Positions 1-20,708 of a DNA stretch of 20,708 nt are shown one piece after another (positions within the stretch are counted from its first letter, which is position 1; the number at the start of each line of letters is the position of its first letter). The notes below the pieces were generated by a model, which worked only from the letters and a program-made list of their open reading frames with translations, had not been told where the DNA came from and searched no databases. Location of the stretch: the IMG/VR virus record IMGVR_UViG_3300045988_020424. One strand, 5' to 3'. Source of the DNA: a virus. Taxonomy: Duplodnaviria; Heunggongvirae; Uroviricota; Caudoviricetes. The position numbers were made by a program, and so were the translations under genes.

Positions 1-105
1 AGGTTTCATTGGGGTATACGGTTCGCCGTTGTGATTGACAACATAAAGCTCTGCGCCGTGGAATGGCACGTTGATAGTAGATACTGCTGTTGCTATACTC
101 GTCAT
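1..105 (-). CDS. Antirepressor (Ant-like) N-terminal fragment; gene continues beyond the window start
   Basis: Minus-strand ATG at 103-105 with the frame open to the window edge. Translation MTSIATAVSTINVPFHGAELYVVNHNGEPYTPMKP shows the F-x-G-x-x-L-x-V-V...G-E-P-Y pattern I associate with phage antirepressor N-terminal domains. It lies directly downstream of the Arc-like gene, as in P22 immI. RBS is weak. Confidence 0.5.
   Translation of the reverse strand, partial: MTSIATAVSTINVPFHGAELYVVNHNGEPYTPMKP
71..99 (+). promoter_or_regulatory. Candidate sigma70 promoter for an antisense small RNA (TTGATA, 17-bp spacer, TATACT)
   Basis: -35 TTGATA at 71-76 and -10 TATACT at 94-99 with a 17-bp spacer. 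It sits inside the 5' end of the ant-like gene on the opposite strand, and predicts a start near 106. Confidence 0.3.
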
Positions 106-180
106 GTCGTTAATTCCTATACGTAGTTTTACGATACTGAAGCCCTGACGGTCTGGCCACCGTGGGGCTTCGCTGTTTTA
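106..180 (+). ncRNA. Candidate antisense small RNA (analogous to P22 sar) covering the ant RBS and the arc-ant junction
   Basis: Predicted transcript from the promoter above to a GC-rich hairpin (GAAGCCC 139-145 pairing with GGGCTTC 165-171, plus inner TGACGG/CCGT pairing) followed by GCTGTTTTA. The region is complementary to the ant RBS on the minus strand. Inferred by analogy; no expression evidence. Confidence 0.3.
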
Positions 181-345
181 TGCCACGCTATTCTTCTCAC
201 CAGTGAGTCCATACACTTTCCTCAGCTGATAGATAATCTCTGTATTGAACTTTCGGCATTCTTTTTCGCCATTTCTTTCAATAGCTAACTTCACATCGTC
301 CGGAAAACGAACTCGTCGTTGACACATCTCTTTTGCTTTTTGCAT
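178..345 (-). CDS. Arc/Mnt-family ribbon-helix-helix transcriptional repressor (55 aa)
   Basis: Start re-placed to the ATG at 343-345, preceded by RBS AGGAG with a 7-nt spacer; the ORF-track start at 396 is an upstream extension. Protein MQKAKEMCQRRVRFPDDVKLAIERNGEKECRKFNTEIIYQLRKVYG... resembles P22 Arc in length and in the R-x-P...NG-x-x-x-N-[ST]-E-I pattern (P22 Arc recalled from memory). Confidence 0.7.
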   Translation of the reverse strand: MQKAKEMCQRRVRFPDDVKLAIERNGEKECRKFNTEIIYQLRKVYGLTGEKNSVA

Positions 346-430
346 TTCATATCTCCTAATATGAATGGTTGGCCACACGATGGAAGGATTGTCCATTGAA
401 GGATAAATCCCCGTGGTACAAGTTTTGGTA

Positions 431-452
431 AGCCCGCGCTGCGGGCTTTTTT
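431..452 (+). terminator. Rho-independent terminator, plus-strand orientation
   Basis: Stem AGCCCGC (431-437), loop GCT, stem GCGGGCT (441-447) followed by a T-run through 452. No A-run precedes it, so it is not bidirectional. The same stem sequence recurs in the terminator at 17825-17849. Confidence 0.6.
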
Positions 453-490
453 GTGTCTGCGGATTCCCGCCCGGGTGGCGGTGGCATTCG

Positions 491-516
491 TTAAAAACAA
501 GGCCGCGAAAGCGGCC
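491..516 (-). terminator. Rho-independent terminator of the small membrane-protein gene and late operon (minus strand)
   Basis: Perfect hairpin GGCCGC-GAAA-GCGGCC at 501-516. On the minus strand it is followed by TTGTTTTTAA (plus 491-500). Confidence 0.55.
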
Positions 517-530
517 TGTGACATGTCACG
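517..530. repeat. Copy 1 of 14-bp motif CGTGACATGTCACA (minus-strand orientation; 12-bp perfect palindrome GTGACATGTCAC at 518-529)
   Basis: Read directly from the sequence. It contains the TGA stop codon of the membrane-protein gene (526-528) and abuts the terminator hairpin at 501-516. Confidence 0.85.
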
Positions 531-822
531 TCCCTTTTCTGAATGATAGCCATTCGAAAAATGATGACATTCCACCGCAGACAATAGCAAAGATGATCCC
601 ACCAAAGAAGAGAAGGCCAGCCTGCCACCACTCCCACCGCCATACATCCACAGCGCCAACCATACCAACAATCGCTCCAACAAATGGAATATAGCTCACG
701 ATGAAAGCAATGGGGGCTGCAATTATCCAGTGCAATCCCCACCATGATTCAAGCCCAGCCATAATTGCTGCCAACTGAAAAAGACCAACGACGATATAAA
801 CAATGAATCCTATAGCTTGCAT
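526..822 (-). CDS. Small integral membrane protein (98 aa, about 3 predicted TM helices), function unknown; candidate superinfection-exclusion or accessory protein
   Basis: Start re-placed to the ATG at 820-822 with RBS AGGTGA and a 5-nt spacer. Protein MQAIGFIVYIVVGLFQLAAIMAGL... is strongly hydrophobic. Its C-terminus is not highly charged, which argues against a canonical holin. Position between ejection-protein genes and the immI-like genes parallels sieA in P22. Confidence 0.6.
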   Translation of the reverse strand: MQAIGFIVYIVVGLFQLAAIMAGLESWWGLHWIIAAPIAFIVSYIPFVGAIVGMVGAVDVWRWEWWQAGLLFFGGIIFAIVCGGMSSFFEWLSFRKGT

Positions 823-1018
823 GTAGTCACCTAATTTACCCAGTAAAAATAAGAGGCCTCCCCTCAATAAGGCTTGCAACAAGAACTACTCCCTGCACAA
901 CAAAGATGAACCAGCAAATAGCTTGAGTCTGAGGGTTAAGAAAATATTTGTAGCGGTCAATAAATAACAATCCACCAGAAATTATCACACTCAAAATAAT
1001 TAAAAACACAACACTTCC

Positions 1019-3493
1019 TTATTGCGGAGTGACATCCTGTGGTCGCCACCAGTATGTCTGGTTAAACTCTTTCTTCGAACGTTGCTCCATTTTACGCAAA
1101 TAGCCTGGTGAAAAATACTCCTGCATCTGGTTAAAGATCATGTGATCGAGAGCCGCCTTCAAGTACCAGAGATTCGCACCAGGCATCAAACCTTTCCCCA
1201 GCTTCACCAGATCACCACCAGTCTGCTCACTCTTCCCTTCCACAGCATTTAACGGTATGCCCTGAGCAATCTTCACTACGTCATCAACCAGACCAGCTAC
1301 CGGGCCAAGCATCGACGCCAGCGCGCCGCTTCCGTACCTAGTGTGATCTGACAATAAAAAGTCACCGTAAAGGCCAAGACCACCACCTTTCAGTAGAGCA
1401 CCAAGCCAGAATTTTGCGGCATCTTCTCCTGTCATCTCTCGAGGATTACGACCAGACGCAAGGTCGTTAAGTTGCTGCGACAAAGCGCCAAGAATGGTCG
1501 TACTGGCAATAAACGTCGCAATATATGCCGCACGCCCACCAGCAGACGGCATACCCATAGCGCGTGACCAGTGACGCATAACAACCGAGATAGGGAACGA
1601 TTTAAACAGGAAAACACTTCTCGTTAATTCACCTTTCCATGTTCCACGCTGAATACCAGAACCGGTTATCAGTTGCTCACGTGCTCCCGGTGTAATAACA
1701 GCCATATCAACTTCTTCAGTTACGGCACCGAGCAGTTTACGCATTGCCTCAAATTTCACGCGTTCAGGCTCACCAAGATGTTTAACTGCTGAATCAGGGA
1801 TACGCATAATGCTTTCCGGTGTCAGCATCGTATTATTACCGTTCCCCCAGTCCTCCTGTTTCGCCAGCTTCCATACGCTCCAGTCTGTGTCAGTAATCCC
1901 TTTGCTTTTCAGGATACGAAAATCAGAGTCATCGAGGCTACGAAGGTCTGGTGTCCGTGACACTACTTCTCCCAGGCTTCCCATCATGGTTACGCCATAG
2001 GCGCGCTTGTGCGCATCTGACCATGCTGTAAGCCCACTGACACGCATTACCGCCGTTGCCGCCCAACGAGACACTGACGGCCCCATATTATCCATCGCCC
2101 AGCGGTTAACGCTGCCAAGTAGAGATTCCATCGCCAGACCAGCGCGGCGCGCCCGCGCAAGTTCTGTACGGTTCGTTGGGTCCATAGCTTCAAGCTGGTT
2201 GCGGAATAACTGGTTCATTGGAAGGTTGGTAACCTTCGCAGACAGATACATGGTTCCAAGATCAGAGAACGATGACAGCAACGCGGATCCGAGTCTGCTG
2301 GCAACCAGCCAGTTGCGGATATTGTCAGACCATCGCGCGATGTGCGGATTCGCTACAGGCTGTGTCTTTCCGGAAATAAAGTTGTACAGATTCTCTGTGT
2401 TGTTCGCCAGCCGCTCGACTTTACCGGTTTTACTCGGGTTAGCTGTTGCCGTTTCTGCCTTCACCTGATCAAGAAGAGAGCGGAAAACATGATCGGGGTT
2501 TGGGCCATATGTTTCCACCAGTGCAATATCTTTACTGATACCTTCCAGGTGACCGACCATGATTTCCCATAGAGAGCGATCGCCATAAAGTTGCTGATAT
2601 TGCAGATAGGAATCTGCATCTTTGAAATGTATCTGTCGTGATGCATTACCCCGGTTAGCACGTGCGCCGGAAATTCGCATTCCGGTATCAGTAAGCTTAT
2701 TCAGCCCACCAGTAGCGATCGTGTTATAAGCCTCTCCAAGAAATGCAGACAACTCGGCATCGTTCATCAGTTGTCCATCGACTCGGGTATAATATTTGCG
2801 ATCCAGCTTACCTATAACATCGCTAACCCACTTATCCTTTGATACCGCCCCAACCTTTTCCATAGAATGATGTTGAGGGAGCCCCCAGTTTTCGAGATAG
2901 CCAATGTCCCCACCAGCATCATTAAACCGGCGGCGCAGTAGCTCTGTCACTTCTCTCCACGCCTTAGCACCTTTTCTTGCTTTAGCATTGCCAGTATTTT
3001 GCCCTCGCATTTCATATACCAGGTCACGCACGCCAGCTTCATCTTCAAACAGGCCAAAAAAGCGAGGATCAACTGCTTCAAATGCCTCCTGCAATTGACT
3101 CAATGCATAATCACGAGTGGCTTTTGTTCTGGATTCAACAGAGAGGAAATTCGATTTACCGTCTGCATTAAAAGCAATAGTACGGTTAAGAGCGCCAAGT
3201 TTCCCATCAGCCCCTTGATAGCTATTGATAAATTTATCCAATCTCTGACGTGCGGCTATAGTGAGGGCCACACGACGTTTCTTTAATGCCGCTTCTCGCT
3301 GTAATTCTTCAGATGCCAATTGTGCTGCTCGATATAGCCGCTCTGATTCGGAAAGTTGTCGCCACGACATAGGGTCATCACGAGCAATGGAGCGCATATT
3401 TCGATAAATGCGGTCTTCAATGTTCTGTATTTCTCGCGCCGTTAACATGCGCTGCGCCGCCTGCTGAACCGCTTGTATACATTCCTGTCTCAT
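1019..3493 (-). CDS. Large virion internal / ejection (core) protein, 824 aa
   Basis: Long ORF with ATG at 3491-3493, packed 5 nt after the stop of the upstream gene. Third of three consecutive large proteins after the tail tubular genes, a position analogous to T7 gp15/gp16 or P22 ejection proteins. Function is inferred from position only. Confidence 0.8.
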   Translation of the reverse strand: MRQECIQAVQQAAQRMLTAREIQNIEDRIYRNMRSIARDDPMSWRQLSESERLYRAAQLASEELQREAALKKRRVALTIAARQRLDKFINSYQGADGKLGALNRTIAFNADGKSNFLSVESRTKATRDYALSQLQEAFEAVDPRFFGLFEDEAGVRDLVYEMRGQNTGNAKARKGAKAWREVTELLRRRFNDAGGDIGYLENWGLPQHHSMEKVGAVSKDKWVSDVIGKLDRKYYTRVDGQLMNDAELSAFLGEAYNTIATGGLNKLTDTGMRISGARANRGNASRQIHFKDADSYLQYQQLYGDRSLWEIMVGHLEGISKDIALVETYGPNPDHVFRSLLDQVKAETATANPSKTGKVERLANNTENLYNFISGKTQPVANPHIARWSDNIRNWLVASRLGSALLSSFSDLGTMYLSAKVTNLPMNQLFRNQLEAMDPTNRTELARARRAGLAMESLLGSVNRWAMDNMGPSVSRWAATAVMRVSGLTAWSDAHKRAYGVTMMGSLGEVVSRTPDLRSLDDSDFRILKSKGITDTDWSVWKLAKQEDWGNGNNTMLTPESIMRIPDSAVKHLGEPERVKFEAMRKLLGAVTEEVDMAVITPGAREQLITGSGIQRGTWKGELTRSVFLFKSFPISVVMRHWSRAMGMPSAGGRAAYIATFIASTTILGALSQQLNDLASGRNPREMTGEDAAKFWLGALLKGGGLGLYGDFLLSDHTRYGSGALASMLGPVAGLVDDVVKIAQGIPLNAVEGKSEQTGGDLVKLGKGLMPGANLWYLKAALDHMIFNQMQEYFSPGYLRKMEQRSKKEFNQTYWWRPQDVTPQ

Positions 3494-3498
3494 TTAAT

Positions 3499-5301
3499 TT
3501 AACCTCTCAAGAAACACGCCACAGCGACATCAAACAGGCTGGAATCCTGTATTGCCTGCTCACTTTCCCTGTTCGCTTCATCCAGTGCTTCACGCGCACT
3601 GCGCGATTGTGGATTACCATCATCATCCAGCACGGTGATTATCATGTCAGGTGATTCAAGCAGCGAGTCTTCAGCTATGCGCAGATCAATATCTCCTGCC
3701 GGATCTGCCATCATTTTTTGTTCTGTCTGTTGCAATATCTTACCGGGCTCAAAAGGAGCTACTTCTTCTGGCGTCCTGACCTCTGCTGTTTTATAGAATG
3801 AAACAGCCTGAGCATTAAGTTCACTTTCTGCCTGCTGTCGTCGTGCCAGTTCTGCTCGAGCTTCAAAAAACTGACCTCCAGGCTCGTGCGGCGCCAACGC
3901 GTTACGAGAAAATTCCAGGCGTTCTTGTGCCTGCCGGATTCGTTGGTCAATATCGCGAAGTCTGGCCTGTTTATCTGATCGAGCACGAGATAAAGCCTTA
4001 CCGCTACCGGTTGGCTCTTCTGCAAGAATTTGTGCGCGCTGTTCAGTGAGATTTTCAATAATTCGTTGGCTATTAGCGATTTCAGACTGGTAAACCTTTC
4101 TATCGCCACGCGACAAAAGCTGCGCGGCCTGTTCTTCAAGCAACCGATTTTCTATAGCGCGCGCCGTTACTCCATCATCTACAGATGACAGAGCCTCATT
4201 AACTGCCTGAGACAGCAGACTCTTGCGCCCAGGAATTTCACTGAAAGATGCAGACTCAACAATGCTGGCAACGTCTACAGGTCTCCCCTGGCTAACATCA
4301 GACATGGCTTTTCGCAGAGCCTGAATGTGCGAATTACGCGAAAGCACGTTGATCGGAACGCCGGGAGCAATATCAATTTCAGCATGATGAGCGGCATTCG
4401 CCGCCAGTGCAGCATCAATATCAACTGGTGAAAAATTTGGTGCGCTTGTAGACTCGCCGCGAGAGTTAATAAATCTGCCGACACCACCAAACGCCACCCC
4501 AAGAACAGCATCAATAGCAATTGCCTGTCGATCCAACACATCATACTGGTTAGCCATTTCGCTATAGCCACCATCACGAAGCGTTTTTGCAGTAAGCCCA
4601 CGCTGTGCCATACCGAACGCAATATTTGTACCTGCGGCATAGGCAATATCTGGCGTTGCACGTATTGCTGTTGCTGCGGCGCGTCGCACTGAACTTTCAC
4701 CCGTCCGCGCAAGCTGAGCCGCCACACCTTCCGCCAGCGCACCACCAGCACGTAACCCGAGGCTCATAGGGATCAGTGTTCCGGCACCAGCAGTAATACC
4801 CTGCACTAATCCCGCTTCCTGCGCCGTCCTGAAATCAACACCCTGTGCTGTCAACCGTTCAAACTCAGAAAAACCCTGTAGAGAAGTTACCGCCGCAGCA
4901 CCTCCGACCGGACCACCGAGCGTTGTACCGACAACAGCCTGCCCGCCCATATCGAACAACCCATAAAGGACCTGCCCGGCGGTTCCGGTTGTCGCGGCAT
5001 CAGGCGTCAGCCGCTTAACCTGCTGCTCTGCTAGTTTTCTCTGCTCAGCAATGTATGAAACTGAAGTGTCATTGAGCGAGGTGTTTTCGTTAACAAGCTG
5101 AGCAATCGGGGATACGATTTTATCCATCCCTGCCCATAGCAACTGATCTGGCTTTGCCACCAGCCCGGAGTACAAACCAGACAATGCCGCTCCTACAGCA
5201 TTGTCGAAAAAACCAACATCGCTGTTAAAGCCAACTGGATTTGATGCTGCTTCGTCAAGCTGCTGATTCTGGTTTACTGGATTAAGGCCAAAGTAACTCA
5301 T
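3499..5301 (-). CDS. Virion internal / ejection (core) protein, 600 aa, Ala/Gly-rich
   Basis: ATG at 5299-5301 overlaps the upstream stop (ATGA coupling). Protein has Gly/Ala-rich N-terminal half and charged coiled-coil-like C-terminal half. Function by position. Confidence 0.8.
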   Translation of the reverse strand: MSYFGLNPVNQNQQLDEAASNPVGFNSDVGFFDNAVGAALSGLYSGLVAKPDQLLWAGMDKIVSPIAQLVNENTSLNDTSVSYIAEQRKLAEQQVKRLTPDAATTGTAGQVLYGLFDMGGQAVVGTTLGGPVGGAAAVTSLQGFSEFERLTAQGVDFRTAQEAGLVQGITAGAGTLIPMSLGLRAGGALAEGVAAQLARTGESSVRRAAATAIRATPDIAYAAGTNIAFGMAQRGLTAKTLRDGGYSEMANQYDVLDRQAIAIDAVLGVAFGGVGRFINSRGESTSAPNFSPVDIDAALAANAAHHAEIDIAPGVPINVLSRNSHIQALRKAMSDVSQGRPVDVASIVESASFSEIPGRKSLLSQAVNEALSSVDDGVTARAIENRLLEEQAAQLLSRGDRKVYQSEIANSQRIIENLTEQRAQILAEEPTGSGKALSRARSDKQARLRDIDQRIRQAQERLEFSRNALAPHEPGGQFFEARAELARRQQAESELNAQAVSFYKTAEVRTPEEVAPFEPGKILQQTEQKMMADPAGDIDLRIAEDSLLESPDMIITVLDDDGNPQSRSAREALDEANRESEQAIQDSSLFDVAVACFLRG

Positions 5302-7811
5302 TGCGGAATATCTCCGGAGAATCTCTGACGCTTCTGTGTCAGATCAAGAACAACGGGAGAACCATCATCTTTTAGCAGATAACCAGTACCAAGTTTCACC
5401 AGGTACTGACTATCGCCGTAACTTTGCAAACCATACTGACCAGGCGGTGTTTTTATCCCTGTGCCAACAACTTGTTCATTCCAAGCCTGATTAACCTGCT
5501 TATCGAATTGCTCTGCAGACATTCCCCACGGCAAAAGAACATTCCCCATTCCGTTATAGTCATGCACGCCACCTGTAGCTACGTTAACAGCCTGTTTCCA
5601 GATATCATTGTCAATTTCGCCTGATACCACGCCTTTTTTCGCCATCACACCAGCGTAATAGTCCTTTGCGATCTCGTATGCCATTGATGCCCCCTGAGCA
5701 TCACCAGCAAATGCATTCTTCACCATGTCAGAAAACTCAAGGCGAAGATCAGCATCTTTAGGCATCGGAATACCTTTCGCGTCATCAGTACCTTTACGAG
5801 CCGCCGCGCCAGCAAGAATTGTCTGCGCAGCGGTTTCTGGAGACACGGAAACATCCGGATTAAACCAGTTTTTTTCTGCCAAAATACCACCTGGCTTATC
5901 CATCAGTATCCCGGCAACGGCAGCAGATGGAGCGTTGGCACTGATCTGCTGTAGTGCTGACATATACACCTGCCCACCACCAGTGCTCTGCCTGATGGTA
6001 TCGAGATATGCTGCCTGTTGGGAAACGGGCGCATCACGAAAGAAAACACCGATCTGATTGGCCTCGTCTTTGGAAAAGAACGTCAGTGGAGTGCCATATG
6101 ACTTAGCAAGGTCACTGACCTGAGCAGCACGCAAGGCAACGCTCTGTCCAAAGTTATCCTTATTGCTCATGTCGATAGGCTTTGCCTGTCCGGCGGCAAG
6201 AGAGAACTGTACAGGATCAGCCTGTCGCTGCTTTATCACCTGACTTGCAGCCGACACAACGTTGTCATAAAGAGCGGCTCGTGCCGCATAACCCTCCCCT
6301 GTCTCACCAGTATCCGGGCGTAATTGCTCAACATATGCTGTAATGCTGCTTGTCGGCATGTTGCGGAAAGAGCCTATATACTGTCCGGCGATTTGCGTAT
6401 TTCTGAACTCGGTATATCGCAGGTTTCCTTCTCTTACTCCATAAGCTGCAATAAAATCAGCCTCACCAGGTGGGTTAGGAAATTCAACGCCACGCATATA
6501 CGCAGCTGTCGCATCGCGAACCTGGCTGTCAATCATCGTTTTATATTCAGCCTGCTGCTGCCGACGCAGTTGATCCGCCTGTCGCATAAAACTTGCCTGC
6601 GCCTCAGGAGATGCCGCATCGAATGCTGCATTACCGGTATAGCGTTTGGTGTTGGTTGGAATTGTTGATAAACCAAGTGCTGCACTGACACCAGCAGTTA
6701 ACTGCTGATCACTGTATGGCTGGCTACCGTTCTCATGATGGATAATGGCTGCACAAAGCGCCTTCAGGGTATCAGGATTAGATGCATCGAGAGGCTCATC
6801 AGCAGAAACGCCAAGTTGTTCGCACACTGCTTTGATATACGACATAGTGTCATTTTTATCAGTAGGCGGTGCCCAGCGATTAATTATCTCGCTGACGGTA
6901 TCAATACCCTGCCTCTGATACGACATCAGGTTCCGCCCTAATGCACGAATCCCGTGTTCAGGTGTTTCGAATTTAGCAAATCGACCATCATCACCGGTCT
7001 GGCCTACCCACGGATTAGTTTTGCTGTATTCGAGATTTCCTGGGTTATTGTTGCGTATGCCACGGGCACGCTCGGAAGAGTCACTATCTGCTACAGCACG
7101 GCGAGCTCCAGCAGCAGTATCACTTAACTCGCCATTACTTTGGATGAATGCGGTCGCATTGTTTGCCGACCACTGGGACAATGCAGCATCAGCAACCTTC
7201 TCTTTAAACTCGATTTTCTTGGCCTGGATTTGCTCGTCACTCCAGCCATGTGCAATGCCGTAATCCTCAATTTGCTGGAAAGTTTGCTTATTAGCCAATA
7301 CGTATGCGGCGTTGTCGCCATACAATGCTGCGGCATTTTTACCATTGTTCAGCAGCGTAGCCTGAAACTGGCCTTCTTCGTAGGCATTTATTTGCCCTAT
7401 CTCGTGCCGCCCGGCCTGCGTAGTGAACTGAATGCGCTGCTGCTGCGCCTGCTGCATGAAAGCATTACGAGCCTGTTCATCCGGCAGCGACATAGCCAGT
7501 TGTTCGACCTGAGCATCAAACTGCTGCGTATACTCCTGACCTTTTCCAATAGCATTTTTCCCTTTCAGGTTAAGCAATCCTGTTTCAGGATTATTCAGCA
7601 GATCACTGCTTATCTGACTGAGGTTAAGAGATGCCTCCTGAGCCAGAGCGATATTGGCACGCTGTTTTGCCTGACCAAAAACATCAATTGCCTCTGTCCC
7701 TGCCCGAACAAAAGCATCACCAATACCTGGCTGAGAAAACGTCTGCAAGCCTGCTGACTGAACTCCACGGCTCTGAACCTGACGGCCGGATACTGTTGGT
7801 ACGACTGGCAT
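5298..7811 (-). CDS. Large virion internal / ejection (core) protein, 837 aa
   Basis: Start re-placed to the ATG at 7809-7811 (MPVVPTVSG...) with RBS GGAGG and 6-nt spacer, overlapping the upstream stop (TAATG). The ORF-track start at 7886 is an extension. Function by position. Confidence 0.8.
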   Translation of the reverse strand: MPVVPTVSGRQVQSRGVQSAGLQTFSQPGIGDAFVRAGTEAIDVFGQAKQRANIALAQEASLNLSQISSDLLNNPETGLLNLKGKNAIGKGQEYTQQFDAQVEQLAMSLPDEQARNAFMQQAQQQRIQFTTQAGRHEIGQINAYEEGQFQATLLNNGKNAAALYGDNAAYVLANKQTFQQIEDYGIAHGWSDEQIQAKKIEFKEKVADAALSQWSANNATAFIQSNGELSDTAAGARRAVADSDSSERARGIRNNNPGNLEYSKTNPWVGQTGDDGRFAKFETPEHGIRALGRNLMSYQRQGIDTVSEIINRWAPPTDKNDTMSYIKAVCEQLGVSADEPLDASNPDTLKALCAAIIHHENGSQPYSDQQLTAGVSAALGLSTIPTNTKRYTGNAAFDAASPEAQASFMRQADQLRRQQQAEYKTMIDSQVRDATAAYMRGVEFPNPPGEADFIAAYGVREGNLRYTEFRNTQIAGQYIGSFRNMPTSSITAYVEQLRPDTGETGEGYAARAALYDNVVSAASQVIKQRQADPVQFSLAAGQAKPIDMSNKDNFGQSVALRAAQVSDLAKSYGTPLTFFSKDEANQIGVFFRDAPVSQQAAYLDTIRQSTGGGQVYMSALQQISANAPSAAVAGILMDKPGGILAEKNWFNPDVSVSPETAAQTILAGAAARKGTDDAKGIPMPKDADLRLEFSDMVKNAFAGDAQGASMAYEIAKDYYAGVMAKKGVVSGEIDNDIWKQAVNVATGGVHDYNGMGNVLLPWGMSAEQFDKQVNQAWNEQVVGTGIKTPPGQYGLQSYGDSQYLVKLGTGYLLKDDGSPVVLDLTQKRQRFSGDIPQ

Positions 7812-8356
7812 TATAATCCTCCGGGTAATCTGGTTCCTGCTGCTGCCCCGATTGGCGCAGGAGTGCTTTGAGTAAACGGACTCCACGTCCCACCAAACAT
7901 CTGGTACGCACCGTATGCCTTCAGAGGCGCGGTGAGCAATGTTGTTGCTGCTCCCACATTCCCCTGTTTACGGGCTGAACTGGCTTCTGCTTTATAGTTG
8001 GCAGCCTGAACCTGATAACCGTAAGCCTCGCGTTGCGCGTTATTCACCGTCGTCAGCGAATCAAGAGCGCCAAACTGGGCAGTGTCGCCAAATATATCCA
8101 GCGCGTTACCTGTAGATAAATCAGCGCCGGTCGCCCCCATTGTCGCCGCCTGTGTACCAAGCCGCTGTCGGGTCTCTCTGCGCCGTTGCTCAGCTTCAGC
8201 GTTACCCCTGTTTATTGCATCATTTGCCTGAGCTGTGGCTATATCTGCGTTAGCTTCTGCAACCTTCGAGGCATACTTTCCCTGTTGGTACTGGGTGTAT
8301 GCCTGAATGCCACTCATGGCGAGCATTGCACCACCAGCAATAACCGGATCGCACAT
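7811..8356 (-). CDS. Small virion protein, 181 aa, Ala/Gln-rich (position of T7 gp14-like internal virion protein)
   Basis: ATG at 8354-8356 with RBS GGAGAG; stop overlaps the next start. Low-complexity Ala-rich sequence. Confidence 0.75.
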   Translation of the reverse strand: MCDPVIAGGAMLAMSGIQAYTQYQQGKYASKVAEANADIATAQANDAINRGNAEAEQRRRETRQRLGTQAATMGATGADLSTGNALDIFGDTAQFGALDSLTTVNNAQREAYGYQVQAANYKAEASSARKQGNVGAATTLLTAPLKAYGAYQMFGGTWSPFTQSTPAPIGAAAGTRLPGGL

Positions 8357-8820
8357 TATTTTCTCTCCATGTGAAATCTGTGGAAATTAAGACCAAGAGC
8401 ACCATAAGGCGCGGCTTCTTCAAGCCTGAATCCAAGCCAGTGCAGCCATGCTTTGGCAACATGGTTTCGCTCGTCGACATAGTTTTCCAGGCGCGGATAA
8501 ACTGCCAGCATCTGCTGCAATACAGGGCGGCAGTGGCGAAGAAATGTCTTCTGATATTTTTCGATACGGCTGGTTCCGACCAGCCAGGGCGTACCATTGC
8601 CACCGATCATTGACGCCGGAGATACGCCAAACATGGTTACCAGTTCTCCGTTCGCAAATCCTGACCAGGCCATAGTCGCAGTACGCAGACCAACACGCAG
8701 CGCATCTTCGGTAGTCATCAGTGATACCGCATACAGTTCGTCAATATCAGCCTGACGAACATCCGGCAAAATCATCTGAAGATGCTCTTCGGTTGCGGGA
8801 ATAATTTGAACATCTATCAT
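8356..8820 (-). CDS. Virion/tail-associated protein, 154 aa (position of T7 gp13-like protein)
   Basis: ATG at 8818-8820 overlaps the stop of the upstream 823-aa gene (ATGA). No confident domain assignment. Confidence 0.75.
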   Translation of the reverse strand: MIDVQIIPATEEHLQMILPDVRQADIDELYAVSLMTTEDALRVGLRTATMAWSGFANGELVTMFGVSPASMIGGNGTPWLVGTSRIEKYQKTFLRHCRPVLQQMLAVYPRLENYVDERNHVAKAWLHWLGFRLEEAAPYGALGLNFHRFHMERK

Positions 8821-11291
8821 CAGAATCCCCCAACAGTAAGGCGAGGAATAACGGCAAGAACAGACAGCGGCAACGGATCAAGCTGACGGATTTTTACACG
8901 TCCGTTTTTGCCCCAGTTACTGTCCAGTTTCACTTCTACTTTTCCGGTAGCATCATCAACAGGATCATCGTAGAACTCGAATTCACGCTGTGGATATTCG
9001 TACCATTTACCGCCAGGCGTAGTCGCCCAGATGCCGCGGCTGGCATTCACAACCAGAGTAACGGAGGGGATCACCTGTTTTTTGTCCAGCAGCGTTTCCT
9101 GTCCGTTAATGTTGATATCCAGTGTTTCGAATTCAGCAGTTATTGGCAGGCCGATGTGCACTACAGCCCCCGGAGATTCCAGTGTGACGGCACCTCCGGA
9201 AACAACTTTCTGTGGCTCAACATTCGCATCAGAAAGAATGTTTACGGTCTGTCCTTCAAGATGAGACAGGCCTCCAAATGTCCGGCGCGCCATCTGCCAG
9301 TTCGTGGTGGCCGTATTCCTGAGGGATGGCGGGACGTTCCTGTTGGCACGAACCACTACAGCGGTATTGCTGGTTACAGAAATAATGTCGCAACGTAATT
9401 CTTTTGACACTTCATCGCCAGTATCAGGATCAGTTCCGGTATAAGGGAACTGTAGTTGCGCACCGACATCACTACTGGTGAAGTACGCACCACCAGAAAC
9501 ACTGATTGTATATTCCGCGCGGTAATCCCATTCGCCAGAACCACCAGTGATTGTCATCGTTCTGTCAGACGTATTTCTTCCATCATAGCTAAGGCCAGAA
9601 TCAACAAAGAAAGCATCTTCATCGCTGGTAAATAAACGGCTGGACAGTCGCTCGATGTATCTCACTGTTTGCCCGTTAACGGTTCGGTTAATGACGAAAT
9701 ACACCGCATCTTCATTGCCTTCGCTGATACTGCATGTGCTTTCATATTTTCCGGTACTGGACTGTGGTGCCCATGCAAAAACCTGTTGATCACGCAAATA
9801 GGTCATCACCAGTAATTTACCGTCATCACGAATGCAGAAGGCGCTGGAGTAAGGGACAATAGAGAAGCACCAGTCAACAATGCTGTGCTTCTGAAAAAGA
9901 TGATTGGCAAGGATAGTAAGGTCGTTCCCCTGATAGCCGTCAACATCGAATGAGTAGGCCAGATCACGGACAACACTGCCTTTCTCCTGGACGAACAGAG
10001 CAATATTCGCCACGGCAATTGGTGGGACATTGCTCGAGCCATTTGATCCCTGAGAGCTGAATGCAAATGATGATGGGGTTAACACTTTGTTCTGGTCGCC
10101 GGTGATGACGTACTCACCTCCGGAAGTCAGCGCCACCAGCGAACCAACATCAATCAGGTGGCGGATCTCATTAACCTGACGCCCGGCATAGGTGTAGATA
10201 ATTCTATCGTCATCCTGCGTAGGATTGCTTTTGCCAAAATCCTTATAATCCCCAGTACGGCTGGCCCAGATAGTCTGAGGGAACGCAGTCGATGCGGCGA
10301 AGTAAAGACGCTGTTGATAATAAACAACAGTGCCAGGATAACCATTAACACTGTTCCAGGCATATTTAGCCCATTTATAGCTGGCATTATCCTCGCCAAC
10401 GACCTGCGAAGGGATATAGGAAATCACCTCAGCAGTTGCAGTAGTGCCATTTACAGCAGTTATACGGGCAATGCCAAAACCACTGTGCAGATACTCCCAC
10501 TCAATGCCAGTATCATCATCACCGGAGCCTCCCCAGCCATCCCATGATGTGCCTTCTGTATGCGAAGGGCGCAAAGTGCCTGTTTTGCCTGCTGTAACGG
10601 CGCGATAGTAGTTACTGTCTGCACGGCGAATATCGCCAATCGACGTACTCTTACTGGTTTCCCATACCGGTACTGAATCCACTGCTGGCTGTTCCAGATA
10701 GAACAATTTGCCTACCTGCTCCGCGCCAAAAATAGAGGCGCTTGCCGTTAACGTAATTGTCCCGGTGCTGGCGCTGGCATAAACCGTCACTGACTCGTCA
10801 ATATTGATATCTTCAAATGGCCCGTTCTTCGTTACCACATCAACCAGTTGCCAGTTGTCATGCGCATAGCGGCGCAACTCTTTCGGCGGGTATGCCGGAT
10901 GAACCAGCGTAAGCACGTCTGCGCTTTGCGTGAATTTAATTCTGAACAGATCGGCTTCAGTATATGGCGTGGCAATTTCATAAATAACATTGCTGCTGTT
11001 CAGCACCAACGCACCATCTTTGATAACGCGCATGTACTGGTGTCCGAACTCCAGAGCATAAGTCTGAACCGTCGAGAACTGGAACGGGATCAGGCGGCAT
11101 TTCCGATTTGGGTATTTGGCGGCACCGACAAAACGCGTACCAGGTCGACTCTCAACGCCGCCATACTGCCGCACGATAAAGTTATCGCACTTGCGCAATG
11201 CCACCTGGTACTTCGCCATGTCGATACGACCGTACAACGACGGTCCAATCTCACCACCGGCAAAGCTGGGCTGGATCCAACTGATAGCCAT
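8820..11291 (-). CDS. Tail tubular protein B-like (T7 gp12-like nozzle protein), 823 aa
   Basis: ATG at 11289-11291 overlaps the upstream stop (TGATG). N-terminus MAISWIQPSFAGGEIGPSLYGRIDMAKYQ resembles the T7 gp12 N-terminus as I recall it, and the gene follows a gp11-like gene. Confidence 0.8.
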   Translation of the reverse strand: MAISWIQPSFAGGEIGPSLYGRIDMAKYQVALRKCDNFIVRQYGGVESRPGTRFVGAAKYPNRKCRLIPFQFSTVQTYALEFGHQYMRVIKDGALVLNSSNVIYEIATPYTEADLFRIKFTQSADVLTLVHPAYPPKELRRYAHDNWQLVDVVTKNGPFEDINIDESVTVYASASTGTITLTASASIFGAEQVGKLFYLEQPAVDSVPVWETSKSTSIGDIRRADSNYYRAVTAGKTGTLRPSHTEGTSWDGWGGSGDDDTGIEWEYLHSGFGIARITAVNGTTATAEVISYIPSQVVGEDNASYKWAKYAWNSVNGYPGTVVYYQQRLYFAASTAFPQTIWASRTGDYKDFGKSNPTQDDDRIIYTYAGRQVNEIRHLIDVGSLVALTSGGEYVITGDQNKVLTPSSFAFSSQGSNGSSNVPPIAVANIALFVQEKGSVVRDLAYSFDVDGYQGNDLTILANHLFQKHSIVDWCFSIVPYSSAFCIRDDGKLLVMTYLRDQQVFAWAPQSSTGKYESTCSISEGNEDAVYFVINRTVNGQTVRYIERLSSRLFTSDEDAFFVDSGLSYDGRNTSDRTMTITGGSGEWDYRAEYTISVSGGAYFTSSDVGAQLQFPYTGTDPDTGDEVSKELRCDIISVTSNTAVVVRANRNVPPSLRNTATTNWQMARRTFGGLSHLEGQTVNILSDANVEPQKVVSGGAVTLESPGAVVHIGLPITAEFETLDININGQETLLDKKQVIPSVTLVVNASRGIWATTPGGKWYEYPQREFEFYDDPVDDATGKVEVKLDSNWGKNGRVKIRQLDPLPLSVLAVIPRLTVGGF

Positions 11292-11896
11292 CAGGACAAC
11301 CTCGCAATGGTAAACTCGTCAACCGGTGGCTGTGGTTCCTGTGATTCATTCTGGCTATGCGAGCCAGCACTAAGAATCACGCGATTGTACATATTGAGGG
11401 CAAACGTACCGAGGTCTGCATTCCCAGTCAGCGCCATGTTAATAGCTGCCGCAAGACGCCAGGCCAACGCCTCCATAAAAATGGCATCAAACATGTTCAC
11501 ATCTGTAACGCGAGAGACATACTTGAGCCATGCCTGAGGCTGGTCTGTGTAGATCAACTTTCCTGTTCCGTTGGTGTCTACACCTACTTCGTACTGAACG
11601 CGCATTGCTGCTGTTGGATTGCGTACACCAGGAAGCATAATTTCAGTAATGCGCAGACAATCGGACGGGTACTGATACGCATATTCCCAGTCAGGCGGTG
11701 GATTGCTCGTATCTGCAAGCGCCACGCGTTTGGTAGCAAAGTTCCAGTCAAAATCAGAAAGCACAGCATCACGGCAGGCCTCAAAGTGCAGCGAACATTC
11801 CCCCGCTTCCTTGCTGGCTTCCGTCAGGCTGTTAATGCTGCGGCTGTTGCCAATATTGGACAGCGCACGATTGCAGATCTCTACTACAGAGGCCAT
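11291..11896 (-). CDS. Tail tubular protein A-like (T7 gp11-like adaptor), 201 aa
   Basis: ATG at 11894-11896. Protein MASVVEICNRALSNIGNSRSINSL... is similar in size and N-terminal pattern to T7 gp11 (recalled from memory), and is followed immediately by the gp12-like gene. Confidence 0.75.
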   Translation of the reverse strand: MASVVEICNRALSNIGNSRSINSLTEASKEAGECSLHFEACRDAVLSDFDWNFATKRVALADTSNPPPDWEYAYQYPSDCLRITEIMLPGVRNPTAAMRVQYEVGVDTNGTGKLIYTDQPQAWLKYVSRVTDVNMFDAIFMEALAWRLAAAINMALTGNADLGTFALNMYNRVILSAGSHSQNESQEPQPPVDEFTIARLS

Positions 11897-11918
11897 AAGT
11901 TTCTATACTCCTGCAATA

Positions 11919-11936
11919 AAGGGGCCGAAGCCCCTT
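11919..11936 (-). other. GC-rich tetraloop hairpin between head-module and tail-module genes
   Basis: AAGGGGC-(CGAA/TTCG)-GCCCCTT, a perfect 7-bp stem. On the minus strand it is followed by TATTG and then the RBS of the gp11-like gene. Weak T-run, so more likely an attenuator or processing/stability element than a full terminator. Confidence 0.35.
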
Positions 11937-11952
11937 GTCTGATTCGCGAGGC

Positions 11953-12288
11953 TTACACGCCCAGTTCTTTACGCTTATCTGCGATCTTCTCGCGGAGCGT
12001 TTCGGCTTTGGCGTTATGGTGTGGCTTCTCGTTAAAGAGCAATTCGTACTCTTCACGGAGCTTATCCAGTTCACCATCATCTGACACATCGTTGATGATT
12101 TTGGTGCTGGTTGCTGCCATAGACACCTTTCCTGCAACTTTTGCTTTTGCCTGTCTGGCTGCATCGTTAACAGGTTCCAGTGCGCTACCAGGCTCACCTT
12201 CGTATTCGATTTCTGCCCCCTCCGGCCACAGTGTGTTATGGATATGAGAGAGGCGCAGAACGCGGTATCTTGGTTTCTCACCTGACAT
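11953..12288 (-). CDS. Small head/virion-associated protein, 111 aa
   Basis: Start re-placed to the ATG at 12286-12288 (MSGEKPRY...) with RBS AGGTGA and 5-nt spacer; the ORF-track start at 12297 is a GTG two codons upstream. Lies 10 nt after the stop of the 145-aa gene. Confidence 0.7.
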   Translation of the reverse strand: MSGEKPRYRVLRLSHIHNTLWPEGAEIEYEGEPGSALEPVNDAARQAKAKVAGKVSMAATSTKIINDVSDDGELDKLREEYELLFNEKPHHNAKAETLREKIADKRKELGV

Positions 12289-12298
12289 CGATATCACC

Positions 12299-12736
12299 TT
12301 AACCAGTTACTTTTGAGCGGATCGGGTACGGCGTATTGGCATCAGCATCCAGACTGATACCCGCAGTGAATTTGCCGGCCGTTAGTGGGCCAGTTGCGAC
12401 GGAGTAGTTAACACGCAGATATCGCTGAACACCGGCAGGCACCTTTGCAGAAACAACTCGTTTACCTGCTGTCAGGGTAGCCTTTGCCAGTGCGCCACTA
12501 TCATAAATAGTGGACCATGAGCTGTTATTCTCACTCGTCTGCAACTGGATGTTTACAGTTGCCTCACCACTTGCCGTGGCGGCTTCGTTAACCAGCACCC
12601 AAAACTCAAGCGGGTAACCCACACCGATATCGCGACGGTTTCCGTCAATTGGACCGAGATCGATTACGTCAGTAGAAGCCGCGGTATCAGTTACCGCCTG
12701 TGCTTCGGAGAACATCAACAGTTTGTCGGTGATCAT
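12299..12736 (-). CDS. Putative minor capsid / decoration protein, 145 aa
   Basis: ATG at 12734-12736 with RBS GGAG and 7-nt spacer. Lies directly downstream of the major capsid gene. Ser/Thr/Gly-rich, beta-rich-looking sequence. Confidence 0.75.
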   Translation of the reverse strand: MITDKLLMFSEAQAVTDTAASTDVIDLGPIDGNRRDIGVGYPLEFWVLVNEAATASGEATVNIQLQTSENNSSWSTIYDSGALAKATLTAGKRVVSAKVPAGVQRYLRVNYSVATGPLTAGKFTAGISLDADANTPYPIRSKVTG

Positions 12737-12751
12737 CTTCTTTCTCCATTA

Positions 12752-12771
12752 GTGGGCCTGTTGCGGCCCAC
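12752..12771 (-). other. Stem-loop immediately after the major capsid gene (candidate attenuator / mRNA stabiliser)
   Basis: GTGGGCC (12752-12758), loop TGTTGC, GGCCCAC (12765-12771). No T-run follows on the minus strand. Position is analogous to the T-phi terminator after T7 gene 10. Confidence 0.4.
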
Positions 12772-12787
12772 AGGTTAATAACAGGCG

Positions 12788-13780
12788 TTACACCACGCGG
12801 GCTTCTGTTTCCAGAAGTGCGTCAGTTTCGCGAATCGGCACACCACGAAGTGCTGTCCACCATTCGCCTTCTGTCTCTTTCACGCTGATCGCCAGAGAAC
12901 TCTTCTCCAGAGATTGCAGGTCAAGCACTTCGTTAATGGTTCTGTTCATGTAGAAAACAGGACGTCCCATCCCACGATTTGGGATTCGATGAAGGGCACG
13001 AATCATCAGTTTTGCGATATTCGCGGCAGTAGAAGGAGCGTCAAGATTACTGACATCAATGTTTGCGATACGAACTACATAGCGCCAGTCACGTAATGTC
13101 AGCCCGTTGTCCCACTTATAATGGGTACGATAACCTTCGTACTTGCCGCCATTAGCATCTTCCAGTGTCACCTGGCCTTTATCTTCCATCTGAATGCCAG
13201 CCTTCTGTCCTTTCGGGAAGATGCCATGCACGGTGTTTTCGCCCCACACCACTAACCAGATTGAAGTGTTATCTGTACCCGTGCCACCAGCATCAATGAT
13301 GTTCTGAGCATTACCCGCAGACAGGCTGGAATATCGGGAGGACAGTCCCATAAACTGCTGAGGGTTAACGCTGGAATCACCGTAAAACAGTGTCTGCGCC
13401 ATCGCCTGATTCATCGCTTCAATAAATGCTCGGTCTTCAGACAGACGGAATTCGGCAGTATTACCGTTCAGATCAGCCAGAGACTTATCGACTTCAGCAT
13501 AGGTTTCCAGCATGCCAATGGAATCGGTGACCTGCACTGTGGTTGATTTGCTTGGCTGTACGCCATAGTTCAGCAAACGCCAGGTAGCGGAAGGTAAACC
13601 AGAACGAATGGTGGTTCGGTGTCCGGTAGGAAGGTTTCCTTCAACAAAAGGCATATCCTGAAGAATTGGGTTAGTTTGATTGAGAAGCTCGATAATCTTA
13701 TCGACTTTCCCGTTTGGATCGACGCGCTTACCCCAGTCAGCCAGCGTTAGCGCAGTTAAGCCTTTAACAGCCATTGTCAT
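12788..13780 (-). CDS. Major capsid protein, 330 aa
   Basis: ATG at 13778-13780, 8 nt after the scaffold stop. Size and position (scaffold, then capsid, then a hairpin) fit a major capsid protein. The start could be the second ATG at 13772-13774. Confidence 0.85.
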   Translation of the reverse strand: MTMAVKGLTALTLADWGKRVDPNGKVDKIIELLNQTNPILQDMPFVEGNLPTGHRTTIRSGLPSATWRLLNYGVQPSKSTTVQVTDSIGMLETYAEVDKSLADLNGNTAEFRLSEDRAFIEAMNQAMAQTLFYGDSSVNPQQFMGLSSRYSSLSAGNAQNIIDAGGTGTDNTSIWLVVWGENTVHGIFPKGQKAGIQMEDKGQVTLEDANGGKYEGYRTHYKWDNGLTLRDWRYVVRIANIDVSNLDAPSTAANIAKLMIRALHRIPNRGMGRPVFYMNRTINEVLDLQSLEKSSLAISVKETEGEWWTALRGVPIRETDALLETEARVV

Positions 13781-13788
13781 TTCCTCTC

Positions 13789-14484
13789 TTATTTGCCATA
13801 GAGCACTTCGGCCGCACTACGCTGGCCTTCATTACCACCGGTGACCATGCCATCTTCAGACATCGCCTTTCCGATTTTCACGAACGTTTTGACCAGATCA
13901 GGGTGATTACCCAGCCCGGTGGTGTTCAGATATTCTTTGAGTTCAGGTGTCCCGAACTGGTCAAGCGCACGCTGTGCGGCGCTAAGGTTAGAAATCAACT
14001 TGTCGCCACCGATTTCTTTGTCGGCTTTTACATCCGCAGCCCACTGCTCGGTTGTTTTCTGCCAGGCTTCTGCCTGGCGCTGCTGAACACCTGCCAGAAT
14101 CTTCGGATAAGCATCAACCAGCTTTTGCGCTTGCTCGTTGGTCAGGTTTAGTTCTCGCGCCACCGGCTCGAATTCCTTCAACGCTTCTGTATCCAGCTCT
14201 ACGCCTTCGGCAGCCTGAAACTCGTACTTCTCAGGCGCACCCTCTGGTTTATCGCCGTCCTTTTTTTCATCCTGCTTATCGTTTTCAGGCTTTTTGTCAT
14301 CAGCAGGTTTATCGCCATCAGCAACAGGTTGTGGCTTATCACCTTCCGGTTGTGATGGATCACCAACTGGAGCAGGGTTATCACCTGCAGGCGCTGACGG
14401 TTCTGACGCAGCCGGAGCTGCTCCACCATCGACTGGTTGCTCATTGCAAAGACGGCGATACAGCAAACGCTCAAATAAATTCAT
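13789..14484 (-). CDS. Scaffolding protein, 231 aa, acidic with Pro/Asp/Lys-rich linker
   Basis: Start re-placed to the ATG at 14482-14484 with RBS AGGAG and 5-nt spacer; the ORF-track start at 14490 is a GTG two codons upstream. Highly acidic low-complexity middle region (DGDKPADDKKPENDKQDEKKDGDKPEG) and location directly upstream of the capsid gene. Confidence 0.75.
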   Translation of the reverse strand: MNLFERLLYRRLCNEQPVDGGAAPAASEPSAPAGDNPAPVGDPSQPEGDKPQPVADGDKPADDKKPENDKQDEKKDGDKPEGAPEKYEFQAAEGVELDTEALKEFEPVARELNLTNEQAQKLVDAYPKILAGVQQRQAEAWQKTTEQWAADVKADKEIGGDKLISNLSAAQRALDQFGTPELKEYLNTTGLGNHPDLVKTFVKIGKAMSEDGMVTGGNEGQRSAAEVLYGK

Positions 14485-14486
14485 GA

Positions 14487-14783
14487 TCACTCCTGTTCAC
14501 TGGCCTCTTTGGCCATCTTCAAATACTGTTCAGGGCAATGCGCCATAACGCGCTGAAACAGTTCCAGCGCCAGATTGCGTTGCCCCTCATTAAATGCCAT
14601 TGCCATAGCATCCATCGGAGAGATAGCGGAAAACACCCGGCCTTTCTCCAGCACCGACCAGACAACGCGACGCCCCTGTTCACTGCTCATGACAAAGCGA
14701 ATGTCATCAATTTCACGCTGTGCCATGTCACGTTGCTTACGGGCGTTTTCTTCTTTCAGTTGATCGTCTTCGTAATCTGTCAT
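14487..14783 (-). CDS. Hypothetical small protein (98 aa) between portal and scaffold
   Basis: ATG at 14781-14783 overlaps the portal stop (ATGA); its stop is 2 nt from the scaffold start. Charged, helical-looking sequence. Confidence 0.7.
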   Translation of the reverse strand: MTDYEDDQLKEENARKQRDMAQREIDDIRFVMSSEQGRRVVWSVLEKGRVFSAISPMDAMAMAFNEGQRNLALELFQRVMAHCPEQYLKMAKEASEQE

Positions 14784-16459
14784 TGTGATTGCCCACCCTG
14801 ACCACTAACTGCATTCGCCATAGCTGACAAAACACTCGGATCCGAAGTTTTAGCTTCGCTTAGCGTCTTGGCACCCTGTGCCGCCGCCATCCCCATCGCC
14901 ATCATTTGTTGCTGCTGTTGTTGCTGTGCCCGTTGCTGGCGAGCCTGCTCAACCTGTTCCTGCGGAACAATGACGGTTGGAGACACTCCGGACATATCAG
15001 CGAATGCATCGATCGCCTGATCAACGTTGAGTTTGTCGAGAGCTTCTGGTTTCGCTTGCGCAAGTTGACCAATGAAGTTAACCGTGGACGCCAGACTGGA
15101 CAGGCCGATAGACTTCTGCGCCTGAGCCATGACGGAAATGTATTCGACCTTCAGGGGCATACCTTCCATCACGTCTGGCGGTGGCGGCAGCATGTTTTTA
15201 CGCACCATCATCGAGAAAGAGCGGTCAATGAGAGGATTAAGACATTCGTCGTTCAGGCGCTCCAGAACCGGCCCCAACATCAGAAGTTTTTCTTCTTTCA
15301 TTTCGATCACCGCTTCCACAGGCATCGAGCGGGTATTGATGTTCTGCAACATCATGAACAGATCGACAAAGTAGGCGCTGTTAATGATTTGACGAGTGTC
15401 CTGAATGTCTGCCACCAAATCTGCTGTACTGGGGTTAACCAGATAAGCAGGCCTGAAACCATCCTGACCAGTAATCTGATCGATATACGTGATGTCGCCA
15501 GGAAGAAGGGAGGCGCGCTGATTCTTGAGGGAAGTCGGAGCAACCATCGGCGGATTGGTGGCTTTATCAATCAACTGCGACTTGCGCTTCTGGAGAAGCT
15601 GCAATGCCTTAACAGGTCCAAGCGCCAGCATACCCGGGCATGATGATCCATAAACATCTTCGCCGTTAACTTCCCAGCGCGGAGCCATAATTGGAAACTC
15701 ATCGAATCCGGACTCACGCAACAACTTGTCGTTATCGCCACCAACCTCGTAATAAACCGATTTGAATGGCTTGTTCTTGCTATCCAGCTTCGATGTATCG
15801 CGGTCAATGTTCGGGTAAACCGAATGCATCACTTCAATCCACTTCTCGTAGGTGCCGCTTTCCCACATGCTTTTTACGGATTCGCTGACGTTATTTAGCC
15901 CGAACTCCTGAACAAGCTGACGAACAGTCATAGAGAACTTGCGAAAACAGGTGTCCACACTGCCACGAGGTGAGTTAGCCAGGTAGTAACTGCCTATCGG
16001 GAATGGCATTGTGCGAATGATGTCCTCGTCATCCTCCAGCACCGCCATTGCACCAGTGCTGTATGTGCCGAGGCTTCCGTATAACTGCGGAAGAGACTGG
16101 TAGAGATTCGACTTATTGAACATATCGTTCATGCGGTTCTGCACCGCCTCGAGCCACAACTTAACAGGACCATAATCCATCATTTCAGGATCTGGCGTAG
16201 CCAGGCGAAACCACGGACGCGCAGGGCTTGTGATGCCTGACATCATGCCGCTGGCGAGAGTGCGCGCCGCCATAGTCCCGGTCGAATCAATAATGCGTGT
16301 ATTGCGTCGATCGTTACGGTTGACTTCAGAAGTCAGAAAGCGGGAACCACGCGGGTTGATGTAATCACTCAACTCGCGCCAGTGCGGCTCGAACGACTGA
16401 CGCTCGCTTTCAAGTTGTGCGAACTGTTTGTTCAATCGCTCTTTAGTTGTTTCCGCCAT
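14780..16459 (-). CDS. Portal (head-to-tail connector) protein, 559 aa
   Basis: ATG at 16457-16459 with RBS GGAG and 8-nt spacer. Size, Gln-rich C-terminus and position between terminase and scaffold/capsid fit a podovirus portal. Confidence 0.9.
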   Translation of the reverse strand: MAETTKERLNKQFAQLESERQSFEPHWRELSDYINPRGSRFLTSEVNRNDRRNTRIIDSTGTMAARTLASGMMSGITSPARPWFRLATPDPEMMDYGPVKLWLEAVQNRMNDMFNKSNLYQSLPQLYGSLGTYSTGAMAVLEDDEDIIRTMPFPIGSYYLANSPRGSVDTCFRKFSMTVRQLVQEFGLNNVSESVKSMWESGTYEKWIEVMHSVYPNIDRDTSKLDSKNKPFKSVYYEVGGDNDKLLRESGFDEFPIMAPRWEVNGEDVYGSSCPGMLALGPVKALQLLQKRKSQLIDKATNPPMVAPTSLKNQRASLLPGDITYIDQITGQDGFRPAYLVNPSTADLVADIQDTRQIINSAYFVDLFMMLQNINTRSMPVEAVIEMKEEKLLMLGPVLERLNDECLNPLIDRSFSMMVRKNMLPPPPDVMEGMPLKVEYISVMAQAQKSIGLSSLASTVNFIGQLAQAKPEALDKLNVDQAIDAFADMSGVSPTVIVPQEQVEQARQQRAQQQQQQQMMAMGMAAAQGAKTLSEAKTSDPSVLSAMANAVSGQGGQSQ

Positions 16460-16473
16460 TTCAATGACTCCGG

Positions 16474-16680
16474 TTACTGACCAAGCAGCGTTTTACCGCT
16501 GGTATTAGCGGTTGATGTGTCGCCCTGAGAACCGGTAAGCAGCGTAGAACTACGACCAGCAGCAGCGCGACGGCGACGTGTTTCTTCGTCGCGGGCATCA
16601 ACAACGGCGGCATCCTGCTCCTGTGGTGCTGCCTGAACTTCTGGTGTTGCAGGCACTGATGGTGAGCTACCCATGCACAT
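16474..16680 (-). CDS. Hypothetical low-complexity protein, 68 aa, upstream of and coupled to portal
   Basis: ATG at 16678-16680 preceded by CGGAGTCATTGAT, nearly identical to the portal initiation region. Its stop (16474-16476) overlaps the portal RBS. Preferred over the overlapping 79-aa frame (16461-16700). Composition is disordered-looking. Confidence 0.45.
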   Translation of the reverse strand: MCMGSSPSVPATPEVQAAPQEQDAAVVDARDEETRRRRAAAGRSSTLLTGSQGDTSTANTSGKTLLGQ

Positions 16681-17107
16681 ATCAATGACTCCGTACGCAA
16701 TTAAATTATTACCAATTTAACCACATATGATTTATTTATCGTAGAAGGTTGACATTTAACGCGTTAATTATTACCTTTCAGGTAACCAAAGGGCTCATTC
16801 TGGTTACTAACCTGACTGGCTTGTCGTTAAATTAAACAGGTGGAGTGAGCTTTTATTTTGAGCAGTACGGCGTATGGCACATGCGCCGATAGCGGTCTGG
16901 ATACGTTTAAGGGGCACCCTCCCTGGCTGTGGCAAACGAACCAGGTAGCCGGAATGTGCAAGTCGAGCGGTTTTATTCCGCGCACGGGGATTCACCATCC
17001 CGGCGATTCGGTGTGACGCCTCGGAAGAGACGAGGGTACAACGATGAGAGCATTTATGGAGCCGCGACAAAGTGTGGCGCCTTAACAGGCTAAGTGCTCT
17101 CAGCGTT

Positions 17108-17184
17108 GTGGCATTAGCTCAGTTGGACAGAGCAACCGCCTTCTAAGCGGTTGGTCGCAGGTTCGAATCCTGCATGCCACGCCA
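17108..17184 (+). tRNA. tRNA-Arg (anticodon TCT, reads AGA), 77 nt with encoded CCA
   Basis: Manual fold: acceptor GTGGCAT/ATGCCAC, D-stem GCTC/GAGC, anticodon stem ACCGC/GCGGT, loop CTTCTAA (U33, anticodon TCT, A37), variable loop TGGTC, T-stem GCAGG/CCTGC, T-loop TTCGAAT, discriminator G, CCA. D-arm and T-arm match E. coli argU as I recall it, with different acceptor and anticodon stems. Confidence 0.9.
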
Positions 17185-17227
17185 GAATCACGCCTAAGGA
17201 CCGTGATGCCAGAAGTTCCAGGTGCTT

Positions 17228-17269
17228 GGCGGTGATGGTTTCCCTTGAAGGACTATCACCGCCCTTTTT
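17228..17269 (+). terminator. Rho-independent terminator downstream of the tRNA
   Basis: 9-bp stem GGCGGTGAT (17228-17236) pairing with ATCACCGCC (17255-17263), 18-nt loop, then CTTTTTA. Confidence 0.6.
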
Positions 17270-17347
17270 ACAGCAGGACGCCATTGCGATGACTTCATGC
17301 TGTAAACCAGTACAGCCACGGAAGGCATAACTCATTGCTTCCAGTTC

Positions 17348-17370
17348 GCCCGGTTCGCCGGGCATTTTTT
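17348..17370 (+). terminator. Terminator-like hairpin 12 nt upstream of the moron start codon (possible sRNA terminator or attenuator)
   Basis: GCCCGG-TTCG-CCGGGC, a perfect 6-bp stem with tetraloop (17348-17363), followed by ATTTTTT (17364-17370) and then RBS AAGGTGAG. Confidence 0.5.
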
Positions 17371-17381
17371 AAGGTGAGATC

Positions 17382-17804
17382 ATGAAGACAATTGATATGT
17401 TGGCTAAGTATCTAAATGAATGGCCATTAAAATATTCTCGTATCGTTCAGGCTGAAGACTGCATTTTTTATGGCGTTTTTGCTGGTAATGAAATGCATTA
17501 CGAAGTAATTCAGAGTGAGGGACTGGCCGGGTTAACTCTTAGCGAAGACCATGGTACTAGCGTTACGTACCATGACTGGATTTCAGCGCAGAAAACTGAA
17601 ATGGAAAAAGGCAATGTGTTTGATATTTCTCGCGCTGTATACGCCAAAGAAAAAAGTGATGATGATTACATGCGCGAAAACTTATACAACATGAAGTTAC
17701 AATGCCTGGCTGAAGTGCTTAGTAAAAGATCTTTACTTGATGTGGTTGGTGCTGAGCAGGACGCCAAGGCAATCAACGCCGCATTCGATAAAATAACCTT
17801 CTAA
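17382..17804 (+). CDS. Moron: hypothetical 140-aa protein of unknown function, opposite strand to the structural operon
   Basis: ATG at 17382 with RBS AGGTGA and TAA stop at 17802-17804. Only convincing plus-strand gene in the window, visibly AT-richer than its neighbours, followed by its own terminator. Protein MKTIDMLAKYLNEWPLKYSRIVQAEDCIFYG... has no TM segment or signal peptide and no family I recognise. Confidence 0.75.
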   Translation: MKTIDMLAKYLNEWPLKYSRIVQAEDCIFYGVFAGNEMHYEVIQSEGLAGLTLSEDHGTSVTYHDWISAQKTEMEKGNVFDISRAVYAKEKSDDDYMRENLYNMKLQCLAEVLSKRSLLDVVGAEQDAKAINAAFDKITF

Positions 17805-17807
17805 CGC

Positions 17808-17821
17808 CGTGACATGTCACA
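17808..17821. repeat. Copy 2 of 14-bp motif CGTGACATGTCACA (plus orientation)
   Basis: Read directly from the sequence. Lies 4 nt after the moron stop codon and 3 nt before the terminator hairpin. Confidence 0.85.
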
Positions 17822-17824
17822 ATC

Positions 17825-17849
17825 AGCCCGCCGATTCGCGGGCTTTTTT
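17825..17849 (+). terminator. Rho-independent terminator of the moron
   Basis: AGCCCGC (17825-17831), loop CGATTC, GCGGGCT (17838-17844), T-run to 17849. Same stem sequence as the terminator at 431-452. The T-run overlaps the terL stop codon on the other strand. Confidence 0.65.
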
Positions 17850-19323
17850 ATGCAAAAGGATCATAGTCTGTGATGGCTTTGCCTTGCTGGTTCTGCTGCC
17901 CGGGAATTCGCAGACGCTTCGACACAGGGAACGCAAACGTCAGCAGTAGCGCATCGCCTTTACCAGGAGAACGCCCAAGTCGCTCTTTGATATCTTCCTT
18001 CGGTTCGATAACGATTTTACCGTCCACGCGAACTTTGTACTCTGCCGTCGACAGGTCGTCCGCTGTTTCCTGGTCATCCAGCATGCCGCCGAGCCTCAGC
18101 CATGTCTTGCATGAGTTGAACATCTCCCCACGCTTGTTGAGCATCTGCGGGTCAGTAGACGCGCCACCGAACGGAACAAGTTGCCATGTACGACCCCAGC
18201 CGTCACCGATTGACTTCAAACCGGTTCCGTAACCGAAGTCGATGAACACCGCGTCAGCCTGATACTGGTCTTCAAAGTCAGCGATACGCTTCGCCATAAT
18301 CAGATCGTCGGTAGTCTTGTTGCCAGTCCACAGCACCTTACTGTGTAGCCCCTGCCGCAGGTATATCACCGCGTCATCAACGCCGGAGTATGCCGGGTCA
18401 ACGCCGATTATCACCGGAGCATGTGCCACCTGCGCAGCGGTTACCACCCGTTTCATTGCCTCGTCAGTAAGACCGGTAGGGATAAACTGCAATTCAGATG
18501 CATCAGGGAATATGCCGCGCACACGGATTTTAACGAAGTCGCTGTCTTCCCCGTAGTCATCAACCCATTTCTGCAACTGCTGTTTGTTAGTGCCTTCCAC
18601 CGTTCGGCTGTCAATCTGCGCAGTTTTCCAGCGGTGTTTATATTTGCGGAAACATTCGCGGAAACGTCCGGTATTACGCGTCGGGTTTCCGAACGCCACC
18701 CAGATAATCTCAGTGTCTTCGTCCGTTAGTGCACCCTCGGCAACTTCCCACACCAGATCCGCAATGTTCGACGCTTCATCGAATACCACGATGATGCGTT
18801 TGCGCTCGTTGTGTAGTCCGGCGAATGCCTCAGTGTTGTGCTCAGACCAGGGGATTGCGTCAGCTCGCCACCGCTTGTCGTGTCCAGGATCATTGCTGTA
18901 CATCGCGGTAGCGGTACAGGTAAACCAGTCTTTCGTGATAGCAAGGTTCGACCACTTGATAATTTCCGGCCAGGTCTTCGTTCGTAGCTGGTTGTCGGTG
19001 TTGGCGGTCACCACAACCTTACAATCCTCGCAAGTGGACATGCCCCAGTTGATCAGCATTGAGATGAATGCGGATTTACCAATACCGTGACCAGAAGCGC
19101 GTGCCAGCATAAGCGGCTGATAACGCGTCTCTGGATTCTGCAGGTGATCACGTATCTCTCGGAACGCATCGGCCTGCCACTGACGTGGACCGGTAGCATG
19201 TGCCAGTTCAGTCCCCTCTTCCCCCCAAGGGAACGCATAGAGGGCATAGCCAAGCGGATCGTGAGTGAACCCTGCAATATCTTCGATTAACTGCTCTTCA
19301 GGAGATAACGCTGCATCTGTCAC
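17848..19323 (-). CDS. Terminase large subunit, 491 aa
   Basis: Walker A-like motif GHGIGKSAF near the N-terminus, size about 490 aa, position directly after the small subunit. Apparent GTG start at 19321-19323 overlaps the terS stop (GTGA). Confidence 0.9.
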   Translation of the reverse strand: MTDAALSPEEQLIEDIAGFTHDPLGYALYAFPWGEEGTELAHATGPRQWQADAFREIRDHLQNPETRYQPLMLARASGHGIGKSAFISMLINWGMSTCEDCKVVVTANTDNQLRTKTWPEIIKWSNLAITKDWFTCTATAMYSNDPGHDKRWRADAIPWSEHNTEAFAGLHNERKRIIVVFDEASNIADLVWEVAEGALTDEDTEIIWVAFGNPTRNTGRFRECFRKYKHRWKTAQIDSRTVEGTNKQQLQKWVDDYGEDSDFVKIRVRGIFPDASELQFIPTGLTDEAMKRVVTAAQVAHAPVIIGVDPAYSGVDDAVIYLRQGLHSKVLWTGNKTTDDLIMAKRIADFEDQYQADAVFIDFGYGTGLKSIGDGWGRTWQLVPFGGASTDPQMLNKRGEMFNSCKTWLRLGGMLDDQETADDLSTAEYKVRVDGKIVIEPKEDIKERLGRSPGKGDALLLTFAFPVSKRLRIPGQQNQQGKAITDYDPFA

Positions 19324-19916
19324 TGATTGCCATCCTGACGTTCTTTCAGTCTCTTCCTGGCTGCCGCTATGCGATCAGCAATTGTCACATTCACATTAAC
19401 ATCCAGGCGTTCTTTGAATGCATTGACATCGACGTGCTTACCAATCAGTTCGAGGTTCTTCACCTTGTCAGGCCATTTAATTTTTTTGAGGATTGTCTCT
19501 ATCGAATCCTCGTCCATGTTCATGATGGTCGATGACAGATCAAAGCCGCTAAGCGTAGTGCGCCAGATTTTCGGCCACTCGCGGATTGGCTTAAGGCTCC
19601 CATCGTCGTTGAGGATATCAATCACGTCCATCTGGTCGATCTCCACCAGGCGCATGAGAACGTAATCAGCACTGACGCGCATTCGTTTGTTGCGCTCCTC
19701 CATCAACTCGGCAATCCGTTTCTGAATGCGTTCATCGCGCATCATGACACTGGCTTTAACTGCCGCTGTATTTGGGGAGAATCCTGCATTAATCGCAGCC
19801 TGAGTCTGATTTTCAGGCGTTTTGATGTATGACTGGCAATAAGCCTCCTGCATTGCTGTTAGTGGCTTAAATTGCGTTGATTTGCGTTTATAGGTTTTAG
19901 GTTCAGCAGGCATCAT
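19320..19916 (-). CDS. Terminase small subunit, about 198 aa
   Basis: Start re-placed to the ATG pair at 19911-19916 (MMPAEPKTYKRK...) after a GGTGG RBS; the ORF-track start at 19994 would run through an upstream terminator and repeat region. Basic N-terminal segment, then helical domain, directly upstream of terL. Confidence 0.7.
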   Translation of the reverse strand: MMPAEPKTYKRKSTQFKPLTAMQEAYCQSYIKTPENQTQAAINAGFSPNTAAVKASVMMRDERIQKRIAELMEERNKRMRVSADYVLMRLVEIDQMDVIDILNDDGSLKPIREWPKIWRTTLSGFDLSSTIMNMDEDSIETILKKIKWPDKVKNLELIGKHVDVNAFKERLDVNVNVTIADRIAAARKRLKERQDGNQ

Positions 19917-19921
19917 AACCA

Positions 19922-19959
19922 CCATGGTAATAGTTACCGTTGTGGTAATAGTACCATGC
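19922..19959. promoter_or_regulatory. Repeat-rich element immediately upstream of terS (candidate late promoter / regulator or terminase-binding site)
   Basis: Imperfect palindrome: CATGGTA (19923-19929) and TACCATG (19952-19958) flank two GGTAATAGT direct repeats and a GGTAA-N3-TTACC inverted repeat. A -10-like TACTAT lies on the minus strand. Confidence 0.35.
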
Positions 19960-19960
19960 A

Positions 19961-19985
19961 AAATAAAGCCGCCATAGTTGGCGGC
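19961..19985 (-). terminator. Rho-independent terminator between the upstream small gene and terS (minus strand)
   Basis: GCCGCC (19968-19973), 6-nt loop, GGCGGC (19980-19985). On the minus strand it is followed by TTTATTTT (plus 19961-19967). Confidence 0.5.
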
Positions 19986-19990
19986 AGTAT

Positions 19991-20203
19991 TCAAAGTCCA
20001 TCAAATTCATCGTAAAAACTCTCGTCAAGATACCCTTCCCATTTACCGCGAATGAAAATTACATCCTCGCCGCAAGGGTGCTGACTGTCGATAACTATAT
20101 CCCTCCTGGCGCAACCATACTTATGCATGAGAAATTTAACCTCTTTCGGAAAATTTGCTGAGTTATCTCTCATATCTTCAAGGTCGTAGCGTATTTTTGG
20201 CAT
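19991..20203 (-). CDS. Hypothetical small protein, 70 aa
   Basis: Start re-placed to the ATG at 20201-20203 (MPKIRYDLEDMRD...) preceded by GAAGGTG; the ORF-track start at 20224 lies inside the palindrome. No family recognised. Confidence 0.5.
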   Translation of the reverse strand: MPKIRYDLEDMRDNSANFPKEVKFLMHKYGCARRDIVIDSQHPCGEDVIFIRGKWEGYLDESFYDEFDGL

Positions 20204-20211
20204 AACACCTT

Positions 20212-20225
20212 CGTGACATGTCACA
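20212..20225. repeat. Copy 3 of 14-bp motif CGTGACATGTCACA (plus orientation)
   Basis: Read directly from the sequence. It contains the TGA stop (20221-20223) of the 112-aa gene and sits immediately upstream of the RBS of the 70-aa gene. Confidence 0.85.
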
Positions 20226-20559
20226 CTATTAATTTCGTTTCATGCCAGCCTTTAGTCACCCAGCATTGCGAGTCACCATTACACGGGCATGAATTAACGG
20301 GAACTCTCTCGCCGCACTTACCGCAAAGTTTTCTGCTGATCGATTTTATACGCCCGCGCACACGTGCATCATCCTGGCGGATCAGCAGCGCGATGTACTC
20401 GGCCATTTCATAGGGATCGTGACCAGGGCGCCGGGCGGCGCAGTTCCGCGCCAGCATTTCCTGCTCCTGCTTATCCAGCACCAGTTCAATTTTGCGCTCA
20501 CCGGCGGCGGACTGCCGAGCGCGCTGCGCGGCTTTGCGCTCTGCTGCTGATTTAGCCAT
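20221..20559 (-). CDS. Hypothetical Cys-rich (zinc-ribbon-like) basic protein, 112 aa
   Basis: ATG at 20557-20559 with RBS AAGGTGA (the ORF-track start is a TTG one codon upstream). Basic Ala/Arg/Lys-rich N-terminus and C-terminal CGKCG...CPC...C cluster suggest a zinc-binding nucleic-acid-binding protein. No family assigned. Confidence 0.55.
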   Translation of the reverse strand: MAKSAAERKAAQRARQSAAGERKIELVLDKQEQEMLARNCAARRPGHDPYEMAEYIALLIRQDDARVRGRIKSISRKLCGKCGERVPVNSCPCNGDSQCWVTKGWHETKLIV

Positions 20560-20708
20560 CAATATTCACCTTTATAGCGAACACCTTTACCGGTTTATCG
20601 CCGAAGTGCGGATGTGTGATTGTCTTGATTTCATATCCGTCATACGGGACGTCAATTCTGCGGCTGGAATCGTCGCGCTTCGGATATCCCTTTGTGATAA
20701 TCAGGCGG
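20552..20708 (-). CDS. Partial ORF (C-terminal 51 codons) entering from beyond the right edge
   Basis: Open minus-strand frame from the window edge to TAA at 20552-20554, overlapping the next gene start by 8 nt (ATGGCTAA). Ends ...YPKRDDSSRRIDVPYDGYEIKTITHPHFGDKPVKVFAIKVNIDG. Short, so chance openness is not excluded. Confidence 0.35.
   Translation of the reverse strand, partial: RLIITKGYPKRDDSSRRIDVPYDGYEIKTITHPHFGDKPVKVFAIKVNIDG

Follow-up and report, generated by a model that had tools for sequence, protein, structure and literature searches.

A predicted sar-family antisense RNA opposite the ant ribosome-binding site of a phiV10-like prophage

At the start of a 20,708-nt stretch of Caudoviricetes DNA (hereafter, the window), a promoter-like sequence and a hairpin lie opposite the beginning of an ant-like gene, raising the question of whether they form a gene for an antisense RNA that restrains antirepressor synthesis, and whether that RNA belongs to the sar type. 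The sar RNA has been a textbook antisense RNA since 1987. It blocks translation of the antirepressor gene ant and was described in the immI region of Salmonella phage P22 (Liao et al., 1987; Wu et al., 1987; Schaefer and McClure, 1997; as cited in PMC2629481), and its expression was detected by RNA-seq during P22 infection (PMC13397905). A mobile 'ant moron' has also been described (PMC2629481). The preliminary description of the window had proposed a sar-like arrangement in a phage whose structural genes do not look P22-like, and both parts of this proposal can be examined by comparing the locus with P22, with its closest relatives, and with a broader set of Ant-encoding loci.

The region is framed by two minus-strand genes (Table 1). 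The ant reading frame fills the window from the ATG at 105-103 to base 1 (MTSIATAVSTINVPFHG...). It is 98.9% identical to the anti-repressor gene ant of phage TL-2011b, and the full-length TL-2011b protein matches Pfam P22_AR_N (PF10547) with 153.6 bits, only 35 in-frame ant codons (105..1) being contained in the window. Immediately upstream of ant and in one operon with it, the arc-like gene encodes a divergent ribbon-helix-helix protein that is 33% identical to P22 Arc and scores 12.8 bits against Pfam Arc, below the cut-off of 20.4; its counterpart in TL-2011b is annotated as an Arc-like repressor. The preliminary description had the plus-strand coordinates right, and the ant start needs correction from 104 to the ATG at 105-103. 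The RefSeq PGAP annotation of the identical E. coli prophage gene begins ant at GTG 69-67 (V13), and in TL-2011b and P22 the start is the ATG equivalent to 105. In-frame indels in relatives and the Shine-Dalgarno (SD) sequence at 118-114 favour the ATG at 105 as the probable start of ant, and PGAP often sets this start 12 codons too late.

Table 1. Coordinates of the features at the arc-ant locus of the window.
Feature	Position	Strand	Details
ant, first 35 codons (MTSIATAVSTINVPFHGAELYVVNHNGEPYTPMKP...)	1..105	-	Runs off window start; SD AGGAA 118-114
Psar -35 hexamer TTGATA (putative)	71..76	+	Overlaps ant codons 10-12 (ACT ATC AAC)
Psar extended -10 TGC-TATACT (putative)	91..99	+	Reverse complement of ant codons 3-5 (AGT ATA GCA)
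sar RNA (predicted)	106..178	+	About 71-73 nt; start at G106 by homology to the P22 sar 5' end
5' hairpin of sar (predicted)	106..135	+	Stem 106-110 with 131-135; MFE fold
Rho-independent terminator of sar (predicted)	139..179	+	Stem 139-171, G147 bulge, 6-nt loop, then GCUGUUUUA
arc-like gene, 55 aa	345..178	-	SD AGGAG 357-353 (-); stop TAA 180-178
Breakpoint 357|358, then last 24 codons of a 5'-truncated DUF4760 gene (358-431) and its terminator (430-448)	358..448	+	
Intrinsic terminator ending the minus-strand structural (late) operon (predicted)	500..517	-	About 150 nt upstream of arc; terminator scan

On the plus strand, both reading of the sequence and a promoter scan find TTGATA (71-76) and TATACT (94-99) separated by a 17-nt spacer, as originally noticed, and the -10 hexamer is extended by a TG at 91-92. 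The position inside the first codons of the minus-strand ant gene can be narrowed to codons 3-12. This putative Psar agrees with the sigma-70 consensus at 10 of 12 positions, with the 17-nt spacing and the TG extension, and leaves seven bases between the -10 and G106. Taken alone, the hexamer match is within chance expectation: the promoter scan of 1.5 kb returned three promoter-like sites against 2.0 expected, and the whole window contains two sites matching at 10 or more of 12 positions against 3.0 expected from shuffles, or one against 0.15 expected when the TG is required. Since the motif itself is within chance, the case rests on homology and on conservation among other sequences. These motif counts, which do not exceed those of shuffles, are also what can be said for a chance promoter-like match beside an unrelated terminator, but the Rfam match, the conservation and the covariation described below oppose such a coincidence and effectively refute it, leaving it a negligible probability. 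Two small plus-strand ORFs (31-126 and 71-148) were considered as coding sequences and rejected for lack of support and because they run antisense to ant.

Conservation was assessed in 80 IMG/VR loci chosen by internal Ant peptides only (near residues 100-120), a choice that is blind to the promoter and that provided 34 distinct ant 5' ends sharing one register. Among these, the third positions of ant codons 3 (AGT), 4 (nTA), 5 (GCA), and 11 (ATC) are invariant, and all other degenerate codons within codons 2-60 show third-position variation. Together, the four invariant codons make up the -35 core of Psar and its -10 hexamer with the TG extension. Residue 4 of Ant varies between I, V, and L only by way of -10 position 3, the hexamer reading TA[T/A/C]ACT in the 34 relatives, and the -35 reads either TTGATA or TTGATT in every one, around an unchanging codon 11. 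The preliminary description had staked its proposal on the hexamers being conserved in relatives, and they prove to be conserved in the 34 distinct ant 5' ends beyond what coding would need. Judged from these alignments, there is nucleotide-level selection for a promoter opposite the ant coding strand.

The same invariance could in principle reflect constraint on the initiation of ant translation, with the hairpin serving in the structure or processing of the arc-ant mRNA and with neither a promoter nor an RNA gene on the other strand. The invariant positions do fall within the first 12 codons, where selection at the mRNA level is common, and the complementary mRNA would form the hairpin equally well. 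Nevertheless, this explanation is very improbable: the invariant bases coincide exactly with the 10/12 consensus match, its spacing and its TG, and they line up with Psar as annotated in P22; only on the plus strand is the hairpin followed by the U-run; and the 5' helix starts at most three bases from the predicted +1 in 24 of 24 sar variants despite their differing sequences.

Two phages serve as natural controls for a promoter embedded in ant. In Salmonella phage Oslo, a siphovirus (L098 670-780), TTGATT-17-TATACT and the hairpins are kept, and in Shigella phage POCJ13 (L099 650-690) the Ant homologue is found without arc, without sar and without the 12-codon N-terminal extension. The Pfam P22_AR_N domain starts at residue 12 and does not include this extension, which houses Psar. 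These observations suggest that the N-terminal peptide of P22-type Ant may largely serve to house the antisense promoter.

The RNA that such a promoter would produce is recognized by the Rfam sar model. Scored with RF00262, positions 107-174 (+) align with the entire model (positions 1-68) and reach 44.8 bits, only 1.8 bits more than the gathering score of 43; the E-values are 1.4e-7 (local scan) and 2.4e-6 (whole-window scan). Together with one tRNA, sar is the sole Rfam family to pass in the window. P22 itself scores 97.8 bits with the same model, and a purpose-built covariance model assigns 58.6 bits to positions 106-181 of the window. On these scores, the window copy belongs to the known sar family as a divergent member close to the Rfam limit. 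The start that had been expected near 106 falls on G106, which adjoins the ant ATG, and the 3' end is predicted within the U-run at 175-178, where it meets the arc stop codon and overlaps its TAA. The RNA had been expected to measure 70-75 nt and to span the entire arc-ant spacer together with the ant ribosome-binding site; the predicted length agrees (Table 1), and the sequence is fully complementary to the 72-nt spacer, including the ant SD, which falls inside the RNA.

Two hairpins are predicted within this RNA. The first is weak, and its loop carries the anti-SD sequence UUCCU (114-118). The second is the strong hairpin with a T-run that had drawn attention to the locus; its arms (GAAGCCCU.ACGGU and ACCGUGGGGCUUC) give it a folding energy of -21.0 kcal/mol, and it is homologous to the annotated sar terminator of P22. 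A simple terminator scan did not list this hairpin, probably owing to the bulged G147. The fold z-score of the RNA as a whole is modest (-2.68).

The annotated P22 record supports the same reading. There, sar is placed at 15090..15021, its 5' end bordering on the ant ATG and its promoter Psar lying inside the ant codons, and in relative terms sar extends over 3091..3022, ant begins at 3092 and arc runs to 3023, a layout identical to that of the window. The proposed likeness to P22 immI is thus upheld by an RF00262 match above the gathering score and by the layout of the annotated P22 locus. The two loci share a promoter within the first ant codons with a +1 that abuts the ant ATG, -10 hexamers that align, an identical TTGCTATACT (TTGCTATACT..TCATGT being invariant in the alignment), two hairpins, the first of which carries the anti-SD in its loop, a terminator overlapping the arc stop codon, and antisense complementarity to the whole arc-ant spacer. 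They differ in that RNA identity is only about 66%, the -35 is better in the window (TTGATA vs GTGTTA in P22), the 5' stem differs in sequence, with changes that are compensatory, the terminator contains a bulge and a loop of 6 nt, and the N terminus of Ant is shorter by two codons. Taking promoter, homology and layout together, positions 106 to about 178 on the plus strand very probably constitute a sar-family cis-antisense RNA gene, predicted here and confirmed by sequence comparison as a homologue of P22 sar.

The structure of this RNA can also be followed across the family. All 24 distinct sar variants (24/24) fold alike, into a 5' hairpin with a stem of 5-7 bp, a short spacer and a terminator hairpin of 12-15 bp. 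The 5' stem begins at +1 in most variants and at +2 or +4 in a few, and the anti-SD lies in the loop region of the 5' hairpin in all 24, in some of them partly within a short inner helix. The 5' stem takes at least eight different sequences, e.g., GUCGU/ACGAU, GUCAAUA/UGUUGAU, GUCAGU/ACUGGC, and GUUGGU/ACUGAC. A U-run ends most variants and is interrupted (UUCAUU, UUUACUCAUU) in the L024, L036, L037, and L039 classes; the U-run of the L024 class is poor.

On a plain MAFFT alignment, RNAalifold found the terminator helix, with compensatory changes in 7 of 13 pairs, and did not recover the 5' helix, the 5' stems being misaligned. Because of this misalignment, a covariance model was built from eight relatives and 28 distinct sequences were realigned to it. 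In this alignment, which is fitted to the model structure and therefore inflates pairing, 96.2% of cells are standard pairs, compared with 28-49% after sliding the 3' partners by 1-3 columns, and 7 of 20 pairs have changed on both sides (42 cells). None of 500 shuffles reached the observed covariation score. In the 5' hairpin, three of six pairs show changes on both sides across the relatives, and in the terminator, which is 99% paired, four pairs do so. Covariation supports both predicted helices.

This family is poorly captured by the curated model. Most sar classes fall below the RF00262 threshold, and the model fails to reach the variants Kp899, L020, L024, L036, L039, L061, L069, and L086; the purpose-built model misses the L024 class. 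Among the IMG/VR loci L020-L086, sar forms a mosaic about 75 nt upstream of the Ant start (position 1501), with 5'-hairpin and terminator classes joined in differing combinations. Beyond the sar terminator the sequence switches abruptly, either to arc alleles or, as in CUS-3, to sequence without arc.

The phage that carries the window copy is of another kind than P22. Outside the arc-ant module, the window consists of a phiV10-type structural region with 97-98% identity to phiV10, which is a member of the genus Uetakevirus, to HEMP4 and phiv142-3, and to related phages. The claim that the structural genes do not resemble those of P22 has therefore held, and the host element appears to be an epsilon15/phiV10-like, Uetakevirus-like prophage, in contrast to the Lederbergvirus P22. 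A tRNA-Arg gene (anticodon TCT) at 17108-17184 (+) lies inside the minus-strand structural gene region and has annotated counterparts in related phiV10-like phages. An arc-ant module is found in many E. coli prophages, and phiV10-like phages with arc-ant are already present in databases. The closest relatives of the module combine it with the same phiV10-like structural background: TL-2011b (NC_019445) is 98.9% identical over 2-357, Psar and sar included, and the prophage of E. coli 2015C-4498 has an intact module that is 100% identical over 1-357. Unlike the window, TL-2011b and the E. coli prophages keep, upstream of arc, a Pant-like promoter (TTGACA-17-GACAAT), an operator palindrome (GCCCCACCGTGGGGC), and a divergent gene for a 143-aa Mnt-like protein (Pfam Arc).

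A short repeat is shared by sar and the region upstream of arc in relatives. The 12-mer CCACCGTGGGGC (window 157-168; L006 3157-3168 and 3363-3374; two matches vs 0.00 expected) lies in the 3' arm of the sar terminator and recurs in relatives within the palindrome that closely precedes the arc SD. CACCGTG also flanks the -35 of the relatives' Pant. One possibility is that the 12-mer is a repressor half-site; another is that it gives the arc leader a second site complementary to sar. Its second copy is deleted in the window.

This deletion belongs to a larger difference. Homology to the relatives stops at 357, just past the arc SD and 12 nt upstream of the arc ATG, and a DUF4760 fragment replaces the Pant, operators, and mnt-like gene that are present in all relatives examined; relative to P22 immI, the window copy is without Pant, Oarc, Omnt, and mnt. 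The junction 357|358 is absent from IMG/VR, GTDB representative genomes, JGI metagenomes, and 5,426 complete E. coli genomes, as well as from 10 contexts of the identical Arc protein. It represents either a recent illegitimate recombination or an assembly artefact. Upstream of arc, the promoter scan and a reading of 346-530 found no promoter-like site on the minus strand between 346 and 520. The stretch from arc to the end of the structural operon contains two strong intrinsic terminators that point towards each other, at 430-448 (+) and 500-517 (-). Trp-leader-like Rfam matches in the 430-517 region were rejected as terminator look-alikes, scoring 19-20 bits against a gathering score of 41. 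With no Pant in the window, read-through from the minus-strand structural operon is the only visible source of arc-ant mRNA if the junction is real, and the terminator at 517-500 (-), standing between the late operon and arc, may leave little ant mRNA to regulate.

It is in this light that the window copy might be seen as a true sar homologue that has become an idle relic, the recent rearrangement at 357|358 having removed Pant, operators, and mnt so that arc-ant is silent and sar regulates nothing. The replacement of the relatives' promoter and operator palindrome by a truncated DUF4760 gene, the lack of a minus-strand promoter-like site in 346-520 together with the terminator at 517-500, and the restriction of the junction to this window among the collections searched are all in keeping with such an outcome. 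The complete identity of 1-357 with the intact module of E. coli 2015C-4498 is also compatible with it, as an event that recent would have left no visible decay. Yet Plate, in addition to Pant, drives arc-ant transcription in P22-like phages, where sar was reported to act on those read-through transcripts (PMC12111858), and the module of the window follows the structural operon and shares its orientation. Moreover, if the junction is an assembly artefact, the module may be complete in the real genome. Such an idle relic is considered unlikely.

In the preferred reading, in which sar is functional, the course of events can be proposed by analogy with P22. A sigma-70 promoter embedded in codons 3-12 of the convergent ant gene would fire at G106, yielding an RNA of about 72 nt that would form two hairpins, with the anti-SD UUCCU displayed in the 5' loop, and the 3' hairpin would terminate its transcription at the arc stop codon. 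The RNA would then pair with the arc-ant mRNA and occlude the ant ribosome-binding site, lowering the synthesis of Ant without blocking arc. In a genome without Pant and its operators, sar would presumably be the main local brake on Ant. Two more far-reaching proposals, offered jointly as tentative and somewhat doubtful, are that immI in this phage may be a promoterless arc-sar-ant cassette fed only by late-operon read-through, with sar as the sole gate on the antirepressor, and that sar may be the tip of a wider mosaic family, with at least eight 5'-hairpin classes and several terminator classes, that accompanies P22_AR_N antirepressors in podo-, sipho-, and myovirus prophages.

Other small phage RNAs resemble sar in part. 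The c4 antisense RNA of P1/P7 immI is a small phage RNA that restrains an antirepressor (ant) by blocking translation and, in this respect, is like sar. However, c4 is a processing product of the same transcript, acting in trans at sites upstream; unlike sar, it is not a convergent cis-antisense RNA, has no promoter of its own inside ant, and is unrelated in sequence. In the whole-window scan, the Rfam c4 model gave no match at its gathering threshold. Likewise, lambda OOP and P22 a23, the latter annotated in P22, are short terminator-ended cis-antisense RNAs of temperate phages, but they target cII and gene 23, respectively, have other modes of action, and do not lie at the arc-ant ribosome-binding site.

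As a single copy, the sar gene of the window matters little for biology at large. Its use lies partly in annotation: sar is unannotated in the inspected records (TL-2011b and E. coli 2015C-4498), though arc and ant are annotated there, and the curated Rfam model misses most sar-like RNAs beside Ant homologues. The locus also illustrates that a promoter inside a coding region may be recognized by the loss of synonymous variation. Finally, the absence of Pant and mnt, if real, would provide a natural test of how far sar alone restrains the antirepressor.

Follow-up and report, generated by a model that had tools for sequence, protein, structure and literature searches.

By comparing the left end of a 20,708-nt viral contig (IMGVR_UViG_3300045988_020424; hereafter the window, i.e. 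the whole stretch of DNA that was analyzed) with phage and bacterial genomes, we identified what its sequence marks as the core of a genuine P22-type arc-sar-ant cassette, a true homologue of the immI region. The cassette is likely to be a recently orphaned, probably silent variant of the "ant moron", from which a recombination joint at positions 357/358 appears to have taken the promoter, the operators and the gene for the partner repressor. The identities of the genes, the presence of sar, the joint, the source of the sequence at 358-455 and the disappearance of the native control region are established. The kind of element was already known, and arc and ant had been annotated by similarity in phage TL-2011b earlier.

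All genes in the first 3.5 kb of the window are located on the minus strand. The arc-like ORF occupies positions 345..178, with its ATG at 345-343, its stop codon at 180-178 and a GGAG Shine-Dalgarno sequence at 356-353, which is the last native sequence kept upstream of the gene. It encodes a homologue of ribbon-helix-helix (RHH) repressors of 55 aa, as indicated by both profile and pairwise searches. A longer ORF of 72 aa, starting from an ATG at 396, was rejected as an ORF-calling artefact that crosses the joint, since the 55-aa length is kept in 13 relatives and the N-terminal ORF extensions vary with the context. When searched alone, the window protein scored 12.8 bits (E 0.11) against Pfam Arc (PF03869), which is below the gathering threshold of 20.4 bits, while 10 of the 13 members of the Arc-like family matched the same model (best E 1.8e-4). 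The protein also matched the PHROG family 'Arc-like repressor' (E 3.4e-5), P22 Arc itself in BLASTP (E 4e-5, with residues 1-40 in register and 33% identical) and in hhalign (E 1.3e-4) and, again using BLASTP, the RHH domain of the Mnt-like protein encoded next to native copies of the cassette (E 1e-5). When a profile of the 13 relatives was compared to PDB, P22 Arc entries were retrieved, weakly (E 0.06-0.15); phmmer of the single 55-aa sequence against the same database returned spurious matches only, piling up over TAL-effector repeats, and these were discarded. Membership in the Arc family is based on the family-level and pairwise matches, which identify the gene directly upstream of ant as that of a small RHH protein of the Arc type. 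The AlphaFold2 monomer model of the protein had a pLDDT of 62 and consisted of two helices with no strand, and Foldseek gave no match for it in PDB. RHH proteins are obligate dimers, so a poor monomer model is to be expected, and we regard the structure prediction as uninformative.

The ant ORF starts with an ATG at 105-103 and continues for 35 codons (MTSIATAVSTINVPFHGAELYVVNHNGEPYTPMKP) before it runs off the left end of the window, where the contig end cuts it (1..105, minus strand). Already these 35 N-terminal residues match the Pfam domain P22_AR_N (E 3e-4). In genomes with DNA that is 100% identical over 1-357, the full Ant has 312 aa, which places the C-terminal 277 aa outside the window. 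The full-length homologue in an E. coli epsilon15-like prophage (L003:5167-6105) matches P22_AR_N with an E of 6e-45 and the PHROG anti-repressor Ant with an E of 8e-77, and it is 39% identical to P22 Ant over 217 aa (E 2e-37). This last alignment begins at residue 1, which supports ATG 105 as the start of ant. Together, the matches assign the gene product to the P22_AR_N antirepressors. The first-pass annotation had described a 55-aa Arc-like protein followed on the same strand by an Ant-like N-terminus, and this description is borne out, as both come out as homologues of their P22 namesakes; neither of the outcomes named there as refuting it, a 55-aa protein without RHH signatures in profile searches or a downstream ORF outside the antirepressor families, was observed. 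No match to NCBIfam was found for the Arc-like protein or for Ant.

In the region between the two genes, the plus strand harbors the antisense RNA sar (107-174), which is matched over the full length of the Rfam model RF00262 (model positions 1-68; 44.8 bits, E 1.3e-7, gathering score 43). A Psar-like promoter, TTGATA-17-TATACT with a TG extension, was identified by promoter scan at 71-99 on the same strand, i.e. within the 5' end of ant and pointing to arc. It scores 10/12, and the transcription start predicted from it (~106-107) coincides with position 1 of the Rfam match. The RNA is antisense to both the intercistronic region of arc-ant and the Shine-Dalgarno sequence of ant, and its region can be aligned with the arc-ant intercistronic/sar region of P22 immI. 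A terminator hairpin at ~138-170 with a U-run at 176-179 completes the unit (fold -23.5 kcal/mol, z -2.4). What the comparison identifies is an antisense RNA that covers both the intercistronic region and the ant ribosome binding site and has its own predicted promoter inside ant. Both sar and the minus-strand terminator of the late operon (see below) had been overlooked in the first-pass annotation.

Part of this region is also found in the P22-like phage CUS-3 (CP000711), where positions 6391-6560 correspond to window 1-171; over the 5' end of ant and sar, the two share 92-95% identity (94.7% over 1-152, and 91.9% over 1-171 by megablast). The match adjoins a feature annotated as 'boundary sequence' (bsq2), and CUS-3 has no arc at this place, suggesting that the stop codon of arc coincides with a mosaic boundary.

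The resemblance to P22 immI (mnt, Pant/Pmnt, arc, sar, ant; X01916) comprises the order of arc and ant, the length of the intercistronic region (72 nt here, 68 nt in P22), a sar RNA with its promoter inside the 5' end of ant, and the position after late-operon genes of the virion/ejection type. On the other hand, P22 has mnt, Pant and operators, all three of which are missing from the window, and it uses Oarc and Omnt, whereas the native form of the cassette described here uses a 143-aa Mnt analogue and CAC(G/C)GTG boxes. The host phage differs as well, being a phiV10/epsilon15-like podovirus (Uetakevirus) rather than a P22-like phage. Over positions 456-20708, the window shares ~97% identity with the late (structural) operons of phiV10, phiv142-3, HEMP4 and further members of Uetakevirus (epsilon15-like phages). 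The cassette is preceded by genes for three large virion proteins, one of which has a region of the transglycosylase type. The last gene of the late operon (526..822, minus strand) encodes a hydrophobic protein of 98 aa (phrog_3075), also present as a 98-aa CDS in the relatives L002 and L007, and marks the end of the phiV10-like operon. The placement of the cassette after ejection-type proteins and a small membrane protein, as given in the first-pass annotation, agrees well with this operon. On its right side the cassette is therewith found in the position of an ant moron, following virion/ejection-type genes and a membrane protein, while its left side lies beyond the contig; in relatives, a tail fibre or tailspike gene is located 2.7-3.6 kb beyond ant. 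Separately, a tRNA-Arg gene (anticodon TCT) was found at 17108-17184 on the plus strand, opposite the late operon in an ORF-poor gap, and the annotations of phiv142-3 and the O157 typing phages include it as well.

The ant morons of P22-like phages make up a hypervariable region at the distal end of the late operon, as does the cassette in the window, and are subject to high flux, with partial or degraded versions from which mnt, arc, ant or several of these are missing (Villafane et al. 2008, PMC2629481). Compared to these, the present variant lacks the promoter/operator region and mnt, has arc, sar and the 5' part of ant intact, and resides in a Uetakevirus backbone. The joint loss of promoter and repressor fits the known high turnover of ant morons. 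An antirepressor under antisense RNA control is likewise found in the immI region of P1 and P7 (c4 antisense RNA-icd-ant), although this involves another RNA family and another antirepressor family, has no Arc, and is not found in the window. Certain relatives do carry a module of this kind: isrK and C4 RNA genes (Rfam, 68-80 bits) are located directly upstream of a Bro-N gene in L001 (4010-4195), L003 (3000-3181), L013 (7172-7354) and L015 (6917-7102). Situated 2-3 kb beyond ant, it constitutes a second, P1-immI-like antirepressor module, and with arc-sar-ant besides it these related prophages carry two antirepressor systems that differ in type.

The native form of the cassette, which is found circulating in prophages of enterobacteria, could be defined from its relatives. 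At least 19 complete E. coli genomes contain the sequence of window 1-357 at 100% identity, and phage TL-2011b, whose annotation names the two genes 'Arc-like repressor' and 'anti-repressor Ant', matches it at 98.9%; TL-2011b (gp41/gp42) and the E. coli epsilon15-like prophages (e.g. CP027552, L003) together span 98.9-100% DNA identity over this range. In native copies, a divergent Arc-family (Mnt-like) gene of 142-147 aa (143 aa in the E. coli copies) is situated ~120 bp upstream of arc (L003, L004, L008-L012, L013, L014 and L016-L020). The protein matches Pfam Arc with an E of 1e-14, while no known domain was found in the C-terminal 100 aa of the 143-aa form. The divergent gene also accompanies more diverged copies of the cassette, with arc proteins that are 76-79% identical, which sit in a siphovirus-type prophage tail-gene cluster and in a P22-like Citrobacter prophage. 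The native promoter facing arc is TTGACA-17-GACAAT/GACACT with an extended -10 TG (10/12), and a second, divergent promoter in the same intergenic region faces the mnt-like gene. The promoter facing arc is flanked and overlapped by three CAC(G/C)GTG boxes with a spacing of 25 bp, located at ~-78, -53 and -28 from the arc ATG. This control region (L003 6346-6465, with equivalents in L008 and L010-L013) is conserved across E. coli, L008-L010 and Citrobacter, and its layout identifies it as following the Pant/Pmnt logic of P22 with other operator sequences. A CACCGTG box at 158-164, in the sar hairpin, was considered as a fourth operator and rejected, as it is conserved neither in the 98% allele nor in the diverged cassettes.

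Two of the relatives deviate from this arrangement. Relative to L003, TL-2011b (L001 ~7440-7450) carries one additional G close to the 5' end of its mnt-like gene, and its record annotates only a 113-aa ORF without an RHH domain; the extra G is either a frameshift or a sequencing error in the maintenance-repressor analogue of this Stx2 phage. A second mnt-less variant of the cassette is found in a complete E. coli genome (L015 3653-4000), where native sequence starts at the -10 element and two boxes, the -35 element and the mnt-like gene having been replaced by other DNA. It fits a pattern of co-loss of promoter and mnt, but is not decisive, since the extended -10 is retained.

While TL-2011b and the E. 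coli prophages keep the native promoter, the boxes and the divergent Arc-family gene, the window has the remains of a DUF4760 gene in their place. Homology to the native cassette ends at 357/358, 12 nt before the arc ATG and just outside the Shine-Dalgarno sequence, with ranges of homology of 1-357 on one side and 358-1100 on the other, and with zero microhomology at the joint in the alignment. Upstream of arc, the window contains neither the TTGACA-17-GACAAT promoter nor any of the three CAC(G/C)GTG boxes, and it also lacks the divergent mnt gene, which was lost at the joint. On the other side, 358-455 is 100% identical to the plus-strand 3' end of a DUF4760 gene plus its terminator in phiV10-like prophages that have no arc there. 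The corresponding CDS in L002 (4535..5074) matches Pfam DUF4760 (PF15956) with an E of 8e-31, and the intact gene encodes 179 aa in both L002 and L007; E. coli 214-4, which is collinear with window 358-1100, has the intact 179-aa gene. No complete DUF4760 ORF was found in the window. What is left is a 3' relic at 358..431 (100% identical to L002 5001-5074) without a start codon, consisting of the last 23 codons and the stop codon (360-431, with TAA at 429-431), and translating as YEWLATRWKDCPLKDKSPWYKFW followed by the stop.

Beyond the relic, terminator scans identified two intrinsic terminators. The first (430-454, plus strand) belongs to the DUF4760 gene and accompanies its intact versions in L002 and L007; read in the minus-strand direction, its hairpin has no U-tract. 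The second (517..500, within 492..517 on the minus strand) terminates the late operon upstream of arc and consists of a 7-bp GC stem followed by UUGUUUUU (fold -16.5 kcal/mol, z -3.65). Weak matches to Rfam Trp_leader at 364-454 and 493-610 were dismissed, as these merely reflect recognition of the terminator hairpins. A promoter scan facing arc over 330-560 found no site scoring at least 9/12, the best being TGGACA-19-AACCAT (395..365) with 8/12. The joint happens to create a perfect 7-bp inverted repeat, TTCATAT-N6-ATATGAA (346-365), which would put the GGAG in the loop of a weak A/U hairpin on the arc mRNA and is probably coincidental.

We propose that the cassette was fused by illegitimate recombination, 12 bp ahead of the arc ATG, with the 3' end of a phiV10-like (Uetakevirus) DUF4760 gene, and that the promoter, all three boxes and the mnt-like gene were removed in the same event, so that arc is now preceded only by the remnant of a coding sequence and by two terminators, those of the DUF4760 gene and of the late operon. 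The event was presumably recent, since both halves are 100% identical to intact versions elsewhere. Judging by the consensus scans, arc and ant would now be essentially untranscribed, receiving at most leak-through from the late operon, while sar, with its own promoter intact, would still block any residual translation of ant. The silence of arc-ant is probable on this basis; weak or non-sigma-70 promoters, or read-through of the terminators, are conceivable. In P22 genetics, an active Pant without Mnt prevents stable lysogeny. Here, the loss of the maintenance repressor may have been tolerable, since the promoter under its control would have gone in the same event. Signs of decay are absent from arc, sar and the retained part of ant, as would be the case if the event were very recent or if the genes continued to function.

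Continued function could take the form of a rewired cassette, in which arc and ant would be expressed only by read-through from the late operon during lytic growth and remain silent in a lysogen without Mnt. Ant made late could then act in trans on the repressors of co-resident prophages. Consistent with this, arc-ant is placed directly downstream of the late operon in the same orientation, the genes are intact, the joint keeps the arc Shine-Dalgarno sequence exactly, and the second mnt-less variant (L015) also lacks the native -35 element; furthermore, late transcription in P22 traverses the ant moron (PMC2629481). We nevertheless consider such rewiring unlikely, given that a strong intrinsic terminator (492..517) and a second GC hairpin are placed between the late genes and arc, and that sar should still block the translation of ant. 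Moreover, convergent genes face the end of the late operon at this point in phiV10-like relatives, and read-through therefore does not belong to their usual arrangement. A more far-reaching version, which we regard as very unlikely, would be that the one-step loss turned the antirepressor cassette into a passenger of the late operon, with read-through Ant inducing heterologous prophages in trans and sar as the sole brake. If true, the recurrent mnt-less variants, i.e. the window contig and L015, would mark a repeatable evolutionary route and not decay.

Orphaning of the cassette, as well as rewiring, presupposes that the joint is real. No copy of it was found in 5,426 complete E. coli genomes, in 50,697 phage records or in IMG/VR, and it is known from only two JGI metagenome contigs, the window and L005, which are possibly not independent. 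L005 is identical to window 11-459, a block of 449 bp that includes the joint, and it carries the exact 72-aa ORF spanning it. An exact 24-mer across the joint found nothing in IMG/VR and had no match in the JGI metagenome collection, the latter being a weak null result as that collection evidently contains neither the window nor L005, JGI contigs that both carry this 24-mer. The one exact match of the 24-mer in GTDB genomes, to a Bacteroides sp. scaffold (L021 1597-1620) with no other similarity to the window, was put down to chance.

Past the shared block, L005 continues into an ssrA-adjacent P4-type integrase. An exact 21-mer, CTGCGGGCTTTTTTGTGTCTG, is shared between the DUF4760 terminator (window 439-459; L005 1258-1278) and the region just after ssrA in E. 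coli (L022 ~1490-1510). L005 was at one point considered as a second genomic context for the cassette, but was rejected as such, since the switch takes place at this 21-nt identity between the DUF4760 and ssrA terminators and a mis-join is likelier than biology. The switch is either a k=21 mis-assembly or the trace of a past capture of ssrA-flanking DNA, and L005 was used solely as support for the 357/358 joint.

Should the joint be an assembly or library artefact, the cassette would in reality still have the mnt-like gene and its native promoter, and the DUF4760 gene of the phiV10-like phage would be intact. Both halves are indeed 100% identical to sequences that are common in E. coli, the joint occurs in no isolate genome or phage record, and both the window contig and L005 break off inside ant, at points no more than 11 nt apart. 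The switch of context in L005 at a 21-nt repeat is moreover typical of a de Bruijn graph mis-join, indicating that these assemblies may be error-prone. However, a mis-join of this type cannot have created the 357/358 joint, since the two sides share no k-mer there. The identical 449-bp block with the joint is found in two contigs, and the right flank (358-1100) is collinear with the complete genome L007. We accordingly judge an artefactual joint to be quite unlikely.

The sequence immediately upstream of arc had been given another meaning in the first-pass annotation, in which direct repeats GAAGGAT (383-389 and 398-404) and an inverted repeat ATGGA-N7-TCCAT (380-396) were candidate operators. 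The motifs are present, but an operator role does not hold up, as they are chance-level repeats within the DUF4760 relic. Within 85 bp, shuffled sequence contained a direct repeat of at least 7 nt in 8.6% of cases and real 85-bp segments of the contig in 15%, and inverted repeats with arms of at least 5 nt occurred in ~50% of both; the two GAAGGAT copies are Lys-Asp codons of the DUF4760 frame. Similarly, the hairpin and T-run at 431-452 do exist, but they belong to the DUF4760 gene and do not take the place of mnt, as had been suggested. The statement that a divergent mnt-like gene is missing holds for the window, though not for the native form, where such a gene is found ~120 bp upstream of arc. 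A self-contained immI-like module with its promoter and operators in 346-430, in which Arc would regulate itself and work without Mnt, is extremely improbable in spite of the motifs, the retained Shine-Dalgarno sequence of arc and the very weak promoter-like TGGACA-19-AACCAT (395..365) that overlaps the inverted repeat, considering that 358-431 is the in-frame 3' end of DUF4760, 100% identical in prophages without arc, that the repeats occur at chance level, and that the conserved boxes and TTGACA promoter of the family are all missing here.

The main value of the analysis is corrective, in that the operators and the terminator once proposed for this cassette are relics of another gene. For the Arc/Mnt family, the comparison defines the real control region, i.e. 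three CAC(G/C)GTG boxes, a TTGACA promoter and a 143-aa Mnt analogue. Lastly, if the orphaning proposed here is correct, the contig would exemplify a way for an antirepressor cassette to shed its maintenance repressor while lysogeny survives, the promoter being lost alongside.

What the first reader, a model, noticed from the sequence alone, without database searches (positions are those of the whole stretch)
517..530. 14-bp motif CGTGACATGTCACA (12-bp perfect palindrome) present three times at gene 3' ends, twice fused to a terminator
Copies lie at 517-530 (inverted), 17808-17821 and 20212-20225. A given 12-mer is expected about 0.001 times in 20 kb, so three exact copies are not chance. Each copy sits at the 3' end of a gene, and in two cases the stop codon TGA is inside the palindrome. 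Copies 1 and 2 are each followed within 0-3 nt, in the direction of transcription, by a GC-rich hairpin plus T-run, forming a composite palindrome-terminator module at the ends of the two accessory genes (membrane protein and moron). Candidate roles are a protein binding site, an RNA processing site, or a recombination scar marking cassette boundaries.
Basis: seen in the sequence. Interest (0 to 1): 0.65.

Follow-up and report, generated by a model that had tools for sequence, protein, structure and literature searches.

The report
Docking site of a phage regulator
The thrice-repeated palindrome is most likely the docking site of a small, uncharacterised DNA-binding protein encoded beside one copy; the protein and site occur together in many unrelated temperate phages, but what binding does to gene expression is still unknown.

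Summary
CGTGACATGTCACA occurs exactly three times, where about 0.02 copies are expected. Two copies contain a TGA stop codon, and two abut intrinsic terminators.

The window is a phiV10/epsilon15-like (Uetakevirus) late region. The same palindrome sits at the same three junctions in phiV10, epsilon15, Tyrion and over 100 prophage contigs, although the flanking genes differ.

The decisive clue is copy 3. It overlaps the stop codon of a 112-aa gene (20221-20559, minus strand; PHROG 536, no Pfam family). The predicted protein has a ribbon-helix-helix (RHH) fold plus a Cys-rich knuckle.

Homologues of this gene down to 34% identity carry YGTGAC-NN-GTCACR on or next to their own stop codon. They occur in a Pectobacterium myovirus, N15-like plasmid-prophages, Yersinia P2-like phages, Vibrio phages, and Erwinia, Pantoea and Xenorhabdus lambdoid prophages. 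Most of these genomes have one or two further copies. In total there are 394 sites in 3.2 Mb against 3 expected. The arms never vary, and the central dinucleotide differs by clade.

The motif is therefore the cognate operator of this protein family. Its effect is inferred only; my best guess is a roadblock or insulator at transcription-unit ends. The site is matS minus one central base, but the protein shows no demonstrable homology to MatP.

The parts
20212..20225 (-). Site 3. The palindrome (core 20213-20224) overlaps the TGA stop codon (20223-20221) of the RHH/Cys-rich regulator gene. Read in the direction of that gene it is TGTGACATGTCACG.
   Evidence: The same overlap occurs in 77 of 80 close relatives and in distant homologues.
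20221..20559 (-). Gene for the probable binding protein, 112 aa. It has a basic N-terminal helix, a ribbon-helix-helix core, a long helix and a Cys-rich knuckle (C79, C82, C91/C93, C99). It is the epsilon15 gp49 / phiV10 p55 / N15 gp46 family.
19991..20203 (-). Variable slot after site 3. Here it holds a 70-aa ORF (PHROG 1541). In phiv142-3 and TL-2011b it is reduced to an 8-codon remnant. In other relatives it is replaced by a LexA-box promoter or by a terminator only.
19968..19985 (-). Intrinsic-terminator-like hairpin between the early-right operon end (site 3) and the terS promoter/operator region.
   Evidence: Repressor-operator-like TTACC-N5-GGTAA at 19934-19948.
17808..17821 (+). Site 2. 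It lies between the convergent moron gene and terL, 3 nt after the moron stop and 3 nt before the terminator hairpin.
   Evidence: The site is syntenic in phiV10, epsilon15 and Tyrion.
17825..17850 (+). Terminator hairpin plus T run for the moron transcript. Read from the terL side, the same hairpin is followed by the palindrome instead of a U tract.
17382..17804 (+). Accessory (moron) gene, 140 aa, PHROG 4846. It is one of at least 10 alternative occupants of the slot next to site 2.
517..530 (-). Site 1. It lies at the end of the structural (late) operon. The TGA of the last gene is inside the palindrome, and the terminator hairpin starts at the last base of the 14-mer.
490..517 (-). Terminator hairpin (517->500) plus T run that ends the late operon.
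526..822 (-). Accessory membrane-protein gene (PHROG 3075). It is one of at least 7 alternative occupants of the slot before site 1.

Best explanation
The palindrome is the cognate DNA recognition site (operator) of the small protein encoded at 20221-20559 on the minus strand. Its extended form is YGTGAC-NN-GTCACR. The protein has a ribbon-helix-helix (RHH) fold plus a Cys-rich knuckle.

Shown: the gene family and the site co-occur across at least seven unrelated temperate-phage lineages. One copy almost always lies on or within 10 nt of the gene's own stop codon. The two 5-bp arms and the Y/R flanks are invariant, while the 2-bp centre drifts.

Inferred: a symmetric dimer reads the two arms. 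The protein is made at the very end of an early operon, so it fills the adjacent site first, in cis.

Inferred with less certainty (about 35-40% given that binding is real): the bound protein acts on RNA polymerase that is elongating rather than initiating. In this reading it is a roadblock or insulator. In the Uetakevirus lineage it would seal the three ends of the rightward transcription units: the early-right operon, terS-terL and the structural operon. These ends abut variable, often convergently transcribed accessory genes. The copy on its own stop codon would also give negative feedback by truncating its own mRNA.

The confidence given (0.7) is for the protein-site pairing, not for the roadblock effect.
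For: (1) Three exact copies in the window against 0.02 expected.

(2) The same three junctions carry the site in phiV10, phiv142-3, TL-2011b (two of the three), epsilon15 and Tyrion, at only about 76-81% DNA identity and with different neighbouring genes.

(3) In 77 of 80 close homologue loci the site overlaps the stop codon.

(4) Distant homologues show the same association.
- ZF40 gp22 (68% id): the site is 2 nt after the stop, plus 2 more copies.
- N15 gp46 (38% id): GTGACTGGTCAC lies over the stop, plus 2 more.
- 49 N15-like loci: 105 sites against 0.84 expected, and all 49 have one on the stop codon.
- 56 Yersinia P2-like loci: 58 sites against 0.87 expected, 52 of them at the stop.
- Vibrio K303 (34% id): 3 sites.
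- Erwinia and Pantoea prophages: over the stop. Xenorhabdus: inside the cII/YdaT-like gene.

(5) Pooled over 248 loci with a family member (3.21 Mb) there are 394 sites against 3.06 expected. The arms are 100% invariant, the flanks are Y/R in 99% of cases, and the centre is clade-specific: AT, TG, GC or AC.

(6) Sites embedded in coding DNA keep the 12-mer while neighbouring codons diverge, as in N15-like repA and in cII-like genes that are 58% identical.

(8) In a 100-kb sample of E. coli K-12 there are no such sites.

(9) For the roadblock idea: no site overlaps a recognisable promoter in the window. Sites sit at unit ends, inside early genes a few hundred bp downstream of early promoters (ZF40, N15, L030), or on the regulator's own stop codon.
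Against: No binding experiment exists, and the inference rests on co-occurrence.

Some homologues lack a site at their own stop (L030, L037, Xenorhabdus). Some contigs have 2-3 sites without a detectable family member in the stretch retrieved (L115, L029, L056).

The same 12-mer occurs in other bacteria in contexts that probably involve other proteins: tandem arrays in Sorangium and Jettenia, and upstream of a GntR-type gene. The sequence is therefore not exclusive to this family.

For the roadblock reading specifically, a single dimer on 14 bp is a weak obstacle. In N15 one site lies 24 nt upstream of a -35 box, and in some relatives site 3 lies 6 nt upstream of a LexA-controlled promoter. 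Those positions would fit ordinary promoter control instead.
Confidence: 0.7

Rival explanations
1. The binding partner is the same, but the effect is opposite. The sites are loading points from which the protein modifies elongating RNA polymerase so that it reads through the terminators that follow. This would resemble lambda Q at qut or RfaH at ops, and would link the early-right operon, terS-terL and the structural operon into one late transcript.
For: The regulator gene is the last gene of the early-right operon and lies directly upstream of its site, as lambda Q lies before qut. In the late direction, sites 3 and 1 are followed by terminators. In ZF40 two sites flank the immunity region in the manner of nutL and nutR. 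A profile of the family gives weak hits to the TraR/YbiI zinc finger, a group of RNA-polymerase secondary-channel factors, at E 0.04-0.07.
Against: At site 2 the hairpin precedes the site in the late direction. N15 has its own Q-like late activator, gene 40. The TraR-like hit is not supported by the Pfam scan of 58 members or by Foldseek, and the Cys spacing differs from that of TraR. To my knowledge, no RHH protein is known to act as an antiterminator.
Confidence: 0.15
2. The palindrome is primarily a recombination site or linker. It would be a short conserved sequence at module borders where accessory cassettes are exchanged, with or without help from the phage RecE/RecT-type recombination genes annotated in these phages. 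Protein binding would be incidental.
For: At each of the three junctions one flank is constant and the other falls into 7-10 unrelated clusters, with the break exactly at the motif. RecT-type recombinases are encoded by these phages.
Against: This does not explain copies kept inside essential coding genes (repA, cII-like), where flanks are syntenic. It does not explain the fixed link to one gene family's stop codon in seven lineages. It does not explain invariant arms with a free centre, which is the signature of a dimeric reader. Accessory genes also accumulate at transcription-unit ends for independent reasons.
Confidence: 0.1
3. The sites are read by a host protein rather than a phage protein. 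One candidate is MatP, because the site equals its matS target minus one central base pair. Another is an unidentified host regulator of Enterobacterales and Vibrionales.
Against: The spacing is 2 in every one of 394 sites and never 3. Removing one base pair rotates the arms by about 34 degrees. True matS is avoided by prophages (PMC3603311). A host reader would not explain why one copy tracks the stop codon of a particular phage gene.
Confidence: 0.07
4. The element works in RNA, as a processing, stability or translation signal at mRNA 3' ends or between cistrons.
For: All copies in the window are transcribed at gene 3' ends. Site 3 lies 8 nt before the next start codon and is followed by a Shine-Dalgarno-like sequence, and the N15 copy is similar.
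Against: Only a 4-5 bp mini-hairpin is predicted, independent of the terminators, and for site 3 the fold is no better than shuffles. There is no compensatory variation: the arms are invariant in sequence over very distant phages. Copies occur in both orientations and inside coding frames.
Confidence: 0.04

Closest known systems
MatP / matS (Ter macrodomain organiser of E. coli and relatives)
   Different: matS is 13 bp with a 3-bp centre, whereas the phage site always has a 2-bp centre. No sequence homology is detectable (hhalign probability 0.2-0.3%). The phage protein lacks MatP's four-helix bundle and carries a Cys-rich knuckle instead. The sites are on phage DNA at gene and operon ends, not in the chromosomal terminus.
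Phage and plasmid ribbon-helix-helix repressors with palindromic operators (P22 Arc and Mnt, plasmid CopG, antitoxins such as TacA, ParD and MazE)
   Same: The predicted fold is the same. All are small dimeric readers of short symmetric DNA. This window also encodes an Arc-like protein next to a sar RNA.
   Different: Those operators overlap the promoter of the regulated operon. Here one site overlaps the regulator's own stop codon, and the others lie at transcription-unit ends or inside coding genes. The family also has an extra Cys-rich domain and belongs to no Pfam family.
Lambda Q and its qut site
   Same: A delayed-early regulator gene sits at the end of the early-right operon with its DNA site immediately downstream, which favours action in cis. 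In the Uetakevirus layout the packaging and structural genes follow.
   Different: No promoter or pause signal overlaps the site in this window. There is no homology to any Q family. N15 carries both a Q-like gene and this family.
Roadblock repression by DNA-bound regulators inside transcription units (for example PurR in purB, or LacI at O2; from my own knowledge)
   Same: Operators are located within or at the end of coding regions, far from promoters.
   Different: Those regulators also have primary promoter operators. A roadblock role here is inference only.
Moron and module boundaries of mosaic temperate phages (terminator-flanked accessory genes; from my own knowledge of the HK97/HK022 and HK620 genome comparisons)
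   Same: Variable accessory genes are bounded by a terminator, and the break between constant and variable DNA is sharp.
   Different: To my knowledge, no conserved 14-bp protein-site-like palindrome has been described at such boundaries. The richly annotated epsilon15 record has no feature at these positions. A full-text search for the 12-mer found no paper.

Membership tests
Ribbon-helix-helix regulator with cognate palindromic operator | The protein has the beta-alpha-alpha RHH fold. | tested here: met
Ribbon-helix-helix regulator with cognate palindromic operator | A short symmetric DNA site co-inherited with the gene. | tested here: met
   394 sites against 3.06 expected in 248 loci that carry the gene. 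Most loci have one at the gene's own stop codon.
Ribbon-helix-helix regulator with cognate palindromic operator | Physical, sequence-specific binding of the protein to the site. | not testable with these tools
   This needs EMSA, footprinting or ChIP.
Ribbon-helix-helix regulator with cognate palindromic operator | The operator overlaps the promoter of the regulated operon. | tested here: not met
   No convincing sigma-70 promoter overlaps any of the three copies. The copies sit at gene 3' ends.
matS / MatP system | A 13-bp site, GTGAC[AG]N[TC]GTCAC. | tested here: not met
   All phage sites have a 2-bp centre. The consensus is taken from PMC3603311. A true matS was found in the K-12 Ter sample, which serves as a positive control for the search.
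Intrinsic (Rho-independent) terminator | A GC-rich hairpin directly followed by a U tract. | tested here: not met
   The palindrome itself folds only into a 4-5 bp stem and has no U tract. The true terminators are the separate neighbouring hairpins. Relatives in other lineages have sites without any terminator.
CRP site / LacI-GalR type operator | TGTGA-N6-TCACA (CRP), or a 14-bp operator with a central CG step together with a LacI-family reader (both from my own knowledge). | tested here: not met
   The spacing between TGTGA and TCACA is 4, not 6 (direct reading). The centre is AT, TG, GC or AC and is not fixed as CG. The outer T/A of TGTGA...TCACA is only Y/R.
Lambda-Q-type late antiterminator with qut | Q-family protein, with the site embedded in a promoter that has a proximal pause. 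| tested here: not met
   No Phage_antitermQ hit. There is no promoter at the site in this window.
Dispersed host repeat (REP/BIME-like) | Abundant throughout the host chromosome. | tested here: not met
   0 sites in 100 kb of E. coli K-12. The 14-mer occurs at background level across unrelated taxa, with roughly 15 of the 120 returned loci from Enterobacterales by their record titles; six of these carry a family member within the 8 kb retrieved. Only a sample of the chromosome was read.
DksA/TraR-type zinc finger | A C4 finger, CxxC-x17-CxxC, matching Pfam zf-dskA_traR (from my own knowledge). | tested here: not met
   Only weak profile hits to YbiI and TraR at E 0.04-0.07. No Pfam hit in 58 members. 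Foldseek finds no such match. The family pattern is CxxC-x7-8-C-x7-8-C.

The most novel reading that the evidence does not exclude
An undescribed regulatory module shared by podo-, myo- and siphovirus-type temperate phages and by N15-like plasmid-prophages. A ribbon-helix-helix/zinc-knuckle 'gatekeeper' is made at the very end of an early operon and docks in cis on a matS-like 14-bp site overlapping its own stop codon, and on one or two further sites. From the DNA it acts on elongating RNA polymerase, either as a roadblock/insulator or as an antitermination loader. It would thereby set the boundaries or the timing of phage transcription units. A more remote version is a phage analogue of MatP that marks phage DNA for, or against, host chromosome-organising machinery.
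Probability: 0.2. Interest if true: 0.8.

Novelty: new variant of a known kind. Interest (0 to 1): 0.6.

Why it matters
If the pairing holds, it assigns a function (sequence-specific DNA binding) and a precise target to a protein family annotated only as 'hypothetical' or 'transcriptional regulator'. The family comprises about 900 clusters at 90% identity and 188 at 50%.

It also reveals a regulatory layer in epsilon15/phiV10-type, N15-type, P2-type and several lambdoid phages that their published maps do not show. The placement of the operator is unusual: on the regulator's own stop codon and at the ends of transcription units.

The hypothesis is directly testable. It concerns how temperate phages insulate or connect operons and why accessory 'moron' slots sit where they do. 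The one-base difference from matS gives a clean experimental handle on how an RHH reader measures spacing.

In practice, the 14-bp site is a useful landmark for annotating unit boundaries and cargo slots in prophages of E. coli O157, Salmonella, Klebsiella and related bacteria.

Tried and rejected
(1) The epsilon15 record's annotated repressor sites. They are ATTACC-N5-GGTAAT, a different motif. Copies of that motif occur in the window at 16771-16785 and 19934-19948.

(2) Promoter reading. GTGACA could serve as a -35 box with TAAATT 17 bp downstream in epsilon15, but the -10 is absent in the window, ZF40 and N15 (direct reading).

(3) Packaging (pac) site. Rejected because N15-like and P2-like phages carry the system although, to my knowledge, they package from cos sites. 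In addition there are three copies per genome.

(4) MatP homology. The profile comparison is negative.

(5) TraR/DksA zinc finger. The weak hits were not confirmed.

(6) Literature. There is no paper containing the 12-mer. General searches gave nothing on this family. The epsilon15 genome paper (PMC2698709) is not held, so I cannot exclude that it mentions the palindrome.

(7) The one-mismatch copy at 14719-14732. It lies in coding DNA and is not conserved.

(8) The 14-mer scan of bacterial genomes. It mostly returns chance hits in unrelated taxa and says little about the host chromosome. A 100-kb K-12 sample was read instead.

(9) A small RHH-like ORF flanked by three sites in a beta-proteobacterial MAG (L325). 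It aligns to the family over 55 columns, but not significantly (E 0.022, probability 2%).

Full report
**1.

CGTGACATGTCACA is present exactly at 517-530 (minus strand), 17808-17821 and 20212-20225. Matches within two mismatches to the 14-mer are expected 0.18 times in dinucleotide-preserving shuffles. The looser pattern GTGACNNGTCAC also gives just these three sites against 0.02 expected.

- Copy 1: the TGA inside the palindrome ends a 98-aa membrane-protein gene (526-822 minus, PHROG 3075).
- Copy 3: the TGA ends a 112-aa gene (20221-20559 minus).
- Copy 2: it starts 3 nt after the TAA of a 140-aa accessory gene.
- Terminator-like hairpins with T runs follow copies 1 and 2 at 0 and 3 nt.
- A fourth copy with one mismatch, at 14719-14732, lies in coding DNA and is not conserved. 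I discount it.

**2. What the window is**

It is the packaging and structural half of a phiV10/epsilon15-like podovirus (genus Uetakevirus). It is 96-98% identical to several E. coli phages and 76-81% identical to Salmonella epsilon15 and Enterobacter phage Tyrion. The late genes run on the minus strand, in this order:

- regulator-like gene (20559->20221)
- a 70-aa ORF
- terS and terL (to 17848)
- a plus-strand island with the moron and tRNA-Arg
- the portal-to-tail genes
- two small membrane ORFs
- a P22 immI-like module with an Arc-like gene and a sar RNA

**3. Conservation at the same junctions**

Complete genomes of phiV10, phiv142-3, TL-2011b, epsilon15 and Tyrion each hold GTGAC-NN-GTCAC only at the three equivalent places. 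Two caveats apply: the third copy is split by the record ends in phiV10 and Tyrion, and the terL-side copy is lost in TL-2011b. No other spacing occurs.

A scan of viral contigs for the 14-mer returned over 100 stretches. Most are Uetakevirus-like and fall into the same three classes.

At each class one flank is constant: the regulator gene, the terL-side terminator or the late-operon terminator. The other flank falls into 7-10 unrelated sequence clusters. The motif therefore marks the exact edge of three hypervariable accessory slots. The adjacent terminator hairpins vary in sequence, whereas the motif does not. The epsilon15 GenBank record lists repressor, IHF, RNase III and terminator features but has nothing at these positions. 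Its 'repressor' sites are a different motif, ATTACC-N5-GGTAAT.

**4. The link to one gene**

Copy 3 overlaps the stop codon of the gene at 20221-20559. In 77 of 80 close relatives of that gene, fetched without reference to the motif, the palindrome overlaps the stop codon, while what follows it differs. I then followed the protein into unrelated phages.

| Lineage | Identity | Where the sites are |
|---|---|---|
| Pectobacterium myovirus ZF40 gp22 | 68% | GTGACATGTCAC 2 nt after the stop, plus two further copies |
| N15 gene 46 | 38% | GTGACTGGTCAC over the stop, plus two further copies |
| 49 N15-like contigs | – | 105 sites vs 0.84 expected; all 49 have one on the stop codon; two other positionally conserved classes, one inside repA and one 24 nt upstream of the -35 box of a promoter |
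| 56 Yersinia P2-like contigs | – | 58 sites vs 0.87 expected; 52 at the stop (GTGACGCGTCAC) |
| Vibrio phage K303 | 34% | three sites, one 31 nt before terS |
| Erwinia and Pantoea lambdoid prophages | 60-66% | over the stop |
| Xenorhabdus prophages and contigs L030, L037 | 49-55% | at the same codons of the cII/YdaT-like gene, as in ZF40, with diverged flanking codons |

Pooled over 248 loci with a family member (3.2 Mb) there are 394 sites against 3.06 expected. Both arms are invariant. The flanking position is Y/R in 99% of 162 distinct contexts, although part of this set was ascertained with the 14-mer itself. The central dinucleotide is clade-specific. Invariant arms around a free centre, preserved even inside coding frames, is the signature of a dimeric sequence-specific DNA reader. 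It is not what an RNA hairpin would show.

**5. The protein**

It has no Pfam or NCBIfam family. It is PHROG 536, labelled 'transcriptional regulator'. It belongs to a small family: 188 clusters at 50% identity among 1.84 billion representatives, and about 900 clusters at 90%.

With a 58-sequence alignment, AlphaFold gives a confident model (pLDDT 91.5). It consists of a basic helix, a short strand, two helices of which the second is long, and a Cys-rich knuckle with two invariant and one nearly invariant Cys.

A profile search of the PDB gave weak hits to the TraR/YbiI zinc finger (E 0.04-0.07). Pfam scans and Foldseek did not support these, and the Cys spacing differs. I treat this as an unconfirmed lead.

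**6. Relation to matS**

**7. What does binding do?**

This part is inference.

In the Uetakevirus layout the three sites mark the 3' ends of three consecutive rightward units: the early-right operon, terS-terL and the structural operon. Each lies upstream of a repressor-operator-bearing start of the next unit, with accessory genes in between that are often convergently transcribed.

In ZF40, N15 and the lambdoid prophages, sites lie inside early genes a few hundred bp downstream of the early promoters, and at the end of the operon that encodes the regulator.

No site in the window overlaps a promoter. RHH proteins are, with few exceptions, repressors. I therefore favour a roadblock or insulator that acts on elongating polymerase. 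It would be loaded first in cis on the copy at its own stop codon, which would also truncate its own mRNA and so give feedback.

The opposite effect, loading of an antitermination activity before terminators, is a live rival. In N15 and some relatives a site sits just upstream of a promoter, so ordinary promoter control may also occur.

**8. Alternatives considered**

- RNA element. The fold is a 4-5 bp mini-hairpin, independent of the terminators.
- Recombination linker. This explains the mosaic edges but not the coding-embedded, syntenic copies or the tie to one gene.
- Host factor. The spacing and the gene linkage argue against it.
- Abundant host repeat. Not seen.

A caution applies to the whole argument.

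**9. Novelty**

No paper in the searchable library contains the 12-mer. The epsilon15 genome paper could not be read.

The kind, an RHH regulator with a palindromic operator, is known. Three things appear to be undescribed: the family itself, the operator's position on the regulator's own stop codon and at unit ends, and its spread over at least seven phage lineages.

Noticed in passing
window 1-470: A P22 immI-like module lies next to site 1. It has an Rfam sar RNA hit at 107-174 (+), an Arc-like ORF at 178-396 (-), and the start of an Ant-like ORF at about 109 running leftwards off the window. A second terminator-like hairpin lies at 430-448 (+). E. coli prophage matches to this end of the window start only at 358, so the immI part is itself a mosaic insert.
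   Followed up: partly
window 16771-16785, 19916-19930 and 19934-19948: Copies of the epsilon15-type repressor operator (TTACC-N5-GGTAA). They lie upstream of the first structural gene and of terS. There are 3 matches against 0.34 expected.
   Followed up: partly
window 16700-17380: A stretch of about 400 nt with no long ORF precedes a plus-strand tRNA-Arg(TCT) at 17108-17184. Strong hairpins follow at 17228-17263 and 17348-17363. The epsilon15 record annotates an RNase III site in the equivalent region.
   Followed up: no
window 19991-20203 (-): A 70-aa ORF (PHROG 1541) lies between site 3 and the terminator. In phiv142-3 and TL-2011b only its first two and last six codons remain, as an 8-codon remnant. 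This looks like a deletion derivative.
   Followed up: partly
L007, L025, L036, L097, L008 (viral contigs): In some Uetakevirus relatives, site 3 is followed 6 nt later by TTGACT-N17-TACTGT with a perfect LexA box (TACTGTTTAAATATACAGTA). An SOS-controlled promoter therefore abuts the site.
   Followed up: no
L207 (N15) 28550-28561: One N15 site lies 24 nt upstream of TTGACG-N17/18-TAGAGT. This promoter-like pair is followed about 90 nt later by the terminator annotated at 28413-28435, upstream of gene 32. From memory this is the small-RNA/anti-immunity region of N15, but I did not verify that.
   Followed up: partly
L012, L017, L022, L074, L115, L124; L059-L081 group (viral contigs): The exact 14-mer also lies at the very start of a Q-antiterminator-like gene (ATG CGT GAC ATG TCA CAG, MRDMSQ...). 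It also lies inside the zinc-finger codons of lambda-Q-type genes (SVTCHSC). L115 has three sites in 10.8 kb with no family member in the stretch held. L074 has a family member 12 kb away. These may be real targets rather than coding coincidences.
   Followed up: partly
L375, L331, L427, L393, L420 (Sorangium); L394 (Jettenia): Tandem arrays of the identical 12-mer GTGACATGTCAC with an 18-22 bp period occur in distant bacteria. They resemble iteron or centromere arrays. No family member is nearby.
   Followed up: partly
L325 6625-6905 (beta-proteobacterial MAG): An 82-aa ORF (6649-6897) has a basic helix plus an RHH-like pattern and no Cys domain. It has the palindrome 12 nt before its ATG, once inside it (GTGACACGTCAC), and over its own TGA stop. 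This looks like a minimal version of the same arrangement, but hhalign to the family is not significant (E 0.022).
   Followed up: partly
L110, L053, L024, L072, L043 (viral contigs): Clusters of GTGACA/TGTCAC(G) half-sites surround one full palindrome, in an iteron-like arrangement. No family member was detected.
   Followed up: no
L004 (epsilon15) 26618-26629: GTGACATGGCAT, which has two mismatches to the motif, overlaps the TGA stop of the Rz-like spanin gene at the end of the lysis operon. It may be a decayed fourth site.
   Followed up: no

Follow-up and report, generated by a model that had tools for sequence, protein, structure and literature searches.

Morons of lambdoid phages are extra genes placed among the conserved late genes; they are accompanied by a factor-independent terminator, spread patchily and are exchanged horizontally. 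In HK97, gp15, an inner-membrane protein that is encoded in the late region, blocks DNA entry. The immunity proteins against pore-forming colicins, which are about 100–180 aa long and consist nearly entirely of membrane helices (three TM segments in the E1/Ia type, four in the A type), neutralise the incoming channel-former by helix-helix contact, and their genes adjoin the gene of the membrane-active protein. SieA of P22, an inner-membrane protein of 162/164 aa with three predicted TM segments and the cytoplasmic motif FxRYPxEAxxFNK near its C-terminus, blocks DNA injection, and escape mutations map to the ejection proteins gp16 and gp20 (PMC10883804). According to the P22 record, sieA is situated in the interval from gene 16 to mnt/arc/ant; it runs antiparallel to gene 16, and a promoter of its own is annotated.

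The corresponding interval was analysed in a viral DNA of 20,708 nucleotides (IMG/VR record IMGVR_UViG_3300045988_020424), the whole of which is referred to here as the window. The window showed 98–100% identity to Uetakevirus genomes, i.e., epsilon15/phiV10-like temperate podoviruses of E. coli, the best-matching genomes including phiv142-3, HEMP4, and YDC107_2. For phiV10, ZX5, and PAS61, the matches were confined to the flanks of a cassette of two genes that code for proteins of 57 and 98 aa. The structural genes of the window are without exception on the minus strand. The last large gene of the core operon codes for a protein of 824 aa that is homologous to epsilon15 gp17 and phiV10 gp20 (98.7% identical to the latter). 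It is preceded by genes for proteins of 600 and 862 aa, and upstream RefSeq shows a 'T7 gp14 family virion core protein'. Since these are proteins of the internal core/ejection type, the label 'ejection-type' that the gene upstream of the cassette received in a preliminary description of this DNA was reasonable. On its anatomy, the segment 526–1009 of the minus strand is very probably a cargo cassette of two genes that forms the 3' end of the virion-core operon in an epsilon15/phiV10-like Uetakevirus. The coordinates of the features are collected in Table 1.

Table 1. Features at the end of the core operon and in the adjoining immI region (positions are those of the window).
Feature	Position	Strand	Basis or remark
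Antirepressor (ant) 5' end, N-terminus of Ant; continues off the window	1–113	-	Match to ant of TL-2011b and CUS-3
sar antisense RNA	107–174	+	Rfam RF00262 over its full length, 44.8 bits (gathering score 43)
Arc-like repressor, 55 aa from the ATG at 345	178–345	-	PHROG 228 'Arc-like repressor', E 2.9e-5
Rho-independent terminator at the end of the core operon	492–517	-	Stem-loop 500–517, T-run 492–499
Perfect 12-bp palindrome GTGACATGTCAC	518–529		Overlaps the stop codon of the 98-aa gene
98-aa polytopic inner-membrane protein (predicted)	526–822	-	PHROG 3075; RefSeq WP_001147904.1
Shine-Dalgarno AGGTGA of the 98-aa gene	827–832	-	Read from the sequence; 4 nt before the ATG; identical in BUCT711
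Two-hydrophobic-helix protein, 57 aa, GTG start	836–1009	-	ORF, conservation and dN/dS; no PGAP annotation
Shine-Dalgarno AAGGAAG of the 57-aa ORF	1014–1020	-	Read from the sequence; overlaps the TAA stop of the core gene
Virion core/ejection-type protein, 824 aa	1019–3493	-	PHROG 684 'virion structural protein', full length

Downstream of the cassette, where immI-like genes had been suspected, a genuine arc-sar-ant region was found. The region of the Arc-like gene showed a 98.9% DNA match to TL-2011b, where the annotation reads 'Arc-like repressor' and 'anti-repressor Ant'. A promoter-like site was detected by consensus scan at 71–99 (+), near the sar RNA.

The 98-aa gene thus occupies the map interval of P22 sieA, from the last ejection/core gene to immI, and to this extent the parallel with sieA drawn in the preliminary description held. 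In both cases, a small polytopic inner-membrane protein is encoded at this place of a temperate podovirus, and only some of the relatives possess it. The parallel failed in strand, promoter, size, motif, and homology. The P22 gene is antiparallel to its neighbour, has its own promoter and is expressed in the lysogen, whereas the 98-aa gene runs in the direction of the core operon, with no promoter-like site before it. SieA has 162–164 aa, compared to 98 aa here. When a family profile of 34 sequences was compared with P22 SieA by hhalign, a probability of 0.4% was obtained over 14 aligned columns, and neither the 98-aa sequence nor either of the two family alignments contained the motif FxRYPxEAxxFNK. 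Because of its orientation, the lack of a promoter-like site, its size, the missing motif, and the lack of homology, we judge from these comparisons that the 98-aa protein does not belong to the SieA family and that the analogy is positional only. A prophage-expressed exclusion gene of the true SieA family, which would take the P22 parallel literally, has the shared map interval and the membrane nature of the product in its favour and is essentially excluded.

The 98-aa ORF starts with ATG, and its Shine-Dalgarno sequence sits within the 13-nt gap that separates it from the preceding gene. A profile search, which the preliminary description had proposed as a check, matched the protein over its full length to PHROG 3075 (residues 1–98 on positions 1–98 of a profile of 98; E 1.6e-54), a family labelled 'unknown function'. 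The same CDS is called by RefSeq/PGAP. These two results and the hydrophobicity of the product (~78% hydrophobic residues) confirm that there is a gene for a 98-aa hydrophobic membrane protein, as had been noticed earlier. Compared with the Klebsiella phages, dN/dS was ~0.02 for this gene; its dN (0.04–0.06) was exceeded by that of the gp17-like gene (~0.10). A version of 118 aa that starts with TTG (Orf12 of phiv142-3) was rejected as an over-extension, because it overlaps the 57-aa gene and because the homologues and the PHROG profile all begin with MQAIG. It may be noted that orf12 does not appear in the list of the phiv142-3 paper; that list is restricted to serum-up-regulated genes and is silent on basal expression.

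The distance from the core gene to the 98-aa gene is exactly 196 bp (823–1018), and its GC content is 38–40% compared to ~49% nearby. The length and the AT-richness of this interval had been described correctly; it is, however, not a spacer but codes for the 57-aa protein. Accordingly, the idea of an AT-rich regulatory or promoter region upstream of the 98-aa gene had to be given up: a second gene is present there, and a consensus scan of the minus strand found no sigma-70-like site. The GTG start of the 57-aa ORF lies 4 nt past AAGGAAG, and 13 nt separate the end of the ORF from the ATG of the 98-aa gene. Its product is predicted to consist of two hydrophobic helices with a short basic loop between them. 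Klebsiella phage BUCT711 retains the ORF, with a TTG start and AAGGGGGA at the Shine-Dalgarno position, and so do ~70 IMG/VR loci. When compared with three Klebsiella-type sequences, the ORF gave a dN/dS of 0.19–0.25, versus 1.4–2.0 for the other two frames of the same DNA. The gene is missing from RefSeq and from most GenBank annotations. Both the 98-aa and the 57-aa genes are real and under purifying selection.

The gp17-like, 57-aa, and 98-aa genes are co-oriented on the minus strand. The two small genes have their own ribosome-binding sites and begin 9 nt and 13 nt, respectively, past the preceding stop codons. No sigma-70-like promoter was found by consensus scan on the minus strand from 1500 to 823, and there was no significant terminator between the 57-aa and 98-aa genes. 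A hairpin at 850–866, in the 3' end of the 57-aa gene, was considered as an attenuator and rejected, its stability being no better than that of shuffled sequence (z +1.0). As the preliminary description had it, the 98-aa gene ends at a palindrome (518–529) followed by a terminator (500–517; z -3.4). The terminator with its T-run gave -17.2 kcal/mol (z -3.43), a value that none of 200 shuffled sequences matched. Three exact copies of the palindrome GTGACATGTCAC occur within the window, and a copy likewise comes after the corresponding slot of epsilon15, phiV10, BUCT711, and 83 of the 108 loci that were fetched, which are mostly near-identical E. coli and Klebsiella prophages. The simplest reading is that the three genes would form one late transcript that ends at the 500–517 terminator. 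The anatomy gives no indication of the expression from the prophage that had been proposed for the 98-aa gene, since this gene is co-oriented with the core operon, lacks a promoter-like site and shares the terminator of that operon.

Three hydrophobic segments are present in the 98-aa protein (about 4–24, 32–58, and 66–88), in line with the three TM segments first attributed to it, though a three-pass topology is uncertain. In the AlphaFold2 model made with the family alignment (pLDDT 90.9; helices 2–28, 32–42, 46–59, and 65–97), the middle segment is broken into 32–42 and 46–59 at a conserved Y-x-P. Among 34 family members, the number of Lys and Arg residues per sequence was 0.44 for the N-terminus, 0.03 for loop 1, 0.21 for loop 2, and 2.59 for the C-terminus. 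This charge distribution favours a predicted N-in/C-in topology in which the middle segment of 27 residues is a helical hairpin, a better fit than a three-pass N-out/C-in arrangement. The family conserves G13, Q16, A19, G23, W27/G29, Y44, P46, G49, and G53, and further G56-A57, W61, W63, Q67-A68, and L71-F72-F73. These positions correspond to faces of small residues, as are usual where helices pack tightly, to a single buried glutamine, and to two loops rich in Trp. The C-terminus (FRKGT) is only weakly charged, as had been remarked; about 10 residues follow the last helix, two of them basic, and the family mean is 2.6 Lys plus Arg.

A word-indexed search retrieved 52 close homologues of the 98-aa protein, all of them 'hypothetical' and from Enterobacterales. 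A full HMM search gave 749 clusters at E <= 1e-3 and 320 at E <= 1e-10. The members found in this way are mostly stand-alone proteins of ~100 aa, and some are fused to DUF805, RDD, or MORN repeats, partners that themselves give no functional clue. None of the members carries a name or a Pfam domain for the family, and no relative was found among solved structures. Scans of the 98-aa and 57-aa proteins against Pfam and NCBIfam returned nothing usable, and PADLOC gave no match at E <= 1 for these two or for the Arc-like protein. None of the PHROGs annotated as superinfection exclusion was matched by the 98-aa protein, and nothing relevant was found in the literature on DUF805 and phage.

Among 5,426 complete E. 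coli genomes, 216 (~4%) contain the 98-aa gene or the cassette. Of the 108 mostly near-identical loci, 91 have the gene downstream of, and co-oriented with, a gp17-like gene. The more distant relatives keep this placement. Homologues directly follow the last core protein in a Cronobacter prophage (61% identity, compared to 24% for gp17) and in a Salmonella prophage (54% and 26%), and directly follow the core gene in a phage with a 909-aa core protein (49% and 29%). In Serratia prophages, the homologue comes directly after T7_gp14-type cores of 918 and 1129 aa. Chromosomal arrangements were also found: in a marine bacterial contig the order is purM-purN-homologue-DUF805, and two homologues adjoin SRAP/UmuD/UmuC-like genes.

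The place after the core gene is filled differently in close relatives. In epsilon15, which lacks the 98-aa gene, it holds gp18 (64 aa, 2-TM; PHROG 29212), and in phiV10, which also lacks it, gp21 (46 aa, 2-TM; PHROG 7892). Both resemble the 98-aa gene in slot, in strand, in the palindrome and terminator that follow, and in coding for a small hydrophobic protein. They differ in belonging to other PHROG families, with no evident homology to the 98-aa protein, and have a two-helix architecture like that of the 57-aa protein. Between gp17 and the 98-aa gene, the IMG/VR relatives have a membrane protein of 57, 54, or 103 aa, a signal-peptide protein of 123 or 175 aa, or nothing. The PHROGs of these alternative genes are labelled as of unknown function, or there was no match, so that they offer no guilt-by-association clue. 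Conversely, 98-aa genes that are 94–100% identical sit behind gp17 homologues that are only 24–27% identical. One homologue forms an independent unit beside an integrase at the end of a prophage. In a lambdoid siphovirus prophage, the homologue lies just behind what remains of a gp17-like C-terminus, a recombination scar.

Since epsilon15 and phiV10 hold other small membrane proteins in the slot, the 98-aa gene is dispensable; on these genome comparisons, it behaves as mobile cargo in a slot that is exchangeable among close relatives. Its patchy presence between conserved flanks and the factor-independent terminator downstream are likenesses to a moron. The promoter half of the promoter-gene-terminator unit was, however, not found by consensus scan. 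In base composition, the 57-aa gene (GC 38–40%) differs from its neighbours, while the 98-aa gene has ~50%, like gp17. With HK97 gp15 the protein shares the character of an inner-membrane product of an extra late-region gene, but no homology was found. The likeness to the colicin immunity proteins is one of mechanism only, no Pfam family of these being matched by the 98-aa protein at E <= 1.

For the role of the 98-aa protein, we tentatively place first an exclusion-type action at the inner membrane. The ranking is drawn from the recurrent ejection-gene neighbours, the motifs for helix packing, the precedent that sieA sets at this map position, and the variability of the envelope-directed slot. 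Against it stand several points. No homology and no PADLOC, Pfam, or NCBIfam match ties the family to exclusion. Classical exclusion genes need expression from the prophage, whereas the gene here is on the strand of the core operon with no detectable promoter. A dN/dS of 0.02 fits a conserved biochemical role better than a factor engaged in an arms race, and the family has chromosomal homologues in housekeeping contexts as well as the DUF805, RDD, and MORN fusions. A specific interaction with the cognate ejection proteins is also argued against by the near-identical copies behind very different cores and by the copy in a siphovirus. Nearly as likely as exclusion, though likewise short of an even chance, is a general function in membrane physiology: the protein would be carried as fitness or lysogenic-conversion cargo and would do what its chromosomal relatives do, possibly together with DUF805/RDD proteins, with no direct exclusion. 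That many members of the 749 clusters are stand-alone chromosomal genes agrees with such a function, as do the purM-purN-homologue-DUF805 order, the fusions, the two homologues beside SRAP/UmuD/UmuC-like genes, and the strong conservation of the 98-aa protein, both in dN/dS and in distant prophages (49–61% identity versus 24–29% for gp17). Better than exclusion, it would explain why the sequence is so extremely conserved and why the type of ejection machinery does not matter. The repeated placement after ejection genes in several podovirus lineages would then be merely a permissive insertion site, and this reading explains little, since no function is known for DUF805 or RDD.

The two remaining roles are less likely than either. 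A late factor in the timing of lysis, i.e., a holin, an antiholin, or a holin modulator that acts with a separate lysis cassette, is unlikely. Like the class I holins (lambda S type) and Phage_holin_5_2, the protein is ~100 aa long, has three hydrophobic segments and is encoded in the late region, and its best Pfam signal was in fact to Phage_holin_5_2. That signal (15.2 bits, E 0.027) is far under the gathering score of 29.2, no holin PHROG was matched at E <= 1, the gene is not beside an endolysin gene, the C-terminal tail is short and weakly charged, and the predicted N-in/C-in central hairpin differs from the holin arrangement. Uetakeviruses, moreover, own a complete lysis cassette elsewhere, beyond the tailspike gene (3-TM membrane protein, holin, endolysin, and spanins), epsilon15 and phiV10 do without the 98-aa gene, and homologues occur in non-phage chromosomal contexts. 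The earlier opinion that the protein is not a canonical holin was borne out by family score, endolysin neighbour, and basic tail alike. Still less probable is a partner of the core or ejection proteins, either a virion component or a factor for assembly or for self-protection against new membrane-active core proteins. Immediate, closely spaced linkage downstream of the last core protein in many podovirus prophages, and the co-transcription suggested by the operon anatomy, speak for it. The gene is, however, absent from epsilon15 and phiV10 in spite of near-identical core proteins, a 94–100% identical protein stands behind cores that are 24–27% identical, and homologues occur in a siphovirus prophage and in bacterial chromosomes. 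Furthermore, with ~78% hydrophobic residues the protein would be expected to insert co-translationally into the membrane rather than to be packaged.

The following course of events may be envisaged. The late polycistronic mRNA would be the main source of the 57-aa and 98-aa proteins; in a lysogen, only read-through or an undetected promoter could yield them. Both would insert into the inner membrane, the 98-aa protein with N-in/C-in topology and its two Trp-rich loops facing the periplasm. Contacts between helices of the 98-aa protein would be made through G13-x2-Q16-x2-A19-x3-G23 and P46-x2-G49-x3-G53-x2-G56-A57. The most likely effect would be that the inner-membrane step in the entry of incoming phage DNA is blocked or disturbed. 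The 98-aa protein would then be a functional analogue of SieA, Imm, HK97 gp15, or the immunity proteins against pore-forming colicins, while belonging to none of those families. In a more specific and doubtful form of this idea, the 98-aa protein would stand for a widespread family, so far unrecognised, with a TM/helical-hairpin/TM plan, which temperate phages have captured repeatedly as a generic inner-membrane block to the entry of foreign DNA, whatever the ejection machinery; ~4% of E. coli genomes would possess this block. If that is true, further exclusion factors aimed at the envelope would be concentrated in the variable slot next to it.

The 98-aa gene was already known as a hypothetical protein and a PHROG, and so were small membrane-protein cargo genes in the late region of temperate phages. 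New are the hidden 57-aa gene, the size of the family with its DUF805 and RDD links, the evidence for an exchange slot, and the recognition that the sieA analogy is positional only. As it stands, the finding is an ordinary one, since the protein is hypothetical, though well conserved, and the prophage is of a familiar type. Should the 98-aa protein block phage entry, it would represent a new exclusion family that is common in E. coli and Klebsiella prophages and relevant to host range in phage therapy, and a function would be gained for several hundred clusters of unnamed bacterial membrane proteins. Independent of the function, a conserved gene for a 57-aa membrane protein has been overlooked in RefSeq and GenBank records, and the core operon of epsilon15-like phages ends in a site at which small envelope proteins are exchanged.

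The space between the last core protein gene and the gene for the 98-aa membrane protein is a small exchange hotspot. Its contents differ from prophage to prophage: it holds unrelated membrane proteins of 54, 57 or 103 aa, or proteins of 123, 175 or 176 aa, and the 123- and 175-aa proteins carry signal peptides. In the window, the slot is occupied by the 57-aa gene, which encodes a conserved two-helix membrane protein and starts with GTG here and with TTG in Klebsiella phage BUCT711. Neither the RefSeq PGAP annotation nor most of the phage records in GenBank include this gene. In phage phiv142-3, the next gene is called as 118 aa, an over-extended call that covers part of the 57-aa gene.

A copy of the 98-aa gene was also found in a lambdoid siphovirus prophage (locus L111), which has a GpJ-type tail tip and adjoins the chromosomal pepN. 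As in Klebsiella phage BUCT711, a convergent DUF2335 gene lies downstream of this copy. In front of the copy lies an ORF of 47 aa. It ends in ...PGSLERYQRRAE, the signature at the C-terminus of the gp17 homologue of the Cronobacter type. Hence, this ORF marks a scar of recombination with a podovirus donor.

On the other side of the 98-aa gene, a P22-type sar antisense RNA, accompanied by a promoter-like site, is located with the Arc-like gene on one side and ant on the other. Therefore, this Uetakevirus has an immI module of the P22/TL-2011b type. An mnt gene is absent. In contrast, phiv142-3 and similar relatives carry Bro-N/antirepressor and toxin-antitoxin genes on the opposite strand in its place. 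A second terminator-like hairpin, on the plus strand, sits between the Arc-like gene and the operon terminator. Within the window, no plus-strand gene ends at it, and it may be a remnant of the convergent gene layout found in relatives.

The sequence GTGACATGTCAC, a perfect 12-bp palindrome, is present in three exact copies in the window, compared with about 0.001 expected by chance, along with one near-copy. Its sites are equivalent in the window and in epsilon15, being placed where a transcription unit has its final stop codon, which they overlap or closely follow. For two of the three window copies, a rho-independent terminator follows directly downstream. The palindrome is unlike the epsilon15 repressor operators as annotated (ATTACCnnnnGGTAAT). 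Binding of a regulator is one possible role; it could also be an element that accompanies terminators or a sequence that marks module boundaries.

Coordinates of the features in the window and in the loci compared with it
Feature	Locus	Position	Strand	Remarks
GTGACATGTCAC, exact	window	518-529, 17809-17820, 20213-20224
GTGACATGTCAC, near-copy	window	14720-14731		1 mismatch
GTGACATGTCAC	L011 (epsilon15)	2142, 19517, 39612		3 copies
57-aa gene	window	836-1009	-
Slot variants	L067, L069, L082, L100 (IMG/VR)	about 3450-4000
Slot variant	L101 (IMG/VR)	6453-6983
98-aa gene copy and the 47-aa ORF	L111	5801-6297		98-aa gene copy 70% identical
sar RNA	window	107-174	+	Rfam RF00262, 44.8 bits (gathering score 43)
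Promoter-like site	window	71-99	+
Hairpin	window	430-448	+	AAGCCCGCGCTGCGGGCTT then TTTTGTGT
tRNA-Arg gene	window	17108-17184	+	anticodon TCT
Distant homologue and neighbouring genes	L018	2146-4285		chromosomal
Distant homologue and neighbouring genes	L103	7001-10417		chromosomal

Separately, a tRNA-Arg gene was observed between the structural region and that of the terminase; it is encoded antiparallel to the late genes.

Distant homologues of the 98-aa protein were found on chromosomes at two loci, one from Buttiauxella and the other on a 2.8-Mb contig. Both are adjoined by genes for UmuD (Peptidase_S24) and a UmuC/IMS polymerase, and one also by SRAP. This hints that part of the 98-aa protein family resides in an SOS-linked or mobile-element context.

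Follow-up and report, generated by a model that had tools for sequence, protein, structure and literature searches.

The locus studied here raises the question of what a small plus-strand gene is doing in a late region that is otherwise read from the minus strand, with terminase on one side of it and portal on the other, and when in the life cycle of the phage such a gene would be expressed. The preliminary description of this DNA had taken the gene, an ORF of 140 codons at 17382-17804, to be a classic moron that is probably expressed from the prophage. The window, by which we mean the whole stretch of 20,708 nt that was analysed (IMG/VR record IMGVR_UViG_3300045988_020424), has an overall GC content of 0.502 and derives from the prophage of an epsilon15/phiV10-like (Uetakevirus) temperate podophage, whose late region reads on the minus strand. 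The closest phages were vB_EcoP_PAS61 and HEMP4: the query, 16400-18000, aligned to them along its entire length, and to phiV10 and the O157 typing phages along 71%. Positions 17100-17860 were 99.9% identical to a guaA-adjacent prophage of E. coli O1:K1:H7 APEC E16002, which encodes an endosialidase tailspike. The locus was present in 523 of 5426 complete E. coli genomes (about one in ten), the carriers of this prophage locus including ST131 and APEC K1 strains, and the 140-aa ORF was found in 115 of the 523. The features of the locus are:

14780-16459, minus strand: portal gene (PF12236, E 2.7e-187)
16474-16680, minus strand: gene for a 68-aa gp3-like protein
16749-16777, plus strand: promoter-like site identified by conservation, with -35 TTGACA (16749-16754), a 17-nt spacer and -10 TACCTT (16772-16777)
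16771-16785, no strand assigned: operator-like inverted repeat TTACCTTTCAGGTAA (TTACC-N5-GGTAA), overlapping the -10 hexamer and the start site
~16867-17054, plus strand: conserved structured non-coding RNA of ~190 nt (RNAalifold covariation)
17108-17184, plus strand: tRNA-Arg, anticodon UCU (ARAGORN; Rfam RF00005, 73.3 bits)
17228-17269, plus strand: terminator T1 from a terminator scan, a 14-bp stem (hairpin 17228-17263, -22.8 kcal/mol) followed by CUUUUU
17267-17306, plus strand: hairpin H2 (UUUACAGCAG...CUGCUGUAAA) between T1 and T2, -12.3 kcal/mol
17348-17370, plus strand: terminator T2 from the scan, GCCCGG-UUCG-CCGGGC (hairpin 17348-17363, -12.7 kcal/mol) followed by A and U6
17371-17378, plus strand: Shine-Dalgarno (SD) sequence AAGGTGAG, ending 3 nt 5' of the ATG
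17382-17804, plus strand: cargo gene with ATG start, 140 aa (ORF call, homologues, PHROG 4846)
17382-17615, plus strand: N-domain, residues 1-78 (AlphaFold: helix, four strands, helix)
between the two domains: disordered linker, residues ~79-92 (AlphaFold)
17658-17801, plus strand: C-terminal helical hairpin, residues ~93-140 (AlphaFold: helices 93-114 and 121-137)
17825-17850, plus strand: terminator T3 from the scan, a hairpin (17825-17844, -13.7 kcal/mol) followed by U6
17848-19323, minus strand: terL
19320-19994, in the late region with its minus-strand reading: terS (PF03592)

The ORF, which has terL on one side and the 68-aa gene and portal gene on the other, both on the opposite strand, is to judge by its pattern of substitution a real gene under purifying selection. 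Its homologues (n = 107, with identity as low as ~40%) have intact frames in E. coli, Salmonella, Citrobacter, Klebsiella, Enterobacter and Hafnia, and the pairwise dN/dS values were 0.07-0.3 at dS 0.5-1.5 in both halves of the protein. Some close pairs had values of 0.5-0.9, and one copy (that of locus L053) was frameshifted, a pseudogene. The sequence AAGGTGA of the SD was invariant in the aligned loci, with the ATG 3-5 nt away. At the other end of the gene the U-run of T3 shares nucleotides with the stop codon of the oppositely oriented terL, and T3 would be unidirectional because the hairpin on the minus strand has no U-run following it. The preliminary description was thus right to credit the gene with its own RBS and terminator, and also right that it is AT-rich relative to its neighbours (GC 0.402 and GC3 0.397, compared with 0.539 and 0.593 for terL and 0.516 and 0.584 for the portal gene).

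Wider searches agreed with the same description that the product belongs to no family of recognisable function. The only family match was to PHROG 4846 (E 6e-92; residues 1-140 against profile positions 1-140), which has no assigned function, and the RefSeq entry for the product, WP_000848285.1, is a hypothetical protein that our literature search located in no paper, the papers that it retrieved on phiV10/epsilon15-like phages being silent on the 140-aa gene as far as they were checked. Searches of Pfam (E up to 0.1) and NCBIfam gave no match, nor did a search of the defence models of PADLOC-DB 2.0 (E up to 1), and a sequence-profile search of the PDB gave a single spurious match (E 0.064). 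The silence of PADLOC says little on anti-defence, because its models describe defence and not anti-defence. When 1.84 billion cluster representatives were searched with an HMM, 30 clusters matched, all of which were the protein's own family.

The protein has a pI of 4.8 (4.6-4.8 across the family) and a net charge of -8, and both a signal peptide and a membrane segment are absent. Structure searches with the full AlphaFold model returned generic helical hairpins only, with no significant catalogued fold. The N-domain modelled alone (pLDDT 90, pTM 0.78) is without a known structural neighbour: among predicted viral structures it retrieved a handful of unnamed phage proteins (E ~1e-3), and a tblastn search of isolated phages with this domain (E up to 10) gave only PAS61 and HEMP4. 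The C-terminal hairpin occurs on its own as a 61-aa protein (in BUCT554 and many metagenomic phages), with a different N-domain in the 123-aa Tyrion gp53, and with an added C-terminal domain in 201-aa variants from Citrobacter. Within the family, several N-domain alleles and three alleles of the hairpin are freely recombined. The best explanation of these observations is that the 140-aa product is a small, acidic, cytoplasmic protein made of two modules. As a separate observation, the extra domain of the 201-aa variants is also present, unannotated, in phages of Kosakonia, Pantoea, Pseudomonas, Vibrio and Chryseobacterium.

All family members that were recovered lay in the gap between terL and the gp3/portal genes and on the opposite strand to them (80 IMG/VR loci, 3 genome loci and the isolated phages), and the family profile had no match in 81 loci of other phage types. 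By this sequence comparison the 140-aa gene is not a roaming foreign gene, and is confined to one slot in one phage lineage. To characterise the slot, we used 24 complete Uetakevirus slots selected by an RNA motif, independently of the ORF. The 140-aa family was present in five of these, Gp49/Sf6-gp66 (PF13876) in seven and neither of the two in 12. Gp49 was the commonest alternative cargo, and it is Gp49 only, with no member of the 140-aa family, that phiV10 (as phiV10p03) and epsilon15 carry.

Other relatives had further genes in first position. One encodes a Tad2-like protein, which scores 85.7 bits on PF11195 (cut-off 25; E 3.2e-24), and stands first behind an identical junction of T2 and SD. 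The first cargo of SPN1S-type phages is a 138-aa protein with a hydrophobic N-terminal segment, matching phrog_11227 (labelled 'protease' in PHROGs) and nothing in Pfam. Additional first-cargo orphans were of 86 aa, of 143 aa (cysteine-rich, with CxC and CxxC) and of 115 aa (with a repeated MSGDV-type motif). In some loci a further gene (DUF551, Gp49 or another orphan, for example) takes second position, and in the BUCT554 slot the 61-aa family member is followed by Gp49. The remaining cargo of the slot is mostly uncharacterised too. We had considered a rule by which a terminator-SD junction precedes every cargo gene; it was true for the first cargo, and the second cargo was arranged in several ways.

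One slot, in the E. coli prophage L216, was empty and held a 7-codon remnant only. Since the slot is variable and an empty example exists, the 140-aa gene is a dispensable, variable cargo. These comparisons confirm the accessory status that had been proposed for the gene, as relatives carry the 140-aa family, other cargo or nothing at this position, and a structural component conserved in all relatives is not what the slots contain. The terL-portal gap is a hot spot for interchangeable cargo, of which the 140-aa gene is one type among several.

The 200 nt located 5' of the ORF (17186-17381) form a leader that is conserved regardless of the cargo behind it. Alignments of 16-24 diverged loci showed the leader to consist of a small hairpin, T1, hairpin H2 and T2. 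The stem of T1 occurs in the variants GGTGATGG, GGTGGCAG and GGTACCAG, each of which is matched by its complement across loci and is therefore compensatory. The sequence of H2 was near-invariant, with one compensatory A-U to G-C pair in 4 of 16 sequences, and the stem of T2 had a double compensatory change of GG/CC to AC/GT, also in 4 of 16, its U-run being U6-7 across the loci. Whichever gene comes first in the slot, T2 stands in front of it in all the aligned loci, and the U-run of T2 is joined directly to the invariant SD; only ~18 nt, comprising the U-run and the SD, separate the T2 stem from the ATG. The hairpins of T1 and T2, two conserved terminator-like structures lying between the tRNA and the ORF, had not been noted in the preliminary description.

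A promoter scan from T1 to the ATG identified no promoter-like site. A promoter between T1 and T2 was considered and dropped, as none fits and the candidate hexamers in this interval are not conserved. As the interval from T2 to the ATG is too short for a promoter, and none is conserved between T1 and T2, transcription of the ORF would have to begin farther upstream and run through T1 and T2. With two strong terminators in front of it, the ORF could be hardly expressed at all.

The sole conserved promoter-like site on the plus strand is TTGACA-17-TACCTT, which lies 630 nt 5' of the ORF and ahead of both the structured RNA and the tRNA. Both hexamers were kept in 20 of 20 diverged loci and the spacer was variable, from which we infer that the site is a promoter. 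Our scan for consensus promoters had missed it because its -10 hexamer matches at only three of six positions. Separately, the 68-aa gene has immediately upstream of it an invariant block shared across genera. This block could be another promoter, in which case the late transcript need not run antisense through the ORF, as the preliminary description had held that it must.

The -10 hexamer and start site of the promoter-like sequence are overlapped by the inverted repeat TTACC-N5-GGTAA. This repeat had 15 copies in a 40-kb prophage region (L006), where 0.72 were expected (~20-fold), and three copies in the window, where 0.34 were expected. The copies in L006 were mostly intergenic, with a cluster between the divergent HTH immunity genes and two copies before terS. 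In epsilon15 the equivalent site (2931-2947 of GenBank record AY150271) is annotated 'repressor; lysogeny'. On the strength of the motif statistics and this database annotation, we infer that the repeat is a candidate repressor operator. The position of the motif over the promoter-like site points to a plus-strand unit that is presumably silent under repression in the lysogen and becomes active when the prophage is induced or a cell is infected.

The preliminary description called the ORF the only convincing plus-strand gene, and missed two features upstream of it in the same gap and on the same strand, the tRNA-Arg(UCU) (17108-17184) and the structured RNA (~16867-17054). The tRNA was present in E. 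coli-type relatives and missing in many Enterobacter/Citrobacter-type relatives. The structure of the RNA was assessed with 15 diverged Uetakevirus sequences, using shuffles (500) and slid windows as controls. RNAalifold predicted 41 pairs in about eight helices, with compensatory changes at 12 of the pairs, and 96.9% of cells were paired. The 12 two-sided pair changes compare with 3.9+-1.3 in the shuffled alignments (0/500) and 1-3 in the slid windows. We assigned the RNA to the plus strand because several G-U pairs are invariant, and a broader alignment suggested a possible alternative long-range pairing (GGCACAU with AUGUGCC). A coding reading of the region was rejected: its short ORFs are not constant in length (40-80 aa) and the G-U-rich covariation favours an RNA. 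Rfam, searched at E up to 10, had no match for it.

The RNA is not restricted to this phage type. Its invariant 18-mer, GTARCCGGAATGTGCAAG, was present in at least 120 IMG/VR contigs, 79 of which are not Uetakevirus-like, and homologues of ~80% identity over ~200 nt were found in the trnI-ban spacer of P1 and P7. A homologue in mEp460 is placed directly 3' of a PL-like promoter, downstream of the repressor gene, and further copies occur in cdtI and Stx2 phages. Behind the RNA element mEp460 has a T1-like terminator and, after that, early genes; in P1 the element has no terminator behind it. The early-operon position of the homologous leader in mEp460 supports a reading of the present locus as an early unit. 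We conjecture that the RNA aids read-through of the terminators. Its identification with the put RNA of HK022 was considered and rejected, the size and architecture being different. The element is not essential, since a deletion in epsilon15 takes out most of the RNA together with the tRNA. In locus L076 the 140-aa family is present, the structured RNA is missing and the slot is only 554 nt.

Our preferred explanation, which we would rate, taken as a whole picture, at slightly less than an even chance, is that the ORF belongs to an early, repressor-controlled, terminator-gated unit and encodes a host-takeover or anti-defence protein. The unit would run, in order, from the operator-overlapped promoter through the ~190-nt RNA, tRNA-Arg(UCU), T1, the leader and the T2-SD junction to the ORF and T3; this small plus-strand unit, in which the ORF comes last among the genes, would lie antisense within the late operon. 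The prophage repressor would silence this unit, and induction or infection would fire it. Product would be made only from those transcripts that pass T1 and T2, whether by leak or by antitermination, and would target a component of the host or of a competing phage early in infection. The conserved C-terminal hairpin may act as a constant module, oligomerising or binding a partner, and the variable N-domain as the module that sets specificity, the last position of the unit being a probable swap site for small accessory proteins. We favour an early takeover or anti-defence role because of the Tad2-like slot-mate and because the protein is small, acidic, modular and fast-shuffling. The anti-defence idea taken by itself would be guilt by association with a single known family, Tad2, and we hold it with less conviction than the whole picture.

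The explanation that survives best beside it, and that we nevertheless regard as unlikely, is the classic moron, whose expression in the resting prophage would benefit the lysogen through superinfection exclusion, defence or lysogenic conversion. By the definition of Juhala and Hendrix (summarised in PMC3573123), a moron is an extra gene with its own promoter and terminator. Much of the preliminary description survives in this respect, as the gene is a variable accessory gene on the opposite strand, AT-rich, without a family and with a terminator of its own, there being terminators on both sides of it. What does not survive is the promoter of its own, since T2 abuts the SD and the interval from T2 to the ATG contains none. 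The claim of a classic moron expressed from the prophage is, at the level of sequence, not supported by the anatomy, in which the only promoter-like site is overlapped by the operator motif. Leak from a repressed promoter, or read-through, might still provide some expression in the lysogen, and the hydrophobic N-terminal segment of the 138-aa SPN1S-type cargo may indicate a membrane protein, which would suit exclusion. The 140-aa protein, however, has no signal peptide, membrane segment or PADLOC match, and the Tad2-like gene that relatives have in the identical position serves the infecting phage and not the lysogen.

A more ambitious form of the early-unit explanation, which we consider improbable, would make the ~190-nt RNA a new class of cis-acting element, such as a processive antiterminator or a processing or stabilising element. 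Transcription would then pass T1, T2 and T3 only after loss of the repressor, the unit would serve to deliver interchangeable anti-defence proteins, and the 140-aa protein would represent a new anti-defence family.

We see only a slim chance that the protein regulates its own RNA, with the C-terminal hairpin binding the leader, the tRNA precursor or the structured RNA and so controlling read-through or processing. Such a role would fit the fact that the C-module, where present, is always in the first ORF after the conserved leader, and that it is a helical hairpin also found as the free-standing 61-aa protein. The leader and RNA are nonetheless found without the family (phiV10, 19 of 24 slots, and 81 of 81 loci of other types), the family is found in L076 although the structured RNA is missing there, and a pI of 4.6-4.8 is unusual in an RNA binder.

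It is just as doubtful that the ORF is a decaying passenger, without present function and kept by its linkage to the hot spot. The two terminators in front of the ORF, the L053 pseudogene and the dN/dS of 0.5-0.9 in some close pairs are what decay might produce; set against them are the low dN/dS (0.07-0.3) at long distances, the intact frames across six host genera from E. coli to Hafnia, and the invariant SD. A structural role, with the protein an assembly or packaging accessory located between terminase and portal as their partner, is suggested by the fact that all the loci found have the gene in the terL-portal gap and nowhere else, and was dropped as scarcely credible in view of the opposite strand, the separate regulatory unit, the frameshifted L053 copy and the lack of a family member in phiV10, epsilon15, the SPN1S-type isolated phages and ~80% of the sampled slots, one of them empty.

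If the early-unit reading is correct, it runs counter to a common assumption: a gene that is AT-rich and lies on the opposite strand of a late operon is not necessarily a moron expressed in the lysogen, as here it is apparently an early gene gated by a repressor and by terminators. The terL-portal slot is a compact site at which small accessory genes are exchanged, one of them from the proven anti-defence family Tad2, and its cargo may be read as a list of candidate anti-defence or host-takeover proteins. The more frequent entries include the 140-aa family and the 61-aa core of that family. It may be that the ~190-nt RNA, which is found widely among P1-like, lambdoid, Stx and epsilon15-like phages and has no Rfam entry, matters more as a lead.

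Accessory cargo at phage hot spots is already known, and the PHROG 4846 family has been catalogued, although it is uncharacterised. The variant features of this locus are the lack of an own promoter, the serial conserved terminators, the operator-controlled unit led by an RNA and a tRNA, and the restriction to a single slot. The gene resembles morons in its presence or absence at a fixed position, its deviant composition, its opposite orientation and its 3' terminator. It differs from them in lacking its own promoter, in standing behind two intrinsic terminators and in being restricted to one slot; its upstream promoter-like site lies under the operator motif, and on this arrangement expression from the prophage would not be expected.

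Tad2 (Thoeris anti-defense 2, PF11195) is a proven anti-Thoeris family, and the Tad2-like gene of related phages shares with the 140-aa gene its position, its T2-SD junction and the character of a small, soluble, variable and dispensable product. The 140-aa protein differs in having no sequence or profile relation to it (hhalign probability 0.7%), position alone being common to the two. N4 Gp49/Sf6 gp66 (PF13876) has the identical slot, strand, leader and T2-SD junction and is of similar size. Its sequence is unrelated to that of the 140-aa protein (hhalign probability 0.2%, and no PF13876 match in Pfam), and both can share a slot, as in BUCT554.

The put element of HK022 is a cis-acting antiterminator RNA of ~70 nt with two stem-loops (PMC9378689). 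Like put, the RNA described here is structured and lies close to where a presumably early transcript begins, and beyond it come intrinsic terminators that have to be passed; unlike put, it is ~190 nt long, has about eight helices and no evident similarity, and its antitermination activity is purely our conjecture. A further parallel is with the lambdoid PL operons and the P1 ban leader. The module of promoter, RNA and T1 is homologous (~80% identity over ~200 nt) to sequence directly 3' of the PL-like promoter in mEp460, cdtI and Stx2 phages and to the trnI-ban spacer of P1 and P7, the terminator being absent in P1. In all of these the homologous sequence stands in early, repressor-controlled units with accessory genes, whereas here the module lies antisense inside a late operon and would drive a single cargo gene.

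The two predicted intrinsic terminators that flank the 140-aa cargo gene most closely, T2 upstream (17348–17370) and T3 downstream (17825–17850), have in common the core GCCCG..TTCG..CGGGC. In a related locus (L025, 4420–4484), a hybrid hairpin consisting of the 5′ arm of T3 and the 3′ arm of T2, followed by U7 and a Shine-Dalgarno (SD) sequence, is located upstream of a second cargo gene. Based on the common core and this hybrid, the sequences suggest that cargo is exchanged via recombination between terminator hairpins.

The slot between terL and gp3 was found in several other states. In L177 the 140-aa gene is replaced by a Tad2-like gene of 98 aa (PF11195, E 3.2e-24), which lies behind the same junction of the T2 U-run and SD there and in one other locus. 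The slot of L216 (1760–1830) is 'empty', with only a 7-codon remnant ORF behind that junction, and the copy of the 140-aa gene in L053 (4001–4426) is a frameshifted pseudogene. A second cargo gene in L062 encodes a product of 246 aa, whose N-terminal part is hydrophobic and which contains a coiled coil. This gene is preceded by an operator-like TTACCTTAAAGGTAg (in the region 4490–4562) and may have its own repressor-controlled promoter.

The following elements were located in the window:

16700–16723, conserved block ATTAAATTATTACCAATTTAACCA, in the region immediately upstream of the 68-aa gp3-like gene
16771–16785, 19916–19930 and 19934–19948, copies of the inverted repeat TTACC-N5-GGTAA
16867–17054 (+), structured RNA of ~190 nt with strong covariation support
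17108–17184 (+), tRNA-Arg(UCU)

The inverted repeat occurs 15 times in the prophage (L006, at 811–33815) against 0.72 expected; some copies lie in the immunity region, others in front of terS and in several further intergenic positions. This scatter suggests a repressor with many operators. The annotated 224-aa terS ORF contains both copies at 19916–19948, and its true start is probably downstream of the annotated one, near the residues MMPAEPK. The block at 16700–16723 showed no differences across genera, a conservation exceeding that of the coding sequence, and has the motif ATTATTACC in common with the site at 16767–16775; its role may be that of a promoter or a regulatory site for the gp3 and portal genes. 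Separately, a match to the Rfam sar RNA (the P22 antisense RNA) at 107–174 (+), barely over the gathering score (44.8 versus 43 bits), overlaps a 53-aa RefSeq ORF (17–178).

The tRNA-Arg(UCU) gene had been overlooked in the preliminary description. Relatives of the E. coli type carry it and many of the Enterobacter/Citrobacter type lack it; each tail gene of the window uses AGA 6–7 times. In epsilon15 (L090, 2580–2720), the structured RNA is cut short by a deletion: its first helix is now fused to the 3′ half of T1, the other upstream terminator. As the tRNA and most of the RNA were thereby lost, both are dispensable for this isolated phage.

No Rfam family was found for the structured RNA, in which GGCACAU and AUGUGCC are a possible alternative pairing. 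Homologous copies are present in at least 79 IMG/VR contigs outside Uetakevirus, often with a tRNA(CAU) gene ~100 nt away. Copies also lie in the trnI-ban spacer of P1/P7 and immediately 3′ of the PL-like promoter in mEp460, with others in cdtI and Stx2 phages and in phages of Klebsiella and Stenotrophomonas.
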